64,000 nt of DNA from an uncultured Chloroflexia bacterium. Lineage in GTDB: Bacteria > Chloroflexota > Dehalococcoidia > DSTF01 > JALHUB01. A program made the translations under genes and the position numbers. The notes beneath the pieces were generated by a model that searched no databases, was not told the DNA's origin, and saw only the letters and a program-made list of their open reading frames with translations. The stretch is taken from contig OY969814.1 in the NCBI GenBank assembly GCA_963703345.1, positions 2,112,001-2,176,000 on the forward strand, given 5' to 3'. Positions 1-64,000 of this stretch are shown piece by piece (positions within the stretch are counted from its first letter, which is position 1; every line of letters starts with the position of its first letter).

Positions 1-1
1 G

Positions 2-1114
2 CGACGCCCCGAACCGCGGGCCGACGATCAGCATGCAGACCGCCAGACCCCCAACCAGCGCCACGCCCGGCAGCGTCCGAAACGTCGTCCGGGAGTCCCC
101 TCTCCGACTCGCCGCCGGCCAGTAATCCGCCGTCGCGGACGCGGTCACCGGGAGCAGGAGGAGGACAGCGAACGGCACGTTTCGCACCGCCTGCAGGCTG
201 AAAGCGATGGCGACCAGCGACAGGAGCGCGAGGAACGGCCTGCGCCTCTGCCAGGGCAGCGAAAAGGCGAGCAGAACGAGCGTCAGGGCGATGGGGATGT
301 TGATGAGCTGGGAGAAGTCCGGCCGCTGCCACTCCATTATCAGCGAGCGGTCTGCGCGGCCTTCAAAAAGGTACCTGACGGGATACCAGAGGATGGCGGG
401 CCCGTTCGGATTGGCGAAGGTCGCGACGAGGCAGGCACCGGCCACCAGCAGCGGCGTCCGCAGGTTCACCGCGCGCGTGCGCAGCCAGCGGACGGCCTGG
501 ACGAGCGTCCAGACAGCCACGGCCATGAGCCCGTAGACGAACCCGAGATGCAGGTTGACCCAGAGCGCCATGAGTGGCGGGAGGACCCACAGGGGCACTG
601 CGTCGCCTTCCTCATTTCTCTGGAGCACGTACACGAAGACGGCGAACAAGAGCCAGGTGAACTCCTGCGGGCGGACGGCGACGAATCGGGCCATCACGAA
701 AATGGTCGGGAACATCAGGAGGACCAGCGGCTTCGTGCCGGCGCCGAGCCGACGCCCCAGCGAGTAGGCGACGAGCAGCGCTCCGCCTGCGACGGCCCCG
801 AAGAGCACGACGTTGCCGGCGTAGCCAAGCGTCGACTCCACGCCGTAGATAACGACTTCCGACAGCCACTCGTGCGTCACCCACGCCTTGCCCGCCGCCG
901 TCCACGAGAACGGGTCGTGCCGCGGAATGCCCGACTCCAGGATCAGCTTTCCGGTGCGCAGGTGCCACCAGAAGTCCGGGTCGACGGTCTTCGCCAGGGG
1001 CAACACCCCCACCACCATGAGGACGATCGCGAGCTGCACCCAGGCGATCGGGACGCGACGCCACAGCGAGGGCGACGCGAGGGCGGGGACGGACGGCGGG
1101 GCCGGTTGGTTCAC
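2..1114 (-). CDS. Multi-pass membrane protein, putative GT-C-fold glycosyltransferase-like (runs off the window start)
   Basis: Manual translation from GTG at 1114: VNQPAPP...DPDFWWHLRTGKLILESGIPRHDPFSWTAAGKAWVTHEWLSEV, followed by hydrophobic segments. Missing from the ORF track because its stop lies outside the window. Confidence 0.7.
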   Translation of the reverse strand, partial: MNQPAPPSVPALASPSLWRRVPIAWVQLAIVLMVVGVLPLAKTVDPDFWWHLRTGKLILESGIPRHDPFSWTAAGKAWVTHEWLSEVVIYGVESTLGYAGNVVLFGAVAGGALLVAYSLGRRLGAGTKPLVLLMFPTIFVMARFVAVRPQEFTWLLFAVFVYVLQRNEEGDAVPLWVLPPLMALWVNLHLGFVYGLMAVAVWTLVQAVRWLRTRAVNLRTPLLVAGACLVATFANPNGPAILWYPVRYLFEGRADRSLIMEWQRPDFSQLINIPIALTLVLLAFSLPWQRRRPFLALLSLVAIAFSLQAVRNVPFAVLLLLPVTASATADYWPAASRRGDSRTTFRTLPGVALVGGLAVCMLIVGPRFGAS

Positions 1115-1226
1115 GAGCGCATCATACAATCTGGAACGGCGGATCGCAAAGGGCGGCTAGTCGAGGCGGGGCGCAGCAGGACGGAATCTTGCGCTAATCT
1201 GCATAAATTGTTTCCGACCTAGGCAC

Positions 1227-1256
1227 TTGACAAGGCGGTCGTAACATCGGTAAAGT
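1227..1256 (+). promoter_or_regulatory. Sigma70-type promoter for the flp/tad operon
   Basis: TTGACA (1227-1232), 18-nt spacer, TAAAGT (1251-1256); about 470 nt upstream of the flp ATG. Confidence 0.5.
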
Positions 1257-1732
1257 TATGTCGTTAACCCTTATTGGTGGCAGTTCTGCAAGAAGGGGGA
1301 AGGAACCCCCGCCAATCCCCTTTTCGCAGCGCCCTCAAAGCAGTGTTGTCATTTGCATAATCGGTAAGCGCTGGCGTCGGCCACATTGTCATCGTCATGA
1401 CTATCGTCGAACGCCAGTGTGTGTATCTTACGAGGCGCAATCAATAACACGAGGTCCCGCCGGGGACAAGCCGACGGGACCGGAGCAACAGGAGCGCGGA
1501 GGCCCCCAGGTTGCGAGCCCAGTATAGCTTTCAGAGTTGAGCTCTCGCAATAGGGCGAAACACTGAATCTGGGCGAATGGGTTCATAAGCCTTTGTCTCT
1601 CCTGTCGCCTGCTGCCTTCAAGAACGGGCAAGCAGACCAGAGGGGGTGATGCCTGCGACACTGAACCGCGAAGCCAATCCTTCGAAAGGAAGGATGAAGT
1701 TCCACGATTCACCGAAAGGAGAGACAAGAGGA

Positions 1733-1951
1733 ATGCTAGACAAATTGGTAGTGAAGTTGATGGTCCTGAAGATGTGGCTCAGCGACGACCACGGCCAGGA
1801 CATCATGGAGTACGCTCTGCTGGGCGGCTTCATCGCCCTCGCGGCAGCGGCGGCGTTCGTGCTTCTCCCCATTGGGAGCTACATGAACGCGTTCGCGGGG
1901 ACGATCGGCAACTGCGTCAATCTGGGGGCCGCCAACTACGCTTGCCCCTAG
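1733..1951 (+). CDS. flp: Flp family type IVb/IVc major pilin
   Basis: 72 aa with G|QDIMEYALL prepilin motif (E+5, Y+6) followed by a hydrophobic helix; GAGGA before the ATG; first gene of the tad cluster. Confidence 0.9.
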   Translation: MLDKLVVKLMVLKMWLSDDHGQDIMEYALLGGFIALAAAAAFVLLPIGSYMNAFAGTIGNCVNLGAANYACP

Positions 1952-1967
1952 GATTTCGTCGGAACAT

Positions 1968-2001
1968 GGGGGTGCCCGCCCATACGGGCACCCCTCCTTT
2001 C
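1968..2001 (+). terminator. Hairpin after flp (partial terminator or mRNA-stabilising stem)
   Basis: GGGGTGCCCG-CCCATA-CGGGCACCCC followed by TCCTTT. Confidence 0.6.
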
Positions 2002-2013
2002 TTGGAGAGGGCG

Positions 2014-2517
2014 ATGAGCAAGAAGGATCGGCAACGTGGCCAAGCAATAGTTGAGTTTGCCATCCTGACGCCGGCCATATTTCTTTTCATTTTCATCATC
2101 GTGGACATGGGCATCGGGTTATCGCATTACGTGGTACTTACGAACGCCGCCCGCGAAGGTGCCCGCTATGCCGCCGCCGGAGCGCCGTCGGATAGCGGCT
2201 GCTCGCAGGCGTCGGTGGTCGACCGGGTGAGATGCAAGACCCTGGCACATGCGCAAAACCTCATATCCGACCCCCAGAAGATTGACGTGGCCTTCATTGA
2301 CAGAAATAGTAACGGCCAGGTTGACCCAGGCGACTCCGTGGTGATAAGGATCCACTACAGCTACAAGCTCATAACGGCCCTTGGTCTTTCCAATCGCATC
2401 GGTTGGCTTAGGTGGCCGGGCATTCAACCTCTAACAATGAACTCATGTGAAGATATGCGACTGGAACAGGTGACGAGCGATGCTAAGATTACACCATTGG
2501 CCACTCCCTGCTCCTAG
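2014..2517 (+). CDS. tadE: TadE-like minor pilin
   Basis: MSKKDRQRG|QAIVEFAIL, TM segment, LTNAAREGARYAA motif; RBS GGAGAGG. Confidence 0.85.
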   Translation: MSKKDRQRGQAIVEFAILTPAIFLFIFIIVDMGIGLSHYVVLTNAAREGARYAAAGAPSDSGCSQASVVDRVRCKTLAHAQNLISDPQKIDVAFIDRNSNGQVDPGDSVVIRIHYSYKLITALGLSNRIGWLRWPGIQPLTMNSCEDMRLEQVTSDAKITPLATPCS

Positions 2518-3841
2518 CTTTCGGAGGGCCGCGCCAAGCGCCCTCGTCAGGGGAGAACGGGGGCAAACGATCTTCTTCATGTTGCTGATCATACCCCTCT
2601 TCGCGATCGGCGCGGCAATCGCGATCGATTCCGGCGTCTGGTACTTGCACCGTCGAGCTCACCAGAACACGGCCGACGCTTCGGCGCTGGCGGGAGCCCA
2701 GGAATTGCTGTCCCGCACAAACTTGAACGACATGGTCAACCGGGCCACGCTGGCCGCGGACAATTGGAAGGGGTTCAACAATGACCCTCCCGCGGACTTT
2801 GCCAACGGTACGCCAACCGTACTGCCGAATTGTTGGGGGGTGCCCTCTTACGATGGCCTGCCTGACGGAGTCACTGTGGACGTGTCAAAGGATGCGCCGT
2901 TGCTCTTTATGAGGGCATTCAAGGTGGCGGGCTTCAATATCGGCGCCCATGCCAAGGTGTGTGTGGGCTCGCCTCAGACGGCTGATATGTTTCTGCCGTT
3001 GGGTATACCCATCCTGGACTCTTCGTGTTTCAGAACTGACCCTCTTACCGGCCAGCGCGTACCGCTATTCGGGCAGGAGTGCAGTGTTGCTCTTAAGGTC
3101 TCTGCCAGCAATTCCGGCGAGGGACAGTACCTCAAACTCTATGACGATTGGAGCCAACCAGGGTGCAGCGAAGGTGCCAACGGCATAAACAACAACGTAA
3201 TCACGGCCCAGTTCGATCGCGGTGCGCACACTTGGTGTGCTGTGGCCCTTCCGGGCTCCTCCTGTCCTGCCTCCGGTAACCCTGCCGTGGGGTACTGCAT
3301 CGAGTCGGATACAGGAAACAGGTCAAAGGCCGCTATGCAAGGACTTAATGCACGACTGGGGCGGGAAGGAGCGTGCAACAGTCTCTACGGACCGGATTTC
3401 GGAACCAGCGGCAACGGTATCGACGATTGGTGGGAGGCTTTGTGCGCGGAGGGGGTGGGTTGCGGGCCGGCGTTGCGCTCCGTAACGCCGGGACCGAATG
3501 TTACGTTTGTAAAGCGCGACTGCTCATCGGACGGATCGGGGCTTACTTCCCCCCGGCTCGTGAATCTCCTCCTTGTGGATCGATTCCCGTCCGGTGGTAA
3601 CTGCACGGGCCAACACACCTGCCCAATTCGCGGGTTCGCGGGCTTCTTTATTCAAGGCTGCTATGATGACGCGAACCAGAACGGGCAACGTGATGCGAAC
3701 GAACCTCTTGATCCAAAGTGCGGTAACGTCAACAGCGGCCACGCTGCCATCCAGGGTATGTTCATCAACTATGTTGATATCGGCGGGCCGGGAGCGCCGG
3801 CAACTCCCTACGGAAGAATGCAGCTTTACTTAGTTCAATAG
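2480..3841 (+). CDS. TadG-like pseudopilin with large Cys-rich C-terminal domain (putative tip adhesin)
   Basis: ERG|QTIFF, TM segment, then IDSG..Y..R...QNTADASALAGA Tad-domain motif; many Cys in the C-terminal region; start uncertain. Confidence 0.8.
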   Translation: MLRLHHWPLPAPSFRRAAPSALVRGERGQTIFFMLLIIPLFAIGAAIAIDSGVWYLHRRAHQNTADASALAGAQELLSRTNLNDMVNRATLAADNWKGFNNDPPADFANGTPTVLPNCWGVPSYDGLPDGVTVDVSKDAPLLFMRAFKVAGFNIGAHAKVCVGSPQTADMFLPLGIPILDSSCFRTDPLTGQRVPLFGQECSVALKVSASNSGEGQYLKLYDDWSQPGCSEGANGINNNVITAQFDRGAHTWCAVALPGSSCPASGNPAVGYCIESDTGNRSKAAMQGLNARLGREGACNSLYGPDFGTSGNGIDDWWEALCAEGVGCGPALRSVTPGPNVTFVKRDCSSDGSGLTSPRLVNLLLVDRFPSGGNCTGQHTCPIRGFAGFFIQGCYDDANQNGQRDANEPLDPKCGNVNSGHAAIQGMFINYVDIGGPGAPATPYGRMQLYLVQ

Positions 3842-3853
3842 CGGAGGAAGAGC

Positions 3854-4687
3854 ATGGCAAGTCAAATGTCCAAGGTATCAAGAGGGTCCGGGCGCGGACT
3901 GCTGCTGCTGGCCCTGCTCTTCGCAATCGTGGCGGCCATCCTTGCCTTCGTCGCCCTCGGCCGCGGCAGCAATAACAACAAGAACGAAGCCGCCGCCTCC
4001 GACACGAAGACGGTCGTCGTCGCCGCACAGGACATAGCGGCGCGCACGACCCTCGACAGCAGCATGCTCAAGCTCGCCGACGTGCCGAAGGACAGCGTCC
4101 TTGCCAACGGCTACTCGTCCACCGATGCCGTCGTCGGCCAGACGACCCGCTACCCGCTCGTAGAGAACGAGCAGGTCACAGCGTTGAAGATAGGCGTCAC
4201 CAGCGACACGAAGGACCAGGGGCTTTCGGCCGTCGTGCCGTCGGGCACGCGTGCCTTCTCCATCACAATATCCGAGGAAAGCAGTGTCGGCGGCCTCGTC
4301 CTGCCCGGCGACCTGGTGGATATCATCGCCATCTTCGACTCCGGCCTCGTCGGCGTCGACAAGAGCGTAACGCTTCTCCAGAACATCGAGGTACTGGCCG
4401 TGGCGCAGGAAGCGCAGGAGGCCGTCCCGCCGGTCCAGGCGACTCAAACGGCGACGCCCGTGCCGTCTGGGACTCTGGGGGAGCGCCCGTCGGACGTCAA
4501 GCCGAACCCCAGTGCGCGCACGGTGACGCTGGCGGTGACAGAGGACCAGGCGCAGCTCCTGGCGCTGGTGCAGGCGCAGGGCAAGCTGGCGCTGTCGCTC
4601 CGCTCCTACGGCGACCACGCCACAGGCACGCCTGCGGAGACCGACCTTACCCAATACGGCGCCGTACGGAAGGCCCCATCCCCCTAG
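3854..4687 (+). CDS. cpaB: Flp pilus assembly protein CpaB/RcpC
   Basis: N-terminal TM, SAF-like VVVAAQDI, GLVLPGDLVDII, LLQNIEVLAV, VTLAVT...LALSLRS. Confidence 0.9.
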   Translation: MASQMSKVSRGSGRGLLLLALLFAIVAAILAFVALGRGSNNNKNEAAASDTKTVVVAAQDIAARTTLDSSMLKLADVPKDSVLANGYSSTDAVVGQTTRYPLVENEQVTALKIGVTSDTKDQGLSAVVPSGTRAFSITISEESSVGGLVLPGDLVDIIAIFDSGLVGVDKSVTLLQNIEVLAVAQEAQEAVPPVQATQTATPVPSGTLGERPSDVKPNPSARTVTLAVTEDQAQLLALVQAQGKLALSLRSYGDHATGTPAETDLTQYGAVRKAPSP

Positions 4688-4696
4688 GAGTGAATA

Positions 4697-5938
4697 ATGG
4701 CGAAAATCCCCGCTGTGCTAGTGATCGATCAGGACGCGAAGGCCCGCTACGAGTTGAAGAAGGCCATCAAGCAATCGAACTTCGTTATCGCCGGTGAGGC
4801 CGGCTTCGGCACCGAGGCGGTATCGACAGCGGTGGAGCTGAAGCCCGACGTCGTGCTCCTGGGCATGCGCGAGCCGGTCGTGCGCTCGATGCAGACCGTG
4901 GAGTCGCTGCTCAACGCCCTGCCGGAGACGCCGGTCATCGTCTATTCGTCGTCGCGCGACATCGACCTGGCGCGTCGGGCCATGCTGGCGGGCGCCCGCG
5001 ACTACTTGACGATGCCCGCGAGCACGGACGAAGTCGGCCGGTCCATAGTCTCCGTGCTGGAGTCGGAGGAGCGGCGGCAGATGCGGCTGCGCGGACAGAC
5101 GGCCGCCTGGGGCCCGCAGGGCAGCGTCATCGCCGTCTTTGGCGCCAAGGGAGGCGTCGGCAAGACGACAGTGGCGGTAAACCTGGCGGCGGCGCTTGTG
5201 CAGGAGACCGGGCAGTCGATCGTGCTGGTGGACGGGGACAACGGCTTCGGCGACGTCTGCGGGATGCTGGACATGCAGCCGGAGCGCAGCATCGTCGACC
5301 TGGCGCGCGACCTGTCGAAGGTGACGCGCGACACGCTCCCCAAGTACCTGATGCAACATTCGAGCGGGCTCAACGTGTTGGCCGCGCCGTCGCAGACGAT
5401 GGACTGGCGCAGCATCAAGCCCGACGACTTCCGCAAGATAATGGAACTGCTCTCCAAGAGCCATGACATTGTCGTTATCGACACCGCGGGCATCTTGAAC
5501 GATCTGACGCTGGCCGCTCTCCAGGCCGCGTCGCTGGTGCTATGGGTCGTGACGACTGAGTTCGCGAGCGTGCGCGATTCGCTGCGGGCGCTAGAGGCGT
5601 TGCGATCGGCGTCGTACCCGGAGGACAGGGTGCGCGTGATCACGAACGACCTGGCGACGCGCGACGGCGTCCGCACAACGACGATCGAAGAGGTGATGGG
5701 ACACGAGGTGTTCTGGAAGGTGCCCTTCGACCAGAAGGTGCGTCGCGACTCCCAGATCGGCGAGCCGGCGGTGCTGAAGCACCCGTTGACGGCGGGGGCG
5801 CGCAACCTCACAGACCTGGCACGGACGGTAGTCGGCATCAAGCCGGCGCGCCGGGGTCTATTCACTCGCTTGGGGCTATCCAGGGGCTGGGAAGGTGAAC
5901 GTCAGCGTAAGACCACCACAAAGGAGAGCCAGGCGTGA
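4697..5938 (+). CDS. cpaE: CpaE/TadZ: receiver domain plus MinD/ParA-like ATPase
   Basis: N-terminal atypical receiver (phosphoacceptor Asp appears replaced: DVVLLG); deviant Walker A KGGVGKTT. Confidence 0.85.
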   Translation: MAKIPAVLVIDQDAKARYELKKAIKQSNFVIAGEAGFGTEAVSTAVELKPDVVLLGMREPVVRSMQTVESLLNALPETPVIVYSSSRDIDLARRAMLAGARDYLTMPASTDEVGRSIVSVLESEERRQMRLRGQTAAWGPQGSVIAVFGAKGGVGKTTVAVNLAAALVQETGQSIVLVDGDNGFGDVCGMLDMQPERSIVDLARDLSKVTRDTLPKYLMQHSSGLNVLAAPSQTMDWRSIKPDDFRKIMELLSKSHDIVVIDTAGILNDLTLAALQAASLVLWVVTTEFASVRDSLRALEALRSASYPEDRVRVITNDLATRDGVRTTTIEEVMGHEVFWKVPFDQKVRRDSQIGEPAVLKHPLTAGARNLTDLARTVVGIKPARRGLFTRLGLSRGWEGERQRKTTTKESQA

Positions 5939-7284
5939 TGAAAGAAATAGACGAGACCACAGAAATGGCGCGGCCGCCCATTCAAGTCGTACCCGACGAG
6001 GACGGACAGCGCATGTCCGAGGAAGAATTCGAGCTGGTGTTCAACGTCCATCAGAACCTGATCCGCGAGATCGACCTCGAGGCGGTGGAGAAGTTGGCTC
6101 CGGCGGAGGCGAGGGAGGCGGTGGAGGTGACGGCGCGTACCCTGCTGGGGCAGCTCGCGCCTTCAGTTTACGGCGAGGAGAAGGAGCGCGTCGTGCACCG
6201 CGTCGTCGACGAGGCGATCGGCCTGGGGCCTATCGAGCCGCTGCTCGGCGACACGTCGATCTCCGAGGTCATGGTCAACGCGCCGGACGAAGTCTACTAC
6301 GAGCGCGACGGCATCATGTACCTCTCGGACGTGCGCTTCCGCGACAAAGTGCACATCATGCGCATCATCGACCGGATCATCTCGCCGCTGGGTCGCCGCG
6401 TCGATGAGTCGTCGCCCTACGTTGACGCCCGCTTGCCGGACGGCTCGCGCGTCAACGTCATCATCCCGCCGCTGGTGCCCAAGAGCCCCATCCTGACGAT
6501 ACGCAAGTTCCGGCCGGACAAGTACACCATCGCGGACCTCATCGGCAACAACACGCTGACGGAGCAGCTATCGGATTTCCTCCAGGCGTGCGTGCGTCTG
6601 CGGTTGAACACGGTGATCTCCGGCGGCGCCGGCACCGGCAAGACGACGTTGCTCAACGCGATCTCCGCCTATATCCCGAGTAGTGAGCGGATCATTACCA
6701 TCGAAGACCCCATTGAGCTGAAGCTCCAGCAGAGCCACGTGATCTGCATGGAGGGACGGCCGCCGAACATCGAGGGCAAGAATGAGGTGACGCAGCGCGA
6801 CCTGTTCCGCAACGCTCTCCGTATGCGCCCGGACCGCATCATTGTCGGCGAAGTGCGCGGCCCAGAGGCGTTCGACATGATGCAGGCGATGAACACCGGC
6901 CACGAGGGGTCGATGACCACAGTACACGCCAACTCCACGCGCGACGCCCTGGCCCGCATCGAGAACATGGTGCTTATGGCCGGCCTCGATCTGCCCGTGC
7001 GCGCTATCCGCGAGCAGATGGCTTCGGCATTCCACCTCATGGTGCACCTTAGCCGCTCTGCCGACGGCCGCCGTCGCGTCACGCTTGTAAGCGAGATCAC
7101 GGGCATGGAGTCCCAGGTCGTCACGATGCAGGACCTCTTCCGTTTCGAGCAGACAGGCATCGACGCAGAGGGTCGCCTCTTTGGCGTCCTTGAGCCGACG
7201 GGCATCATGCCCACGTTCATGGACCGCTTCGCCAAGAGTGGCGTTAGCCTCGACTGGGGCGTACCGACCGGACTCAGGTTGTAA
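5935..7284 (+). CDS. cpaF: CpaF/TadA pilus assembly ATPase
   Basis: [47 protein letters not shown]. Confidence 0.95.
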
Positions 7285-7287
7285 CTC

Positions 7288-8253
7288 ATGGTAGCCGGAC
7301 TTGCCGCAGCCTTCGTCCTTGTCGCGCTGCTTTGCGCCGCTGTCGGGTTCTACATGATGAATGCCGGCGGCGAAGAGGAGAGGCGTCTGCGCACCCTCAA
7401 GGCGCAGGGCTCCGCGCAGGGGGCGGAGGCGCGTTCATTGCTGCGACGCAGCGCCTCCGCAATACCCACGTTGCGGCGCGCCCTCGACACGAGCAGTTGG
7501 GCCGACCGCGCGGCCCTCGATCTGGACCGCGCGCATATCAGCCTGCGCGTCGGCGAGTACTTGATGATACGCATCTTTACGGCCGCGCTCCTGCTCGCGA
7601 TTCCCCTGCTCGTAGCTCATGGGCAAATCGTCGGGCTATTCGTGGCGATACCGCTGGCGCTCGTGGGGTTCATGCTTCCGGCCCTCTACGTGACGCTGAA
7701 GAAGCGACGCCGGCTGCACGCAATCGACCGCCAGCTCGTCGAAGGGCTGAGCCATATTGCCAACTCCATTCGTGCGGGCTTCGCGATGTTGCAGGCAATC
7801 GATGCCGCAGCTCAGCGGCTACAGCCGCCGCTGTCGGAGGAGTTCTCACGACTTGTCACTGACGTACGCCTCGGGGCAAGCCTGGAGGATGCTCTGACGG
7901 CGATGGGCGACCGTGTGGGCAGCTACGACCTAGACATGGTGATCACGGCGATCCTCATCCAGCGCAGCACCGGCGGCAACCTGTCGGAGGTGCTAGACAA
8001 CGTCGCAGAGACTATCCGGGAGCGAGACCGCATTACCGGCGAGGTGCGCGTGCTGACGGCCCAGATGCGTTTCGCGGCGTCGGTGCTTTCGCTCTGGCCG
8101 GTAGCGTTGGGAGGCATCTTCTTCCTGCTGAACCCGAACCTAATGTCGAACCTGTGGACGGAGCCGGCGGGAGTTGTCTTGCTCGTCATAGCAGTCGTGC
8201 TGCAAGTACTCGGATTTTTCACGATACGACGTATTGTTGCCATTGAGATATAG
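7288..8253 (+). CDS. tadB: TadB (T2SSF family) platform protein
   Basis: TM segments, IRAGF...[22 protein letters not shown]. Confidence 0.9.
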
Positions 8254-8261
8254 GTCGTGAG

Positions 8262-9173
8262 ATGTTCCTGCCAATCCTGAGCTCGGTCTTCGTCTTTCTC
8301 GCCGTAGGGTCGGTGGCCGTCTGGCGATTCCAGCAGGCGAACGCCCAGCTCAACGCCCGACTGCAGGCGCTGGCCGATCAGAGGGCGCAGTCGCTTGCCT
8401 TACGCGACATTCCTTTCGAGCATCGCGTGGTGTTGCCGGTCGTCGATGGCATTGCGAGCGCAATAATCGCCGCCCTACCGCCGGCGTTTATTGCCCGAAC
8501 GCGACGCACTCTCGTCGCCGCCGGCGACCCAATGGCACTCGTCACGTTTTTTGCGCTCGTCATCCTCCTGGCTGTGATGCTTCCGGGGACGTACCTCATC
8601 GTCGCCTACGCGGCTAACGGCAGCGCGCTTTCCGCCAAGATTATTCTTGGCGCGCCGCTGTTTGCGCTTCTCGGCGTGATGGTGCCATTCCTCTGGCTGC
8701 GACGTCGCGCCAGCCGGCGCCGGCTCATAATCTGGCGCGGCCTACCAGACGCCTTCGACCTGATGACGACCTGTGTCGAAGCCGGTCTGGGGCTCGACTC
8801 CGCCTTCCAGAAGGTTTCGGAAAAGCTCGGCGGCCCCGTCTCCGATGAGTTCGCGGAGATGCTACGCGAGGTGGCGATGGGCAAGACACGCCGCGAGGCT
8901 CTGCGTGACATGGGGGAGCGCACGGGTGTGCCCGACCTTCAGGCTTTCGCCAACACCATCGTTCAGGCGGAAGAGTTGGGAACGAGCCTGGGTGCAGCCT
9001 TACGGGCCCAAGCGGCCGATATGCGCCGCCGCCGCCGGCAGCATGCCGAAGAAGAGGCGCGGCGCGCACCGTCGAAGATGGTATTCCCTCTCGTCTTCTT
9101 CATCCTTCCCTCACTGTTCGTGGTCATCCTCGGACCGATCGCCATTGAGTTGATAAAGACTTTCAACAGTTAG
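8262..9173 (+). CDS. tadC: TadC (T2SSF family) platform protein
   Basis: LPDAFDLMTTCVEAGLGLD, QAEELGTS, KMVFPLVFFILPSLF. Confidence 0.9.
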   Translation: MFLPILSSVFVFLAVGSVAVWRFQQANAQLNARLQALADQRAQSLALRDIPFEHRVVLPVVDGIASAIIAALPPAFIARTRRTLVAAGDPMALVTFFALVILLAVMLPGTYLIVAYAANGSALSAKIILGAPLFALLGVMVPFLWLRRRASRRRLIIWRGLPDAFDLMTTCVEAGLGLDSAFQKVSEKLGGPVSDEFAEMLREVAMGKTRREALRDMGERTGVPDLQAFANTIVQAEELGTSLGAALRAQAADMRRRRRQHAEEEARRAPSKMVFPLVFFILPSLFVVILGPIAIELIKTFNS

Positions 9174-9186
9174 CGAGGGTCGTGTC

Positions 9187-10512
9187 GTGAAGGCCAAGAA
9201 ACATGTTGACGGACACGGCTCCCCCGCAGCACCAGACGACCACTATCGTCTCCTTCAACTGGATCCCGATGCCCCTCAACAACTGATCGCCGAGGCGTAC
9301 TGGTTTCTGGCCAGCCGGTTGCGCGCCGAAAAGCTCGTCAGGAGAAGCGCCGAACGCGAGCTCGTCGGGCTGAACGCCGCCTACCAGATCCTTGCCGTCG
9401 CCGAGCAGCGGCGCGCTTACGACGCGACGGTTGCGCGGGTGCTCGACCTCCGACGAGAACGCGCGGAGAGGATCGACGCTAGCCGGCAGTCGTTCCCGGG
9501 GCGTCTGTTCAGGAAACCGCAGCGGCCTCAGGTCGATTTCTACGAGTTGCTACGAGTCGATCCCGCTGCCGAGCCGCCGCTTATCGCGCGCGCCTACTCG
9601 ATGCTGCGGATGCTCCATTCGAAGAAAGCGGCCGGCGAGGCGCCGAAGGAATACCTCAGCGAGCTGGCGCAGGCGCGGGCCGTCCTCCTCGACCGCGCGC
9701 GTCGCGCCGCCTACGACAAGTCGCGGTTACAGCCGGCACCCGCGCCCGAAGCGAAGCCCGCCGAGGCGCCGGAAGTAGCTGCCGAGACCGTCGCCGTCAA
9801 ACCGAAGGCGGTAGAGCGGCCGGAAAGGCCTGCAAGCCCCGGGTGGCAGGCGCGCGCGGCGCCGGCAATGTCGAAGGCGCTCGGCGCCGCCGCGAAGGGA
9901 GGCGGTCGGCTCGCTGTTGCCAGTGGACGGATAGGTTATCGCGGCCTCTCCGTGACGGCAAAAGGCGGCGCCAAAGGTTTCGCAGCGACGCTCCGGGCCG
10001 GCGGGCGTGCCGCCGAGCGGTTGCGATCGTCGGAACCGGTCAAGAGGCCAGCGGCTCCGCTACCTGACGACCGCCTGCTCCGGGACATCTCTCCGGCGGC
10101 GAGAGCGCGGAGAATGGCGCTCGATGGCCCTCGCCACGGCCGCCTCGTCGTGCACAGTCCGGAGGGTCAGGAGGAGACAGTTGACCTAGGTGAGGAGCCC
10201 GTCACCCTGGGCAGCGACCGCGAGTGCGACGTTCGACTGGCCGCAGAGCCTGGGCCGGTGGCGCCCGCGCACGCTCAGATCTGGTTCACGGGAGAGCGTT
10301 TCGTCATCCGCTCCCTCGACCCGATACACCCGACAGTTCTCTGCGGGCAGAGAGTGAACTGGGCCGGCCTCGACGACGGCGACGAAATCGAGATCGGGCC
10401 GCACCGCTTGAGATTCGAGGCAGCCCATGCCTTGGACGCCCCGCCTGAATTCCTGACAACGGAACGCAACGCCGCAACCCGCGGGGAAGAAATTCCGGAA
10501 AGGCACGAATAA
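9187..10512 (+). CDS. Protein with two degenerate DnaJ-like domains and a C-terminal FHA-like domain
   Basis: Two D-x-Y-x-LL-x-x-DP...AY...RxAYD repeats, both lacking HPD; C-terminal VTLGSDRECDVRL...HAQI...LDDGDEIEIG. Confidence 0.7.
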   Translation: MKAKKHVDGHGSPAAPDDHYRLLQLDPDAPQQLIAEAYWFLASRLRAEKLVRRSAERELVGLNAAYQILAVAEQRRAYDATVARVLDLRRERAERIDASRQSFPGRLFRKPQRPQVDFYELLRVDPAAEPPLIARAYSMLRMLHSKKAAGEAPKEYLSELAQARAVLLDRARRAAYDKSRLQPAPAPEAKPAEAPEVAAETVAVKPKAVERPERPASPGWQARAAPAMSKALGAAAKGGGRLAVASGRIGYRGLSVTAKGGAKGFAATLRAGGRAAERLRSSEPVKRPAAPLPDDRLLRDISPAARARRMALDGPRHGRLVVHSPEGQEETVDLGEEPVTLGSDRECDVRLAAEPGPVAPAHAQIWFTGERFVIRSLDPIHPTVLCGQRVNWAGLDDGDEIEIGPHRLRFEAAHALDAPPEFLTTERNAATRGEEIPERHE

Positions 10513-10513
10513 G

Positions 10514-11821
10514 ATGCGCAACCCTTCCCAGACGGCTGAGCCGGAAACAGTAGATGAGCAGATGCCGCGCGAGCCCGCGTTCTTGCGGGACACGGGCCTG
10601 GACACAGGATTTATCATCGAGCTGGTGTTGAAAGCGCTCTACTACAGCGCACGCCCGACGGCCGGCGATCTTGCGGACACGCTGGCCCTCTCGCTTCCGG
10701 TGATGCAGGAGGCCCTGGCGCTGCTCACGCGCGACGGCCTTTGTGAGATCGTTGCCGGCGAAGGACAGGGACCCGCCAGCTACCGCTACCGGCTAAGCAG
10801 CCGCGGCCTGGAGCGCTCAGCCAGCGCCTTCGAGCGCAACTCTTACGTGGGGCAGGCACCGGTGCCTCTGAAAGACTACATCGCCCAGGTGCGACTTCAG
10901 TCTGCGGGCGGTAGCGGCTTCACCGCAGAGGTCGTCCAAAAGGCGCTCTCCCAGCTCGTGCTCAGCGAACACACCAGCAATCGCGTCGGACGGGCGATAT
11001 CCTCCGGCCGGCCGACGCTTATCTACGGCCCTTCGGGAAACGGCAAGACAACAATTGCACACCTGCTCGGCCAGGCGCTTTCCGGCTATATCGCAATCCC
11101 ATACTCTCTGGAGGTATACGGCCACATCGTCCGGCTCTTCGATCCTTCAAAGCACCAGTTGGCGGAGTACGCTGAAAAGGGAAGGGACGTACGCACGCGC
11201 AGGCACGACCGTCGCTGGGCGATCACGCGGCGCCCCGCTGTGATGACGGGCGGCGAACTGACGCGTCAGGGCCTGGAGCTCGTGCTCGACGAGCGATCGA
11301 AGGTCTACGAGGCGCCGCTGCAGATGAAGGCTAACGGCGGCATCCTGATCATCGACGACTTCGGCAGGCAGCAGATACCGGCGGTGGAGCTACTGAACCG
11401 CTGGATCGTCGCGCTCGAGGGCGGCGTCGACCACCTGTCGCTGCACACGGGCCAGACAATCGAAGTGCCATTCGACGTCATTCCATTCTTCTCCACCAAC
11501 CTGCCGCCGGAATCCCTGGCGGACGAGGCATTCCTGCGTCGGATTCGCTACAAGGTGGAGATACCGGACCCCACAGACGAGGAGTTCCGGGCGATCTTCA
11601 CGCAGGTCTGCTACGACCAGAGAGTCGTTCTCCGACCCAGCGCGATCGATTACCTGTTCAAGCGCTGGTACGTGCCGCAGAAACGGGCGCTACGCGGCTG
11701 CCATCCGCGCGACTTGGTGGAGGCAATCGTCGATTCCACGCGATACAGCGACGGCGGCACGCCTACGGTAACGACACAGTCGCTGGACGAGGTCTGCCAC
11801 ACCTACTTCCTCACCGACTAA
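10514..11821 (+). CDS. Tad-locus-associated AAA-family ATPase
   Basis: Walker A GPSGNGKT, Walker B LIIDDFGRQ, STNL, DEAFLRRIRYK, LRGCHPRDL. Confidence 0.85.
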   Translation: MRNPSQTAEPETVDEQMPREPAFLRDTGLDTGFIIELVLKALYYSARPTAGDLADTLALSLPVMQEALALLTRDGLCEIVAGEGQGPASYRYRLSSRGLERSASAFERNSYVGQAPVPLKDYIAQVRLQSAGGSGFTAEVVQKALSQLVLSEHTSNRVGRAISSGRPTLIYGPSGNGKTTIAHLLGQALSGYIAIPYSLEVYGHIVRLFDPSKHQLAEYAEKGRDVRTRRHDRRWAITRRPAVMTGGELTRQGLELVLDERSKVYEAPLQMKANGGILIIDDFGRQQIPAVELLNRWIVALEGGVDHLSLHTGQTIEVPFDVIPFFSTNLPPESLADEAFLRRIRYKVEIPDPTDEEFRAIFTQVCYDQRVVLRPSAIDYLFKRWYVPQKRALRGCHPRDLVEAIVDSTRYSDGGTPTVTTQSLDEVCHTYFLTD

Positions 11822-11895
11822 AGTCCGAAACGCGCCGACAAGTCCGCTCGTTCTCGGACGGGATTCGGCCTCTCTAATGCCAAACTGTTTCCCGG

Positions 11896-12404
11896 ATGGG
11901 CGTCGATTCTAGTCAGCAGCGAGCTGCCGCCATCATTCTGTTCGCGCTGTTTAGGGGCAGGCGCCGGTCTGAAGTTCTCGTGTTGCGGGCGGCTGATCTG
12001 ACACGGAACGGCGGGAAAGTCTATTACGAATATCGTGGCAAGGGCGGCACGGTCAACCACAGGGGCTCCCCGAGCCAGTGTTCAAAGCCATTCTCAATGC
12101 CCTCGCCGCGGAAGGGAGGTCGCTCCAGGAGATGGGCGCGGGAGAGCGGCTGTTCGGAATTGGTGCGCACGGGTTCTACCTCAACCTAAGGCGACACCTG
12201 CGGAAGGCGAATCTGCCGTACACAGGCGTACACGTCCTGAGGCATTCAGCCGCGAAGCTGAGAAAAGACGCCGGGGAAGGCATTGAGCAGGTGTGGAAGT
12301 CCCTCGATCACTCTTCTCTTGCCGTCACGACGACCTAACTTCGACGGCTCGAAGGAGAGGGTGACAATAGTTGGCAGCCGGTCGCGCGGTTGCTTGAGAT
12401 GTAG
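11896..12404 (+). pseudogene. Tyrosine recombinase/integrase catalytic-domain remnant
   Basis: GRRRSEVLVL and RGKGG in one frame; frameshift near 12060; HVLRHS and LDHSSLAVTTT in the next frame, with TAA (12336-12338) at the catalytic Tyr position; frame continues LRRLEG...EM* to 12404. Confidence 0.8.
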
Positions 12405-12450
12405 GTTCCTGAATCTTCCTCGCTGGTTCCCTCTGCGCGGTCGCGGATGT

Positions 12451-12816
12451 CTAAGCAGCAGCAGCTCCATCTTCTCGCTTGCGGGTACGCGACAAGTCGC
12501 GGAAGCGCTTATCAACCGCGGCCCGAGTTCGCCGCAGCTTCGCCTCTCCGTTGGGCCCGACCGGTAGCGACCAGTCGTCCGCCGCTCTTGACCGTTTGCG
12601 ACGATGCTTGCGCGCCACGTGGAGATCGAGCAGGCCTTGAGTTTCAGCAACGTCCGGCACTCCCTCCTCTGCTGAGAGAGAGCGAGGATCAACCTCCTCA
12701 TCCGAGGACAACGGTAAGCCCTCGCTGCCAACCTCGTCCTCGTTGACCTGAATCATGCGCTTCAGAGCCCACGCGCTCAATGCCATGACTGTCGCCAATG
12801 CCAGGAGTCTGCGCAT
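12451..12816 (-). CDS. Small hypothetical membrane-anchored/secreted protein
   Basis: MRRLLALATVMALSAWAL N-terminus; GCCGATAA motif 26 nt upstream; C-terminal half may be spurious. Confidence 0.4.
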   Translation of the reverse strand: MRRLLALATVMALSAWALKRMIQVNEDEVGSEGLPLSSDEEVDPRSLSAEEGVPDVAETQGLLDLHVARKHRRKRSRAADDWSLPVGPNGEAKLRRTRAAVDKRFRDLSRTRKREDGAAAA

Positions 12817-12883
12817 TTCTTCGCCCCCGCGTGCCAATTAGATTATCGGCAGGCAACGGCCATTAGGAGACATTATTAGGCGT

Positions 12884-12910
12884 GGGGTGCCAATATTCCA
12901 TCCGTATCTG
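12884..12910. repeat. 27-bp direct repeat, copy 1
   Basis: GGGGTGCCAATA-ttcca-TCCGTATCTG; both arms identical to the copy at 18612-18638. Confidence 0.75.
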
Positions 12911-13311
12911 GGAGAGCGGCGAGTGGCAAACCAGGACCGCCAAATGCCGGCAGAGGAGCGCAAACCTTCTGCCTAGAAAGCATCTGCGCCTGAGCGCTGT
13001 GCAACAGAATCAGCACCCCTGAGCGAAAACGCGGAGGTTATCATCTGGAACGGCCCAGGTTCCTTGCGGTCGGCATCGGGACGCCGGCTCTGGCGGCGAT
13101 GCCCTCGAGAACGAGTACAACGGGTTGCTGGCGGGCCGCTGCTCTACCTCTGAGCTACGCTGGCCCGAATGAAAGCATAGCCAACCGCCGGAGGGAATCA
13201 AACGCTGGCCAGGACCCGAAAGACACGCGGAGGGCCAGGAGTCTTTGCTTTGGCGGCCCACGGCCCTCCAACTGACGACGAGGGACTAGTCGTGCTTGGT
13301 TAGCCTGCCTA

Positions 13312-13821
13312 CTACGGCTGCTCCGTCTGCGTCGGCGTCGGCGTTGGCTCGTTGTTGTGCGACTTCGGGCCGTGCGGCTTCACGGCCTGACACGGAACAT
13401 TCACCTGCTTGCCCGACGGCACAATTTTGATTACCGTCTCGCCCTTGTCACAAACGCCGTCGCCGTTCTCAGGATGCTTGCTCGGATTGCTGTCGGGTAT
13501 CCCGACAACGTCGCGCTGGCCCTCGCCCGGAGTGGGCGTCGCCGTGTTGGTCGGCGTCGGCGTGTAGGTGTTAGCCGGCGTCGCCGTGTCCGTAGGCGTC
13601 GGCGTCGCGGTGTCCGTAGGCGTGGCCGTCGCCTCGTCAACCGCAATCGATTCGGCAGAGGGAGTCTCCGCCTGGCCGACCACTTGCGACGTGCCTCTGT
13701 CCACCCCCCGGAAGACGCTGTCCTGGGAAGCGAACGTCGCGGCGCTGCCGCTGGACAGAGCTGCCACCACGACCAATGCGATTGCCTTGTGCTTCATCGC
13801 TAGAATCAGCAAACTTCTCAT
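13312..13821 (-). CDS. Secreted Pro/Thr-rich protein with small C-terminal Cys-pair domain
   Basis: RBS AAGGAGG, signal-peptide-like N-terminus, TPTDTATP repeats, C-terminal domain with two Cys. Confidence 0.75.
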   Translation of the reverse strand: MRSLLILAMKHKAIALVVVAALSSGSAATFASQDSVFRGVDRGTSQVVGQAETPSAESIAVDEATATPTDTATPTPTDTATPANTYTPTPTNTATPTPGEGQRDVVGIPDSNPSKHPENGDGVCDKGETVIKIVPSGKQVNVPCQAVKPHGPKSHNNEPTPTPTQTEQP

Positions 13822-14188
13822 ACTTCCTCCTTGCGAAAGCAGCGTTTTCTGGCGAGGGTCTACTGAATCAATCGGCACAAAGGCGGGGATCTGTGCCCCA
13901 ACGGCCCGGCTTTTCGCGTCGCCTTGCTTCTCTTCTCACCAGCCATATTGAGTTGCGAGCGGCAACGCTCTGACTAGTATAGGATAGTCGGAATCCGATC
14001 GCAATGCCTCGACGCGCTCGAGAATCCCGCACCACAGATAGATGAAAAACAGGTCCACCGCGACGGCGTCGGCCGCCGCAGTCGCCGTGGGCGCCGGGGG
14101 CAAGCCTCATCTCTATCGGCATTGTGCAACAGGCCGCGTGAGAACAATCGGCGGTCAGAGTCTGGAGAGTGAATTCTGTCTGTTGTTC

Positions 14189-14226
14189 TGGTGGGCGATG
14201 CAGGGCTCGAACCTGCGGCCTTCTGG
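14189..14226 (-). mobile_element. tRNA 3'-end fragment (Val-like), probable integration (att) scar
   Basis: Minus strand reads AGAAGGCCGCAGGTTCGAGCCCTGCATCGCCCACCA: intact T-arm, 3' acceptor strand and CCA, but no 5' half upstream. Confidence 0.7.
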
Positions 14227-14303
14227 GTGATAGGCAGGCGGATTCCGGCCGGAATCCCTCTGCCTGAGTTGTGCGTTGCGGCTTGTCGCTGGAGCGCTAT
14301 CGC

Positions 14304-16265
14304 TTAGTGGGTGCAGCGGCGACCAAGCTGCTGGGCGATCATGATCAGATCGGTGTTATTCACCTTTGCATCGTGGTTTATGTCGTAGAGCGGGCTCGTG
14401 CTTCCGCGCATGATGGCTCGAGCCTCGATGAGAACGTCAGCCATCGTTACCTTCCCGTTTCCGTTCACGTGGCCGCAATGGATGATCGGCGTGCGCGCGC
14501 TTGTTGCCGTAGCTGGCCTCGTCGGTGTCGGAGTTATCGTTGGCGGTACTGGAGTGGGCGTTAGGGTCGCAGTTGGAGGGGGCGTAGCGGTCGGCGTTGC
14601 CGTAGGCGCGCTTGTTGCCGTAGCTGTCCTCGTCGGTGTCGGAGTTATCGTTGGCGGTACTGGAGTGGGCGTTAGGGTCGCAGTCGGAGGGGGCGTAGCG
14701 GTCGGCGTTGCCGTAGGCGCGCTTGTTGCCGTGGCTGTCCTCGTCGGTGTCGGAGTTACCGTTGGCGGTACTGGAGTGGGCGTTAGGGTCGCAGTTGGAG
14801 GGGGCGTAGCGGTCGGCGTTGCCGTAGGCGCGCTTGTTGCCGTAGCTGTTCGTGTACTAGTCGGAGATGGCGTGCGGCTGGGGATCGACGTGGCTGAGCT
14901 TGTCGAGGTCGGCGTTGGGCTGGGCGTAAGCGTACTGGTCGCCGACGCCGTGGGCGAGGGCGTGACGTCCGGCGACGCAGGAACGTCAACATAGTAAGCA
15001 TAGGTTTCGATGGCGCACTCGCCGTAGCCGATCTTGAAATAGCCGTCGCCGTTCCAGGTGCTGCCCCAGCTATTCTTGACGATCCAGTAGCCGCCGGCGT
15101 CGTCGTAGCCCGTGATTACGACGGCGTGGTTGGCGCCGGTGTCGTTGGTGCAGTGATAGACGCCCTGAGCGTCGAAGGCGCCGCCGTATCCGCCGCCGAC
15201 TCCGATGGCAACCACCAGTGGTCCCTTGTCGACGAGCGTCTGCTTCATCTGATCGGCGGGAACGGCGGTGACGGCGTTTATCTTCACCGACCGGCTCTGG
15301 TAGTCGTTGCAGCGATTGGAGCAGGTGGCGTTGCTGCAGGCGCTGCCGGTGTGATAGGTGCAGCCGGTACCGCAGCTCGTGCCGCAGGAGCAGCTGGACT
15401 GGTTGACGTAAGGCAGGCAGGCTTCGTCCGGTACTCCGTTGTCACGGACGTAAGAGAGAGCGCTGACGTAGTCGCCGCCGCAGCAGTTGCCGTAGGAACC
15501 CATGGAGTAGCAATCGGAGACGAGGTATTCCTCCGAGAGATCGAGGCTAAGGTTAGGGTTGCCGCTCGCGATGTTGTAGGTCCCTTCGGTGACGCCGGCT
15601 GAGGCGAAGGCCCAGCAAGAGCCGCAGCCGCCCTGGTTCTTGACGCTGGTCATCCAGTTCTGACCGTTCTGGTTGCGCCAGTCGAAGGAGGCGGGAGTTG
15701 AGACGATGATGTCGTTTTGCTGGCCGGAGGGGGCCGGGCTCTGAAGGGAGGGGACGCTGCTCCGGGTCGCCTTCTTGCTCAGGTCCATCATGCCGTTGAC
15801 GGAGCCGACATCCTGCTTGCTGTCACGTTTGACGCACTCGGCGTAGTCCTTGGAGAGCGAGCCGCCAGCGCCGTGTTTGGTGACGACGTCGAGTCCCTGC
15901 TTGGCGCAGTAGGAATACTGCTTGCCGCACTCGCCGTTGAGGAAGCTCCACTCCTCGCAACTGCTGCCGTCGGGAAAGACGCAGGTGCCTTGCTCGCTGC
16001 CGTCGGCGCTGCTGGTGATGCGATAGTCGTAGCCGAGGTCCTTGCAGTAGGTTGCGGCGGGGTTTGCCATGCCGAGGCGGTCGCCGTTGTTGCTGCCGCC
16101 GCCGCAAGTGGCCGGCGCCTGGCTGGAGAAGTCTTGCGCGGTCGCCTGTTCAGGGGAGGCCGAATCGCCGGAAGATTCTCCGCCAGCGTGTCCAAGGATT
16201 ATCCAGGATACGACGAGGACCGCGATAACCGCAGCTAGTGTCGCAACCGACAGCTTGTAACGCAT
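14304..16265 (-). CDS. Secreted papain-like (C1A) cysteine peptidase with DUF333-like domain, Pro/Thr linker and C-terminal dockerin-like domain
   Basis: ANPAATYC..LG (DUF333-like); FDWR, QGGCGSCWAF, NHAVVITGY, WIVKNSWG catalytic motifs; tail GHVNGNGKVTMAD...YDINHDAKVNNTDL; RBS GGAGG. Confidence 0.88.
   Translation of the reverse strand: MRYKLSVATLAAVIAVLVVSWIILGHAGGESSGDSASPEQATAQDFSSQAPATCGGGSNNGDRLGMANPAATYCKDLGYDYRITSSADGSEQGTCVFPDGSSCEEWSFLNGECGKQYSYCAKQGLDVVTKHGAGGSLSKDYAECVKRDSKQDVGSVNGMMDLSKKATRSSVPSLQSPAPSGQQNDIIVSTPASFDWRNQNGQNWMTSVKNQGGCGSCWAFASAGVTEGTYNIASGNPNLSLDLSEEYLVSDCYSMGSYGNCCGGDYVSALSYVRDNGVPDEACLPYVNQSSCSCGTSCGTGCTYHTGSACSNATCSNRCNDYQSRSVKINAVTAVPADQMKQTLVDKGPLVVAIGVGGGYGGAFDAQGVYHCTNDTGANHAVVITGYDDAGGYWIVKNSWGSTWNGDGYFKIGYGECAIETYAYYVDVPASPDVTPSPTASATSTLTPSPTPTSTSSATSIPSRTPSPTSTRTATATSAPTATPTATPPPTATLTPTPVPPTVTPTPTRTATATSAPTATPTATPPPTATLTPTPVPPTITPTPTRTATATSAPTATPTATPPPTATLTPTPVPPTITPTPTRPATATSARTPIIHCGHVNGNGKVTMADVLIEARAIMRGSTSPLYDINHDAKVNNTDLIMIAQQLGRRCTH
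14495..14852. repeat. About 3 x 120-bp (40-aa) tandem repeat in the protease linker
   Basis: Lines 14521, 14641 and 14761 repeat with a 120-bp period (TATATSAPTATPTATPPPTATLTPTPVPPTITPTPTR). Confidence 0.9.
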
Positions 16266-16443
16266 TGATCCACCTCCCGATTTCCGACAAGATGGTCCCC
16301 TGTTAGACTTATCGACAAGTCGGCGGCAAAAGGTTGGGCGGAACCCTGTGGGGGCCAAGAATCTCATCCGAATCTGACTGATTGACCGAAGACGGCGTCC
16401 GGGCGAGCCTTACCGCATCCGTCCTGAAGGAGGCCGCGCCTTG

Positions 16444-16484
16444 GGGGGAATTGGATAACGACGCGTCTTCACGCGTTCTGCACA
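16444..16484 (+). repeat. 41-bp direct repeat, copy 1 (upstream of a promoter)
   Basis: GGGGGAATTGGATAACGACGCGTCTTCACGCGTTCTGCACA; 39/41 identical to 16891-16931. Confidence 0.9.
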
Positions 16485-16504
16485 TTATTAAAACGAGCCG
16501 TTAC

Positions 16505-16533
16505 TTGACAAGCCAATAAGGGGACACTAGTAT
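16505..16533 (+). promoter_or_regulatory. Sigma70-type promoter
   Basis: TTGACA, 17-nt spacer, TAGTAT. Confidence 0.6.
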
Positions 16534-16890
16534 TATGTTTGGTGGCGGGGCACATGTCGGAGCAAGGATGCACCCTCAGGAAAGCCCCCAGTAATCTAGT
16601 CGACTCCTTTTGCCTCGTTAGGCACGCTGGATCGTTTGGACGTGGTCATGGCGTGGTTGTTGTTCTCATTCCATTTTGCCGGCGCCGGCGATATCGGTTT
16701 CGTTGGCGATGAAGCGCTCGCTCACTTCAGCGGGCGATCCCCGGCTCCATTCCTCTCCATGCCAGCCTCGTCTTGACGATCACGGTGCGCGGAGCTGACA
16801 GTAGCGTCTCCCCGCGGGAGCAGCTCGCAAGGAAACCGCGGTGGGGTCATCTAGCTGACTTAAGGAAGACTGGCGCTGTTCGCCACCGCC

Positions 16891-16931
16891 GGGGGAATTG
16901 GATAACGACACGTCTTCACGCGTTCCGCACA
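16891..16931 (+). repeat. 41-bp direct repeat, copy 2 (upstream of a second putative promoter)
   Basis: GGGGGAATTGGATAACGACACGTCTTCACGCGTTCCGCACA; followed by TTGCAC, 16-nt spacer, TATTGT (16957-16984). Confidence 0.9.
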
Positions 16932-17208
16932 CGATTTGCGGCACGACTCACGATTATTGCACAAACCGCCGGTACTGTTATTGTGGTTGTTCTTTACTCC
17001 GGCAGGCCCCAGGGGTTTCGTGGGGGCCAAACCGGCGGGCCATTCCAGCTTCGAAAGAGGAGGTGCACTGACGAACTAACCATTATCCACTGAACTCCGG
17101 CCAGGTTCTTTCGCCAGACGTCTTCGTTGCTCTGCGACAGGAGGTCGCGGCGGAAGGACCGGGGACTGCGGCCTGGAGAATGCCGCGCCAACGCAAGGAG
17201 GGTAAGAC

Positions 17209-18504
17209 ATGAAGTACAACAAGGATGACCGCAGCCCGAGGCGCGCTGCACGGGTCATCGGAAGACGGGGAGGAGCCGCTCTGGCCCTGGCGATGGGCCT
17301 GGCGCTGATCGCAGGGATGGTCATTTGGTCCCCCTGGGCTGGGGCAACCGGTTCGGGCCCCCTCCATGGCATCAGCTTCCTCAAGGGCTGCGCCGGTCCG
17401 ACAAACGTGGGTGACCCGTACACCTGCTCGTTCTCAATTACGAACACTGCCGACGAGGCCCAGGACACCCTGACCATCACAGTCGTAGATGACTTAGTGC
17501 ATGCTACTGGCGGCGACGCTGATTCGGGCAACTTGCTGCCGGGCGCAAGTCTCACCTTCGGCTTGAACGGCACCGCATCCTGCAACGTCGGCCAGACGCT
17601 CTGCACGCTTCCCTTCGGCTCGTCTATCACCTTCACGCAGACAGCGAACCTCTACATCGTCAAGGCCACCGATCCGAACCCCTTGACCGACACGGCGAAC
17701 TTGACGTGGCAGGACAAATGCGACAAGGGCGCTACAAACTGTCCGCTGGGAGACCAGACCGCGTCCAGCGGCTCTCAGTCGCCGCTGCAGACGCCGACGT
17801 TCACGCCTACGAACACGCCGACGAATACGCCGACGAACACACCCACAAACACGCCGACGAATACGCCGACAAACACACCGACGAACACGCCGACGAACAC
17901 GCCGACGAACACGCCGACGATCACGCCGACAAACACGCCGACGATCACGAACACGCCGACGAACACACCGACTAACACGCCGACGATCACGAACACGCCG
18001 ACGAACACGCCGACGAACACGCCGACGATCACGCCGACGTCGACCAACACGCCCGCGCTCGGGTGTGCCCTCAGCCCCGGCTTCTGGAAGGGCAGCGCAG
18101 CTAACCAGGCATTGTGGGATAGCCCCACGGATCCGATCGCCATAGCAGCCGGATTCTATGGTGGGCTAACCTTCCCGAAGACCAGTCTGACGTACCTCCA
18201 CGTGATGCAGCTGCCCAAGGGGGGCGACGTCACTATCCAGCTCGCCTTCAAGTACATCGCGGCTCGGCTGAATGTCGCCGACGGCCTTACGAATCCTGCG
18301 TACTTGTCTGGGCTACTGGATCAGATTCTGAAGCCAAGTGGCGCGCCACCAATGACGGGATCAGCTTGCAGCGGTGGCTTCTTGTGCACCAACCCCGTAG
18401 GCAGCAATCCTGGCACCATCGCCGCTGCGGTTGGGAAGATCCTCCTCGGCCAGATCGACAACTACTTCTCAACGGTTGGCGAGACCGGCTGCCCTAGCAG
18501 CTAG
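17209..18504 (+). CDS. Secreted two-domain protein with a (TNTP)n linker
   Basis: RBS AAGGAGG, signal/TM segment, Cys-containing beta-rich N-terminal domain, about 20 TNTP/TITP units, C-terminal domain starting [10 protein letters not shown]. Confidence 0.85.
17805..18053. repeat. 12-bp coding tandem repeat (ACGAACACGCCG variants)
   Basis: Directly visible; encodes TNTP. Confidence 0.9.
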
Positions 18505-18556
18505 GCCTGATAGGACGAGGTAGAAACACAGCAGACCGAATTCTGATCAAGAAGTG

Positions 18557-18591
18557 AGGGGTGGGCCGGCGCGCGCCGGCCCACCCCTTTT
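18557..18591 (+). terminator. Rho-independent terminator
   Basis: GGGGTGGGCCGGC-GCGC-GCCGGCCCACCCC followed by TTTT. Confidence 0.85.
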
Positions 18592-18611
18592 CAGTTGCCC
18601 GCACCGGGTGA

Positions 18612-18638
18612 GGGGTGCCAATAATATGTCCGTATCTG
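18612..18638. repeat. 27-bp direct repeat, copy 2
   Basis: GGGGTGCCAATA-atatg-TCCGTATCTG. Confidence 0.75.
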
Positions 18639-18844
18639 CGTACCTCAAGCGGCCACCCACTCGTAGGACACGGAGGCCCAACAGACGGACATTACCGGGC
18701 GGGGGACCCGTCAGGCGCCGGCTGAACGACAGTCGGAGCGCTTCGGCAGGAGCCGGAGCGTTCGTCATTTCCAAACGCGGGAAAGGCGCGACTGTTTTCA
18801 AGCGAAGGTGCGGGAATCGACGGCGGACGTGAGAATCGAGGCGG

Positions 18845-19543
18845 CTAGCCGGTCGTCCGGGCCAGGCGACGCCGGCGGGCGCGCTCCAGCTCGGCGAGCT
18901 GCGAGAGCGCTTTGCGGGTGTCCGACGCGACGCGGGCACGGTCGCAGTTGCGCAGGCGGTACTTGAAGAGCCAGTACGCGAATGCGCGCATGTCGCTGTA
19001 GGCGATGGCGTCGCCCTGCGGTAAGCCTTTCTCCGCGCGGAAGCGCGTCAGCAGCTCCATTCGCCCCTTGCCGTAGATGCGCTCGCAGACCTCTTCGTCG
19101 GCCGGTCGGCAGCGGGTGGCGCACTGGGCGAAGCGCTCCTTGTGCAACTCCTCTTCGACGGCGAGCTGCAACGCCTCTTCGACGACGACGCCGTAGAGGT
19201 AGTTGAGGTAGGCGGTGTGCTTGGCGGCGCCGATGGCGCCCTTGAAGGTCGCGGCGTCGCAGTCGAGCGGCATCTGGCCGAAGAAGAGCAGCGCCTCGCG
19301 CTCTTCATCGGGGACGGCGCCGTCGAGCGAGTCGGTGAGGCGCTCGGCGAGGAGCAGCCAGTCGAAGGCTTCGCCGTCGATGAGATAGCAGTAGCGCCTG
19401 TCGCCGACGGTCTCCTCCGGCAGTTGCCAGAGGGCAACGGCGTCGAGCAGCGCGGGGAACCAGTGGGCGCCGCCGGCCAGCGCCTGGCGCAGGTGCGCGA
19501 AGGCCTCGTCGCAGCTTGGCGTGCGCTCCGGGGTGTCCTCCAT
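18845..19543 (-). CDS. Hypothetical protein downstream of secA
   Basis: RBS GAGGAGAGG before MEDTPERT; typical codon usage; YLIDGEAFDWLLLAERL, YLNYLYGVVVEEALQ, YWLFKYRL. Confidence 0.8.
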   Translation of the reverse strand: MEDTPERTPSCDEAFAHLRQALAGGAHWFPALLDAVALWQLPEETVGDRRYCYLIDGEAFDWLLLAERLTDSLDGAVPDEEREALLFFGQMPLDCDAATFKGAIGAAKHTAYLNYLYGVVVEEALQLAVEEELHKERFAQCATRCRPADEEVCERIYGKGRMELLTRFRAEKGLPQGDAIAYSDMRAFAYWLFKYRLRNCDRARVASDTRKALSQLAELERARRRRLARTTG

Positions 19544-19562
19544 CCGCCTCTCCTCGTCCACT

Positions 19563-22217
<2,655 letters not shown>

Positions 22218-22234
22218 TAGGTCCTGGTTTCTCG

Positions 22235-23185
22235 TCAGGCGTCCGTCTGAAACAGAGCGCCAACTGATTGTCCGGTGTGTATGCACCTGATCGCCTCGCC
22301 GAGCAGGGGCGCGACCGTCAGGGAGTGTATCTTGTTTATCTGCTTCTCCGGCGGCTGTGGCAGGGTATCGGTGATGACGACCTGTTGGATGGGGCTGTCA
22401 TTCAGGCGCTCGATGGCCGGCCCGGAGAAAACGCCGTGCACGGCCGCGGCTTTAATCCCGGTGGCGCCGCTGGCGAGGAGGAGCTTCACGACTTCGGTCA
22501 ACGTAGACCCTCTGTCTATTTCATCGTCAATCACCAGCGCGGCCTGTCCTTCCACGTCACCGATCAGTTGGAGCGCCTCGGCGATCTGCTTGTTTCCGGC
22601 GCGCCTCTTCTCGACGACGGCCAGCGGGACGTCGAGCTTGGCGGCGATGTTGCGGGCGTCCTTGGCGCGGGCTAGGTCGGGTGCGACGACGACAAGGTTG
22701 TCGTGGTCGGTGTCCTTGAAATAGTCGCCCAGGCTGGGAAAGGCGGTGAGCTCGTCGACCGGTATGCGGAAGAAGCCCTGTATCTGGGAGGCGTGCAGGT
22801 CGATGGTAAGGACGCGGTCGGCGCCGGCCGTAGTTATCATATCGGCGACGAGGCGGGCGGTGATGGGCACGCGCGGCTGGTCCTTCTTATCGCTGCGGCC
22901 GTAGGCGAAGTAGGGAATGACGGCGGTAATGCGGCCGGCGGAGGCGCGACGGAAGGCGTCGATCATGATCAGCAGCTCCATGAGCCGCGTGTTGACGGGC
23001 GAGGCTATGGGCTGGACGACGAAGACGTCGCGTTCGCGGACGTTCTCGCAGATGCGCACGAATATGTTCTCGTTGCTGAAGGAGAATACCTCGCATTCGC
23101 CAAGAGGCGTCTCCAGGTACCGGCAGATGTTTAGCGCCAACTCTGGATGGGCATTGCCGCTGAAGATGCTCATCTCGCGAAACAC
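22235..23185 (-). CDS. prs: Ribose-phosphate pyrophosphokinase
   Basis: [48 protein letters not shown]. Confidence 0.95.
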
Positions 23186-23658
23186 TGGTTTCCCTCCTGT
23201 TCGTTCTGACCCAGACGGTCTTTCGCCGGGGCTTACCCCTCGCCGGTCACCAAAAGGCCGAGCCAGGAACCGCTGATCTTGTCATCGGTCCCGCCCCGGC
23301 CCGTGGTCCGGAAAGCGTGCCTGGTAGACGCTTAGATCATAGCACAGCATAAGGCGCCCAGCAACGCGCGCGCAGTCCTTCCCGCGGCGCTTGGCGGGAT
23401 AGCTGTCCCTATTGTGAACCGACGCTGCGTTACGTGCCAGAAGCGCGGCGCTATTCGCATCGGCCGTCCGGCGGCGAGGATAGGTGACGAGCCAACTCTA
23501 CGGGTTGGAACGCGCAGCGTTCGCGGATTCGGCGCTGCTGGGGCTGTTCGGCTCCCCGAACAGCCCCACGAAACCACGCCGTTATCTCTTCCGACACTCA
23601 TGGTTGCGTTAACTGCGCCAGGGTATAAATCACAAAAAGCATCGAAAACAGGACTACC

Positions 23659-23688
23659 TTGACAACGCCACGACGCGACTGCTAGATT
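23659..23688 (+). promoter_or_regulatory. Sigma70-type promoter for the HTH regulator
   Basis: TTGACA, 18-nt spacer, TAGATT. Confidence 0.5.
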
Positions 23689-23713
23689 GATTGTGAAGGA
23701 CGCAATCGATCCA

Positions 23714-24352
23714 ATGGAAAACACGCGCCAAACGATTCTGGAGATACTGCGGCGACGCCAGCACACCACCGTCGAGGAGCTGACGCAAGAGCTGGGACTG
23801 GCGGCGGCAACGGTGCGTCGCCACCTGGACATCCTCATGCGGGACAACTACGTCGCCGTGACGCAGAAGCGTCGCGAAATCGGCCGGCCACATTACGTCT
23901 TCACCCTCACGGACGCCGGCGACGACCTCTTCCCCCGCGGCTACGTGCGGCTGACGAATCGCATCATCGAAGAACTCGTCTCGCTGGACCGCGACGACAC
24001 GAAAGGCAAGAGCGGTGTGGCGCTGGCGGAGGTGCTCTTCGAGAAGATGGCCGACCGCGTTGCCGAGACTTACGCCGGGCGGATAACCGGCAAGACGCTG
24101 CCGGACCGTCTGGACGAGACGACGAAGCTGCTGGCCGACGAGGGCATGTTCTTCGTATGGCGCAAGGCCGACGACGGCTACCAGCTCCTGGGCCAGGGCT
24201 GCCCCTGTCCGCGCATCGCCGACATACACAACGAGGTCTGCATCCACGACCAGCGATTGCTGCGGCGGCTGCTCCAAGCCGACGTCGAGCCGCTGAGCGT
24301 GAACCCCGAGAAGAGCGTCTGCGCCTACCTGGTGCGAGAGCGCGCTTCCTGA
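23714..24352 (+). CDS. ArsR/SufR-like HTH transcriptional regulator
   Basis: TVEELTQELGLAAATVRRHL, GRP..F.LT..G...FP; C-terminal CPCP...C.HD...C (possible Fe-S or metal site). Confidence 0.85.
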   Translation: MENTRQTILEILRRRQHTTVEELTQELGLAAATVRRHLDILMRDNYVAVTQKRREIGRPHYVFTLTDAGDDLFPRGYVRLTNRIIEELVSLDRDDTKGKSGVALAEVLFEKMADRVAETYAGRITGKTLPDRLDETTKLLADEGMFFVWRKADDGYQLLGQGCPCPRIADIHNEVCIHDQRLLRRLLQADVEPLSVNPEKSVCAYLVRERAS

Positions 24353-24442
24353 CCCCCGCATCTTCCACGCCTGTCCTTACCCTGCGTCTGAGCTATAATT
24401 GAGCGCGTCCGGCAGACCGTTGTCGGAGCGAAGGAGCATCAC

Positions 24443-25063
24443 GTGCAAAAGGCCCAACTTGGCTTCCTTGCTTCCCACGGCGGGAGCAACATGCAGGCGA
24501 TTATCGACGCCTGCAAGGAGGGGCGACTCGACGCTGAACCGGCCGTGGTCATAAGCAACAACTCGGGCTCCACGGCGCTGGAACGCGCGAGCCGCGAAGG
24601 CATCCCGCACTATCACTTCAGCAGCGCAACTCATCCGGACCCGGCGGAGTTGGACGCGGCGATCCTGCGCGCGTTGGAAGAGCACAAAGTCGATTTCGTC
24701 ATCCTTGCCGGCTACATGAAGCTGCTGGGTCCGCAGACGCTGCGGAGGTATCGCGGGCGCATCCTCAACATCCATCCCGCCCTGCTGCCGAAGTTCGGGG
24801 GAAAAGGCCTCTACGGCATCAAGGTGCACGAGGCAGTGCTGGCGGCCGGCGAAAAGGTGACCGGCGTGACGGTACACCTGGTCGACGAGAACTACGACCG
24901 CGGGCCGATTGTGGCGCAGTGCGAGGTGCCGGTGCTCGAAGGCGACACGTCGCAGTCGCTCGCCGCCCGCGTGCTGGAGCAGGAGCACAAGCTGTTCGCC
25001 GCGACGCTGCAGAAAATCGTCCGGGGCGAGATTGACCTGGACGCGATTGGCTCCTCAGGCTGA
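24443..25063 (+). CDS. purN: Phosphoribosylglycinamide formyltransferase
   Basis: SHGGSNMQAII, LAGYMK, LNIHPALLPKFGG, GVTVHLVDENYDRGPI. Confidence 0.95.
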   Translation: MQKAQLGFLASHGGSNMQAIIDACKEGRLDAEPAVVISNNSGSTALERASREGIPHYHFSSATHPDPAELDAAILRALEEHKVDFVILAGYMKLLGPQTLRRYRGRILNIHPALLPKFGGKGLYGIKVHEAVLAAGEKVTGVTVHLVDENYDRGPIVAQCEVPVLEGDTSQSLAARVLEQEHKLFAATLQKIVRGEIDLDAIGSSG

Positions 25064-25135
25064 CGGCGGTCCGGGTGCGTCCGCCTCCGGCGGACGCCGA
25101 AACCACGCCGCTGCCCCGCGGCCAACGCCCCTCCC

Positions 25136-25909
25136 CTACCCTGCCAGCGGCTTCTCCGTGTAGACAACGACGCTCTTCGGATAGAAGCGGTTTCCCGCCT
25201 CGTCGAGCACGTGGTAAAGCAGCGAATACGGCTCGGCGTTTGACCGGTCCCGCCACCGATTCAGCGCCTCGACCGACCAGCCGCGCATGTAGGGGCAGGC
25301 GTCGAGCAGGAATAGGAGCGTCCAGTAGACCGATTCGACGGAGTTGCGCAGGCGTCGCGCATACACTCGCATCCCCGCCGCTTCGACGGCATGGACGATG
25401 CGACGACGCGTGTAGATGCGACGATGCCCGAACGGGTCGTCGCGGTAGAGGTCGTAGAAACGGTAGGCAATGAACTCCGGCAGCGTGTCCGGAACGCTGA
25501 CGACCAACCGACCGCCCGGCTTCAGAACCCGGGCCATCTCGCGCAGGGCCAGACCGGCGTCCGCTACGTGCTCCAGCGTCTCGGTGCAGGCCACGAAGTC
25601 AAACGCGGCGTCGGCGAAAGGCAGCCGACCGCCATCCGCTTGAGCGAAGGCCGGCAGGGGGTCCCTGTCGAGGAGATGCCTGCGGGCCGAAAGCAGGTCG
25701 CGACGGAGGATATCGATGCCGACACTCTTGCAGCCGCGTCCGGCCAGCCGCGAGAGGAGCCGGCCCACGCTGCACCCGACGTCGAGGACGCGGGCGCCGG
25801 GCCAGACGCCCAGCAGCGTGAGGTCAACGACCTCCAGGCGTCGCAGCACGGGGCCGACGACCCAGCGTCGTTGGGGAGATAGGTCGGCCGCCTGTTTCGG
25901 AGCGCTCAT
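25136..25909 (-). CDS. Class I SAM-dependent methyltransferase
   Basis: VLDVGCSVG, LPFADAAFDFV, LEHV, RVLKPGG. Confidence 0.85.
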   Translation of the reverse strand: MSAPKQAADLSPQRRWVVGPVLRRLEVVDLTLLGVWPGARVLDVGCSVGRLLSRLAGRGCKSVGIDILRRDLLSARRHLLDRDPLPAFAQADGGRLPFADAAFDFVACTETLEHVADAGLALREMARVLKPGGRLVVSVPDTLPEFIAYRFYDLYRDDPFGHRRIYTRRRIVHAVEAAGMRVYARRLRNSVESVYWTLLFLLDACPYMRGWSVEALNRWRDRSNAEPYSLLYHVLDEAGNRFYPKSVVVYTEKPLAG

Positions 25910-26001
25910 GCCATGCGAATCTAGCAGCGCCGCCGGCCCGACGTCAATCGCAATCGTCGCGCTATTGGCGAAACCGAGGAAATGTGCTAGATTCATAGCC
26001 A

Positions 26002-26991
26002 ATGGTTCAAAGGCGTCAGCGCCGGGGTAATCACGCGCCTGTCGCCGTCCTGGCGATAATAGTCATCCTGTCTTCCCTCTACGCCTTCCACTCCTTCTTC
26101 GGGTCCGGTGGCTCCACGCGCTGCGCCGGCGGCGACTGCGCGGCGATAGTGTCGGCTCCGCCGCCGTCGGCGCCGACGCCCGCGCCGACACAACAAGTGC
26201 TGGCGCTCAGCCTGACGCACCCGCCCGATCTGACCGCCGTGTCCGCCGCCGTCGTCGCCGACGACTGCGATGAGCTTCTCTACGCGAAGGACGCGAACCG
26301 TCGCCTCCCGCCGGCCAGCATCACGAAGGTCATGACAGCGATCGTCGCGTCGGAGGCGAGCAGCCCAGACGACATGGTGGACGTCAACATCGACGGCTTC
26401 TTCGCCGGCGACAGCACGGTGATGGGGCTGGAGACGGGAATGCGGCTGTCCATGCGCGACCTCCTCTACGGCCTCCTCTTGCCTTCCGGGAACGACGCCG
26501 CTGTCGCCATTGCCCGTTACATCGCCGGCGGCGTTCCATCGTTTGTCAATCGCATGAACGCGAAGGTGCGCGAGCTGGGGCTGCAGGACACGCAATTCAC
26601 CAATCCCCACGGCCTCGACGCCGCGGGGCACTACTCCTCAGCCTACGACATGGTCATGATCGGCCGCTATGCGATGAAGGACCCGCTGATCGCCGAGATC
26701 GTGAAGACGAAGCAGTACACAGCGAACTGGAGCGGCCCCGAGCTCTGGAACGGCAACCTGCTCCTCTGGCTCTACCCCGATGCCGACGGCATCAAGATCG
26801 GCTGGACGGAGAAGGCGGGACAGACGCTCATGGCGACGGCCCAGCGCGACGGACATCGCGTCTACCTGGCGCTCTTCGGCAGCCAGGACCGCTACACGGA
26901 CGCCATTCGTCTCTTCGACTGGGCTTTCGACACTCTGGGAAGCACGCCTGGGGAGAACTGCGCCGCCGTCTCAACCGACGGCTCTCAATAG
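26002..26991 (+). CDS. D-alanyl-D-alanine carboxypeptidase (peptidase S11)
   Basis: PASITK (SxxK), SGNDAA (SxN), FTNPHGLD, GIKIG (KTG variant); N-terminal TM. Confidence 0.88.
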   Translation: MVQRRQRRGNHAPVAVLAIIVILSSLYAFHSFFGSGGSTRCAGGDCAAIVSAPPPSAPTPAPTQQVLALSLTHPPDLTAVSAAVVADDCDELLYAKDANRRLPPASITKVMTAIVASEASSPDDMVDVNIDGFFAGDSTVMGLETGMRLSMRDLLYGLLLPSGNDAAVAIARYIAGGVPSFVNRMNAKVRELGLQDTQFTNPHGLDAAGHYSSAYDMVMIGRYAMKDPLIAEIVKTKQYTANWSGPELWNGNLLLWLYPDADGIKIGWTEKAGQTLMATAQRDGHRVYLALFGSQDRYTDAIRLFDWAFDTLGSTPGENCAAVSTDGSQ

Positions 26992-28205
26992 AGGACTTCC
27001 TCTGCGGTCAGACGCTCTATCTCTTCCTTCGGCATTGCCAGCAGCTCGCCGAGCACGTAGTCGTTGTGCTGGCCGAGGAGCGGGCCGGGCCGCATGATGC
27101 GCGCCGGCGTCTTCGACAGGCGCCAGGGCGGACCCAGCACTTTTTTGACGCCCATCAGGGGGTGCTCGACGTCCTGAATGATGCCGCGTTCGAGGACGTG
27201 GCGGTCCTGCACGATCTCTTCGCCGGCGTAGACGGGCATCGCCGGGACTCCGGCGGCCTGTAGCTCCTGCATAATGTCGAGGGGGTTGCGTTCGGCGGTC
27301 CAGGCGCCGATGCGCTCGTCCAGCGCATCGCGGTTCTGCCAGCGATTGAACTCGTCGGCGAAGCGTTCATCCCGCGTCAGGCGCTGGTCGCCGATGACGC
27401 CGCAGAGGGCCCGCCAATCCTCCTCGGTACCGACGACGATGGAGACCCACTCGTTCTCGCCCTTGCAGGCGTAGACGTTATGAGGCGCCATTGCCCGATC
27501 ATTGTTCCCGTTGCGCTCCTGGACACGTCCGTTCATCGTGTAGTCCATGAAGCTATCGCCCATGAGGGAGCTGACCGCCTCGGCGGATGACAGGTCGATG
27601 TGCTGCCCCCGGCCGGTCCGCTTTCGATGGTAAAGTGCGGCGAGAACGGCGAAGGCGCCGGTACTGCCAACACGGAGGTCGATGGTGCCCATCAGCGGGG
27701 CGGGACGACCGCCGGCGCGGCCGGTGATGTAGGCCATGCCTCCCATTGCGGCGAAGGTCGGCGCGTAGCCGGTGTATAGCCGCTCTGGGCCGGTGCTGCC
27801 GACCGCAGACGAAGAGAGCATGACGATGTCCGGCTTGATCGCCTTCAGGTCCTCGTAGCCGAGGCCGAGCTTCTCCAGCACTCCGGGTCGCATGTTCTGC
27901 GTCACGACGTCGCTGATCTTTGCCAGCGACCGCGCGATCTCCCTCGCCTCAGGCTTGCTCAGGTTCAGCGTAAGGCTGAGCTTGTTCAGGTTCAGCGTGT
28001 TGAAGATGAACGACTCGTCGGGGCCGCCCATGGTGGGACCGGCGACGAGCGAGCGCAAGCGCGAGTGATCGAGGCGACTGCGGCTTTCGACTTTGATGAC
28101 TTGCGCGCCGAGCAGGGCAAGGAGGAGCGTCGCCTGCGGGCCGGCCCAGGCCCAGGTGAAGTCGAGTATCCTCACGCCCTCAAGGGGAAGCCGCTTTTCC
28201 GCCAT
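26985..28205 (-). CDS. Family III CoA transferase (CaiB/BaiF)
   Basis: PLEGVRILDF, AGPQATLLLALLGAQVIKVES, NMRPG, PLLGQHN. Confidence 0.92.
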   Translation of the reverse strand: MAEKRLPLEGVRILDFTWAWAGPQATLLLALLGAQVIKVESRSRLDHSRLRSLVAGPTMGGPDESFIFNTLNLNKLSLTLNLSKPEAREIARSLAKISDVVTQNMRPGVLEKLGLGYEDLKAIKPDIVMLSSSAVGSTGPERLYTGYAPTFAAMGGMAYITGRAGGRPAPLMGTIDLRVGSTGAFAVLAALYHRKRTGRGQHIDLSSAEAVSSLMGDSFMDYTMNGRVQERNGNNDRAMAPHNVYACKGENEWVSIVVGTEEDWRALCGVIGDQRLTRDERFADEFNRWQNRDALDERIGAWTAERNPLDIMQELQAAGVPAMPVYAGEEIVQDRHVLERGIIQDVEHPLMGVKKVLGPPWRLSKTPARIMRPGPLLGQHNDYVLGELLAMPKEEIERLTAEEVLY

Positions 28206-28206
28206 C

Positions 28207-29412
28207 CTAAATCACTCCGTCCGCGCGCAGTCGGGCCAGCTCTTCGTGCGAGTAGCCCAGGCGACCGCAGTAAATCTCTTCGTTGTGCTGTCCGAGCAGC
28301 GGGGCCGGCCGCTCCGCCTGCCAGGGCGTCTCCGAGAACTTGTAGCCGGCTGTCGGATAGTAGAACTTGCCGGCAACGGAATGTTCGACCTCCTGGAAGA
28401 AGCCGCGCTCCCGCGCCTGCTGCCAGTCGAAGACCTCTTCGGTCAACCGAACGGGCGCCAGCGGCACGCTGAAGCTCTGGGCGAGGTGGTAGAGCTCGTC
28501 TTGCGTGCGGTCGGCGGCCCACTCCTCGACGTGGGGCTGGATCTCGTCCCGCTTGGCCGCGCGGCCCATCTCCGTGGCGAACTCCTCGTTCTGGGCCCAC
28601 TCCGGGTTGCCCATCGCCCGCACCAGTCCCTCCCACTGGTGGTCCTGCGGCATCGTCAGAATCACCCAGCCGTCCTTGCAGGCCATCAGGCCGCCTACCT
28701 GCATCCCAATGCGACCAACGATGGTCTCGCCGTCGGCGAAGCGGCAGATATCGACGCGCTCCAGGCCGAGAAGGCTCTCCTGCTTGGAGACGTCAACGTA
28801 CTGACCCTCGCCGGTCAGCATTCGGCCAAAGAGAGCGGCCAGGGCAGCAATGGCAGCGTTCAGTCCGCTGTCGTACTCGCCGGCGTAGCCACCGGGCGGG
28901 ACCGGCTCCTTTCCCGGCTCTTCGAATCGGGCGAGGAAGAACTTAGTCGAGTGGCCGCTGACGTGGTGGAGATTGAGCGTGCGACAGGCGTACCCGGCGT
29001 AGGGGCCTGTCTGGCCGAAAGGCGTAATCGACACCATGACGAGCCCGGGGTTGGCCGCAGCCAGCGTCTCGTAGTCCAGGCCAAGCGCCTCCATGCGACC
29101 CGGCGTCTGGTCTTCGATGAGGACGTCAACGTCCTTGGCGAGCGCCTGGAATATGTGCCTGCCCGTCGCAAGGGACGGGTCGAGAGTCAGCGAGCGCTTG
29201 TTCGTATTGAGGTAGAGGAAGAGGCCACTCTTCTCCGGGTGCGGCAGATCGTCGGGAAAAGGGCCGCGATGGCGGGCGCGGTCGCCGGCCGGCGGCTGCT
29301 CGATCTTGATCGACTCGGCGCCGAGGTCGGCGAGCAGCTTGCCGCAGTACGGCCCGGCGATCATATCGCAGTATTCGAGAACTTTGATGCCCTGTAGGGC
29401 GCGATCAGTCAT
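28207..29412 (-). CDS. Family III CoA transferase (CaiB/BaiF), second subunit or paralog
   Basis: ALQGIKVLE, AGPYCGKLLADLGA, LNTNKRS, APLLGQHN. Confidence 0.92.
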   Translation of the reverse strand: MTDRALQGIKVLEYCDMIAGPYCGKLLADLGAESIKIEQPPAGDRARHRGPFPDDLPHPEKSGLFLYLNTNKRSLTLDPSLATGRHIFQALAKDVDVLIEDQTPGRMEALGLDYETLAAANPGLVMVSITPFGQTGPYAGYACRTLNLHHVSGHSTKFFLARFEEPGKEPVPPGGYAGEYDSGLNAAIAALAALFGRMLTGEGQYVDVSKQESLLGLERVDICRFADGETIVGRIGMQVGGLMACKDGWVILTMPQDHQWEGLVRAMGNPEWAQNEEFATEMGRAAKRDEIQPHVEEWAADRTQDELYHLAQSFSVPLAPVRLTEEVFDWQQARERGFFQEVEHSVAGKFYYPTAGYKFSETPWQAERPAPLLGQHNEEIYCGRLGYSHEELARLRADGVI

Positions 29413-29592
29413 TTCCAGCCGTTTTCCCGGAACCTAGGCAGGCGCGAACGCAATTCTTAGCCTAGCACAGGGGCCATTTCAACAAAACGTGGCCAAACCC
29501 CTAACCGCTGCGGCCGCGCTCTTGAATTGACTTTATTCGGTGCCGTGGCCTAGCTTTCGTTCAAGGCCTGAATCGAAGCAGGACGGAGCGAA

Positions 29593-31020
29593 GTGCGGAA
29601 GGAAAGCGTTCATCCCCTCGACTACTTGTTCTATCCCCGCTCCGTCGCGGTCGTCGGCGTCTCCGGCAAGCCACGCGACTGGGGTGGCGGCAACATGTTT
29701 CTCAAGGGCCTGCAGACGTTCGGATTCCCCGGACCGCTGTATCCCGTGCACCCGACGCTCGATGAGGTGCTGGGGCTTCGCTGCTACCCGTCGATCTCCG
29801 CCATTCCCGGGCCGGTCGATTACGTGATCTCGGCGATTCCGGCGAGCGGCGTCGCAGCGCTTATGGACGACGCGGCGGCGAAGGGCGTGCGCTGCATCCA
29901 TTTCTTCACAGCCGGCTTTCGCGAGACCGGCGAGCAGGAGCGCATAGACCTGGAGCGCGAGGTGCTGGCGAAGGCTAAGGCCGCGGGCATACGGATCGTC
30001 GGGCCGAACTGCATGGGACTGTACTGCCCGGCCGGAAGGATCAGCTTCGGCGGCGACTTCCCGAAGGAGCCGGGCAGCGTCGCCTTCATCTCGCAAAGCG
30101 GGCTCAACGCCGAGGACCTCGTACATCATGCGGCGCTGCGAGGGATTCGTTTCAGCAAGGTGATAAGCTACGGCAACGCCACCGACCTGGACGAAAGCGA
30201 CTTCTTCGAATACTGCCTCGCGGACCCGGAGACGGAGATAATCCTCGCCTACATCGAAGGGGTGAAGGACGGCCGGCGATTCCAGCGGGCCCTGCGGGCG
30301 GCTTCGGCGGCCAAACCGACGGTCCTGCTCAAGGGTGGCGCCACGGACGCCGGCGACCGGGCGACGCGCTCGCATACGGGGAGTCTCGCGGGGTCAGCGC
30401 AGGTGTGGGAGGGGCTCTGCCGTCAGGCCGGCGTCGTCTCAGTCGACGGCCTCGACGATCTGGCGGACATGGCGGTAACGTTCCGCCTCCTCAAGCCGCC
30501 GTCCGGACGCGGCGTTGCCGTCATCGTTGTCGGCGGCGGCTCCAGCGTGCTCGCGGCGGACCGGGCGGAGAGGCTCGGGTTGCGCGTCCCGCCGCTCTCA
30601 GACGAGGCGCAGGCGAAGCTGCGCAGCTTCACACCGCTGGCCGGCACGAGCGTCCGAAACCCTCTGGATACCGTCGCCCTCGAAGACAGGGAGGGTTTCC
30701 ACAAGACCGTCAACATTGTCGGCAACGAGCCCAACATCGACTGCATCCTCATCCTGCCGCGACTGGACTGGTGGCTGGACCGCGTTCCGGACGTCGATGA
30801 GACGGTACGGGCGACGGTGGCGAAGATGAAGGAGGCAGCGGACCAGAGCCCGGTGCCGGTGGCTCTGGCCCTCCGTACGCCGGACAACGCCACGACGATG
30901 AAGGCGTTCGAGCTGCTCTATCAGGAGTGCGCGGAGGCCGGCCTGGCAGTCTATCCGGACTTCGAGCGCGCCTTCACGGCAATGGCAAGGTTCGCGACCT
31001 GGCGAGAGGCGCGTCAGTAG
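29593..31020 (+). CDS. ADP-forming acyl-CoA synthetase alpha-like (CoA-binding) protein
   Basis: PRSVAVVG, GPNCMG, SQSG, SYGNATDL, SHTGSLAG (phospho-His), NPLD. Confidence 0.88.
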   Translation: MRKESVHPLDYLFYPRSVAVVGVSGKPRDWGGGNMFLKGLQTFGFPGPLYPVHPTLDEVLGLRCYPSISAIPGPVDYVISAIPASGVAALMDDAAAKGVRCIHFFTAGFRETGEQERIDLEREVLAKAKAAGIRIVGPNCMGLYCPAGRISFGGDFPKEPGSVAFISQSGLNAEDLVHHAALRGIRFSKVISYGNATDLDESDFFEYCLADPETEIILAYIEGVKDGRRFQRALRAASAAKPTVLLKGGATDAGDRATRSHTGSLAGSAQVWEGLCRQAGVVSVDGLDDLADMAVTFRLLKPPSGRGVAVIVVGGGSSVLAADRAERLGLRVPPLSDEAQAKLRSFTPLAGTSVRNPLDTVALEDREGFHKTVNIVGNEPNIDCILILPRLDWWLDRVPDVDETVRATVAKMKEAADQSPVPVALALRTPDNATTMKAFELLYQECAEAGLAVYPDFERAFTAMARFATWREARQ

Positions 31021-31055
31021 CAGCAGCTACACTTTGTCGTTGGGTGCTTTCTGCT

Positions 31056-31814
31056 TCAGGCCACTCTTCGGATCGTCCGCCTGACATCGTGAGTAGGACC
31101 GAGCAGGACGCTGGTGTGGCGCGCGCCCAGCCTCAGGGCATGGACGAACTGCTGCGCGAGGTCCGGATCGAACTGCGTGCCCGCCTTGTCGCTGATCTCT
31201 TGCAGCGCCTGTGCCGGCTTGCGGGCGACCCGGTAGGGTGAATCGAGGATCATCGCGGTGTAGGCGTCGGCGATAGCCATGATGCGGGCCGGCAGAGGAA
31301 TCTGCTCCCCGTGCTTTCCGCGCAGGTAGCCGTCGCCGTCCCAGCGCTCGTGGTGGAAGAGAACGGTTTCCAGGACCAGGTCGTGCAGCCAGTGGGGCGA
31401 AGCGCGCAGGATGGGCCAATCGCGCAGAAGGTCATAGCCGACGGAAACGTGGGAGCGCAGGACAAGCATCTCGGCGCTGTTCAGCGGGCCGTCCTTCGTC
31501 AGGAGGTCCACCGGAAGAGCCATCTTGCCGAGGTCATAGACGCGGCCGGCGATCCATAGCGCGCCGACCTCATCGGACGAGAGCTGGACGCGGCGGGCCA
31601 GGGCGAGGGCGTGCTGCGCGGCAAGGTTCGAATGAAGCCCGGAGTAGTTGTCGCGGGTATCGAGGTCAAGCTCCCACTGGTCGACGAGCGCCCTTACATG
31701 ATCGCGGGTTTGGCGGGACCAGGCCGTGGACAGCGTCTCGATGACGCGGGAGTCGCTCGAGGCGAAGAGATCGGTCACATCGTGGTCGTCGATGCCGTAG
31801 ACGATTCGAAACAA
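31056..31814 (-). CDS. HD-GYP domain protein with degenerate motifs
   Basis: RBS GGAGG before TTG; VYDLGK (HD to YD), HHERWDGDGYL (GYP to GYL), IPLPARIMAIADAY, GTQFDP. Confidence 0.8.
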   Translation of the reverse strand: MFRIVYGIDDHDVTDLFASSDSRVIETLSTAWSRQTRDHVRALVDQWELDLDTRDNYSGLHSNLAAQHALALARRVQLSSDEVGALWIAGRVYDLGKMALPVDLLTKDGPLNSAEMLVLRSHVSVGYDLLRDWPILRASPHWLHDLVLETVLFHHERWDGDGYLRGKHGEQIPLPARIMAIADAYTAMILDSPYRVARKPAQALQEISDKAGTQFDPDLAQQFVHALRLGARHTSVLLGPTHDVRRTIRRVA

Positions 31815-31995
31815 GAGTGCCCCTCCTGAATCAGTAACGGCACAAACCGGCAAGTCTTTAGTTGCATGTGAATCTGCACGTCGCGCGGCGCAGGATACGA
31901 GGACAAAGCCTTGACCGCACGCTAGACACTGACGCAAGATTGCTACACGGCGCTCCCGGGCGTCGCATGACACTAAGAGGAGGAACGAAAAGGCC

Positions 31996-33423
31996 ATGGA
32001 CGACTTCGCGGCACTCGACGCAACGGCGCAGGCAGAGCTTGTGAGGCGCAAAGAGGTCAAGGCGATCGAGCTCGTCGAGGCGGCGATCGAGCGCATCGAG
32101 CGGCTCAATCCAAAGCTGAACGCCGTCATCACGCCGATGTACGACCTTGCGCGGCAAGCAGCGGCGGGCCCCTTGCCGGAAGGCCCGTTTACCGGCGTCC
32201 CCTTCCTCCTGAAGGACCTGGTCGCCTCCTTCGCCGGCGTTCGCATGGCCTGGGGCTCCGCCTTCCTCAAAGACAACGTGCCCGACCACGACAGCGAGCT
32301 GGTGGCGCGTTACAAGCGGGCAGGCCTGGTCATTTTGGGCAAGACGAACCTACCCGAGTTCGGGATCCTGCCAACGACTGAGCCGCACTTCTTCGGCCTG
32401 ACGCGCAACCCCTGGAACACGAACCACAGCCCGGGCGGTTCGAGCGGCGGGACGGCTGCCGCCGTGGCGTCGGGCATGGTGGCGATGGGCCACGCCGCCG
32501 ATGGCGGCGGCTCCATCCGCATTCCCGCCTCCTGCTGTGGCCTCTTCGGTCTGAAGCCGACGCGCGCGCGCATTCCCCTCAGCCCCGATTTCGGCGACAT
32601 CAGGGGCGGGTTGGACATCGACCACGCGCTCACGCGCTCCGTTCGCGACAGCGCCGCGCTGCTCGATGCGACTTGCGGCCCGGACGTCGGCGACCCGTAC
32701 TGGGCGCCGCCGCCGGCGCGTCCCTACCTTAAGGAAGTCGGCGCCGATCCCGGGAAACTGCGCATCGCCTTCACAACACGGTCCATGACCGGCAGCGCCG
32801 TCGACCCCGATTGTGCCGCCGCCGTCCAGGACGCGGCGAAGCTGTGCGCGGACCTCGGCCACTACGTCGAAGAGAAAGAGCCGGAGATTAACGGCGAGAT
32901 GGTAACGGGTCCATTCATGGTCGTCTGGTCAGCCGGCGTGGCGCAAAACGTCGACGGGACGGCGCTCATCAAGGGTCGCGGCGCCGAGCCCGACGAGTTG
33001 GAGCCGTTGACGCGGGCGCTGGCGGACATGGGAAGGCAGCAGACAGCTCCCAACTATCTGATCTCGTGGACGATCCTGCAGAGGATATCGCGCGACTTCC
33101 AGCGGTTCTTTGTCGGTTACGACGTCGCGCTCACGCCGACGCTGGCGGAGCCGCCGCTGCCTCTCGGTATGCTTGAGTCGCCTCCCGACAACCCGCTGTT
33201 CGGGATCATCCGCGCCGCCTCATACGTTCCCTTCACGCCGATCTGCAACATAACCGGGCAACCGGCGATGTCGGTGCCGCTGTATTGGAACACACAGGGG
33301 TTGCCCATCGGCAGCCACTTCATCGGCCGCTTCGGCGACGAGGGGACGCTGTTCCGGCTGGCAGCGCAGCTCGAGCAGGCGCGGCCGTGGGCGAACTGCC
33401 ACCCGCCGCTGTGGGCGGGCTAG
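31996..33423 (+). CDS. Amidase (amidase signature family)
   Basis: [28 protein letters not shown]. Confidence 0.95.
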
Positions 33424-33427
33424 TCGG

Positions 33428-34543
33428 TCAGTAGCGCACGCGACGCGCGGCGTGCCCGAGGACCGTTAGCAGCACTCCCGCAACAGCCAACGCTTCCGCC
33501 AGTGTGCCGAGGCCCCTTGTCGTCGCCCCATTGCCTTCGCCGCTGCGTGGAGCCGTTATTGCCTGCGTTCCCGAGCCGTCTGTCGCCGGCGACGCCGCGA
33601 TTCCCGACTCAATACCGGTCGGCGGCACCGACGGAACGAATCCACCCCCGCCCTCGCCTCCTTCCGGACAATCGCCCCAACTCTGCGCCACTTCACGGCC
33701 ATACAACCGCTCTTCGCCATCGACCGTAGCCCGCACAACGAGACCGAAGCTCACGACGCCGCATCCTCCGTAGCCCTGCAGGCCATGCGTCATCTTCAGC
33801 AGGAGCGACTCTCCGGGCGCAAGCGACTTCTTGCCGAACGAGGACAGGTCCCACTGCATCAGAGAGACGTCGGAGAACGCAGCAGCCGGCTTCGGATCGT
33901 CGGCGATCAGGATTCCGTCGGGGAGTCGATCGGTGAGTGTGAGAGCGGTGATGCCGGATTTGCTGCTATTCGTGATCCGTACGTCGAACTCCCCGCTCGT
34001 TCCGTCCGACGCAATCGAAAAGATGGGCTCCGCGATAAGTGGGCCGGCGGGCGGGGCCGCGGCCCCGGGTTCGGCGTCGAGCACTATCGTCTGCGATGTG
34101 ACCATCTCATCGTTCACGAAGACGCCCAGGTCGAATGAGAATTTTCCTTGAGGCATCTTGAACAGGACCGCTGTCTCCATCTCAGATGTCTCGCCGGGTC
34201 CGAGGCCAAAACCGGGATAGCTGGTAGTTGCAGAAGGTACCGGCAAGTAATTGTCGGCGCGGCGGCTCCACATGACGTAGTAGGAGGGAATCGTCCCTTC
34301 GTACCTTTCGACCATCGTATACGCCCCGAATACCCAGGCGCTGCTGTTGTTGGTGACCCGCTGTATGCAATCCACGACAACCCATTCGTCAGGTCGAAAG
34401 GTCGTCGGAGTGCACTTCTCGTCGAGGACGAGCGCGGACGGCGTCGATGGCGTTGGCGTGGGCGGCTGAGCGGCGGCAGGAGTCGCGAACGCGGCGCCTG
34501 CGAGCCAAACAGCGACGGTTGCGATGATGAGGAACAAGCGCAT
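33428..34543 (-). CDS. Secreted protein with C-terminal sorting-signal-like tail
   Basis: Signal peptide ending AAA|Q; Ig-like middle region; VPPTG / APRSG, then a hydrophobic helix and RRVRY. Confidence 0.75.
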   Translation of the reverse strand: MRLFLIIATVAVWLAGAAFATPAAAQPPTPTPSTPSALVLDEKCTPTTFRPDEWVVVDCIQRVTNNSSAWVFGAYTMVERYEGTIPSYYVMWSRRADNYLPVPSATTSYPGFGLGPGETSEMETAVLFKMPQGKFSFDLGVFVNDEMVTSQTIVLDAEPGAAAPPAGPLIAEPIFSIASDGTSGEFDVRITNSSKSGITALTLTDRLPDGILIADDPKPAAAFSDVSLMQWDLSSFGKKSLAPGESLLLKMTHGLQGYGGCGVVSFGLVVRATVDGEERLYGREVAQSWGDCPEGGEGGGGFVPSVPPTGIESGIAASPATDGSGTQAITAPRSGEGNGATTRGLGTLAEALAVAGVLLTVLGHAARRVRY

Positions 34544-34684
34544 GGTCCCACCCCCTGCGGACGAATCGAACTTCTTGATCGGAACAACGCTTGACGGCAG
34601 GAAAGGTTAACGACGGAAGTATTCGTCGTCGATGAGCGACTGGAGGCGAACGAGGACAATCCCCGGACCGGCAGGCGCGAACGC

Positions 34685-36028
34685 TTACTCGAAGATCGTC
34701 TTGCGGGGCGTGGGGGTGGGGCTGGGTATGCTCGTCGGATGAGGCGTGGCCGTGGGCCTGCGCGTAGGTCCAGTGCTCGGCGTATCTGCCGTCGTAGGGA
34801 TTGGAGCCGCCGTCGGCGCGGTAGTTGGAGAGACACGCGGATGTTGTGTCGCCGGTGACACCGGGGTTATCGTCGGCGGCTCTGCCGTTGGCGACTCGGT
34901 TGCGATCCTGGTGACCGTCACCGACGCCGTCGGCCCGACGGTACGCGTCGCTGTCGGCGGGCGCTTCGTCGCGGTCGCAAAGGTCGACGAAACGGAGGGA
35001 GAGCTGGGGCCGGAAAACGAAATGGAGAACACGGCGATGACGGGCATCATCGCCAGCAGCACGACGGCGCAGAGGACGAGGAACAGGTCTCTCCCGCCGA
35101 ACGACTGCCCGGAGCCGCGGCCGGCCGTATCGACTCTTCGCGTCAGCGCGGAAAGGCTCTTACTCAGTCCGGCCTTCCTGACGGGGCGACGCCCCGGCTG
35201 CGCCCATTGTGTCTCCAGGTTCTTCCAAATGCGCTCCTTCAAACCGGCCGGAGGCGGAACGGCCGCAAACGCGCCGAACACGGCCAGCGGCGCGAGGACA
35301 GAGCGACGCGTCTGCTCGCAGACGGCGCAGCTTTCGACATGGCGCTCGACGGTGCGGCACATCTCCAGCGTGAGAGGCGGGATGGAGAACCGGCCAACGA
35401 TTCGCCGCAGCGTCGGGCAGCTTCCGGCGCCGCGTCGCATGAGCAGGTAGGCCCCAATCACCTCTTCGACGGAGCGCATCATGCGACTGAGCATGGTGTA
35501 GGCGTTGCCCTTGCTCACGCCCAGCACCTCCGCGATCTCGGCGCTCTCCAGCCCCTGACGGACGTGCAGGTCGAGCACGGCGTAAGTGCGACGGTCCAGG
35601 CTTGTGGCTGCTTGCCAGACGAGTCGTGCCGTCTCCTGCATCTCCAGCGCCTGCTCCGGATCGGCCAGACGATCCGCGTCCACCTGCTGCAGTAGCGCGT
35701 CCGACTCCTCGCCGTCCGCTCCCTGGGAAACGGATGGCGAGAGGAAATGCCTCTGACCCGCGATGCGGTTCAGGGCCTGGTTGTGGGCTATGGAGAAGAG
35801 CCAGCTCTTGAAGGCGGCGGGCTTGGCGAGCGCGGAGAGGTTCTGCATGGCACGTAGAAACGTCTCTTGCGTTACGTCGGCCGCGTCTTCGGCGCTGCGA
35901 AGGGTGCGATGGAGGAAGTCGTAGACGGGCGGGAAGTAGCGATCGTACAGCTCGCCGAAAGCCGCGCTCTCGCCGCTGAGGGCGCGAGTAACGAGCTCGC
36001 CGTCGCCTGAGACTGGAGTCGCCGTCAT
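34685..36028 (-). CDS. ECF sigma factor fused to zinc-binding anti-sigma domain, TM helix and Pro/Thr tail
   Basis: AFGELYDRY, DAADVTQETF, FKSWLFSIAHN, EIAEVLGVS; C...HVESCAVC (Hx3Cx2C); TM; PT-rich C-terminus. Confidence 0.88.
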   Translation of the reverse strand: MTATPVSGDGELVTRALSGESAAFGELYDRYFPPVYDFLHRTLRSAEDAADVTQETFLRAMQNLSALAKPAAFKSWLFSIAHNQALNRIAGQRHFLSPSVSQGADGEESDALLQQVDADRLADPEQALEMQETARLVWQAATSLDRRTYAVLDLHVRQGLESAEIAEVLGVSKGNAYTMLSRMMRSVEEVIGAYLLMRRGAGSCPTLRRIVGRFSIPPLTLEMCRTVERHVESCAVCEQTRRSVLAPLAVFGAFAAVPPPAGLKERIWKNLETQWAQPGRRPVRKAGLSKSLSALTRRVDTAGRGSGQSFGGRDLFLVLCAVVLLAMMPVIAVFSISFSGPSSPSVSSTFATATKRPPTATRTVGPTASVTVTRIATESPTAEPPTITPVSPATQHPRVSPTTAPTAAPIPTTADTPSTGPTRRPTATPHPTSIPSPTPTPRKTIFE

Positions 36029-36191
36029 AGCGGTACCGAATGCGGACCCCTGTGTTCAGCAAGTCTAACATTATCAGCGGTCCTTCGCTAGTTAGACAGC
36101 CGGAGGCGTCAATTCTTACATGCCGGAAATGCGAGAAGGGAGGCGAGTCAAAGGAGCGGCGTCGAATGGAGAAACGACGCGAATAGCCTGG

Positions 36192-36234
36192 GCCCGCCGG
36201 TCAAAGAGCCTCAGCCCCTCGACCGGCGGGCTTT
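36192..36234. terminator. GC-rich hairpin downstream of the CAP gene
   Basis: GCCCGCCGGTC...GACCGGCGGGC followed by TTT. Confidence 0.45.
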
Positions 36235-36274
36235 AATCGCCGAATCCCGCGGCATGCACATCCAACCCGCGCTG

Positions 36275-36802
36275 CTAGCAGCCCGGCGCCCGCCCCTCAA
36301 ACACCGCCACGTAGTAGATCCGCCCGTCGGCCGCCGTTGCCACGCCTGTTCCCATGCGCGTGAAGCAGCGATTGGTGATGACGTTGAAATGCAGGGGACT
36401 ATCGAGCCACATGCGTATGGTCTCGTTCACGGTGTCCGTGAACGAGAAGTCGTTCCAGGCGATCACCTCGCCGCTCCAGGCCGCGGTCACGTTGTTCTTG
36501 ACGAAGAGACAACGGAAATCGCAGCCGTCGGGCGGCGAGTGGCTGAAGTAGTTCTTGGTCGCCATGTCCTCCGCCCTGGCGCGGGCGACGGCGGACAGGC
36601 TCGCGTCGGCCGTGAGCGGCGGCAGGCCGTTGTCGGCTCGCATCCCGTTCAGCCCGAGGCCGAGGTTCGTCTCCATCACCTGCTGGGGCGTACAAGCAGC
36701 GGCGGTCACAAGCAGGGCAGCGCCGAGGGCAACGGCCGCCCCGAACCGCAAGAGACGGGGCCTTCCGGCGGCGGCGCGTGTTGCCAGACGAATGATAGAC
36801 AT
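36275..36802 (-). CDS. CAP/SCP domain (lipo)protein
   Basis: Lipobox-like TAAC; N.MRADNGLPPL, DMATKNYFSH, WLDSPLH..NVI, GTGVA. Confidence 0.85.
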   Translation of the reverse strand: MSIIRLATRAAAGRPRLLRFGAAVALGAALLVTAAACTPQQVMETNLGLGLNGMRADNGLPPLTADASLSAVARARAEDMATKNYFSHSPPDGCDFRCLFVKNNVTAAWSGEVIAWNDFSFTDTVNETIRMWLDSPLHFNVITNRCFTRMGTGVATAADGRIYYVAVFEGRAPGC

Positions 36803-36982
36803 CGCTCCACCCTTCTCAACCAGTTCAACCCATACCACGACATAATCGACACAAGCGCCGCAATCCGAACGCGTCGGAGATTCGGCGCGACCCCGCGAGG
36901 AATTGACGGCAGGGGCAGGCCGCGACTAGCATTCGAACCGGACTTCAGCAGAGCCGCGGCGAGCGCGGAAGGAGGAGCGGAG

Positions 36983-37744
36983 ATGGAACTGGCGGGAAAG
37001 ACGGCAATCGTTACCGGTTCGGCGGTAGGCGTGGGACGGGAGACGGCGCTGGCGCTGGCGAGACGCGGCGCCAATGTCGTCGTCAACTACTCGCGTTCGG
37101 AGACGGAGGCGCGGCAGACGCTCGCCGACGTCGAGGCGCTGGGGGCGGGCGCGCTGCTGGTCCGGGCCGACGTTTCGCAGGACGGCGAGGTGCACGAAAA
37201 CGTGGCACAGACGGTCGAGCGTTTCGGCGGCCTCGACGTGCTGGTCAACAACGCCGGCATAACCTATTTCGTGGACTTCAAGGACCTGGAGGGCGTGACG
37301 GAGGCGATGTGGGATCGCATTCTGGCGGTGAACGTCAAGGGCGTCTTCTTCTGCTCCCGCGCCGTCGTGCCGCAGATGCAGCGGCGGGGCGCGGGCTGCA
37401 TCGTCAACATAGCGTCGGTAGCGGGGATTGCCGCAGCCGGCAGCTCGATCGCCTATTGCGCCTCGAAGGCGGCGGTCATCAACCTTACGATGGCATTCGC
37501 GAGGACGTGCGGGCCGGAGATCCGAGTGAACTGCGTCGCGCCGGGCTTCGTCGATACGCGCTGGCACGAAGCGCGGCCCGGCGATACGCAGCCGTACCGC
37601 AACGCCGTCGCAGCGATGACGCCTCTGAAGCGGGTCTGCAAGCCGGAGGACGTGGCGCAGGCGGTGCTCAGCCTCGTCGAGGGGGCGGACATGGTGACGG
37701 GTCAGACGCTGGTCGTGGACGGCGGCATGGTCATGCACCTGTGA
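36983..37744 (+). CDS. Short-chain dehydrogenase/reductase
   Basis: RBS GGAGG; TGSAVGVG, NNAG, YCASK. Confidence 0.92.
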   Translation: MELAGKTAIVTGSAVGVGRETALALARRGANVVVNYSRSETEARQTLADVEALGAGALLVRADVSQDGEVHENVAQTVERFGGLDVLVNNAGITYFVDFKDLEGVTEAMWDRILAVNVKGVFFCSRAVVPQMQRRGAGCIVNIASVAGIAAAGSSIAYCASKAAVINLTMAFARTCGPEIRVNCVAPGFVDTRWHEARPGDTQPYRNAVAAMTPLKRVCKPEDVAQAVLSLVEGADMVTGQTLVVDGGMVMHL

Positions 37745-37897
37745 CGGCGACGCCGGAACGCGTGCCCCGCCTGTGCGAGTGGTTGACAAGCGGTGGTATA
37801 CTGGCGTCGCTGGTGGTATTCCGTTAGTGGCTGCGCCCGTTCATTCCCCGTCGCCGACCCGACGGACCATCTCGCGCGCGACCTTCGGGAGGCATTC

Positions 37898-38053
37898 GTG
37901 ACGAAGGGCCTGCTTGTACCATTTGCCGCCGTGATCGCGTCGAGTCGCAGCCACTGGGACGCGAAGGACATTATCATCGTCGTCGCGGCGATTGGATTCG
38001 TTGTGCTGCTTGTCGCGGGGGCGTTCATGGTGAAGCGGCGGGGAGAAAGCTAG
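37898..38053 (+). CDS. Small single-TM membrane protein (51 aa)
   Basis: RBS GGGAGG before GTG; TM IIIVVAAIGFVVLLVAGAFMV followed by KRR. Confidence 0.55.
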   Translation: MTKGLLVPFAAVIASSRSHWDAKDIIIVVAAIGFVVLLVAGAFMVKRRGES

Positions 38054-38263
38054 CAGCGAGCATCAATTCGGGGTGTTCGCCTCGATGCCGCCCGACAGGG
38101 CAGTCACAGGGGGAGCGAGGCGAGTTTGGCTGGAGCGGTCCGGTTTCCGGCGGCCTCACGGACGCGGCAACCAACGGACTGCTCCAGCAAGTTGTCCCGC
38201 AAATTGTCGCCATTCCTTCTCCTCCTCCAGGGTCGATCCCTCACTAGCGATCGCAGAGAGAAC

Positions 38264-38287
38264 GGCCGCTCGCCAACCCGAGCGGCC
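38264..38287 (+). repeat. REP-like palindrome family A, copy 1
   Basis: GGCCGCTCGCCAACCCGAGCGGCC; 23/24 identical to the copy at 49904. Confidence 0.8.
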
Positions 38288-38410
38288 CCGTGATGGCTCA
38301 ACAAACTCCCACTGATTCGCCCAAAGTCATTTAGGGATCGATGACGCCGCGTCGACCCGGCTGAGCGACGGTCGTTTCTGGGCACGGCGACGGTTAAGCT
38401 GCAAGCGGGA

Positions 38411-38434
38411 GGCCGCTCGGGTTGCCGAGCGGCC
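38411..38434 (-). repeat. REP-like palindrome family A, copy 2 (inverted)
   Basis: Reverse complement is GGCCGCTCGGCAACCCGAGCGGCC, identical to the copy at 49904. Confidence 0.8.
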
Positions 38435-38584
38435 CGGAGATGGCACGCCAAACGCCCCAGCTCAGCAATCACCGGACATCACGCCTGTTGGTCTCCTGCC
38501 ATCAAGGGGGTAGCGCGCGTAGGCCCGAATTACTGTATATTTGGTGACTAGAAAGTGTCTTTTTCGCGTCCGGAGAAGGCAGTT

Positions 38585-39367
38585 ATGTCAACAGCAAACG
38601 GCGCCTTGCTCAGTGTCGATGCCGTCACCAAAAGCTTCGAGGGCCTGCGGGCCGTCGCCGAGTGCTCGCTCGACGTCAAGCGCGGCACCATTACCGGCCT
38701 CATCGGCCCGAACGGCGCCGGCAAGACCACGCTGTTCAACATAGTCACCGGCTTTCTCAAGCCCACGTCCGGTCGCATCGTCTTCAACAACGGCCGCATC
38801 GACGGCCTGCCGCCGCACAAGGTGTTCGCGAGAGGCATCGTCCGCACGTTCCAAATCCCGCGCGAGCTGAAGCAGATGACCGTGGTCGAGAACCTCATGC
38901 TGGTCCCGGCCGGCCAGGCGGGCGAAAGGCTGTGGAATCCCTGGTTGCTGCCCTTCCGCGTCCGTCGCCAGGAGCGAGAGATCCGCGACAAAGCGCTGGA
39001 GGTGCTGGAGTTCGTCAATCTGTGGCACCTGCGCAACGAATACGCCTCCAACCTGTCGTCGGGACAGAAGAAGTTGCTGGAGCTGGCGCGGACCCTCATG
39101 TGCGACCCGCAGCTCATTCTTCTCGACGAGCCCGGCGCCGGCGTCAACCCGACGCTGATGAAGAGCCTGGCGCTGCTCATCGAACGGCTGCGCGACGAGT
39201 CGGGAATAACGTTCTTCCTCATCGAGCATGACATGGACCTCGTAGCGCGACTCTGCAATCCGGTCATCGTGATGAGCAGCGGCGAGAAGATCGCCGAGGG
39301 GACGCCGGAAGAGGTGGTGCGCGACGAGCGGGTGCTGGAAGCGTACCTGGGAGGGCAGTACCGGTGA
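38585..39367 (+). CDS. livG: Branched-chain amino acid-type ABC ATPase
   Basis: GPNGAGKT, VRTFQ, LDEPGAG, IEHDM, C-terminal V.EAYLG. Confidence 0.88.
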   Translation: MSTANGALLSVDAVTKSFEGLRAVAECSLDVKRGTITGLIGPNGAGKTTLFNIVTGFLKPTSGRIVFNNGRIDGLPPHKVFARGIVRTFQIPRELKQMTVVENLMLVPAGQAGERLWNPWLLPFRVRRQEREIRDKALEVLEFVNLWHLRNEYASNLSSGQKKLLELARTLMCDPQLILLDEPGAGVNPTLMKSLALLIERLRDESGITFFLIEHDMDLVARLCNPVIVMSSGEKIAEGTPEEVVRDERVLEAYLGGQYR

Positions 39368-40071
39368 GCGTCATCCTCGAGGCCGACGGCATCGTCAGCG
39401 GCTACGGCGAAGTGGACATTCTCCACGGCGTGTCGCTGCTGGTCGATGAGGGCGAGATCGTCTCCGTCATCGGGCCGAACGGCGCCGGCAAGTCAACGCT
39501 GCTGAAGGCGTGCTTCGGCCTTCTGAAGCTGCGCAAGGGCAAGCTGCTCCTGAACGGTGAAGATGCGACCGGCCTGCCGGCCCAGAAGATGGTGCGAAAG
39601 GGCGTCTCCTACGTGCCGCAGAGCGAAAACGTCTTTCCCTCCCTGACCATCGTCGAGAACCTCCAGATGGGCGCGTTCATCGCCAAAGACGGCTACAAAC
39701 GCCGGCTGGACGAGATCTACGGCTTGTTCCCGGCCCTCGCTGAAAGGCCGCACGTAAAGGCGGGCAAGCTCTCCGGCGGTCAGCGGCAGATGCTCGCCCT
39801 GGCCCGGGCCCTGATGCTCCAGCCGCGCCTTCTGCTGCTGGACGAGCCGACCGCAAGCCTCTCGCCGCGCATGGTCGGCGACATCCTGGAGAAGATCCGC
39901 GACATCAACCAGAAAGGCGTGGCGATCCTGATCGTCGAGCAGAACGCGCGGGAAGCGCTGGCTCTTTGCCATCGGGGTTACGTGCTGGTGATGGGCAAGA
40001 ACGCAATGGAGGATACCGGCCAGAACCTCCTCAACAGCGAAGAGGTCGGAAGGCTCTATCTCGGTGGGTAG
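39364..40071 (+). CDS. livF: Branched-chain amino acid-type ABC ATPase
   Basis: GPNGAGKST, LSGGQRQM, VEQNA, YLGG. Confidence 0.88.
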   Translation: MSVILEADGIVSGYGEVDILHGVSLLVDEGEIVSVIGPNGAGKSTLLKACFGLLKLRKGKLLLNGEDATGLPAQKMVRKGVSYVPQSENVFPSLTIVENLQMGAFIAKDGYKRRLDEIYGLFPALAERPHVKAGKLSGGQRQMLALARALMLQPRLLLLDEPTASLSPRMVGDILEKIRDINQKGVAILIVEQNAREALALCHRGYVLVMGKNAMEDTGQNLLNSEEVGRLYLGG

Positions 40072-40080
40072 GAGCGGTAG

Positions 40081-40968
40081 ATGGCAGAGCTAGTCGTCAT
40101 TGGCCTTATCGTGGGAAGCATAATCGCGCTGGGGTCGATTGGCCTGACGCTGGTGTACGGCATCCTCAAGTTCGCCAACTTCGCTCACGGCGACCTCATG
40201 ACCCTGGGCGCGTACATCGCCTTCCTGGCCTTCAGAAGCGGCGGCCACCTTGGCCCCCTCTCCTTTGGCATCGGGATGATCTGGGCGATCCTGGCGGCGA
40301 TGGCGGCCGTCGCGGTGCTGTGTGTGGTCATCGACCGCCTCGTCTACCGGCCGCTGCGACGGAGAAACGCCAACCTCGTCATCCTGGCGATGGCTTCGCT
40401 GGGAATGGCGATCATCGTGCGAAGCGTGGTCTACCTTCGCTGGGGCCCCGACACGCACTTCTACGTGACGGGCATCCAGCGGGCGCACAACCTCCCTCTC
40501 GGAACCATGCTGAAGCCGGACCAGATGTTCATTGGCGTCGTTGCCGTCCTCTCCGTCGTGCTCGTATACCTGCTGCTTTATCGCACGAAGCTCGGCAGGG
40601 CGATGCGCGCGACCGCCGACAACATGGACCTGGCGCGCGTATCCGGCATCGACACCGAGCAGGTGGTGGTCTGGACATGGATGATCGGCGGATCGCTTGC
40701 CGCGCTCGCCGGCGTGCTGCTGGGCATTCAGTCGCACCTCATGCCGGAGATGGGGTTCGACTTCCTGTTGCCGCTGTTCTCCGCCGCCATTCTGGGAGGC
40801 GTGGGCAGCCCGCACGGAGCCCTTGTCGGCGCGTTCACCGTCGGCATCTCGCAGGAGCTTTCGACGGAGTGGATTTCGCCGGCCTACAAGCCGGTGATTG
40901 CCTTCGTGCTCCTCTTCGCCATCCTGCTCGTGCGCCCGCAGGGGATTTTCGGAGCGAAGAAGCAGTGA
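40081..40968 (+). CDS. livH: Branched-chain amino acid-type ABC permease
   Basis: GLTLVYGILKFANFAHG, TKLGRAMRA, AAILGGVGS. Confidence 0.88.
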   Translation: MAELVVIGLIVGSIIALGSIGLTLVYGILKFANFAHGDLMTLGAYIAFLAFRSGGHLGPLSFGIGMIWAILAAMAAVAVLCVVIDRLVYRPLRRRNANLVILAMASLGMAIIVRSVVYLRWGPDTHFYVTGIQRAHNLPLGTMLKPDQMFIGVVAVLSVVLVYLLLYRTKLGRAMRATADNMDLARVSGIDTEQVVVWTWMIGGSLAALAGVLLGIQSHLMPEMGFDFLLPLFSAAILGGVGSPHGALVGAFTVGISQELSTEWISPAYKPVIAFVLLFAILLVRPQGIFGAKKQ

Positions 40969-42002
40969 TAACAAGTCTCTTCAGTGATCTAGTCAATCCA
41001 TCGTACATGGCCGGCTTCCTGACGCTGGTGGTGATCTACGGCGTGTTCGCTGTTGGCCTGAACGTGCACTGGGGCTACACCGGCATATTCAACTTCGGTG
41101 TGGCGGCCTTCTTTGCCGTCGGCGCCTACACAACAGCAGTCCTGACGAAGCAATCTGCCAGCGGCGCCTACCAGACCTACATCGGCGGCTATCATTTGCC
41201 GTTCGTCGTCGGTCTTCTGGGCGCGGGCTCTGTCTGTGCGATCCTGGCATTCATCGTCGGCATCCCCACATTGCGATTGCGCGAAGACTACCTCGCCATC
41301 GCCACCATCGGGGTCGCGGAATCGCTCCGTCACGTCTTCGTCAACGAAGGGTGGCTGGTCAACGGGACACGCGGCATGATCGGCATTCCGCAGCCGCTGC
41401 ACAATCTGGTCGACACGACCGACTACAGGTACGTCTACCTCACCATTGCGGCAATTGTCCTGCTCATCGTCTACGTTGCCGTGGAGCGGGGGATCCGCTC
41501 GCCGTGGGGCCGCGTCCTGCGGGCGATCCGCGAGGACGAGATGACGGCGGCGGCGAGCGGCAAGAACATCTTCGCTTTCAAGATGCAGGCGTTCATGCTG
41601 GGCGCCTTCATCATGGGCGTCGGCGGCGCCCTTTACGCGCACTACGTGCGGGCGATAACACCGGACACTTTCGTGCCGATGTTTGGGACGTTCCTTATCT
41701 GGGTGATGCTTATCGTCGGCGGCAGCGGCAACAACAAGGGCGCCATTCTGGGAGCCCTGGTCGTCTGGCTGATCTGGGACCGTACGGGCGCGCTCGTCAG
41801 CAACTCGCAGGACCCGCGCATCTTCTATGTGCGAAACCTGCTGATCGGCGTGCTGGTCGTCGGCGTGCTGCTTCTTCGGCCCAAGGGCATCCTCGGCGAA
41901 GAGAAGCGGGTTTCGGTGTACGCGGGCAAGGAGAAGGAGAGGCCGCGGAAGGCCGAAGAGGCGTCGGAGATAGCAGCGGAGGACGCGGGCGACGGCGGCT
42001 AG
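40965..42002 (+). CDS. livM: Branched-chain amino acid-type ABC permease
   Basis: GTG start overlapping the livH stop; GLNVHWGYTG, LRLREDYLAIAT, SPWGRVLRAIREDE, RPKGILG. Confidence 0.88.
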   Translation: MITSLFSDLVNPSYMAGFLTLVVIYGVFAVGLNVHWGYTGIFNFGVAAFFAVGAYTTAVLTKQSASGAYQTYIGGYHLPFVVGLLGAGSVCAILAFIVGIPTLRLREDYLAIATIGVAESLRHVFVNEGWLVNGTRGMIGIPQPLHNLVDTTDYRYVYLTIAAIVLLIVYVAVERGIRSPWGRVLRAIREDEMTAAASGKNIFAFKMQAFMLGAFIMGVGGALYAHYVRAITPDTFVPMFGTFLIWVMLIVGGSGNNKGAILGALVVWLIWDRTGALVSNSQDPRIFYVRNLLIGVLVVGVLLLRPKGILGEEKRVSVYAGKEKERPRKAEEASEIAAEDAGDGG

Positions 42003-42049
42003 CGAAGTCCCAGGCTCGTGCTGGTCCCGGAGCGACCAGATGGACAATT

Positions 42050-42120
42050 CTGCGGGATGAATCCCGCAGCTTCCTCGCGTGGAACGTCGATTGATGAAGG
42101 CTGAGGGTTTCAACCCTCAG
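42050..42120. repeat. Inverted pair of REP-like palindromes, family B
   Basis: CTGCGGGATGAATCCCGCAG (42050-42069) and the reverse complement CTGAGGGTTGAAACCCTCAG (42101-42120). Confidence 0.6.
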
Positions 42121-42216
42121 ATGGTTGTTCCTCCCCACCCGTCGATCAATACGAAATGAGAAGAAGGTATCATCACTTCGACGCCGTCACCGGTGTCTCC
42201 CCGCTGGAGGATAGAA

Positions 42217-42247
42217 CACGGCCCGAGGAGTTCTTCCCCGGGCCGTG
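42217..42247 (-). terminator. Hairpin downstream of the ABC substrate-binding protein gene
   Basis: CACGGCCCG...CGGGCCGTG, 25 nt after the stop. Confidence 0.55.
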
Positions 42248-42271
42248 CCTCGCTCTCTTGGAAGAGGGCTT

Positions 42272-43615
42272 CTACTGCGGCGTTGGCAGGGTAACCGCTT
42301 CCGTGCTGACGGTGACGATTTGTCCGCCGGAGTACTTCCAAATCTGGATGTAGCCGGACGGCAAGTCGCCGTTCTTGTCCCATCCGGCGAATCCGGATGC
42401 GCCCTGGTAGTTTATCGGCTTGCCCTGGTGGATCAGGTCCAGCGCCCGCTTGATGCCGGCGGCGCCGGAGGTGACCTTCTCGCCCGCCGGGTCGTTGAGG
42501 GTGCGCATGGCGTCGCGGATCTTGATTGGGTCAGTCGACTGGGCCTTCTCGGCGCCGAGGCCGACCATAATCACCGCGTCGTAGGACTCCGCTATGTAGG
42601 GCAGGTGCGGCAGAGGGCCGTAGGCGGCTTCGAACTCGGTCTGCCAGTCCGTCGGAATAGCAGCGGCCGCTGAAACGGTGCCTTCCATGCCTTCCAGCTT
42701 GTCGGCGCCGACAGCGGTCACGATATCCTTGGACTGCGTCCCGTCGCAGAAGAGGAGGTTCTTGAGGAGGTTGTTGTCAAAGCCTTCCTTAAGGTAGACT
42801 TCCGCGCTCTGCGGGTAGGTGAGGGCCGCGACGGCGTCAGGGTTGCCGGAGGTGGCCTTCTGGAGCTCTGCCAGGTAGGAGGCCTGCTCCTGTTCCGTCG
42901 GGACCTGGTCCGTTACCGTGCCGCCCTGCGCCTCGAAGGACTTCTTGAAGTTGTCGGAGAGGCCCTGACCGTAGGCGTTGTTGACGTAGAGGGTGGCCAC
43001 TTTGTTGTAGCCCAGTTGCTTGGCCAGCTTCCCGAGGACAAGGCCCTGAGCAGCGTCGGAGAGAGTGGTCCGGAACAGGAGGTCGTTGTCCTGCACGTCG
43101 GTGAGCGCGGGCGACGTCGAGGCGGGAGAGATCTGGATGACCTTGTCGGGAACGGTCACGCCTTCCGCCACGGCCAATGTGACGCCGCTGGACAGCGAGC
43201 CGATGATGGCCGATACCCCGTCGCTCTCGACGAGTTGCCTTGCCGCGTCAACCGCCGCCGTGGGTGACGTCTGCGAATCCGCCTGGCTCAGCGCGATGTC
43301 CTGGCCCATGACACCGCCGGCGGCGTCGATGTCCGCTGCCGCCAGCTTGGCGCCGTTCAACATGTTCGGCCCGAACTCAGAGAGGTCGCCGGTGAAGTCA
43401 AAGAGGATACCGACTTTGAGCTGCCCCTTCGCGCCGGGCGCCGTGGTGCCGGCGACCTTCGTGCCGGCAGGCGTATTTCCGGCCGGCGTGCTGGTAGCCT
43501 GTTTGTTGCTGCTGCCGCCGCAGGACATCGCGACCAGGGAGAGGATGCCGACGAGGGACAGCACCACCAACCAAAAGCGCGCTCCGTGCGCGCCCTCTTT
43601 CACGCTGTGCTTCAT
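42272..43615 (-). CDS. LivK-like ABC substrate-binding lipoprotein
   Basis: Lipobox AMSC; LKVGILFDFTG, ISPASTSPALT, FRTTLSD, NNAYGQGL. Confidence 0.9.
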   Translation of the reverse strand: MKHSVKEGAHGARFWLVVLSLVGILSLVAMSCGGSSNKQATSTPAGNTPAGTKVAGTTAPGAKGQLKVGILFDFTGDLSEFGPNMLNGAKLAAADIDAAGGVMGQDIALSQADSQTSPTAAVDAARQLVESDGVSAIIGSLSSGVTLAVAEGVTVPDKVIQISPASTSPALTDVQDNDLLFRTTLSDAAQGLVLGKLAKQLGYNKVATLYVNNAYGQGLSDNFKKSFEAQGGTVTDQVPTEQEQASYLAELQKATSGNPDAVAALTYPQSAEVYLKEGFDNNLLKNLLFCDGTQSKDIVTAVGADKLEGMEGTVSAAAAIPTDWQTEFEAAYGPLPHLPYIAESYDAVIMVGLGAEKAQSTDPIKIRDAMRTLNDPAGEKVTSGAAGIKRALDLIHQGKPINYQGASGFAGWDKNGDLPSGYIQIWKYSGGQIVTVSTEAVTLPTPQ

Positions 43616-43856
43616 GTCTGGACCTCCTTTTGTTGTTGAAGAAATCCTTCCGAATTCCCGCTGACCGCCGCTCGATCGACCCGGTGGGCGGCAACAAGTA
43701 AGCGGATTCTAAGTCCGTCGCCTGTTTCCGTCAAGGGCTAGAGGTTCGTTGTGCATTTGTCAGGCGGGGCGACCGCAACCCTAGCCGGAACTGCCGCTTC
43801 AAAGGCTCCCCGATAGCATCGGGCCGTCTGCGGGAATATAATGCCTGCCAGACAAC

Positions 43857-44627
43857 ATGAAGCTGCATGGCCTTGCTTTTGTCGCACTTTTCCCCGTACT
43901 GGTGGCCGTCGCCGTCGTGGGGAACGACTGCCACTCTTCGGGAACGTCGCCAAAGCCGGAGGGGCGCGTCGAGCTCTTGGAGTCGATCCCGCACGCGGAC
44001 ACGGCGTGGACGGAAGGGCTGCTGGTGAGCGACGGGACGCTTTGGGAGAGCACGGGACTGGAGGGCAAGTCGCAGGTGCGGGCTTTGGACGAGAAGACCG
44101 GCGGCGTGCTCTGGTCGGTCGCGAACGATAAGGGGTTCTTCGGCGAAGGGCTGGTGCGGGCTTTCGGGAAGACGTACCTGCTGACTTACACGGAGGGCGA
44201 AGCCTATCTGTTCGACCGCAACGCCGCGAATCCTTATACGCCCTTCGCGCACTACGACGGCGAGGGCTGGGGGCTCACAGCGACCGACAAGTGGCTGGTG
44301 AACTCTAACGGAAGCTCGACGCTATACTATCGCGACCCGCAGTCGTTCGCGATTGTGAAGCAGGTGTCGATAGCGTTCGAAGGCAAGCCGGTCGAGAAGC
44401 TCAACGAGCTCGAATTCGACGGGACGTACATCTGGGCGAACCAGTGGCAGACATCCTACATCTACCGCATTCGAGAGGATGATCCATCGCAGGTGGTGCG
44501 CTTCGCGCTGCCTCCGGAGATGTGCCCAGGAGGGATACCAAACGGCATCGCCTGGGACAAAGAGCAGAACGCTTTCTTCCTCACGGGGCAGTCGTGCCCG
44601 CTCATCTGGAAGGCGCGCTTCCACTAG
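43857..44627 (+). CDS. Glutaminyl-peptide cyclotransferase (glutamine cyclotransferase), secreted
   Basis: PHADTAWTEGL, LWESTG, FFGEG, GEGWGLT, SNGS, LNELEF, IWANQWQT, NGIAWD. Confidence 0.88.
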   Translation: MKLHGLAFVALFPVLVAVAVVGNDCHSSGTSPKPEGRVELLESIPHADTAWTEGLLVSDGTLWESTGLEGKSQVRALDEKTGGVLWSVANDKGFFGEGLVRAFGKTYLLTYTEGEAYLFDRNAANPYTPFAHYDGEGWGLTATDKWLVNSNGSSTLYYRDPQSFAIVKQVSIAFEGKPVEKLNELEFDGTYIWANQWQTSYIYRIREDDPSQVVRFALPPEMCPGGIPNGIAWDKEQNAFFLTGQSCPLIWKARFH

Positions 44628-44949
44628 GCGCGCTTGTCATCGGCGCGACGAGTCCGCCAGAAGCGGACGAGGAGCGCAACCCCGAACGCGATCATCGCGC
44701 CTCCCACTGCCGTCTCGCTCGGTCCACAGGGCGTCGACGCAACATAAGGGATCGCTTGCGGTAGCAGCGTGGGTTCCCGCGTCCGCCTGTGGCGGACGCA
44801 CCCCCGACGCGATCACCGGCGCCACTTCGATGCCGATTCGTGGCGCCTCGCTTGAAAAAGCGCGTCGGATGTGCGACAGTTGACGCAAGCGCAGGCCAGG
44901 ATCGAGCGTGTCGATTAGAAGGTGAGTTCTGCAAGGGGAAGGACAGGGA

Positions 44950-46065
44950 ATGTCTTTTCTTGGGCTCATTCCTCGTAACGTCCTCACCCGCAAGGTGCGG
45001 TCCTCGCTGACCGCGCTGGCCGTCGCCATCGCCATCATGATGGTCGTGGCGATGGGCGTGCTCACCTACAGCCTCAAGCAAACGGCGATCTCAATCCTGG
45101 AGATCGGCAAGGCCGACTTCACCGTCGCCCAGAAGGGCGTCTCGGACGTTCTGAACAGCAACCTCGACGAGCAGGAGGTCGCGGCGGTCAAGTCCTATCC
45201 GCAAGTCCAGGAGGCCGTCGGTGTGCTCGTCGCCGGCGTCAGCTTCCACGGCAACCCGTTCTTCCTCGAGCTCGGCATCCCGCCGGATGAACTGGCGCCA
45301 TTCGGCGTGCAGATTCTGGAAGGACGCCCCTACAGGGCTGACGCAACCGGCGAAATAATGCTCGGCGCCCGCACCGCCGCCGACCTGCACAAGACCGTAG
45401 GCGATACCGTGACCATCGACACCATCACCTTCACCGTCGTCGGCATCTACACCGTCGGGAACGTCTTTGCCGACGACGCGACAATGGTGCCGCTGCTCTG
45501 GCTGCAGGGCCGTGAGCGCCTGGCCGGGGACGTGACGCTTCTCTTCGTCAAGACGAAGCCGGGGACGGACCTGGCCGCCCTGCAAGCGCAGATCCAGCAC
45601 GACCATCCTGAGCTCGCCTGCGTGCAAACGGCGTCGCAGTTTGGGCTGGTCGACCGGAACTTGGGTCTGATCAGCGCCGCGGACGTCGGCGTCTCCGTGC
45701 TGGCGCTCTTCATGGGCGCCGTCGGCGTCATGAACACGACGCTGATGTCCGTCTTCGAACGGACGCGCGAGTTCGGCGTTTTGCGGGCCGTCGGTTGGTC
45801 GCGGGGGCGCATCGTGATCATGGTGATGGGAGAGGCGCTTCTAATCGCCCTTGCCGGCGCCTTCATCGGGACCGGCCTCGGATTCGCGGCCGTCCAGGTC
45901 ATCCAGCATCTGCCGCAAGTGGTCGGCTTCTTCCACCCGCAGTATCCGGCTTCGGTGTTCGGGCAGGCGCTGGGGGTGGCTGTCGGCGTGGCATTCTTCG
46001 GCGCCATCTATCCGGCGGCTCGAGCGGCGCTGCTGGAGCCGATGGAGGCGCTGCGCCATGAGTAG
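44950..46065 (+). CDS. MacB/FtsX-like ABC permease
   Basis: RSSLTAL, NTTLMSVFERTREFGVLRAVGW, YPAARAALLEPMEALRHE. Confidence 0.9.
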   Translation: MSFLGLIPRNVLTRKVRSSLTALAVAIAIMMVVAMGVLTYSLKQTAISILEIGKADFTVAQKGVSDVLNSNLDEQEVAAVKSYPQVQEAVGVLVAGVSFHGNPFFLELGIPPDELAPFGVQILEGRPYRADATGEIMLGARTAADLHKTVGDTVTIDTITFTVVGIYTVGNVFADDATMVPLLWLQGRERLAGDVTLLFVKTKPGTDLAALQAQIQHDHPELACVQTASQFGLVDRNLGLISAADVGVSVLALFMGAVGVMNTTLMSVFERTREFGVLRAVGWSRGRIVIMVMGEALLIALAGAFIGTGLGFAAVQVIQHLPQVVGFFHPQYPASVFGQALGVAVGVAFFGAIYPAARAALLEPMEALRHE

Positions 46066-46777
46066 TGGCAACGGCAGCCGCGAGGGGCCGGCGATCGAGG
46101 CAATCGACGTCGTCAAAATCTACGATAACCAGATGCGGGCGCTGGACGGGGTAAACCTGAAGATAGGCCGCGGCGAATTCGTCGCCCTCATGGGCCCTTC
46201 CGGCTGCGGCAAGTCGACTCTCCTCCACCTGCTGGCTGCCCTGGACATGCCGACGAGCGGCAGGATTATCGTCAACGGGCGCGACTTGAGTACCGCCGGC
46301 AACGACCGTTTTCGCCGCTGCGAGATAGGCCTCGTATTCCAGTTGCACAACCTGCTCCCGAACCTCAACTCCCTGGAAAACGTTCAGATACCTATGTTCG
46401 GCACGGGCACGAGCCACGCTGAACGGCTGGAGCGGGCCAAGCAACTCTTGGCGGAGATGGACCTATCGGACAAGGAGAAGGCGACGCCGCCACGCCTGTC
46501 CGGCGGCGAACGCCAGCGGCTGGCAATCGCGCGGGCGCTGGCGAACAACCCGTCGATCGTCCTCGCCGACGAGCCCACCGGCAACCTCGACTCCGCTGCC
46601 GTCGACCGCTTATTGGCGCTGTTCCGCAGCATTCGCGACGAGCACGGCGTCACCATACTCCTGGCGACCCACGACACTCACGTGGCCGGCTCGGCGGACC
46701 GCATCGTGTACATGCGCGACGGGCGGATTGTGGAGAGCCCGCAACCGGAGGGAGAGCGCGCTTCGACGGGGAGGTGA
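46058..46777 (+). CDS. LolD/MacB-type ABC ATPase
   Basis: GPSGCGKST, LSGGERQR, LADEPTGNLDS, ATHD. Confidence 0.92.
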   Translation: MSSGNGSREGPAIEAIDVVKIYDNQMRALDGVNLKIGRGEFVALMGPSGCGKSTLLHLLAALDMPTSGRIIVNGRDLSTAGNDRFRRCEIGLVFQLHNLLPNLNSLENVQIPMFGTGTSHAERLERAKQLLAEMDLSDKEKATPPRLSGGERQRLAIARALANNPSIVLADEPTGNLDSAAVDRLLALFRSIRDEHGVTILLATHDTHVAGSADRIVYMRDGRIVESPQPEGERASTGR

Positions 46778-47815
46778 TCAGGCGGTGCGCGTGTCCGCGG
46801 CGCCCTGGAGTCCTAGCTCCTCGATCGCCAGCTCCCGCATCCGGAACTTCTGAACTTTGCCCGTCACCGTCATCGGGAAGTCGTCGACGAACTTCCAGTA
46901 GCGCGGGATCTTGTAGGTGGCGATCTGCCCGCGACAGTACTCCAGCATCGCTTCCTCCGTCAGTCGCGCGCCTTCCGCCGGCCTGATCCAGGCCATCGTC
47001 TCCTCGCCGTAGCGTTCGCTGGGCACGCCGATGACCTGCACGTCGGCCACGCCGGGATGGCGGAAGAGGAACTCCTCGATCTCGCGCGGATAGATATTCT
47101 CGCCGCCCCGGATGATCATGTCCTTGATGCGGCCGACGATGTTCAGGTAGTCTTCGTCATCCATGGTCGCCAGGTCGCCGGAATGCATCCAGCCGTTGGC
47201 GTCGATGGCCTCGCGGGTCGCTTCCTCGTTGTTCCAGTAGCCGAGCATGACGCTGTAGCCGCGCGTGCACAGCTCGCCGGCGACGCCGCGGGGGACGACG
47301 CGCCCGGTCGCGGGGTCGACGATCTTGATCTCGACGTGCGGGTGCACGCGGCCGACGGTGGCGACGCGTTTGTCGAGCGGGTCATCGGTGGCGCTCTGCG
47401 TGGAGACGGGCGAGGTCTCGGTCATCCCGTGGCAGATGGTGACCTCCGGCATGTGCATCAGCGACACGACTTTCCGCATGACCTCGAGCGGACAGGGTGA
47501 GCCGGCCATGATGCCGGTGCGCAGGCTGGAGAAGTCGAATTCGGAGAAGCGCGGGTGGTCAAGCTCGCCGATGAACATCGTCGGGACCCCGTAGAGCGCG
47601 GTGCATTTCTCGTCTTGCACCGTCTGCATGACCTCGAGGGCGTCGTACGTCTCTCCGGGCACGATGATGCCTCCGTAAAGCGCATCTTCTCGCCGATGAA
47701 GAAGCCGTTGTTCAAGATGCCGTGGTGGGAGAGAGTGGCGCCCTGCGGGAAGCCTGTGGTGCCGGAGGTGTACTGGATGTTGACGGGATCGTCGAACTGG
47801 AGGGTCGATTCCCGC
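46778..47815 (-). pseudogene. Truncated, internally deleted acyl-CoA synthetase (AMP-binding)
   Basis: C-terminal half intact ([39 protein letters not shown]); P-loop [18 protein letters not shown] lies in a different frame; N-terminus absent. Confidence 0.8.
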
Positions 47816-47899
47816 TCCGACAGGGCGCGATGATGTCAAGGTGCCGCATCGTATCGACATGCAGCGGCAGGCAACGTATATTTGGTAGCGAGGAGGCGC

Positions 47900-48799
47900 A
47901 TGGTGATAGGCCGACTTGCGCTGTTTGCTTTGGTGGCGTGCACTGCGTTGCTGCCGGCCGTCGCGTCGGCGGACAGCGGCGACCAGGGCGGCTTCGCGCT
48001 TCGGGTTCGCGGCACCTTCACGCTGGCACCGGACGAGAGCGTGGGGTCAGTCATCGTCGTCAAGGGCGACGCGAACATCGCCGGCACCGTGCGCGACAGG
48101 CTCGTGGTCATAAACGGTAACGCCGACATCGCCGGTCGCGTGGACGGCGGCGTCACCGTCATCAAAGGTACCGTGACGCTGGAAGGCGGTTCCCACGTCA
48201 ACCGCGTGACGATTGTCCGCGGCACCGTGAACCGTCAGAGCGGCTCCGTGGTGGAGCATGGCATCAACCGGCGCGGCTTCGGCTTTTTCCGCGGCGGCCT
48301 CCTCTGGCTGTTCTGGCTGGGCATGACGCTGGCGGCCGTAGTCGCGGGGCTGGCTTTCGCCGCGGTCGGAGGGCGGCAGCTTTCGCGGGCGGCGAATGCA
48401 CTCACCGGAGAACTTGCGTACAGCATCCTGGGAGCGGTCGCGGTATGGATTGGACTGCCGGTCCTTGCCGTTGTGGCGCTGCTCACCGTTGTCGGCATTC
48501 CTCTGGGGCTGGCGTTGCTTCTGGCTGTCCTGCCGCTGCTCTGGCTGCTCGGCTTCGTCGCGACGGGGACGCGACTGGGCGCGGCGTTACTGTCGCTGGG
48601 AGGCAGCGCGCGGCCGCTCGACCACCCCTATGCGGCGACGGCGCTGGGCGTGATCGTCCTGCAGATCGTGCTTCTCGTGCCGATTGCCGGCTGGGCGGTT
48701 GCCGTCCTCGCCGGCCTTTGGGGATCGGGCGCACTGGCGGTCATCGCCTTCCGCTCGTGGCGGCATCCCGAAGAAAGCGTCAAGGAGAGTGCTGCATGA
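47900..48799 (+). CDS. Membrane protein with N-terminal bactofilin-like (polymer-forming) beta-helix
   Basis: RBS GAGGAGG; signal peptide, repeated V.V.GDA.I.G.V units, then several TM helices. Confidence 0.75.
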
Positions 48800-49875
48800 A
48801 GGCTGCGGTCCTGTACGAACAGAAGAAGCCCCTGGTTGTCGACGACATCGAGATCGAAGACCCGCAGCCGCACGAAGTGCTAGTGAGGATGGCGGCAGCC
48901 GGGATCTGTCGCAGCGACCTTCATTTCATTGAAGGGCTGTGGCCGGCGCGCCTTCCGATGGTGATGGGGCACGAAGGCGCCGGCGTCGTCGAGAAGGCGG
49001 GCGCGCACGTAACCCGCGTCCAGGAGGGCGACCACGTCATCTTCTCCTGGGTGCCGTCGTGCGGCGTCTGTCGCTACTGTACTGAAGGCAGACCTTTTCT
49101 GTGCGAGGCCGGCCCTTCGTCGCGAATGCTGGACGGCACGACCCGTTTTCACAAGGGCGACCAGGTTATCTATCATCAGATGGCCGTGTCGGCGTTCTCG
49201 GAGCGCACGGTCACGCACGAGACAGCGCTGGTGAAGATCCGCGACGACATGCCGCTGGACAAGGCGGCGCTCATCGGCTGCAGCGTGATGACGGGCATCG
49301 GCGCGGTGACGAACACAGCGAGAGTGAGGGTCGGCAGCAGCGTGGCCGTTTTCGGCTGCGGCGGCGTCGGGCTGAACGTGATCCAGGGGTCATGCCTGGC
49401 CGGCGCCACGCGGATCATCGCCGTCGACACGCTGGACAACAAGCTGGCGCTGGCGTGCGAGTTCGGCGCGACGGACACTATCAACGCCGCGAAGGAGGAC
49501 GCCGTCGCAAAGATCCGGGAGCTTGTGCGCGGCGGCGTCGACTACTCGTTCGAGGTCATCGGCATCCCCGAAGTCGTAGCGCAGGCGTTCGAGGCGGCGA
49601 ACAAAGGCGGCACAGTGGTGATGGTCGGCATGCCGCCGGTCGCCGCATCGCTGACTATCCGGTCGACAGGCCTCTTCCTGGGGAAGACGCTGCAGGGCTC
49701 GTTCTACGGCTCGACGCGCTTTCGCATGGATATGCCGGCTCTTGTCGAGCTGTACATGACGGACCGCATAAAGCTGGAAGAGCTGATATCCCGCGTCTAT
49801 CCGCTGGAAGAGATCAACGAAGCGTTCGAGGCGCTGAAGCGCGGCGAGGTGGCGCGCAGCATCATCAAGTTCTAG
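48796..49875 (+). CDS. Zn-dependent alcohol dehydrogenase (class III-like)
   Basis: GICRSD, GHEGAG, CGVCRYC..C, GCGGVG. Confidence 0.93.
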   Translation: MKAAVLYEQKKPLVVDDIEIEDPQPHEVLVRMAAAGICRSDLHFIEGLWPARLPMVMGHEGAGVVEKAGAHVTRVQEGDHVIFSWVPSCGVCRYCTEGRPFLCEAGPSSRMLDGTTRFHKGDQVIYHQMAVSAFSERTVTHETALVKIRDDMPLDKAALIGCSVMTGIGAVTNTARVRVGSSVAVFGCGGVGLNVIQGSCLAGATRIIAVDTLDNKLALACEFGATDTINAAKEDAVAKIRELVRGGVDYSFEVIGIPEVVAQAFEAANKGGTVVMVGMPPVAASLTIRSTGLFLGKTLQGSFYGSTRFRMDMPALVELYMTDRIKLEELISRVYPLEEINEAFEALKRGEVARSIIKF

Positions 49876-49903
49876 GAGCAGCGCCGTCGAGCCGCGCGGG
49901 GAG

Positions 49904-49927
49904 GGCCGCTCGGCAACCCGAGCGGCC
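49904..49927 (+). repeat. REP-like palindrome family A, copy 3
   Basis: GGCCGCTCGGCAACCCGAGCGGCC. Confidence 0.8.
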
Positions 49928-50094
49928 CCGAGAATGCGCCTCCATCATCGCTCCAAGCCAGCGCGACCTTGCGGCATCGACGTCGCGCGCCGGCCCTGCC
50001 CATCGACCCACCACCCCGTGGCTGCTGACCCTCCGCTCGCGGAGCGATATAATCCAATAGACATGCTAACTCGCGAACTTCGGAGGGCGTCCGC

Positions 50095-51027
50095 GTGACG
50101 CCCGCCATCGAGCTTCGGTCCGTCGTCAAGGACTACGGGCGAGTTCGCGCCCTCCGCGGCATCGACCTCACGATCGCGACGGGCCAGATCTTCGGCTTCC
50201 TCGGCCCGAACGGCGCCGGCAAGACCACTACCATCCGCGTCCTCCTCGACCTCATTCGACCCACCGCCGGCGTTGCCCTCGTCCTCGGCCTCGACAGCCA
50301 CCGCGACTCCGTCGAGGTGCGGCGTCGCTGCGGCTACCTCCCCGGAGACCTGCGGATGTACGAAGGGATGCGCGGTCACGCCTTCCTCGACTTCATCGAC
50401 TCCTTTCGCCCGGAGAAACGCGACATCCACTTCCGGCGGGAGCTGCTCGACCGCCTGGAGCTCGACGCTTCGGTGCCCATTCGAGCCCTTTCCAAGGGGA
50501 ACAAGCAGAAGCTGGGCCTCGTGCAGGCGCTCATGCACCGTCCCGACCTCCTCATCCTCGACGAGCCGACAAGCGGCCTCGACCCGCTTGTGCAGCAAGA
50601 GGTCGCCAGGCTGCTGGAGGAAGCGGTAGGCGAAGGGCGGACCGTCTTCTTTTCCTCGCACGTCCTGCCGGAGGTCGAGCGCCTGAGCCACGCCGTCGCC
50701 ATCATCCGCCAGGGCAAGATCGTCGCCGTCGAAGACATTGCGCAACTCAAATCGCGCTCCGTGCACGTGCTGGAGGTGACGTTCGCGGAGCCGCCGCCGG
50801 CCGACCTGTTCGCGCTGCCCGGCGTGCGGGAGCTGCGCCGCGACGGCACCATCGTCCGTATTCAAGCGCTGGACGGGCTGGACGCCGCCGTCAAGGCTAT
50901 CGCCGCCTACCGCGTCGTCGACCTGCGGACGGAGCAGCCGAGCCTGGAGGACTTCTTTCTCGCCCACTACGCCGACGAGACGCACCCGGAGGAAGAGGAG
51001 GCCGATGCGCTGGTTCAGCGTCGCTAG
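50095..51027 (+). CDS. ABC-2-type exporter ATPase
   Basis: GPNGAGKTT, LSKGNKQK, LDEPTSGLDP, SSH, SLEDFFL. Confidence 0.92.
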   Translation: MTPAIELRSVVKDYGRVRALRGIDLTIATGQIFGFLGPNGAGKTTTIRVLLDLIRPTAGVALVLGLDSHRDSVEVRRRCGYLPGDLRMYEGMRGHAFLDFIDSFRPEKRDIHFRRELLDRLELDASVPIRALSKGNKQKLGLVQALMHRPDLLILDEPTSGLDPLVQQEVARLLEEAVGEGRTVFFSSHVLPEVERLSHAVAIIRQGKIVAVEDIAQLKSRSVHVLEVTFAEPPPADLFALPGVRELRRDGTIVRIQALDGLDAAVKAIAAYRVVDLRTEQPSLEDFFLAHYADETHPEEEEADALVQRR

Positions 51028-51892
51028 AAAGGGCCTGCGCGACCAGCGCTGGCAAATCGTCGGCTTTGGCTTGACGTTCACGGCTATGGCGGCATCAATC
51101 GTCTACCTCTGGCCCTCGTACCGGACGACGGTGGCGAGCATCCAGCTTCCGGAGGCCGTCCAGGCGCTCCTCGGCAGCGACCTCGCCTACTCGACCGCCC
51201 CGGGCTTCGTGAGCGCCGAGTACTTTAGCTGGATCCCCATCCTGCTGATCGTCTACACCGTCATTCAGGGCACGGGCGCGATCGCCGGCGAGGAAGGTAG
51301 CGGCACAATCGACCTGCTGATGTCGCAGCCGATCACGCGCTCCGAGATGGTGATCCAGAAGACGATCGGCATCTGCGTCGGCGCGGCGGTAATCGCCGGC
51401 TTCGGCTTCCTGGGCTTTCTGCTGTCGGTCCCCTTCGTCGACATCAATCTCACTCTGAAGGGCGCGGCGCTCGCTTCGGCCAACATGCTGCCGATGGCGC
51501 TCCTCTACTACGCGCTGTCGCTTTGGTTCGGCGCCGTCCTGCCGAATCGGGCCTACGCTGCGGGCGGGGCGATAGCGCTGGCGACGGCCGGCTACTTTTT
51601 CAACACCATCGCCGCCGCCGTCCACAGCCTGTCCGGCTTGAAGTATGCCTCGCCGTTCTACTACTACGGCGCCGGCGAGCCGCTGGTCCGGGGAATCGAC
51701 TGGTCGCACGCGGGCCTGCTGCTGGGCGTCTCAGCGCTCTTCGTCGCCCTTGCCATCCGCGCCTTCGCCGGCCGCGACATCACCATCGGCGGCGCGTCTA
51801 ACCTGCGCTGGAGCGACGTGCTGGGGCGCGTGCTGGGGTTGAGACGCTATGAACCGTCCGCGTCGTCCCCGGCGCGTTCCAGTTCCTCGTGA
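51005..51892 (+). CDS. ABC-2-type exporter permease
   Basis: IAGEEGSGTIDLLMSQPITR, six TM segments, SPFYYY. Confidence 0.88.
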   Translation: MRWFSVARKGLRDQRWQIVGFGLTFTAMAASIVYLWPSYRTTVASIQLPEAVQALLGSDLAYSTAPGFVSAEYFSWIPILLIVYTVIQGTGAIAGEEGSGTIDLLMSQPITRSEMVIQKTIGICVGAAVIAGFGFLGFLLSVPFVDINLTLKGAALASANMLPMALLYYALSLWFGAVLPNRAYAAGGAIALATAGYFFNTIAAAVHSLSGLKYASPFYYYGAGEPLVRGIDWSHAGLLLGVSALFVALAIRAFAGRDITIGGASNLRWSDVLGRVLGLRRYEPSASSPARSSSS

Positions 51893-52191
51893 AGCCAATC
51901 GAGGTAGTCTTTGCTCCCGTCGACGACCTCGGTAGCGAGGACTTCCGGCACCTCGTACGTGTGCAGGCGCTTGATCGTGGCCTCTACCTCCGCATACAGG
52001 CGCCGCTCCGTCTTGGCGATGCACAGCCACTCCGTCGCCTTTTGCACGTCGCCCTTCCACCGGTAGACGCTCGCTATCGGGCCGACGATCTGGACACAGG
52101 CCGCCAGGCGCGCCTCGACGAGCGCTTCAGCGATCCTTTCCGCGTCCTCTCGCGTCGAAGTCGTCGTCGTCACCTGGATGTGCTGTCTCAT
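51847..52191 (-). CDS. cutA: Divalent-cation tolerance protein CutA
   Basis: LVEARLAACVQI, SVYRWKG, HTYEVPE, YLDWL. Confidence 0.93.
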   Translation of the reverse strand: MRQHIQVTTTTSTREDAERIAEALVEARLAACVQIVGPIASVYRWKGDVQKATEWLCIAKTERRLYAEVEATIKRLHTYEVPEVLATEVVDGSKDYLDWLHEELERAGDDADGS

Positions 52192-52318
52192 CCGAAGCCT
52201 CCTGCCGTCGCGGTGTCCCCTCTCAGCGACCGCCGTCATTCTACCGCAATCGACCGCCTGCGGTGAGACGCGCATCGCGGCCAGCGGATCGTGTACAATT
52301 GGCGCGAGGAGGCAGGCC

Positions 52319-52507
52319 ATGGCAACCGGTGATAGTCCTGACAAGCCGCCGGCGGGCGACGGGCCGAAGCACGAGGTCAAGATCGGCGTTCCGGATTGCC
52401 CTCGCTGCAAGAAAAGCTTCACGATGAGCTACTGGCGTGGCGACCAACTGATTCAGGCGCGCTGCCTTAGCTGCGACCTGAAATGGCCTCGCCCGGACGT
52501 CGTCTAG
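52319..52507 (+). CDS. Small zinc-ribbon protein (62 aa)
   Basis: RBS GAGGAGG; CPRC...CLSC..W. Confidence 0.6.
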   Translation: MATGDSPDKPPAGDGPKHEVKIGVPDCPRCKKSFTMSYWRGDQLIQARCLSCDLKWPRPDVV

Positions 52508-52631
52508 CTCGGCTAATCGAAGACGAGCGGCAGCGGGACGAGGCGTTTCGCCGCTCGCCGCGAGGCCCGTTTGCTCATACAGATACCGCCTTGTAGAATC
52601 ACGCCAAGCTTTCCCCACAGAGGTACGAACC

Positions 52632-54443
52632 ATGGAGCTAACGATACCGGCATCGCTGGACGAATCGGCGCGTCGCTCGGAGAACAAGACAGCGTTCCAG
52701 ATCAAGGCGGGACGGGAGTTCACCGGGCTGACTTACGGCGAGCTGCGCCAGCGGGCAAGGGCTTTCGCCTCCGCGCTCATCGCTCTCGGGCTGCAGCGCG
52801 GCGACCGCGTGGGAATCGTCTGCGAGAACGGACTTGAGTGGATCGTCTCCTATCTGGGGATCGCTTACGCCGGGGGCGTCGCCGTCCCGGTCTATTACGA
52901 ATTGAAGCCCGGCGAGATCGAGGAGGCGCTGCGACGCGCTGAGGTGAAGCTGGCGATCGTCTCGGAGAAGGCGCTTCCCAATATCCCGGACCGCCTGCAC
53001 GAACTGGAAACCATCCTGGTCGTCGGGCCCAGCGCCGAAGCGCGTTCCGCCGGCGGAGGCGGCCTCTTCCGACGCGCCCGCGCCCGCATCCTGCCGTTCG
53101 AAGAGGCGTTCTCGCTCACAACGCACGAGAGCGACGTGGCGCTCGCAGCGACCGTCATCAAGCCGGACGATATCGCCTCCATCGTCTACACGTCGGGGAC
53201 CACCGGCGGCGCGAAGGGCGTCATGCTCAGCCACCGCAACTTCATGTCCAACGTCGCCGCAGCCGTCAAGGCTCTGCCCGTGTCGTCGCGCGATAGCGTT
53301 CTACTCCTGCTCCCGCTCCATCACGCCTATCCCTTCACCGCCGAGTTCCTCCTGCCGCTGTCCCTTAGAGCAACGGTGACGATTGAAAATGACCTTGTGC
53401 GGGTGCGCGACCGGCTGGCGGAGGCGAAGCCCACCGTCTTTCTCGCCGTGCCCGCTCTCCTCGACATTATGAGCCGAGCCATTCGCGCTCAGGCCGACGC
53501 GCAGGGTCGCGGCAAGACCTTCGAGCGCGGCCTGGAAATCGTTCGCCGGACCAAGCAGCGCACAGGCGTCAACATCGGTCCCCTGCTCTTCCGCGAGGTG
53601 CACCAACGCCTGGGCGGCAATCTGCGTTTTTTGGCCAGCGGCGGCGCGGCGCTCAATCCGGAGACGGCGCGCGCCTTCCACCTGCTGGGCATCCCCATCC
53701 TCCAGGCCTGGGGCCTCACGGAGACGTCGCCCGTCGTCTGTGCGCAGCGCTTCTACCCGAGGCGCTTCCGCTTCACGAACTACTACGAGAAGCAGTTGGG
53801 CAGCGTGGGCCGACCCCTGCTTGGCGTTGACGTTGACCTCATCGACGTGCCGGAGAAAGGGATCTACGTGAAGCTGCACGGCGAAGGAGAGCTCATCGTC
53901 CGCGGGCCGAACGTTATGCAAGGCTACTGGAAAGCCGAGGCAGAGACGAAGGCGGCGATGATCGGCGAGTGGTTCCGCACCGGTGACATCGGCCACATCG
54001 ACCGGCAGGGCAACGTCTACATCACCGGCCGCAGCAAGTACGTCATCGTGCTGGACTCCGGCGAGAAAGTGCACCCCGACGAAGTGGAGGAGCGGCTTCA
54101 GAGCAGCCCCATCATCGAGGACGTGTGCGTGGTCAGCCGGAAGGTGCGGGACAAGACACAGGTGTGGGCCATCGTCTACCCGAACTACGCCGCCGTCACG
54201 GAACGGCTGGCGACACAGGACCACCAGATGGAGGAATCGGCTCTGCGCGCGCTCGTGGAATCGGAGGTCAACGCGCTGGAGGAAGCGCTGGCGCCCTACA
54301 AGCGCACGAACCGGCTGGTGCTCACCGACGCGCCGTTACCGAAGACGGCTCTGCGCAAGGTGTCGCGAGAGCAGATCGCGGAGGACTACTCGTTCGACGT
54401 GAAGCGCTGGCGGGAGAACGCGACGGCCGGCCTTGTGCCGTAG
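52632..54443 (+). CDS. Long-chain fatty acyl-CoA synthetase (AMP-binding)
   Basis: YTSGTTGGAKGVMLSH, WGLTETSP, RGPNVMQGYW, FRTGDIG, GRSK. Confidence 0.92.
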   Translation: MELTIPASLDESARRSENKTAFQIKAGREFTGLTYGELRQRARAFASALIALGLQRGDRVGIVCENGLEWIVSYLGIAYAGGVAVPVYYELKPGEIEEALRRAEVKLAIVSEKALPNIPDRLHELETILVVGPSAEARSAGGGGLFRRARARILPFEEAFSLTTHESDVALAATVIKPDDIASIVYTSGTTGGAKGVMLSHRNFMSNVAAAVKALPVSSRDSVLLLLPLHHAYPFTAEFLLPLSLRATVTIENDLVRVRDRLAEAKPTVFLAVPALLDIMSRAIRAQADAQGRGKTFERGLEIVRRTKQRTGVNIGPLLFREVHQRLGGNLRFLASGGAALNPETARAFHLLGIPILQAWGLTETSPVVCAQRFYPRRFRFTNYYEKQLGSVGRPLLGVDVDLIDVPEKGIYVKLHGEGELIVRGPNVMQGYWKAEAETKAAMIGEWFRTGDIGHIDRQGNVYITGRSKYVIVLDSGEKVHPDEVEERLQSSPIIEDVCVVSRKVRDKTQVWAIVYPNYAAVTERLATQDHQMEESALRALVESEVNALEEALAPYKRTNRLVLTDAPLPKTALRKVSREQIAEDYSFDVKRWRENATAGLVP

Positions 54444-54593
54444 CGCATCGCGGAGTCTTCGGACCCGACGGTTGATACCGTCACTTATCGACCTCACAGA
54501 CGCGAATCCATAGCTGAATTCTTGATAACGCGTAAACTCGTTTTTGGTTAACGATAGGCCGCAAAAAGGCGACGATCTTCCTCGCCGCACCTA

Positions 54594-54622
54594 TTGACAA
54601 GCGCTGATGGCCGGTGTAAGGT
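54594..54622 (+). promoter_or_regulatory. Sigma70-type promoter with no downstream ORF
   Basis: TTGACA, 17-nt spacer, TAAGGT. Confidence 0.6.
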
Positions 54623-54626
54623 TATA

Positions 54627-54760
54627 GGTGCCCCAAGTGGCGGACCCGCGGTCTACCGGTGGACGAATCCGGGGAACCTGAGGCGAGGGCCCCAAACCTG
54701 AGCCGAGGAGATAACCGGAGGAGGACGAAGCCGAAACGCGGAGAGGTTACTTGGGGTATT
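54627..54760 (+). ncRNA. Candidate structured small RNA (family unknown)
   Basis: Starts about 5 nt after the -10; 15-bp closing stem GGUGCCCCAAGUGGC/GUUACUUGGGGUAUU; nested stems CCGCG/CGCGG, GUCU/GGAC, CCGGU/ACCGG. Confidence 0.55.
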
Positions 54761-55709
54761 GCTTTGCCCGCGCCGTCTGCCTGCCGGTAGGCATGGCCTG
54801 CTCCTCCATCCAGCCGGGCTTCAGCGTGGCGATAAACCCCAGATTGCGGTAGAGCTGACCGTAGTCCAGCCCGTAGCCGACGACGAACTCGTCCGGTATC
54901 TCGAAGCCGACGTAGTCCAGCGGCACGTCCACGAGCCTTCGCGCCCGCTTGTCGAGGAGAGTGCAGACTTTCAGCGTCGCCGGCTTACGCGCGCGCAGGT
55001 ACGTCAGCAGATGGTTCAGCGTCATACCCGTGTCGACGATATCCTCGACTAAAAGCACATCGCGCCCTTCGATGCTCTCGTCCAGGTCCTTTAAGATGCG
55101 CACGTAGCTGCTGTCGGCGCTGTCGTACGACGAGATCGCCATGAAGTCGATGGCGACGGGCAGCGAGACCTGACGCATCAGGTCGGCCATGAAGCAGGCC
55201 ACGCCCTTGAGGACCCCGATAAGCACCGGCGACTTGCCGGCGTAGTCCTTCGATATCTGGACGCCGAGCTCCTTCACCCGCCGTCGGAGCTGCGGCGCGC
55301 TCACCAGCACCCGGTGCACGCCCTCGATGTTGCGCGGTTGCGGCGGCCCAAAGCCGTACTTGGCGAGAAGGCGCAGGTAGTCGCGTTTGTTCAGCAGCTT
55401 GACGTCGATGTCTGGATGAAGCTGCCGCAGAGTGCGCAGCTTGCGGTGCTTCTCCGTCATCAGGTCCTGCCGGAGCGTCGTCAGCTCAATGTACGTGTCG
55501 ATGTCGGGCAGGTAGAAGTCGGGGGTGAAAGCCTCGAGGACCTTGTCGCCCTCGGAGCGGAGAGTGAAGGTGCGCGGCTCGTATTGCCAGGAGATGCCGT
55601 AGAAGTCGAGGATCTTGGCGAATTCCGCCTCGCTCTCGTGGGCGAAGCGGACCGCGGGAGGCGCCATCTCGGCGTTTCCCGCTGCTGTTCCCGAATTCTC
55701 CATCGACAT
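54747..55709 (-). CDS. hpt: Hypoxanthine phosphoribosyltransferase with N-terminal PD-(D/E)xK-like domain
   Basis: C-terminal half: GVLKG, LLVEDIVDTG.TL, LLDK, FVVGYGLDY...RNL; N-terminal half: SEAEFA..LD...W.YEP..F...TPDFYLP...YIELT. Confidence 0.88.
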   Translation of the reverse strand: MSMENSGTAAGNAEMAPPAVRFAHESEAEFAKILDFYGISWQYEPRTFTLRSEGDKVLEAFTPDFYLPDIDTYIELTTLRQDLMTEKHRKLRTLRQLHPDIDVKLLNKRDYLRLLAKYGFGPPQPRNIEGVHRVLVSAPQLRRRVKELGVQISKDYAGKSPVLIGVLKGVACFMADLMRQVSLPVAIDFMAISSYDSADSSYVRILKDLDESIEGRDVLLVEDIVDTGMTLNHLLTYLRARKPATLKVCTLLDKRARRLVDVPLDYVGFEIPDEFVVGYGLDYGQLYRNLGFIATLKPGWMEEQAMPTGRQTARAKQYPK

Positions 55710-55869
55710 CGTCGCAGCCCTCACTTAAACGCTACCGTGTCTGCAGGCCATGTTCAAGTGGGAAGGCGTTCGCTTGCGATGGCGAGTCTGCGCGGTGTTT
55801 CGGTTGATTCATCATCCTGTGGCTGATAGTCTTTAGGCATCGGGCGCTGAACGAGAGAGGTGGTCGGCC

Positions 55870-56643
55870 ATCATTCCTCAGCGGTTCCTCCGGACGTGGG
55901 AGCTCCTCTATCTACTCACCGCCAGGGAGCTCAAGCTCCGCTACCAGGACACGATCCTCGGCTTTGTCTGGTCGGTGCTGAAGCCGCTCATGCTGGGCGC
56001 CGTCCTCTACTTCGCCCTCAGCCGTTTCGCGCGGATTCACTCGGACATACCCTATCAGCTCGTTCTGTTGCCGGCACTCTTCCCGTGGGCGTGGTACCAG
56101 ACCTCCGTGCTGATGTCGGCGCCCGTCATCACGCACAACGGCAACCTGATCAAGAAAGTGCACTTCCCGCGCTACGTGCTGCCGTTCGCGACCGTGGCCA
56201 ACAACATGGTGCATTTCGTGATGACGCTGCCGATTATCACCGTCATCATACTCGCCTCGGGAAGGCACCCTTCGGCGAACTGGCTTATCGGCATCCCGCT
56301 GCTCACCCTGGTCGAGCTGGTGCTGCTGATGGGCACCGTTCTCATCGTGTCCTCCATCGACGTCTACTTCCGCGACCTGGAGCACCTGGTGGAGGTTTTC
56401 CTGAACCTGCTGTTCTACATGACGCCGATCATTTATCCACTAAGCCAGACGGGTCGCTACAAGCACCTTCTAATGCTCAATCCTTTGGCGTCGCTGATCG
56501 AGAGCTGGCGGAACCTGTTCGTTTTCAACCAGTTGCCGACGATAGTCGATCTATGGCCCTCACTGGCGTTTGCCGCCGCTTCGGTGCTGTTGGGCAGCTT
56601 CGTTTTCGGACGTTTGGAGCGGGGGTTCGCGGATGCTCTCTGA
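55870..56643 (+). CDS. wzm: Polysaccharide ABC transporter permease (start uncertain; ATC/ATT proposed)
   Basis: RELKLRYQDTILGFVWSVLKPL, LIKKVHFPR, YFRDLEH, FYMTPIIYP, LNPL. Confidence 0.85.
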   Translation: MIPQRFLRTWELLYLLTARELKLRYQDTILGFVWSVLKPLMLGAVLYFALSRFARIHSDIPYQLVLLPALFPWAWYQTSVLMSAPVITHNGNLIKKVHFPRYVLPFATVANNMVHFVMTLPIITVIILASGRHPSANWLIGIPLLTLVELVLLMGTVLIVSSIDVYFRDLEHLVEVFLNLLFYMTPIIYPLSQTGRYKHLLMLNPLASLIESWRNLFVFNQLPTIVDLWPSLAFAAASVLLGSFVFGRLERGFADAL

Positions 56644-57409
56644 CGGTACCGCTATCGCCCTCGAAGGCGTCTCCAAGCGCTATTTCCTGCGGGCGCAGAA
56701 GCCGGAGGAGATCAAGACCACCGTCCTCCACCTGCCCTCGTTCCTGCGCGGCAACGCCGGCCGCCCGTTCTGGGCCCTGGACGACGTGTCTTTCTCGGTG
56801 AAGCGAGGCGACAGCCTGGGCATCATCGGGCCGAACGGGTCGGGGAAGAGCACACTGCTGAAGATCATAGCCGACCTGGCGCCTCCGACTCGCGGCAAAG
56901 TCGAGGTCGGAGGGCGCGTCTCGGCTTTACTGGAGCTGGGCGCCGGCTTTCATCCCCAGATCACTGGGCGGGAGAACGCCATCCTCAATGCCGTCCTGCT
57001 GGGCTTGAGCAAGAAGGAGGCGATGGAGGCTCTCCCCGACATTATCGCGTTTTCCGAACTGGGCGACTTTATCGACGAGCCGATGCGGACCTATTCGTCC
57101 GGCATGTTTGTCCGGCTGGGCTTTTCGGTCGCGGTGCACGTGCGCCCCGACGTGCTGCTGGTTGACGAGGTGCTGGCGGTGGGCGACGGCGAGTTCCAGC
57201 AAAAGTGCTTCGGCCACATCGAGATGCTGCGCTCCAACGGCGTAACGATTGTCTTCGTGTCGCACGACCTGAGCGCCGTCACGCGCTTCTGTGATCGCGC
57301 CGTCCTGATCCAGCACGGCCAGCTCCAAATGCAAGGCGACTCGGAACCGGTGGTGCAGGAGTACCGGGACAGGATTGCGGCTTTTTTCGGGGGTAAGTTA
57401 TCATCCTAG
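56633..57409 (+). CDS. wzt: Polysaccharide ABC transporter ATPase
   Basis: FWALDDVSF, GPNGSGKST, ITGREN, YSSGM.VRLGFS, DEVLAVGD; no C-terminal carbohydrate-binding domain. Confidence 0.92.
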   Translation: MLSDGTAIALEGVSKRYFLRAQKPEEIKTTVLHLPSFLRGNAGRPFWALDDVSFSVKRGDSLGIIGPNGSGKSTLLKIIADLAPPTRGKVEVGGRVSALLELGAGFHPQITGRENAILNAVLLGLSKKEAMEALPDIIAFSELGDFIDEPMRTYSSGMFVRLGFSVAVHVRPDVLLVDEVLAVGDGEFQQKCFGHIEMLRSNGVTIVFVSHDLSAVTRFCDRAVLIQHGQLQMQGDSEPVVQEYRDRIAAFFGGKLSS

Positions 57410-57431
57410 CTGACGGGAGGGAGCCCCAGGC

Positions 57432-58007
57432 ATGATCAGCCTCGAGTTCGACCGCTCGCGGAAACAGACCGGCGCCTTGAGGGTCAGCCGGAAGGCCGGT
57501 CCGGGCGTCGCGGTCCTGGCAGACGTGGGCGACGGACTGCCCTTCAAGGACGACAGCGTGGAAGAGATCTATCTCGACCACGCGCTGGAGGACGTCCACG
57601 ACTTCCTGGCGGCGATGCGCGAGATCTGGCGCATCTGCCGTCCCGGCGCCCTCGTCCACGTCTGGCTGCCACACGCCTCTTCCACGTGGGCGACTTCGCG
57701 TAATCCGGGCCAGACGCGCCCCTTCACCATCGAGACGTTCGATTTCTTCGACCCGGAGCGGAACCCGACCCCCCCTGACGGCGCAACATTCGAGACAGAA
57801 CAGGCGAAGCTCTCCCTCACGACCCTCCGCCTGGGGCAGCGGCCGCGCCTGACCGGCGGGCTCGTTGCGTCGGTCGTCGAGTCGCTGGCGAACCGCAACC
57901 GCGGCGCCCAGTACCGCTGGGAGCGCTGGCTGGGCGCGACAATCGGCTTTGAGGAGTTTTACGTCCTCCTGACGGCGGTCAAGCCCCCCACCTGGGCCGA
58001 CGTGTAG
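57432..58007 (+). CDS. Methyltransferase-like protein (degenerate SAM-binding motif I)
   Basis: LPFKDDSVEEIY..HALEDV...MREIWRICRPGA; lacks GxG. Confidence 0.65.
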   Translation: MISLEFDRSRKQTGALRVSRKAGPGVAVLADVGDGLPFKDDSVEEIYLDHALEDVHDFLAAMREIWRICRPGALVHVWLPHASSTWATSRNPGQTRPFTIETFDFFDPERNPTPPDGATFETEQAKLSLTTLRLGQRPRLTGGLVASVVESLANRNRGAQYRWERWLGATIGFEEFYVLLTAVKPPTWADV

Positions 58008-58041
58008 CGGCCCTTGCTCTGAGCCCCCGCGAAGAGGCAGC

Positions 58042-58632
58042 ATGAGCGACAACGTCTGGAACGAGATCCGCTCCGACTACGACGCCTATTACTACTCCAG
58101 CTTCACCTGGCTGCCGGACCCGAACAAAGGGATCTGGAAGCGCCGCTGGGAACGTTTCGATGGGATCGTCCTGCGCGGGTCGTGGCCGGCCGTCGTCTGC
58201 TACCGCCTGAAGGCGTGGGCGCTTCGTAGGAGCATCCCCCTCCTCCCGTTCGTCTGCGATACGCTCAATCGTGTCTTCTGGGGCATCGTCATCGGCGACG
58301 GCGTGGAGATCGGGCGCGGCCTGTGCATCGTTCATGGCTACGTCGTCATCGACGGCGCCGTGGTCATCGGAAAGAACTGCTACATCAACCCTCACGTCAC
58401 CATCGGTCTCCGCGGCGGCAACGTATTCTCGCTGGACGGCCCGCGGCTGGGCGATAACGTGTACGTCGGCACCGGCGCCAAGGTGCTGGGCGCGATAACG
58501 GTCGGCCACAACGTGACGATAGGCGCCAACGCCGTCGTCATCAGCGACATTCCGGACAACCATACGGCCGTGGGGGCGCCGGCCCGTGCCATACCGAAGA
58601 AGACGGAGCCGGAGAAGACGCGTCGGGGATAG
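58042..58632 (+). CDS. CysE-like left-handed beta-helix O-acetyltransferase
   Basis: IGRGLCIVHG, VTIG, PRLGDNVYVGTGAKVLG, IGANAVV, VGAPAR. Confidence 0.85.
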   Translation: MSDNVWNEIRSDYDAYYYSSFTWLPDPNKGIWKRRWERFDGIVLRGSWPAVVCYRLKAWALRRSIPLLPFVCDTLNRVFWGIVIGDGVEIGRGLCIVHGYVVIDGAVVIGKNCYINPHVTIGLRGGNVFSLDGPRLGDNVYVGTGAKVLGAITVGHNVTIGANAVVISDIPDNHTAVGAPARAIPKKTEPEKTRRG

Positions 58633-58659
58633 CGGAGAGCCGGGAGGCTTCTGACAGGC

Positions 58660-59268
58660 GTGTTCGAGAACATCCGCGAGGACTTCAAGGTGTATGCGCA
58701 GTTGACGGGCGTGCGCAGGGGCAGGGGAATCCTCGGCGCATCATGGCTCTTCGACGCGCGCCGGTTCCTGGCGGCGCTGTGGGTTTTCCCGCTGTCGGCC
58801 GTCGTCATCTACCGCGGGAAGTGCTGGCTGCGGGCGCATCACCTGCCCATCCTGCCGCGCCTTCTCGACTGGCTGAACATCGTCCTCTGGCAGGTGCAGA
58901 TAGCCGACAACGCCAGCATCGGGCCGGGGCTGTGCATATCGCACGGGTCGGTCATGATCGCCGGCGAGGTCAAGATCGGGCGCAACTGCACGTTGAACCC
59001 CTGGACCGGGCTGGGTCTGATCCACAAGCGGAAGGTTGAGAACCCCTGGGACGGGCTGGTCGGACCGACGGTTGGCGACAACGTGTTCGTCGGCGTCGGC
59101 TCGCGCATCATGGGGCCGATAACGATCGGCGACAACGTGCGCATCGGGGCGAACTCGATCGTTATTCACGACGTGCCGAGCGACAGCGTGGTAATCGGCG
59201 TGCCGGCGCGGGTGCTCGACATGACAGACCCCGAGCAGCGGGCGATCGTGCAGGACGTGATCGACTGA
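58660..59268 (+). CDS. CysE-like left-handed beta-helix O-acetyltransferase (paralog)
   Basis: IGPGLCISHG, PTVGDNVFVG, IGANSIV, GVPAR. Confidence 0.85.
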   Translation: MFENIREDFKVYAQLTGVRRGRGILGASWLFDARRFLAALWVFPLSAVVIYRGKCWLRAHHLPILPRLLDWLNIVLWQVQIADNASIGPGLCISHGSVMIAGEVKIGRNCTLNPWTGLGLIHKRKVENPWDGLVGPTVGDNVFVGVGSRIMGPITIGDNVRIGANSIVIHDVPSDSVVIGVPARVLDMTDPEQRAIVQDVID

Positions 59269-59750
59269 TGATCGGCAAGCTCTGGCGACGGCTGCGTCCG
59301 CGCACCCCATTGGTCTGGATAACGCCGGAGCTGGCGCTGGGCCCCGCCTTGCCACCCGACCGCCTCCGTCTGCTGACAAAGGCCGGCATCGGCAGCGTCG
59401 TCGACGTGCGCAGCGAGGCGTGTGACGACGAAGCGGCGCTTGCCCGGCACAACCTGGCTTTTCCCGTCGATGACCGCGAGGCGGCCAGCCAGGAGCAGCT
59501 CCGCGCGGCAACCGAGTGGACGCTGGCTGAGATAGCGGCCGGGCGCAGAGCCTACATCCACTGTCGCAGCGGCATCGGCCGGAGCCCGAGCATCGCCTGC
59601 GCCGTCCTCTTGGCCATCGGCTACCCTCTGCCGGACGCCTACCAGATCGTCCGCCGTCAGCGCCCCTGGGCCGCCTGCAGCGAGACGCAGCGCCAGGCGC
59701 TCGAGGAGTTCGAGCGTCGACAGCGCGAACAGGCTGCTCCAACGGCTTAG
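59268..59750 (+). CDS. Dual-specificity/protein tyrosine phosphatase
   Basis: YIHCRSGIGRS (HCx5R), FPVDD acid loop. Confidence 0.88.
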   Translation: MIGKLWRRLRPRTPLVWITPELALGPALPPDRLRLLTKAGIGSVVDVRSEACDDEAALARHNLAFPVDDREAASQEQLRAATEWTLAEIAAGRRAYIHCRSGIGRSPSIACAVLLAIGYPLPDAYQIVRRQRPWAACSETQRQALEEFERRQREQAAPTA

Positions 59751-60122
59751 GGAAAACCCCTCACCGCAGCCAGACTCAGGCGGCCACGCCGCTTCGCCGG
59801 TCTCCCAATCGGCGTAATTCCCAAAGGAGCCACGGATCAATGGTTTCCTGGCGTTCCTCAGCGAGTTCCCCTGATTGAACCCGCCCCTCTGAGTGAGCGA
59901 CCATACTTCAAGCGCCCGACTATTGCTGGAAAGGAAACCGCATGGAGCTCATCGCTAGATGTGGCCAAGGGCATAACCGAAGGGCGGCTCGTCTTCGGAA
60001 AGTCACCGACTAAACCTACCGGTGAGCCGTGACCAACTCGTGACGAAGATGACCGTTAGTGTGTGCCGGAGCAGCGCGTCACCCGGGTGGAGATGCCGCT
60101 TCCCGGACAGAGGGAGAGAGCA

Positions 60123-63100
60123 ATGAGAACGAGAATCCGCCTGGTTGCCGGAAGCACGGCGATAGTCGCGCTTGCTGTCTTGTCGGGTCTCATCTTCGCA
60201 GCTCCCACCAAGAGCGGTGCAGACGATGCTGTGCAGTTCACACTCGATTCCTCCAGCTACAGCGCCGCGGTGGGGGATACGTTTGACGTCAAGGTCAACC
60301 TGGGAGTGCTAACCAACAACGTCTCGCTCTTCGCCTTCCGTCTTCCCTACGACCATGACACCCTGCAGATCATCAGCACTGTTCCGGACAATCCCGCGCC
60401 GTGTCCATCGGGGCTAAGCGATGTCGAGATACTGGACTGGGACTACAACGGCCTGGCGCTGCGCCTCCAATGCGAGAGCGTTGACGGGAGCGCCGATCCG
60501 CCTTTGACCGGGACCGCCCAACTGATAGACATCACATTCCAATGCGCCGCAGCGGGCAGCACTAGCCTTCAGATTGGCGCCCAAAACGCGATTGATGCCG
60601 ACGGCAACAACTACGGCGCGACTGCCGGGCCGGCCGCAGGCGTCGTCTGCAACGACGCCCAGTTGACCATCGTCAAGCACGTTGTGAACGATGACGGCGG
60701 CGAAGCGGACGCTTCCGACTTCACCATGAGCGTCACCGGCACTAACGTGCAGCCTTCCGACAGCTTCGCCGGCAACGAGGACGGCACCACCGTCACCCTC
60801 GACGCCGGCCCCTACTCCGTCGGTGAGACCGGCCCAAGCGGTTACAGCAGGAGCGACTCCGTGGACTGCTCGGGGACAATCGCTCTCGGTGAGTCGAAGA
60901 CCTGCACCATCACCAACAACGACGAGCCCGGCACGCTGACCGTTATCAAGCATGTCGTGAACGACGACGGCGGCGCGAAGGTCGCCGGGGACTTCAGCTT
61001 CAGCGTGAACGGTGGCGATCCGACCTTCTTCAGTCAGGACCCGGAGGACGCCAGCCTGGGTGAGAACAGCCTGACGGAGGACGCGGGCACCTACAGTGTG
61101 GTCGAGGCCGGGGTACCGATTAGCGGCTACACGACGACGTACGACAACTGCGCCGACGTCAGCATCGCCAACGGTGAGACGCAGACCTGCACCATCACCA
61201 ACGACGACACAGCTCCGACGCCCACTGGGACGCCAACAGACACGCCGACGGTGACGGATACGCCCACTGAGACGCCGACTGAGACGCCGACCGACACGCC
61301 GACGGTGACGGATACGCCCACTGAGACGCCGACTGAGACGCCGACCGACACGCCAACGGTGACGGATACGCCCACTGAGACGCCGACGGTGACGGATACG
61401 CCGACCGACACGCCGACGGTGACGGATACGCCGACTGAGACGCCGACGGTGACGGATACGCCGACTGAGACGCCGACGGTGACGGATACGCCAACCGACA
61501 CGCCGACGGTGACGGATACGCCAACCGACACGCCAACGGTGACGGATACGCCGACCGACACGCCAACGGTGACGGATACGCCGACCGACACGCCGACGGT
61601 GACAGATACGCCGACTGAGACGCCGACTGAGACGCCGACGGCGATACCAACCGTGCAGTTCGCACTCGATTCCCCCAGCTACACCGCCGACGTGGGACAT
61701 ACATTCCACGTCATCGTCAGCCTAGGAGACCTGACGAACAACGTCTCGATCTTCGACTTCCGTCTTCCCTACAACCATGGAATCTTGCAGGTCGTCGCCA
61801 CTGTTCCGGACAATCCCAACCCCTGCCCATGGTTGCTGGACGACTACGAGAGGTTGAACCGGGACTACGCCGGTGTGGGATTGCGCTTCCAATGCGACAA
61901 CTTCAGCGGGGGCGCTAATCCGGCTCAGAGCGGGACCGTCCAACTGATAGACATTACGTTCGAGTGCACCGCAGCGGGCAGCGCTAGCCTTCAGATTGGC
62001 TCCCAGTACGCGATTGATGGCGACGGCATAGACTACGGCGCGACTGCCGGGCCTGCCGCGGACGTCGTCTGCAACGAGGCCCCGGCAACCGACACGCCGA
62101 CGCCGACGGATACGCCAACTGAGACGCCGACGGATACGCCAACTGAGACGCCAACGGTGACGGATACGCCAACCGAGACGCCGACCGACACGCCAACGGT
62201 GACGGATACGCCAACTGAGACGCCGACCGACACGCCAACGGTGACGGATACGCCAACTGAGACGCCGACCGACACGCCGACGGTGACGGAGACGCCGACC
62301 GAGACGCCAACGGTGACGGATACGCCAACCGAGACGCCGACCGACACGCCAACGGTGACGGATACGCCAACCGAGACGCCGACGGTGACACCAACCGACA
62401 CGCCGACGGCGACACCAACCGACACACCGACGGTGACACCAACCGACACGCCGACGGTGACGGATACGCCGACTGAGACGCCGACCGACACGCCGACGGT
62501 GACGGAGACGCCAACCGACACGCCGACGGTGACAGATACGCCGACTGAGACGCCGACGGTGACACCAACCGACACGCCGACGGCGACACCAACCGACACA
62601 CCGACGGCGACACCAACCGACACGCCGACGGTGACACCAACCGACACGCCGACGGCGACGGATACGCCGACTGAGACGCCAACGGTGACGGATACGCCGA
62701 CCGACACGCCGACGGTGACGGATACGCCGACTGAGACGCCAACGGTGACGGATACGCCGACTGACACGCCGACGGTGACGGATACGCCAACCGAGACGCC
62801 GACCGACACGCCAACGGTGACGGATACGCCGACTGAGACGCCGACGGTGACACCAACCGACACGCCGACGGCGACACCAACCGACACACCGACGGTGACA
62901 CCAACCGACACGCCGACGGTGACGGATACGCCGACTGAGACGCCAACGGTGACGGATACGCCAACCGAGACGCCGACGGTGACACCAACCGACACGCCGA
63001 CGGCGACACCAACCGACACACCGACGGCGACGCCAACCCAGACGCCAACGGTGACGGATACACCAACCGACACGCCGACGGCGACACCAACCGACACACC

Positions 63101-63548
63101 GACGGCGACACCAACCGACACACCGACGGCGACACCAACCGACACGCCGACGGCGACGGATACGCCGACTGAGACGCCAACGGTGACGGATACGCCGACT
63201 GAGACGCCGACGGTGACGGCGACCGCGATCGCCACCGCGACAGCGACAAGCGTGTATCATCGGTCGGCGACGGCCACCAGCACTCCCCTTCCGACGGATA
63301 CGCCGGCGGCCACGGCTACGCCGACCAATGGACGCCAGCCAGCGGCGCCACAGGCACCTGTCGAGGGGCCCGGCTCCGGCCCGCCACCAAACGGAGGTGC
63401 AGCCGGCGCAGGAGTGACGGCGCCGAAGACGGGGGAAGCCGACCCCGCGACCGGTGACAGTGCTTACATAATGGTCGCGGCACTCTTGGGTGCGCTGGCC
63501 GTGGCGCTCACGCTGACCAGTCTCGCCATGCGCAAGCAGAGGTTCTAG
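60123..63548 (+). CDS. Large surface protein: cohesin-like, 2 x SpaA/prealbumin-like, PT linker, cohesin-like, long PT linker, APKTG sorting signal
   Basis: Signal peptide; duplicated 141-aa domain ([11 protein letters not shown]...F.LPYD...LQI...LIDITFQC...G...LQI); [13 protein letters not shown]...TCTITNND x2; APKTG, TM, RKQRF. Confidence 0.85.
61217..61640. repeat. Coding tandem repeat of 12/18-bp units ([14 protein letters not shown])
   Basis: Directly visible. Confidence 0.9.
62088..63218. repeat. About 1.1-kb coding tandem repeat of 12/18-bp units
   Basis: Directly visible; about 375 aa of T/P/D/E/V/A. Confidence 0.9.
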
Positions 63549-63601
63549 CGAAGCGGGCTGCTTCGACGATTAGAAAGCCGCGCCGAAAGACGAAAGAAAA
63601 G

Positions 63602-63629
63602 GGAGCCCTTCCAAAACCGGAAGGGCTCC
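63602..63629. terminator. Hairpin after the surface protein gene
   Basis: GGAGCCCTTCC-AAAACC-GGAAGGGCTCC, preceded by an A-run (U-tract on the minus strand). Confidence 0.6.
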
Positions 63630-63740
63630 TAGTCAAGGGAGTACGAAGAGTACGAACGCCTCAATGCCTGGGCGGCGGCAGAACGTGGCGGTGAAGACCC
63701 CAGGGCGCGGGCGCGTCTTGAGCGAAAGGACGGTGTCAAC

Positions 63741-64000
63741 ATGAAGGTACTGGTTACCGGCGGCTGCGGCTTCATCGGTTCGCACACCGTCAACGCCCTG
63801 CTGGAACGCGGTCACGAAGTGCGCATCCTCGACTCGCTGGAGCCACCCGTCCACAACGGCAAACCACCGGACTACCTGCCGCCGGAGGCCGAGTTCATCC
63901 GCGGCAGCGTCACCGATCCGAGGGCCTTGAGAGACGCGCTCGACGGCATCGATGCGGTCTTCCATTTCGCGGATTATCAGGACTGCCCGACCGCCTTCTC
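63741..64000 (+). CDS. NAD-dependent epimerase/dehydratase (runs off the window end)
   Basis: RBS AAAGGA; [31 protein letters not shown]...VFHFA. Confidence 0.88.

Follow-up and report, generated by a model that had tools for sequence, protein, structure and literature searches.

A promoter-driven RNA gene convergent with hpt

In the window, by which we mean the whole 64-kb stretch of DNA that was analysed, a non-coding RNA gene of 129-132 nt (~130) is located at 54627..54758 on the plus strand and converges with a 325-aa fusion gene on the minus strand (54747..55724), identified from the ORF list and profile searches, that joins a nuclease-fold domain to HPRT. The RNA gene is preceded by a −35 box TTGACA at 54594..54599 (+) and, after a 17-nt spacer, a −10 box TAAGGT at 54617..54622 (+). 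This promoter, claimed in a first-pass annotation, was verified in the sequence: TTGACA with its 17-nt spacing was exact in 16/16 loci of the host family, TAnnnT was found in 15/16, and a TGAC-type −35 box occurs in most of 46 diverse members of the RNA family described below. As only 3/6 positions of the −10 box match, the site went unlisted in a simple promoter scan. No ORF of at least 60 aa starts between the promoter and the end of the RNA, in agreement with the earlier statement that none lies downstream. Further along the window, at 60063-63548 (+), a 1161-aa protein of secreted type is encoded in which, as judged by eye, Pro/Thr repeats form very long linkers and the C-terminus carries a sortase-like signal.

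The plus strand folds at −60.4 kcal/mol with a 15-pair closing stem (z −2.9, 3/200 shuffles being equally good) as against z −0.73 for the minus strand, which upholds the original preference for the plus strand and its 15-bp closing stem. From the fold, the covariation and the adapter-bounded ends of contigs from relatives, we infer a 5′ end at 54627-54630 and a 3′ end at 54758. The terminal helix, with its 5′ strand at 54629..54641 and its 3′ strand at 54746..54758 (+), comprises 13 pairs that are 98.5% paired in 15 host-family sequences. It is the defining, sequence-conserved element of the RNA family and a likely protein-binding site, and it likely doubles as a terminator together with a T-rich tail at 54759..54766 (+); such a tail is found throughout the RNA family and also served as a filter in one family scan. 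A pseudo-palindrome in the terminal helix was not distinct enough to be put forward (self-pairing 0.75 at offset 0 and 0.68 at offset −3). Further inside, the stretch 54656..54672 (+) provides one strand of a short helix, the 5′ side of a purine-rich central loop and the 5′ strand of an inner helix, and the corresponding 3′ parts lie at 54715..54733 (+). The 5′ side of the loop holds an invariant G-A-C, with the C at 54664 being nt 38 of the RNA, and the 3′ side keeps GG-GG-YGAR across the order. An apical hairpin with tandem G-A mismatches is predicted by the fold at 54677..54708 (+). Two 12-nt modules had been reported here, and both are present, at 54677 and 54697; they are strands of the one apical helix rather than loop modules, and these strands are not kept as repeats beyond the genus.

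The hpt ORF ends at 54747, so that its stop region and the 3′ strand of the terminal helix share 12-14 nt, as had been pointed out, but the overlap is not conserved and the antisense relation is incidental. The convergent arrangement, the overlapped stop and a terminator-like hairpin on the minus strand beyond the RNA gene (54569..54588) could be taken to mean that the RNA is a cis-antisense regulator of hpt or shares a terminator with it. Two such hairpins were found against 1.9 expected by chance, and the present one is kept, with changes, only in 5 loci of the genus as judged by eye; were hpt transcripts to end there, their 3′ UTR would be antisense to the RNA gene over its full length. An action on hpt of this kind is nevertheless very improbable, as the RNA is co-directional with hpt at several loci (L098, L099, L101, L105-L108), is not adjacent to the hpt fusion in 31/59 genomes of the order, occurs in multiple copies at unrelated sites and shows more internal covariation than a terminator needs.

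Covariation, Rfam searches and transcription in relatives

One copy of the RNA was found in 16/18 host-family genomes by blastn and in 18/18 by the covariance model R1. Covariation in homologues, one of the checks suggested with the first-pass annotation, came out in favour of the RNA: in 15 host-family sequences picked by blastn, 94% of the cells pair and 8/28 pairs change on both sides, compared with 3.2±1.3 in shuffles (0/500 as high) and 0-2 in slid controls, the structure having been derived from the same 15 sequences as were tested. In the inner helix 5/5 pairs change on both sides in this set, and in the terminal helix 10/13 do so in 48 diverse members, a set chosen partly by pairing. 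A cmscan-type comparison, also suggested at the outset, yielded no known family, and the RNA is absent from Rfam 15. No match at the gathering score was obtained in the 64-kb window, where at E≤10 only three chance-level matches appeared, low-score snoRNA matches among them, and gathering-level scans of 40 related loci placed no family over any RNA member.

Metatranscriptome contigs of related organisms from runs X3 and X5 cover 54624-54758 at a summed depth of 1,758-10,672, with flanks at ≤3.4 and no run-on. Loose contig ends at 54630 and 54756 carry 3 and 2 extra letters, respectively, which we take to be sequencing adapter. Contigs of run X2, which belongs to a second study whereas X3 and X5 come from one, stop at the same 3′ position. 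At the RNase P locus, used as a control, X3 and X5 cover the RNA alone and X2 almost only the RNA, so the three runs behave as RNA libraries even if X3 and X5 are flagged 'probably DNA'; run X1 covers flanks, is DNA-like and was left out. The contigs thus show a discrete transcript in relatives with matching ends, strand and level being beyond their reach, and the promoter-driven, structured plus-strand RNA proposed at first is supported by fold, promoter, contigs and covariation alike.

Distribution and anatomy of the RNA family

The RNA had been regarded as lineage-specific, which proved too narrow, as the family spans the host class, other Chloroflexota and Acidobacteriota. With model R1, members were found in 59/93 genomes of the order (58/92 without the unpublished G042). 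Model R2, which comprises promoter, RNA and tail and was built from 48 sequences whose selection depended in part on helix pairing and hpt proximity, matched 48/151 genomes of the class and 21/151 of the phylum, three of the latter being false on inspection. Scans yielded the Acidobacteriota members L119, L149, L150, L263 and L280 and one Armatimonadota candidate, L169; R2 gives them low scores or none, and they were assigned by promoter, helix sequence, tail and position (L280 without position). Model R3, made of promoter and 5′ strand, was too weak and missed its own training genome G236, so the R3 scan is no test of co-occurrence in Acidobacteriota; 19 of its 28 matched loci were inspected and included one real member (L280, in the domain-positive G254), and within the order R3 gave no match under E 0.09 in domain-negative genomes. 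A loose scan for stems that used no promoter filter picked up many false positives in coding sequence and was superseded.

Members measure 79-451 nt from stem to stem (59 members) and occur in 1-7 copies per genome, some genomes having 3-7 among unrelated genes. Single rods are folded by 43/59, the remaining 16 are branched, and it is the long members that branch. Common to all is the sequence-conserved terminal helix; the interiors are variable and rich in purines, with an average purine share of 0.63 and 65-94% purine at unpaired positions. A loop-E-like RGUA-helix-GAA motif is found in 20/59 members versus 6.4±2.4 in shuffles and is absent from the RNA at 54627..54758. The longest members noted are L263:1019-1408 (390 nt), with repeated purine-rich hairpin modules, and L280:1532-1983 (451 nt), and an extra 5′ leader hairpin precedes the terminal helix in L119, L263 and L156. 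A different unannotated promoter-driven RNA of ~125 nt with a terminator end was seen at L324:144-313 (−) and L325 (genomes G463 and G523); the two genomes, both Chloroflexota and of the same genus, have it in conserved form, and it falls outside the present family. In the genome of the window (G000), two stretches that are nearly identical over at least 50 nt, at G000:C1:1446467 (−) and 2203626 (−), are possibly a repeat or a duplicated RNA element.

The GGA motifs, of which the present RNA has 8 and long members up to 20, would together with the varying copy number and the presence of CsrA in the host genome suit a sponge for CsrA/RsmA. The hallmark of CsrB and RsmYZ is repeated ANGGA in hairpin loops. 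Here ANGGA occurs 0 times, the GGAs lie in internal loops and helices with none in the RNA's one hairpin loop, and one member has a single GGA. Besides the host genome, CsrA was found in G236 and was not found in G201, G186, G103 and G288, that is in 4/5 other holders, three of which are 99-100% complete. A CsrA sponge is accordingly scarcely credible. The protein sequestration proposed at first is retained in the best reading with another likely partner, the nuclease-fold domain fused to hpt, which had gone unmentioned at first, and not by way of CsrA and GGA. The host csrA lies at G000:C1 189312-189467, and a weak two-piece CsrA-like match was seen in a 117-aa frame at G000:C1:1153996-1154214 (−).

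A T7-endonuclease-I-like domain coupled to HPRT

In the fusion gene the HPRT domain covers residues 139-301 (54822..55310, −; TIGR01203, 210 bits, cut-off 150). The other part, which comes first in the protein, is an unnamed 110-aa T7-endonuclease-I-like domain of PD-(D/E)XK fold (55335..55664, −), for which no family was found in Pfam or NCBIfam. Its likeness to endonuclease I was seen with a PDB profile (E 6.3e-6), and atlas neighbours agree. The domain model (pLDDT 84.7) folds as PD-(D/E)XK/Vsr-type, and fold matches at Z 6-8, scores near 8 being often reached by unrelated models, include mitoribosome chains, Bax1, I-Bth0305I and Vsr. Mitoribosome chains reached Z 8.2, with 91 residues aligned at rmsd 4.1, and the FASTKD4 RAP module reached Z 5.7; Foldseek gave no match for the domain at E≤0.001. 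RNA binding by this fold has precedent, since mitoribosome chains and the RAP module stand among the matches beside nucleases, and RNA-binding RAP domains of the same fold are known in the literature consulted. The acidic motif residues of the fold are kept. An invariant Thr aligns to the Lys of the E-x-K motif, which is catalytic in endonuclease I, and the invariant K72, K75 and R77 might serve as its substitutes.

The domain is 55-70% identical across phyla. The triad survives REARRANGEMENT: hpt is found in 72/80 domain loci from many phyla, the other 8 being cut short. It is fused to the domain, adjacent or within about 3 kb, as also in 13/13 Acidobacteriota loci, and the RNA of L119, L149, L150, L263 and L169 sits on the opposite strand in the space separating the domain and hpt genes. 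A GAF domain precedes domain and HPRT at L088:1462-2871, and in L149 and L150 (Acidobacteriota) about 220 N-terminal residues resemble, by eye, a cytidylate-kinase-like domain; both partners suggest nucleotide-sensing inputs. The host genome has a second HPRT-like gene without the domain (G000:C1:1950526-1951005, 42% identical), so the fused copy may be specialised. In Acidimicrobiia and other Actinomycetota (L109-L172) a stand-alone domain follows hpt by about 2-3 kb with no RNA member detected beside it, and in L109 and L112 glycine riboswitches lie just downstream of the stand-alone domain.

The pairing of a purine-rich RNA with a nuclease fold could also mean that the domain has the RNA as its substrate, an abundant purine store or ballast cleaved when needed, HPRT being a sensor or a salvage step. 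Besides the base composition given above, the freedom of the interior in length and copy number, the retained acidic residues and the coupling to purine salvage would agree with this. The Thr in place of the motif Lys does not, breakdown of RNA gives nucleotides for which HPRT is not needed, and the tertiary-type RGUA-helix-GAA motif, enriched over shuffles, suggests a shaped RNA. We regard a substrate role as improbable.

Co-occurrence of the RNA and the domain-HPRT module

Among 93 genomes of the order, RNA and domain were found together in 59, the RNA without the domain in 0, the domain without the RNA in 4 and neither in 30. The corresponding numbers in a class sample of 151 genomes were 46, 2, 17 and 86, and in three of the 17 the RNA was recovered by locus search. 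In a phylum sample of 151 genomes, 17/21 model matches were domain-positive, and of the four others one was a real member and three lacked the closing helix. The RNA without the domain occurs in G099, G223 and G432, assemblies of 120-320 contigs each. R2 was trained largely on domain-adjacent copies and hence favours the association, which is not so for R1, and Fisher values for the association overstate it because kin are not independent. Both partners are absent from G170, G229 and G513 (99% complete, two of them single-contig), genus-mates of G186, which has both, and also from family f5 (21/21), G051, G058/G059, G066 and G071; some of these joint losses may be single deletions. Five genomes without RNA and domain lack HPRT as well, so the domain and HPRT are indistinguishable as partner by these losses.

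Of the 59 RNA-bearing genomes of the order, 28 have the RNA next to the domain and 16 at a distance of 1.7-16 kb; in the other 15 the two are on different contigs. The association is not simply one of neighbourhood, and extra RNA copies lie among unrelated genes. The reverse dependence does not hold: domain-positive genomes without detected RNA numbered 14/63 in the class after locus searches and 23/40 in the phylum sample, only 3/13 domain-positive Acidobacteriota genomes have the RNA, it was found beside the domain in 0/7 further loci, and none was seen beside it in Actinomycetota and most other non-Chloroflexota loci. The RNA is thereby shown to depend one-way on the domain-HPRT module, and since the module is often without it, the role of an obligatory antitoxin falls away for the RNA unless members escape the models.

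Relation to 6S and other housekeeping RNAs

SRP RNA, RNase P RNA and tmRNA were each located elsewhere in the host genome over cut-off, in line with the earlier exclusion of these classes, and no tRNA was called in the family loci. The RF00013 model gave no match in the window, nor in the host genome at E≤10; no 6S was found there after aspS or before tig, and a profile of four 6S sequences of the class reached a best E of 6.8. The lack of a 6S match in the host genome at first pointed us to a divergent 6S, an idea in favour of which the published sRNA1 (below) can be cited. Rfam 6S matches occur in only 4/151 class genomes, three of them over cut-off, leaving 147 without; of these matches (L084-L087) two lie after aspS and one before tig. 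All four genomes also carry the new RNA, and outside the class canonical 6S over cut-off was found in 4/5 holders tested, three Acidobacteriota and one further Chloroflexota. The RNA is therefore not a 6S orthologue, and of the divergent 6S-like RNA proposed at first only a 6S-like function survives, as a live rival. The genomes concerned are MAGs, those of the class with 1-9% contamination; contamination might account for a single case, but it is unlikely to explain eight cases of coexistence in two phyla.

In Dehalococcoides mccartyi CBDB1, a 187-nt, Rfam-negative sRNA1 between tRNA-Arg and hpt has been called a putative 6S on the grounds of size, abundance, fold and antisense reads; it was reported as the third most abundant RNA, accompanied by small antisense transcripts (excerpts of PMC12961961). 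Our locus L202 has the same layout of tRNA-Arg, RNA and hpt, the published −35 hexamer and an RNA of 182 nt plus tail, to be compared with 187, that is closed by the same terminal helix as the RNA at 54627..54758. R2, trained with L202 included, matches two further genomes of its genus at 53-55 bits. By layout, promoter, length and helix, sRNA1 is likely a member of the new family. In the parts of PMC12961961 available, neither a family beyond the species, nor a link to the fused domain, nor coexistence with canonical 6S is described.

A second decoy for RNA polymerase, which would mimic an open promoter like 6S, bind the housekeeping holoenzyme, template short product RNAs from the central loop and act as a substitute where 6S was lost, with the hpt link explained by GTP control or by the fused domain turning the RNA over, has to be weighed against this background. 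Like 6S RNA (RF00013), the RNA has a strong promoter, a closing stem with U-tail and, in the window and throughout the order, the shape of a rod whose central loop is asymmetric. Among the conserved positions of the loop's 5′ side, nt 38 with its invariant C is the only pyrimidine, and GTP-initiated product RNAs of B. subtilis 6S-1 start at nt 40 (PMC8876501, as excerpted). On the 3′ side A, U/C and G are placed like A131, U135 and G136 of E. coli, a likeness that weighs little since mutating any of them left E. coli binding unimpaired (both from excerpts of PMC8876501). Single rods predominate in the family (43/59), Rfam 6S is missing from the host genome and from 147/151 genomes of the class, and the abundance and antisense transcripts of the Dehalococcoides member fit a decoy, although the antisense reads could be hpt read-through. 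The length of 129-132 nt lies below the 6S norm of about 160-200 nt (PMC8876501, PMC11077062, excerpts), which does not exclude a decoy, since polymerase-binding RNAs of 85 and 516 nt exist (excerpts of PMC11077062).

Against such a decoy stands first the coexistence with Rfam 6S in 4/4 class genomes with a match and 4/5 outside holders. The 6S features of the central loop (the C of nt 38 on its 5′ side, A-nnn-Y-G on its 3′ side) fade beyond the order, the loop motif being found in only 9/59 members and the position of GAC being weak there (17/51 versus 10.8±2.9 shuffled). Unlike in 6S, the conserved part is the terminal helix and not the bubble, the purine share of 0.63 exceeds the 0.48-0.54 of six canonical 6S RNAs, and the RNA lacks a model match, spans 79-451 nt, has 1-7 copies where 6S has one or sometimes two, occurs beside canonical 6S and is tied to a protein module. 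Finally, 86/151 class genomes have neither a family match nor the domain. On these points a polymerase decoy is less likely than the reading preferred below, to which it is the main rival.

A putative RNA-protein module

The RNA is probably a new RNA-protein system rather than a 6S. In the reading that we prefer, with a rough probability of 0.45, the domain binds the terminal helix, is held in check by the RNA and is gated by purine nucleotides through HPRT. We infer that the partner would be the domain rather than HPRT and that it would bind physically, the nuclease fold docking on the terminal helix and the adjoining purine-rich loop. The RNA would then act as a structured decoy that holds the domain in check, and HPRT, by sensing PRPP, GMP or (p)ppGpp, might gate its release. 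A terminal helix that is held constant around an interior free to vary would suit a binding site with cargo, as in Y RNAs. Modulation of purine-salvage phosphoribosyltransferases by (p)ppGpp is known, as is PyrR as an RNA-binding phosphoribosyltransferase (PMC13328217, seen in excerpts). This reading and that of a 6S-like decoy are not mutually exclusive. Seen more broadly, and at similarly tentative odds, the RNAs may form an undescribed multi-phylum class of RNPs in which an abundant modular RNA is held by its terminal helix on a resolvase-derived domain with HPRT and a nuclease-fold effector is coupled to purine and alarmone status; the class would include the Dehalococcoides '6S', and most Dehalococcoidia would have no canonical 6S.

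In the literature searched, only PMC12961961 was found to describe a member, and neither the family nor its link to a protein turned up elsewhere, the supplement of PMC11109978 and 6S literature on Chloroflexota aside. A motif from Dehalococcoides is reported in PMC11109978, whose screen therefore likely took in a genome of that genus; its main text, in the parts available, holds no hpt-linked motif, and its supplement may list the RNA. What is new is thus probably the RNA family and its link to the module, one member having been known as a putative 6S, and the published 6S assignment in Dehalococcoides is put in question. Few abundant bacterial RNA classes have a dedicated protein partner, and each has revealed new biochemistry. 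The system is small, with a 110-aa domain amenable in vitro, and the RNA occurs in an organism that is in culture and of environmental importance, the third most abundant transcript there according to the published report. Should the preferred reading be true, a role would be given to an unnamed domain that is conserved across phyla almost always with HPRT, and an RNA would be linked to purine salvage. If the polymerase decoy were true, a second, 6S-independent class of such decoys with lengths of 79-451 nt would be at hand.

Comparison with known RNA systems

In type III toxin-antitoxin systems a repeat-array RNA is co-transcribed upstream of a nuclease-type toxin gene. The pairing of an RNA with a nuclease-type protein is shared, but the new RNA has no tandem repeats upstream of the protein gene; it has its own promoter and lies downstream, between the genes or at a distance, often on the opposite strand, and the module is vertically inherited and chromosomal with the protein often lacking the RNA. 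The best PADLOC match had E 0.003 over 48 residues. The polymerase-binding RNAs Ms1, CoRP and scr0792 are likewise abundant, varied in length and found in lineages without 6S (excerpts of PMC11077062), but belong to different lineages with different neighbours; the new RNA has no Rfam match and its polymerase binding is putative. On the protein side, the partner domain resembles T7 endonuclease I and RAP/Vsr-fold domains in sequence profile and fold, and differs from T7 endonuclease I in the Thr for the motif Lys, its 55-70% identity across phyla and its constant coupling to HPRT.

The bacterial Y RNAs with Ro60/Rsr share conserved paired ends with a variable interior, several paralogues, a gene near that of the protein and an occurrence essentially restricted to genomes with the protein (excerpts of PMC4201824). 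The Y RNA motif GNCGAAN(0-1)G lies near the 5′ end beside a tRNA-like domain (same source); the new RNA has GNCGAA at nt 36-41, without the closing G and outside the terminal stem. TROVE/Ro60 protein was found in 0/5 holder genomes, the positive control matching 2/14. The new RNA differs from Y RNAs in having no tRNA-like domain and a nuclease-fold domain joined to HPRT as its candidate partner, and it is its fixed helix, its free interior and copy number, and its failure to persist without one protein module that give it a Y RNA/Ro60-like look.
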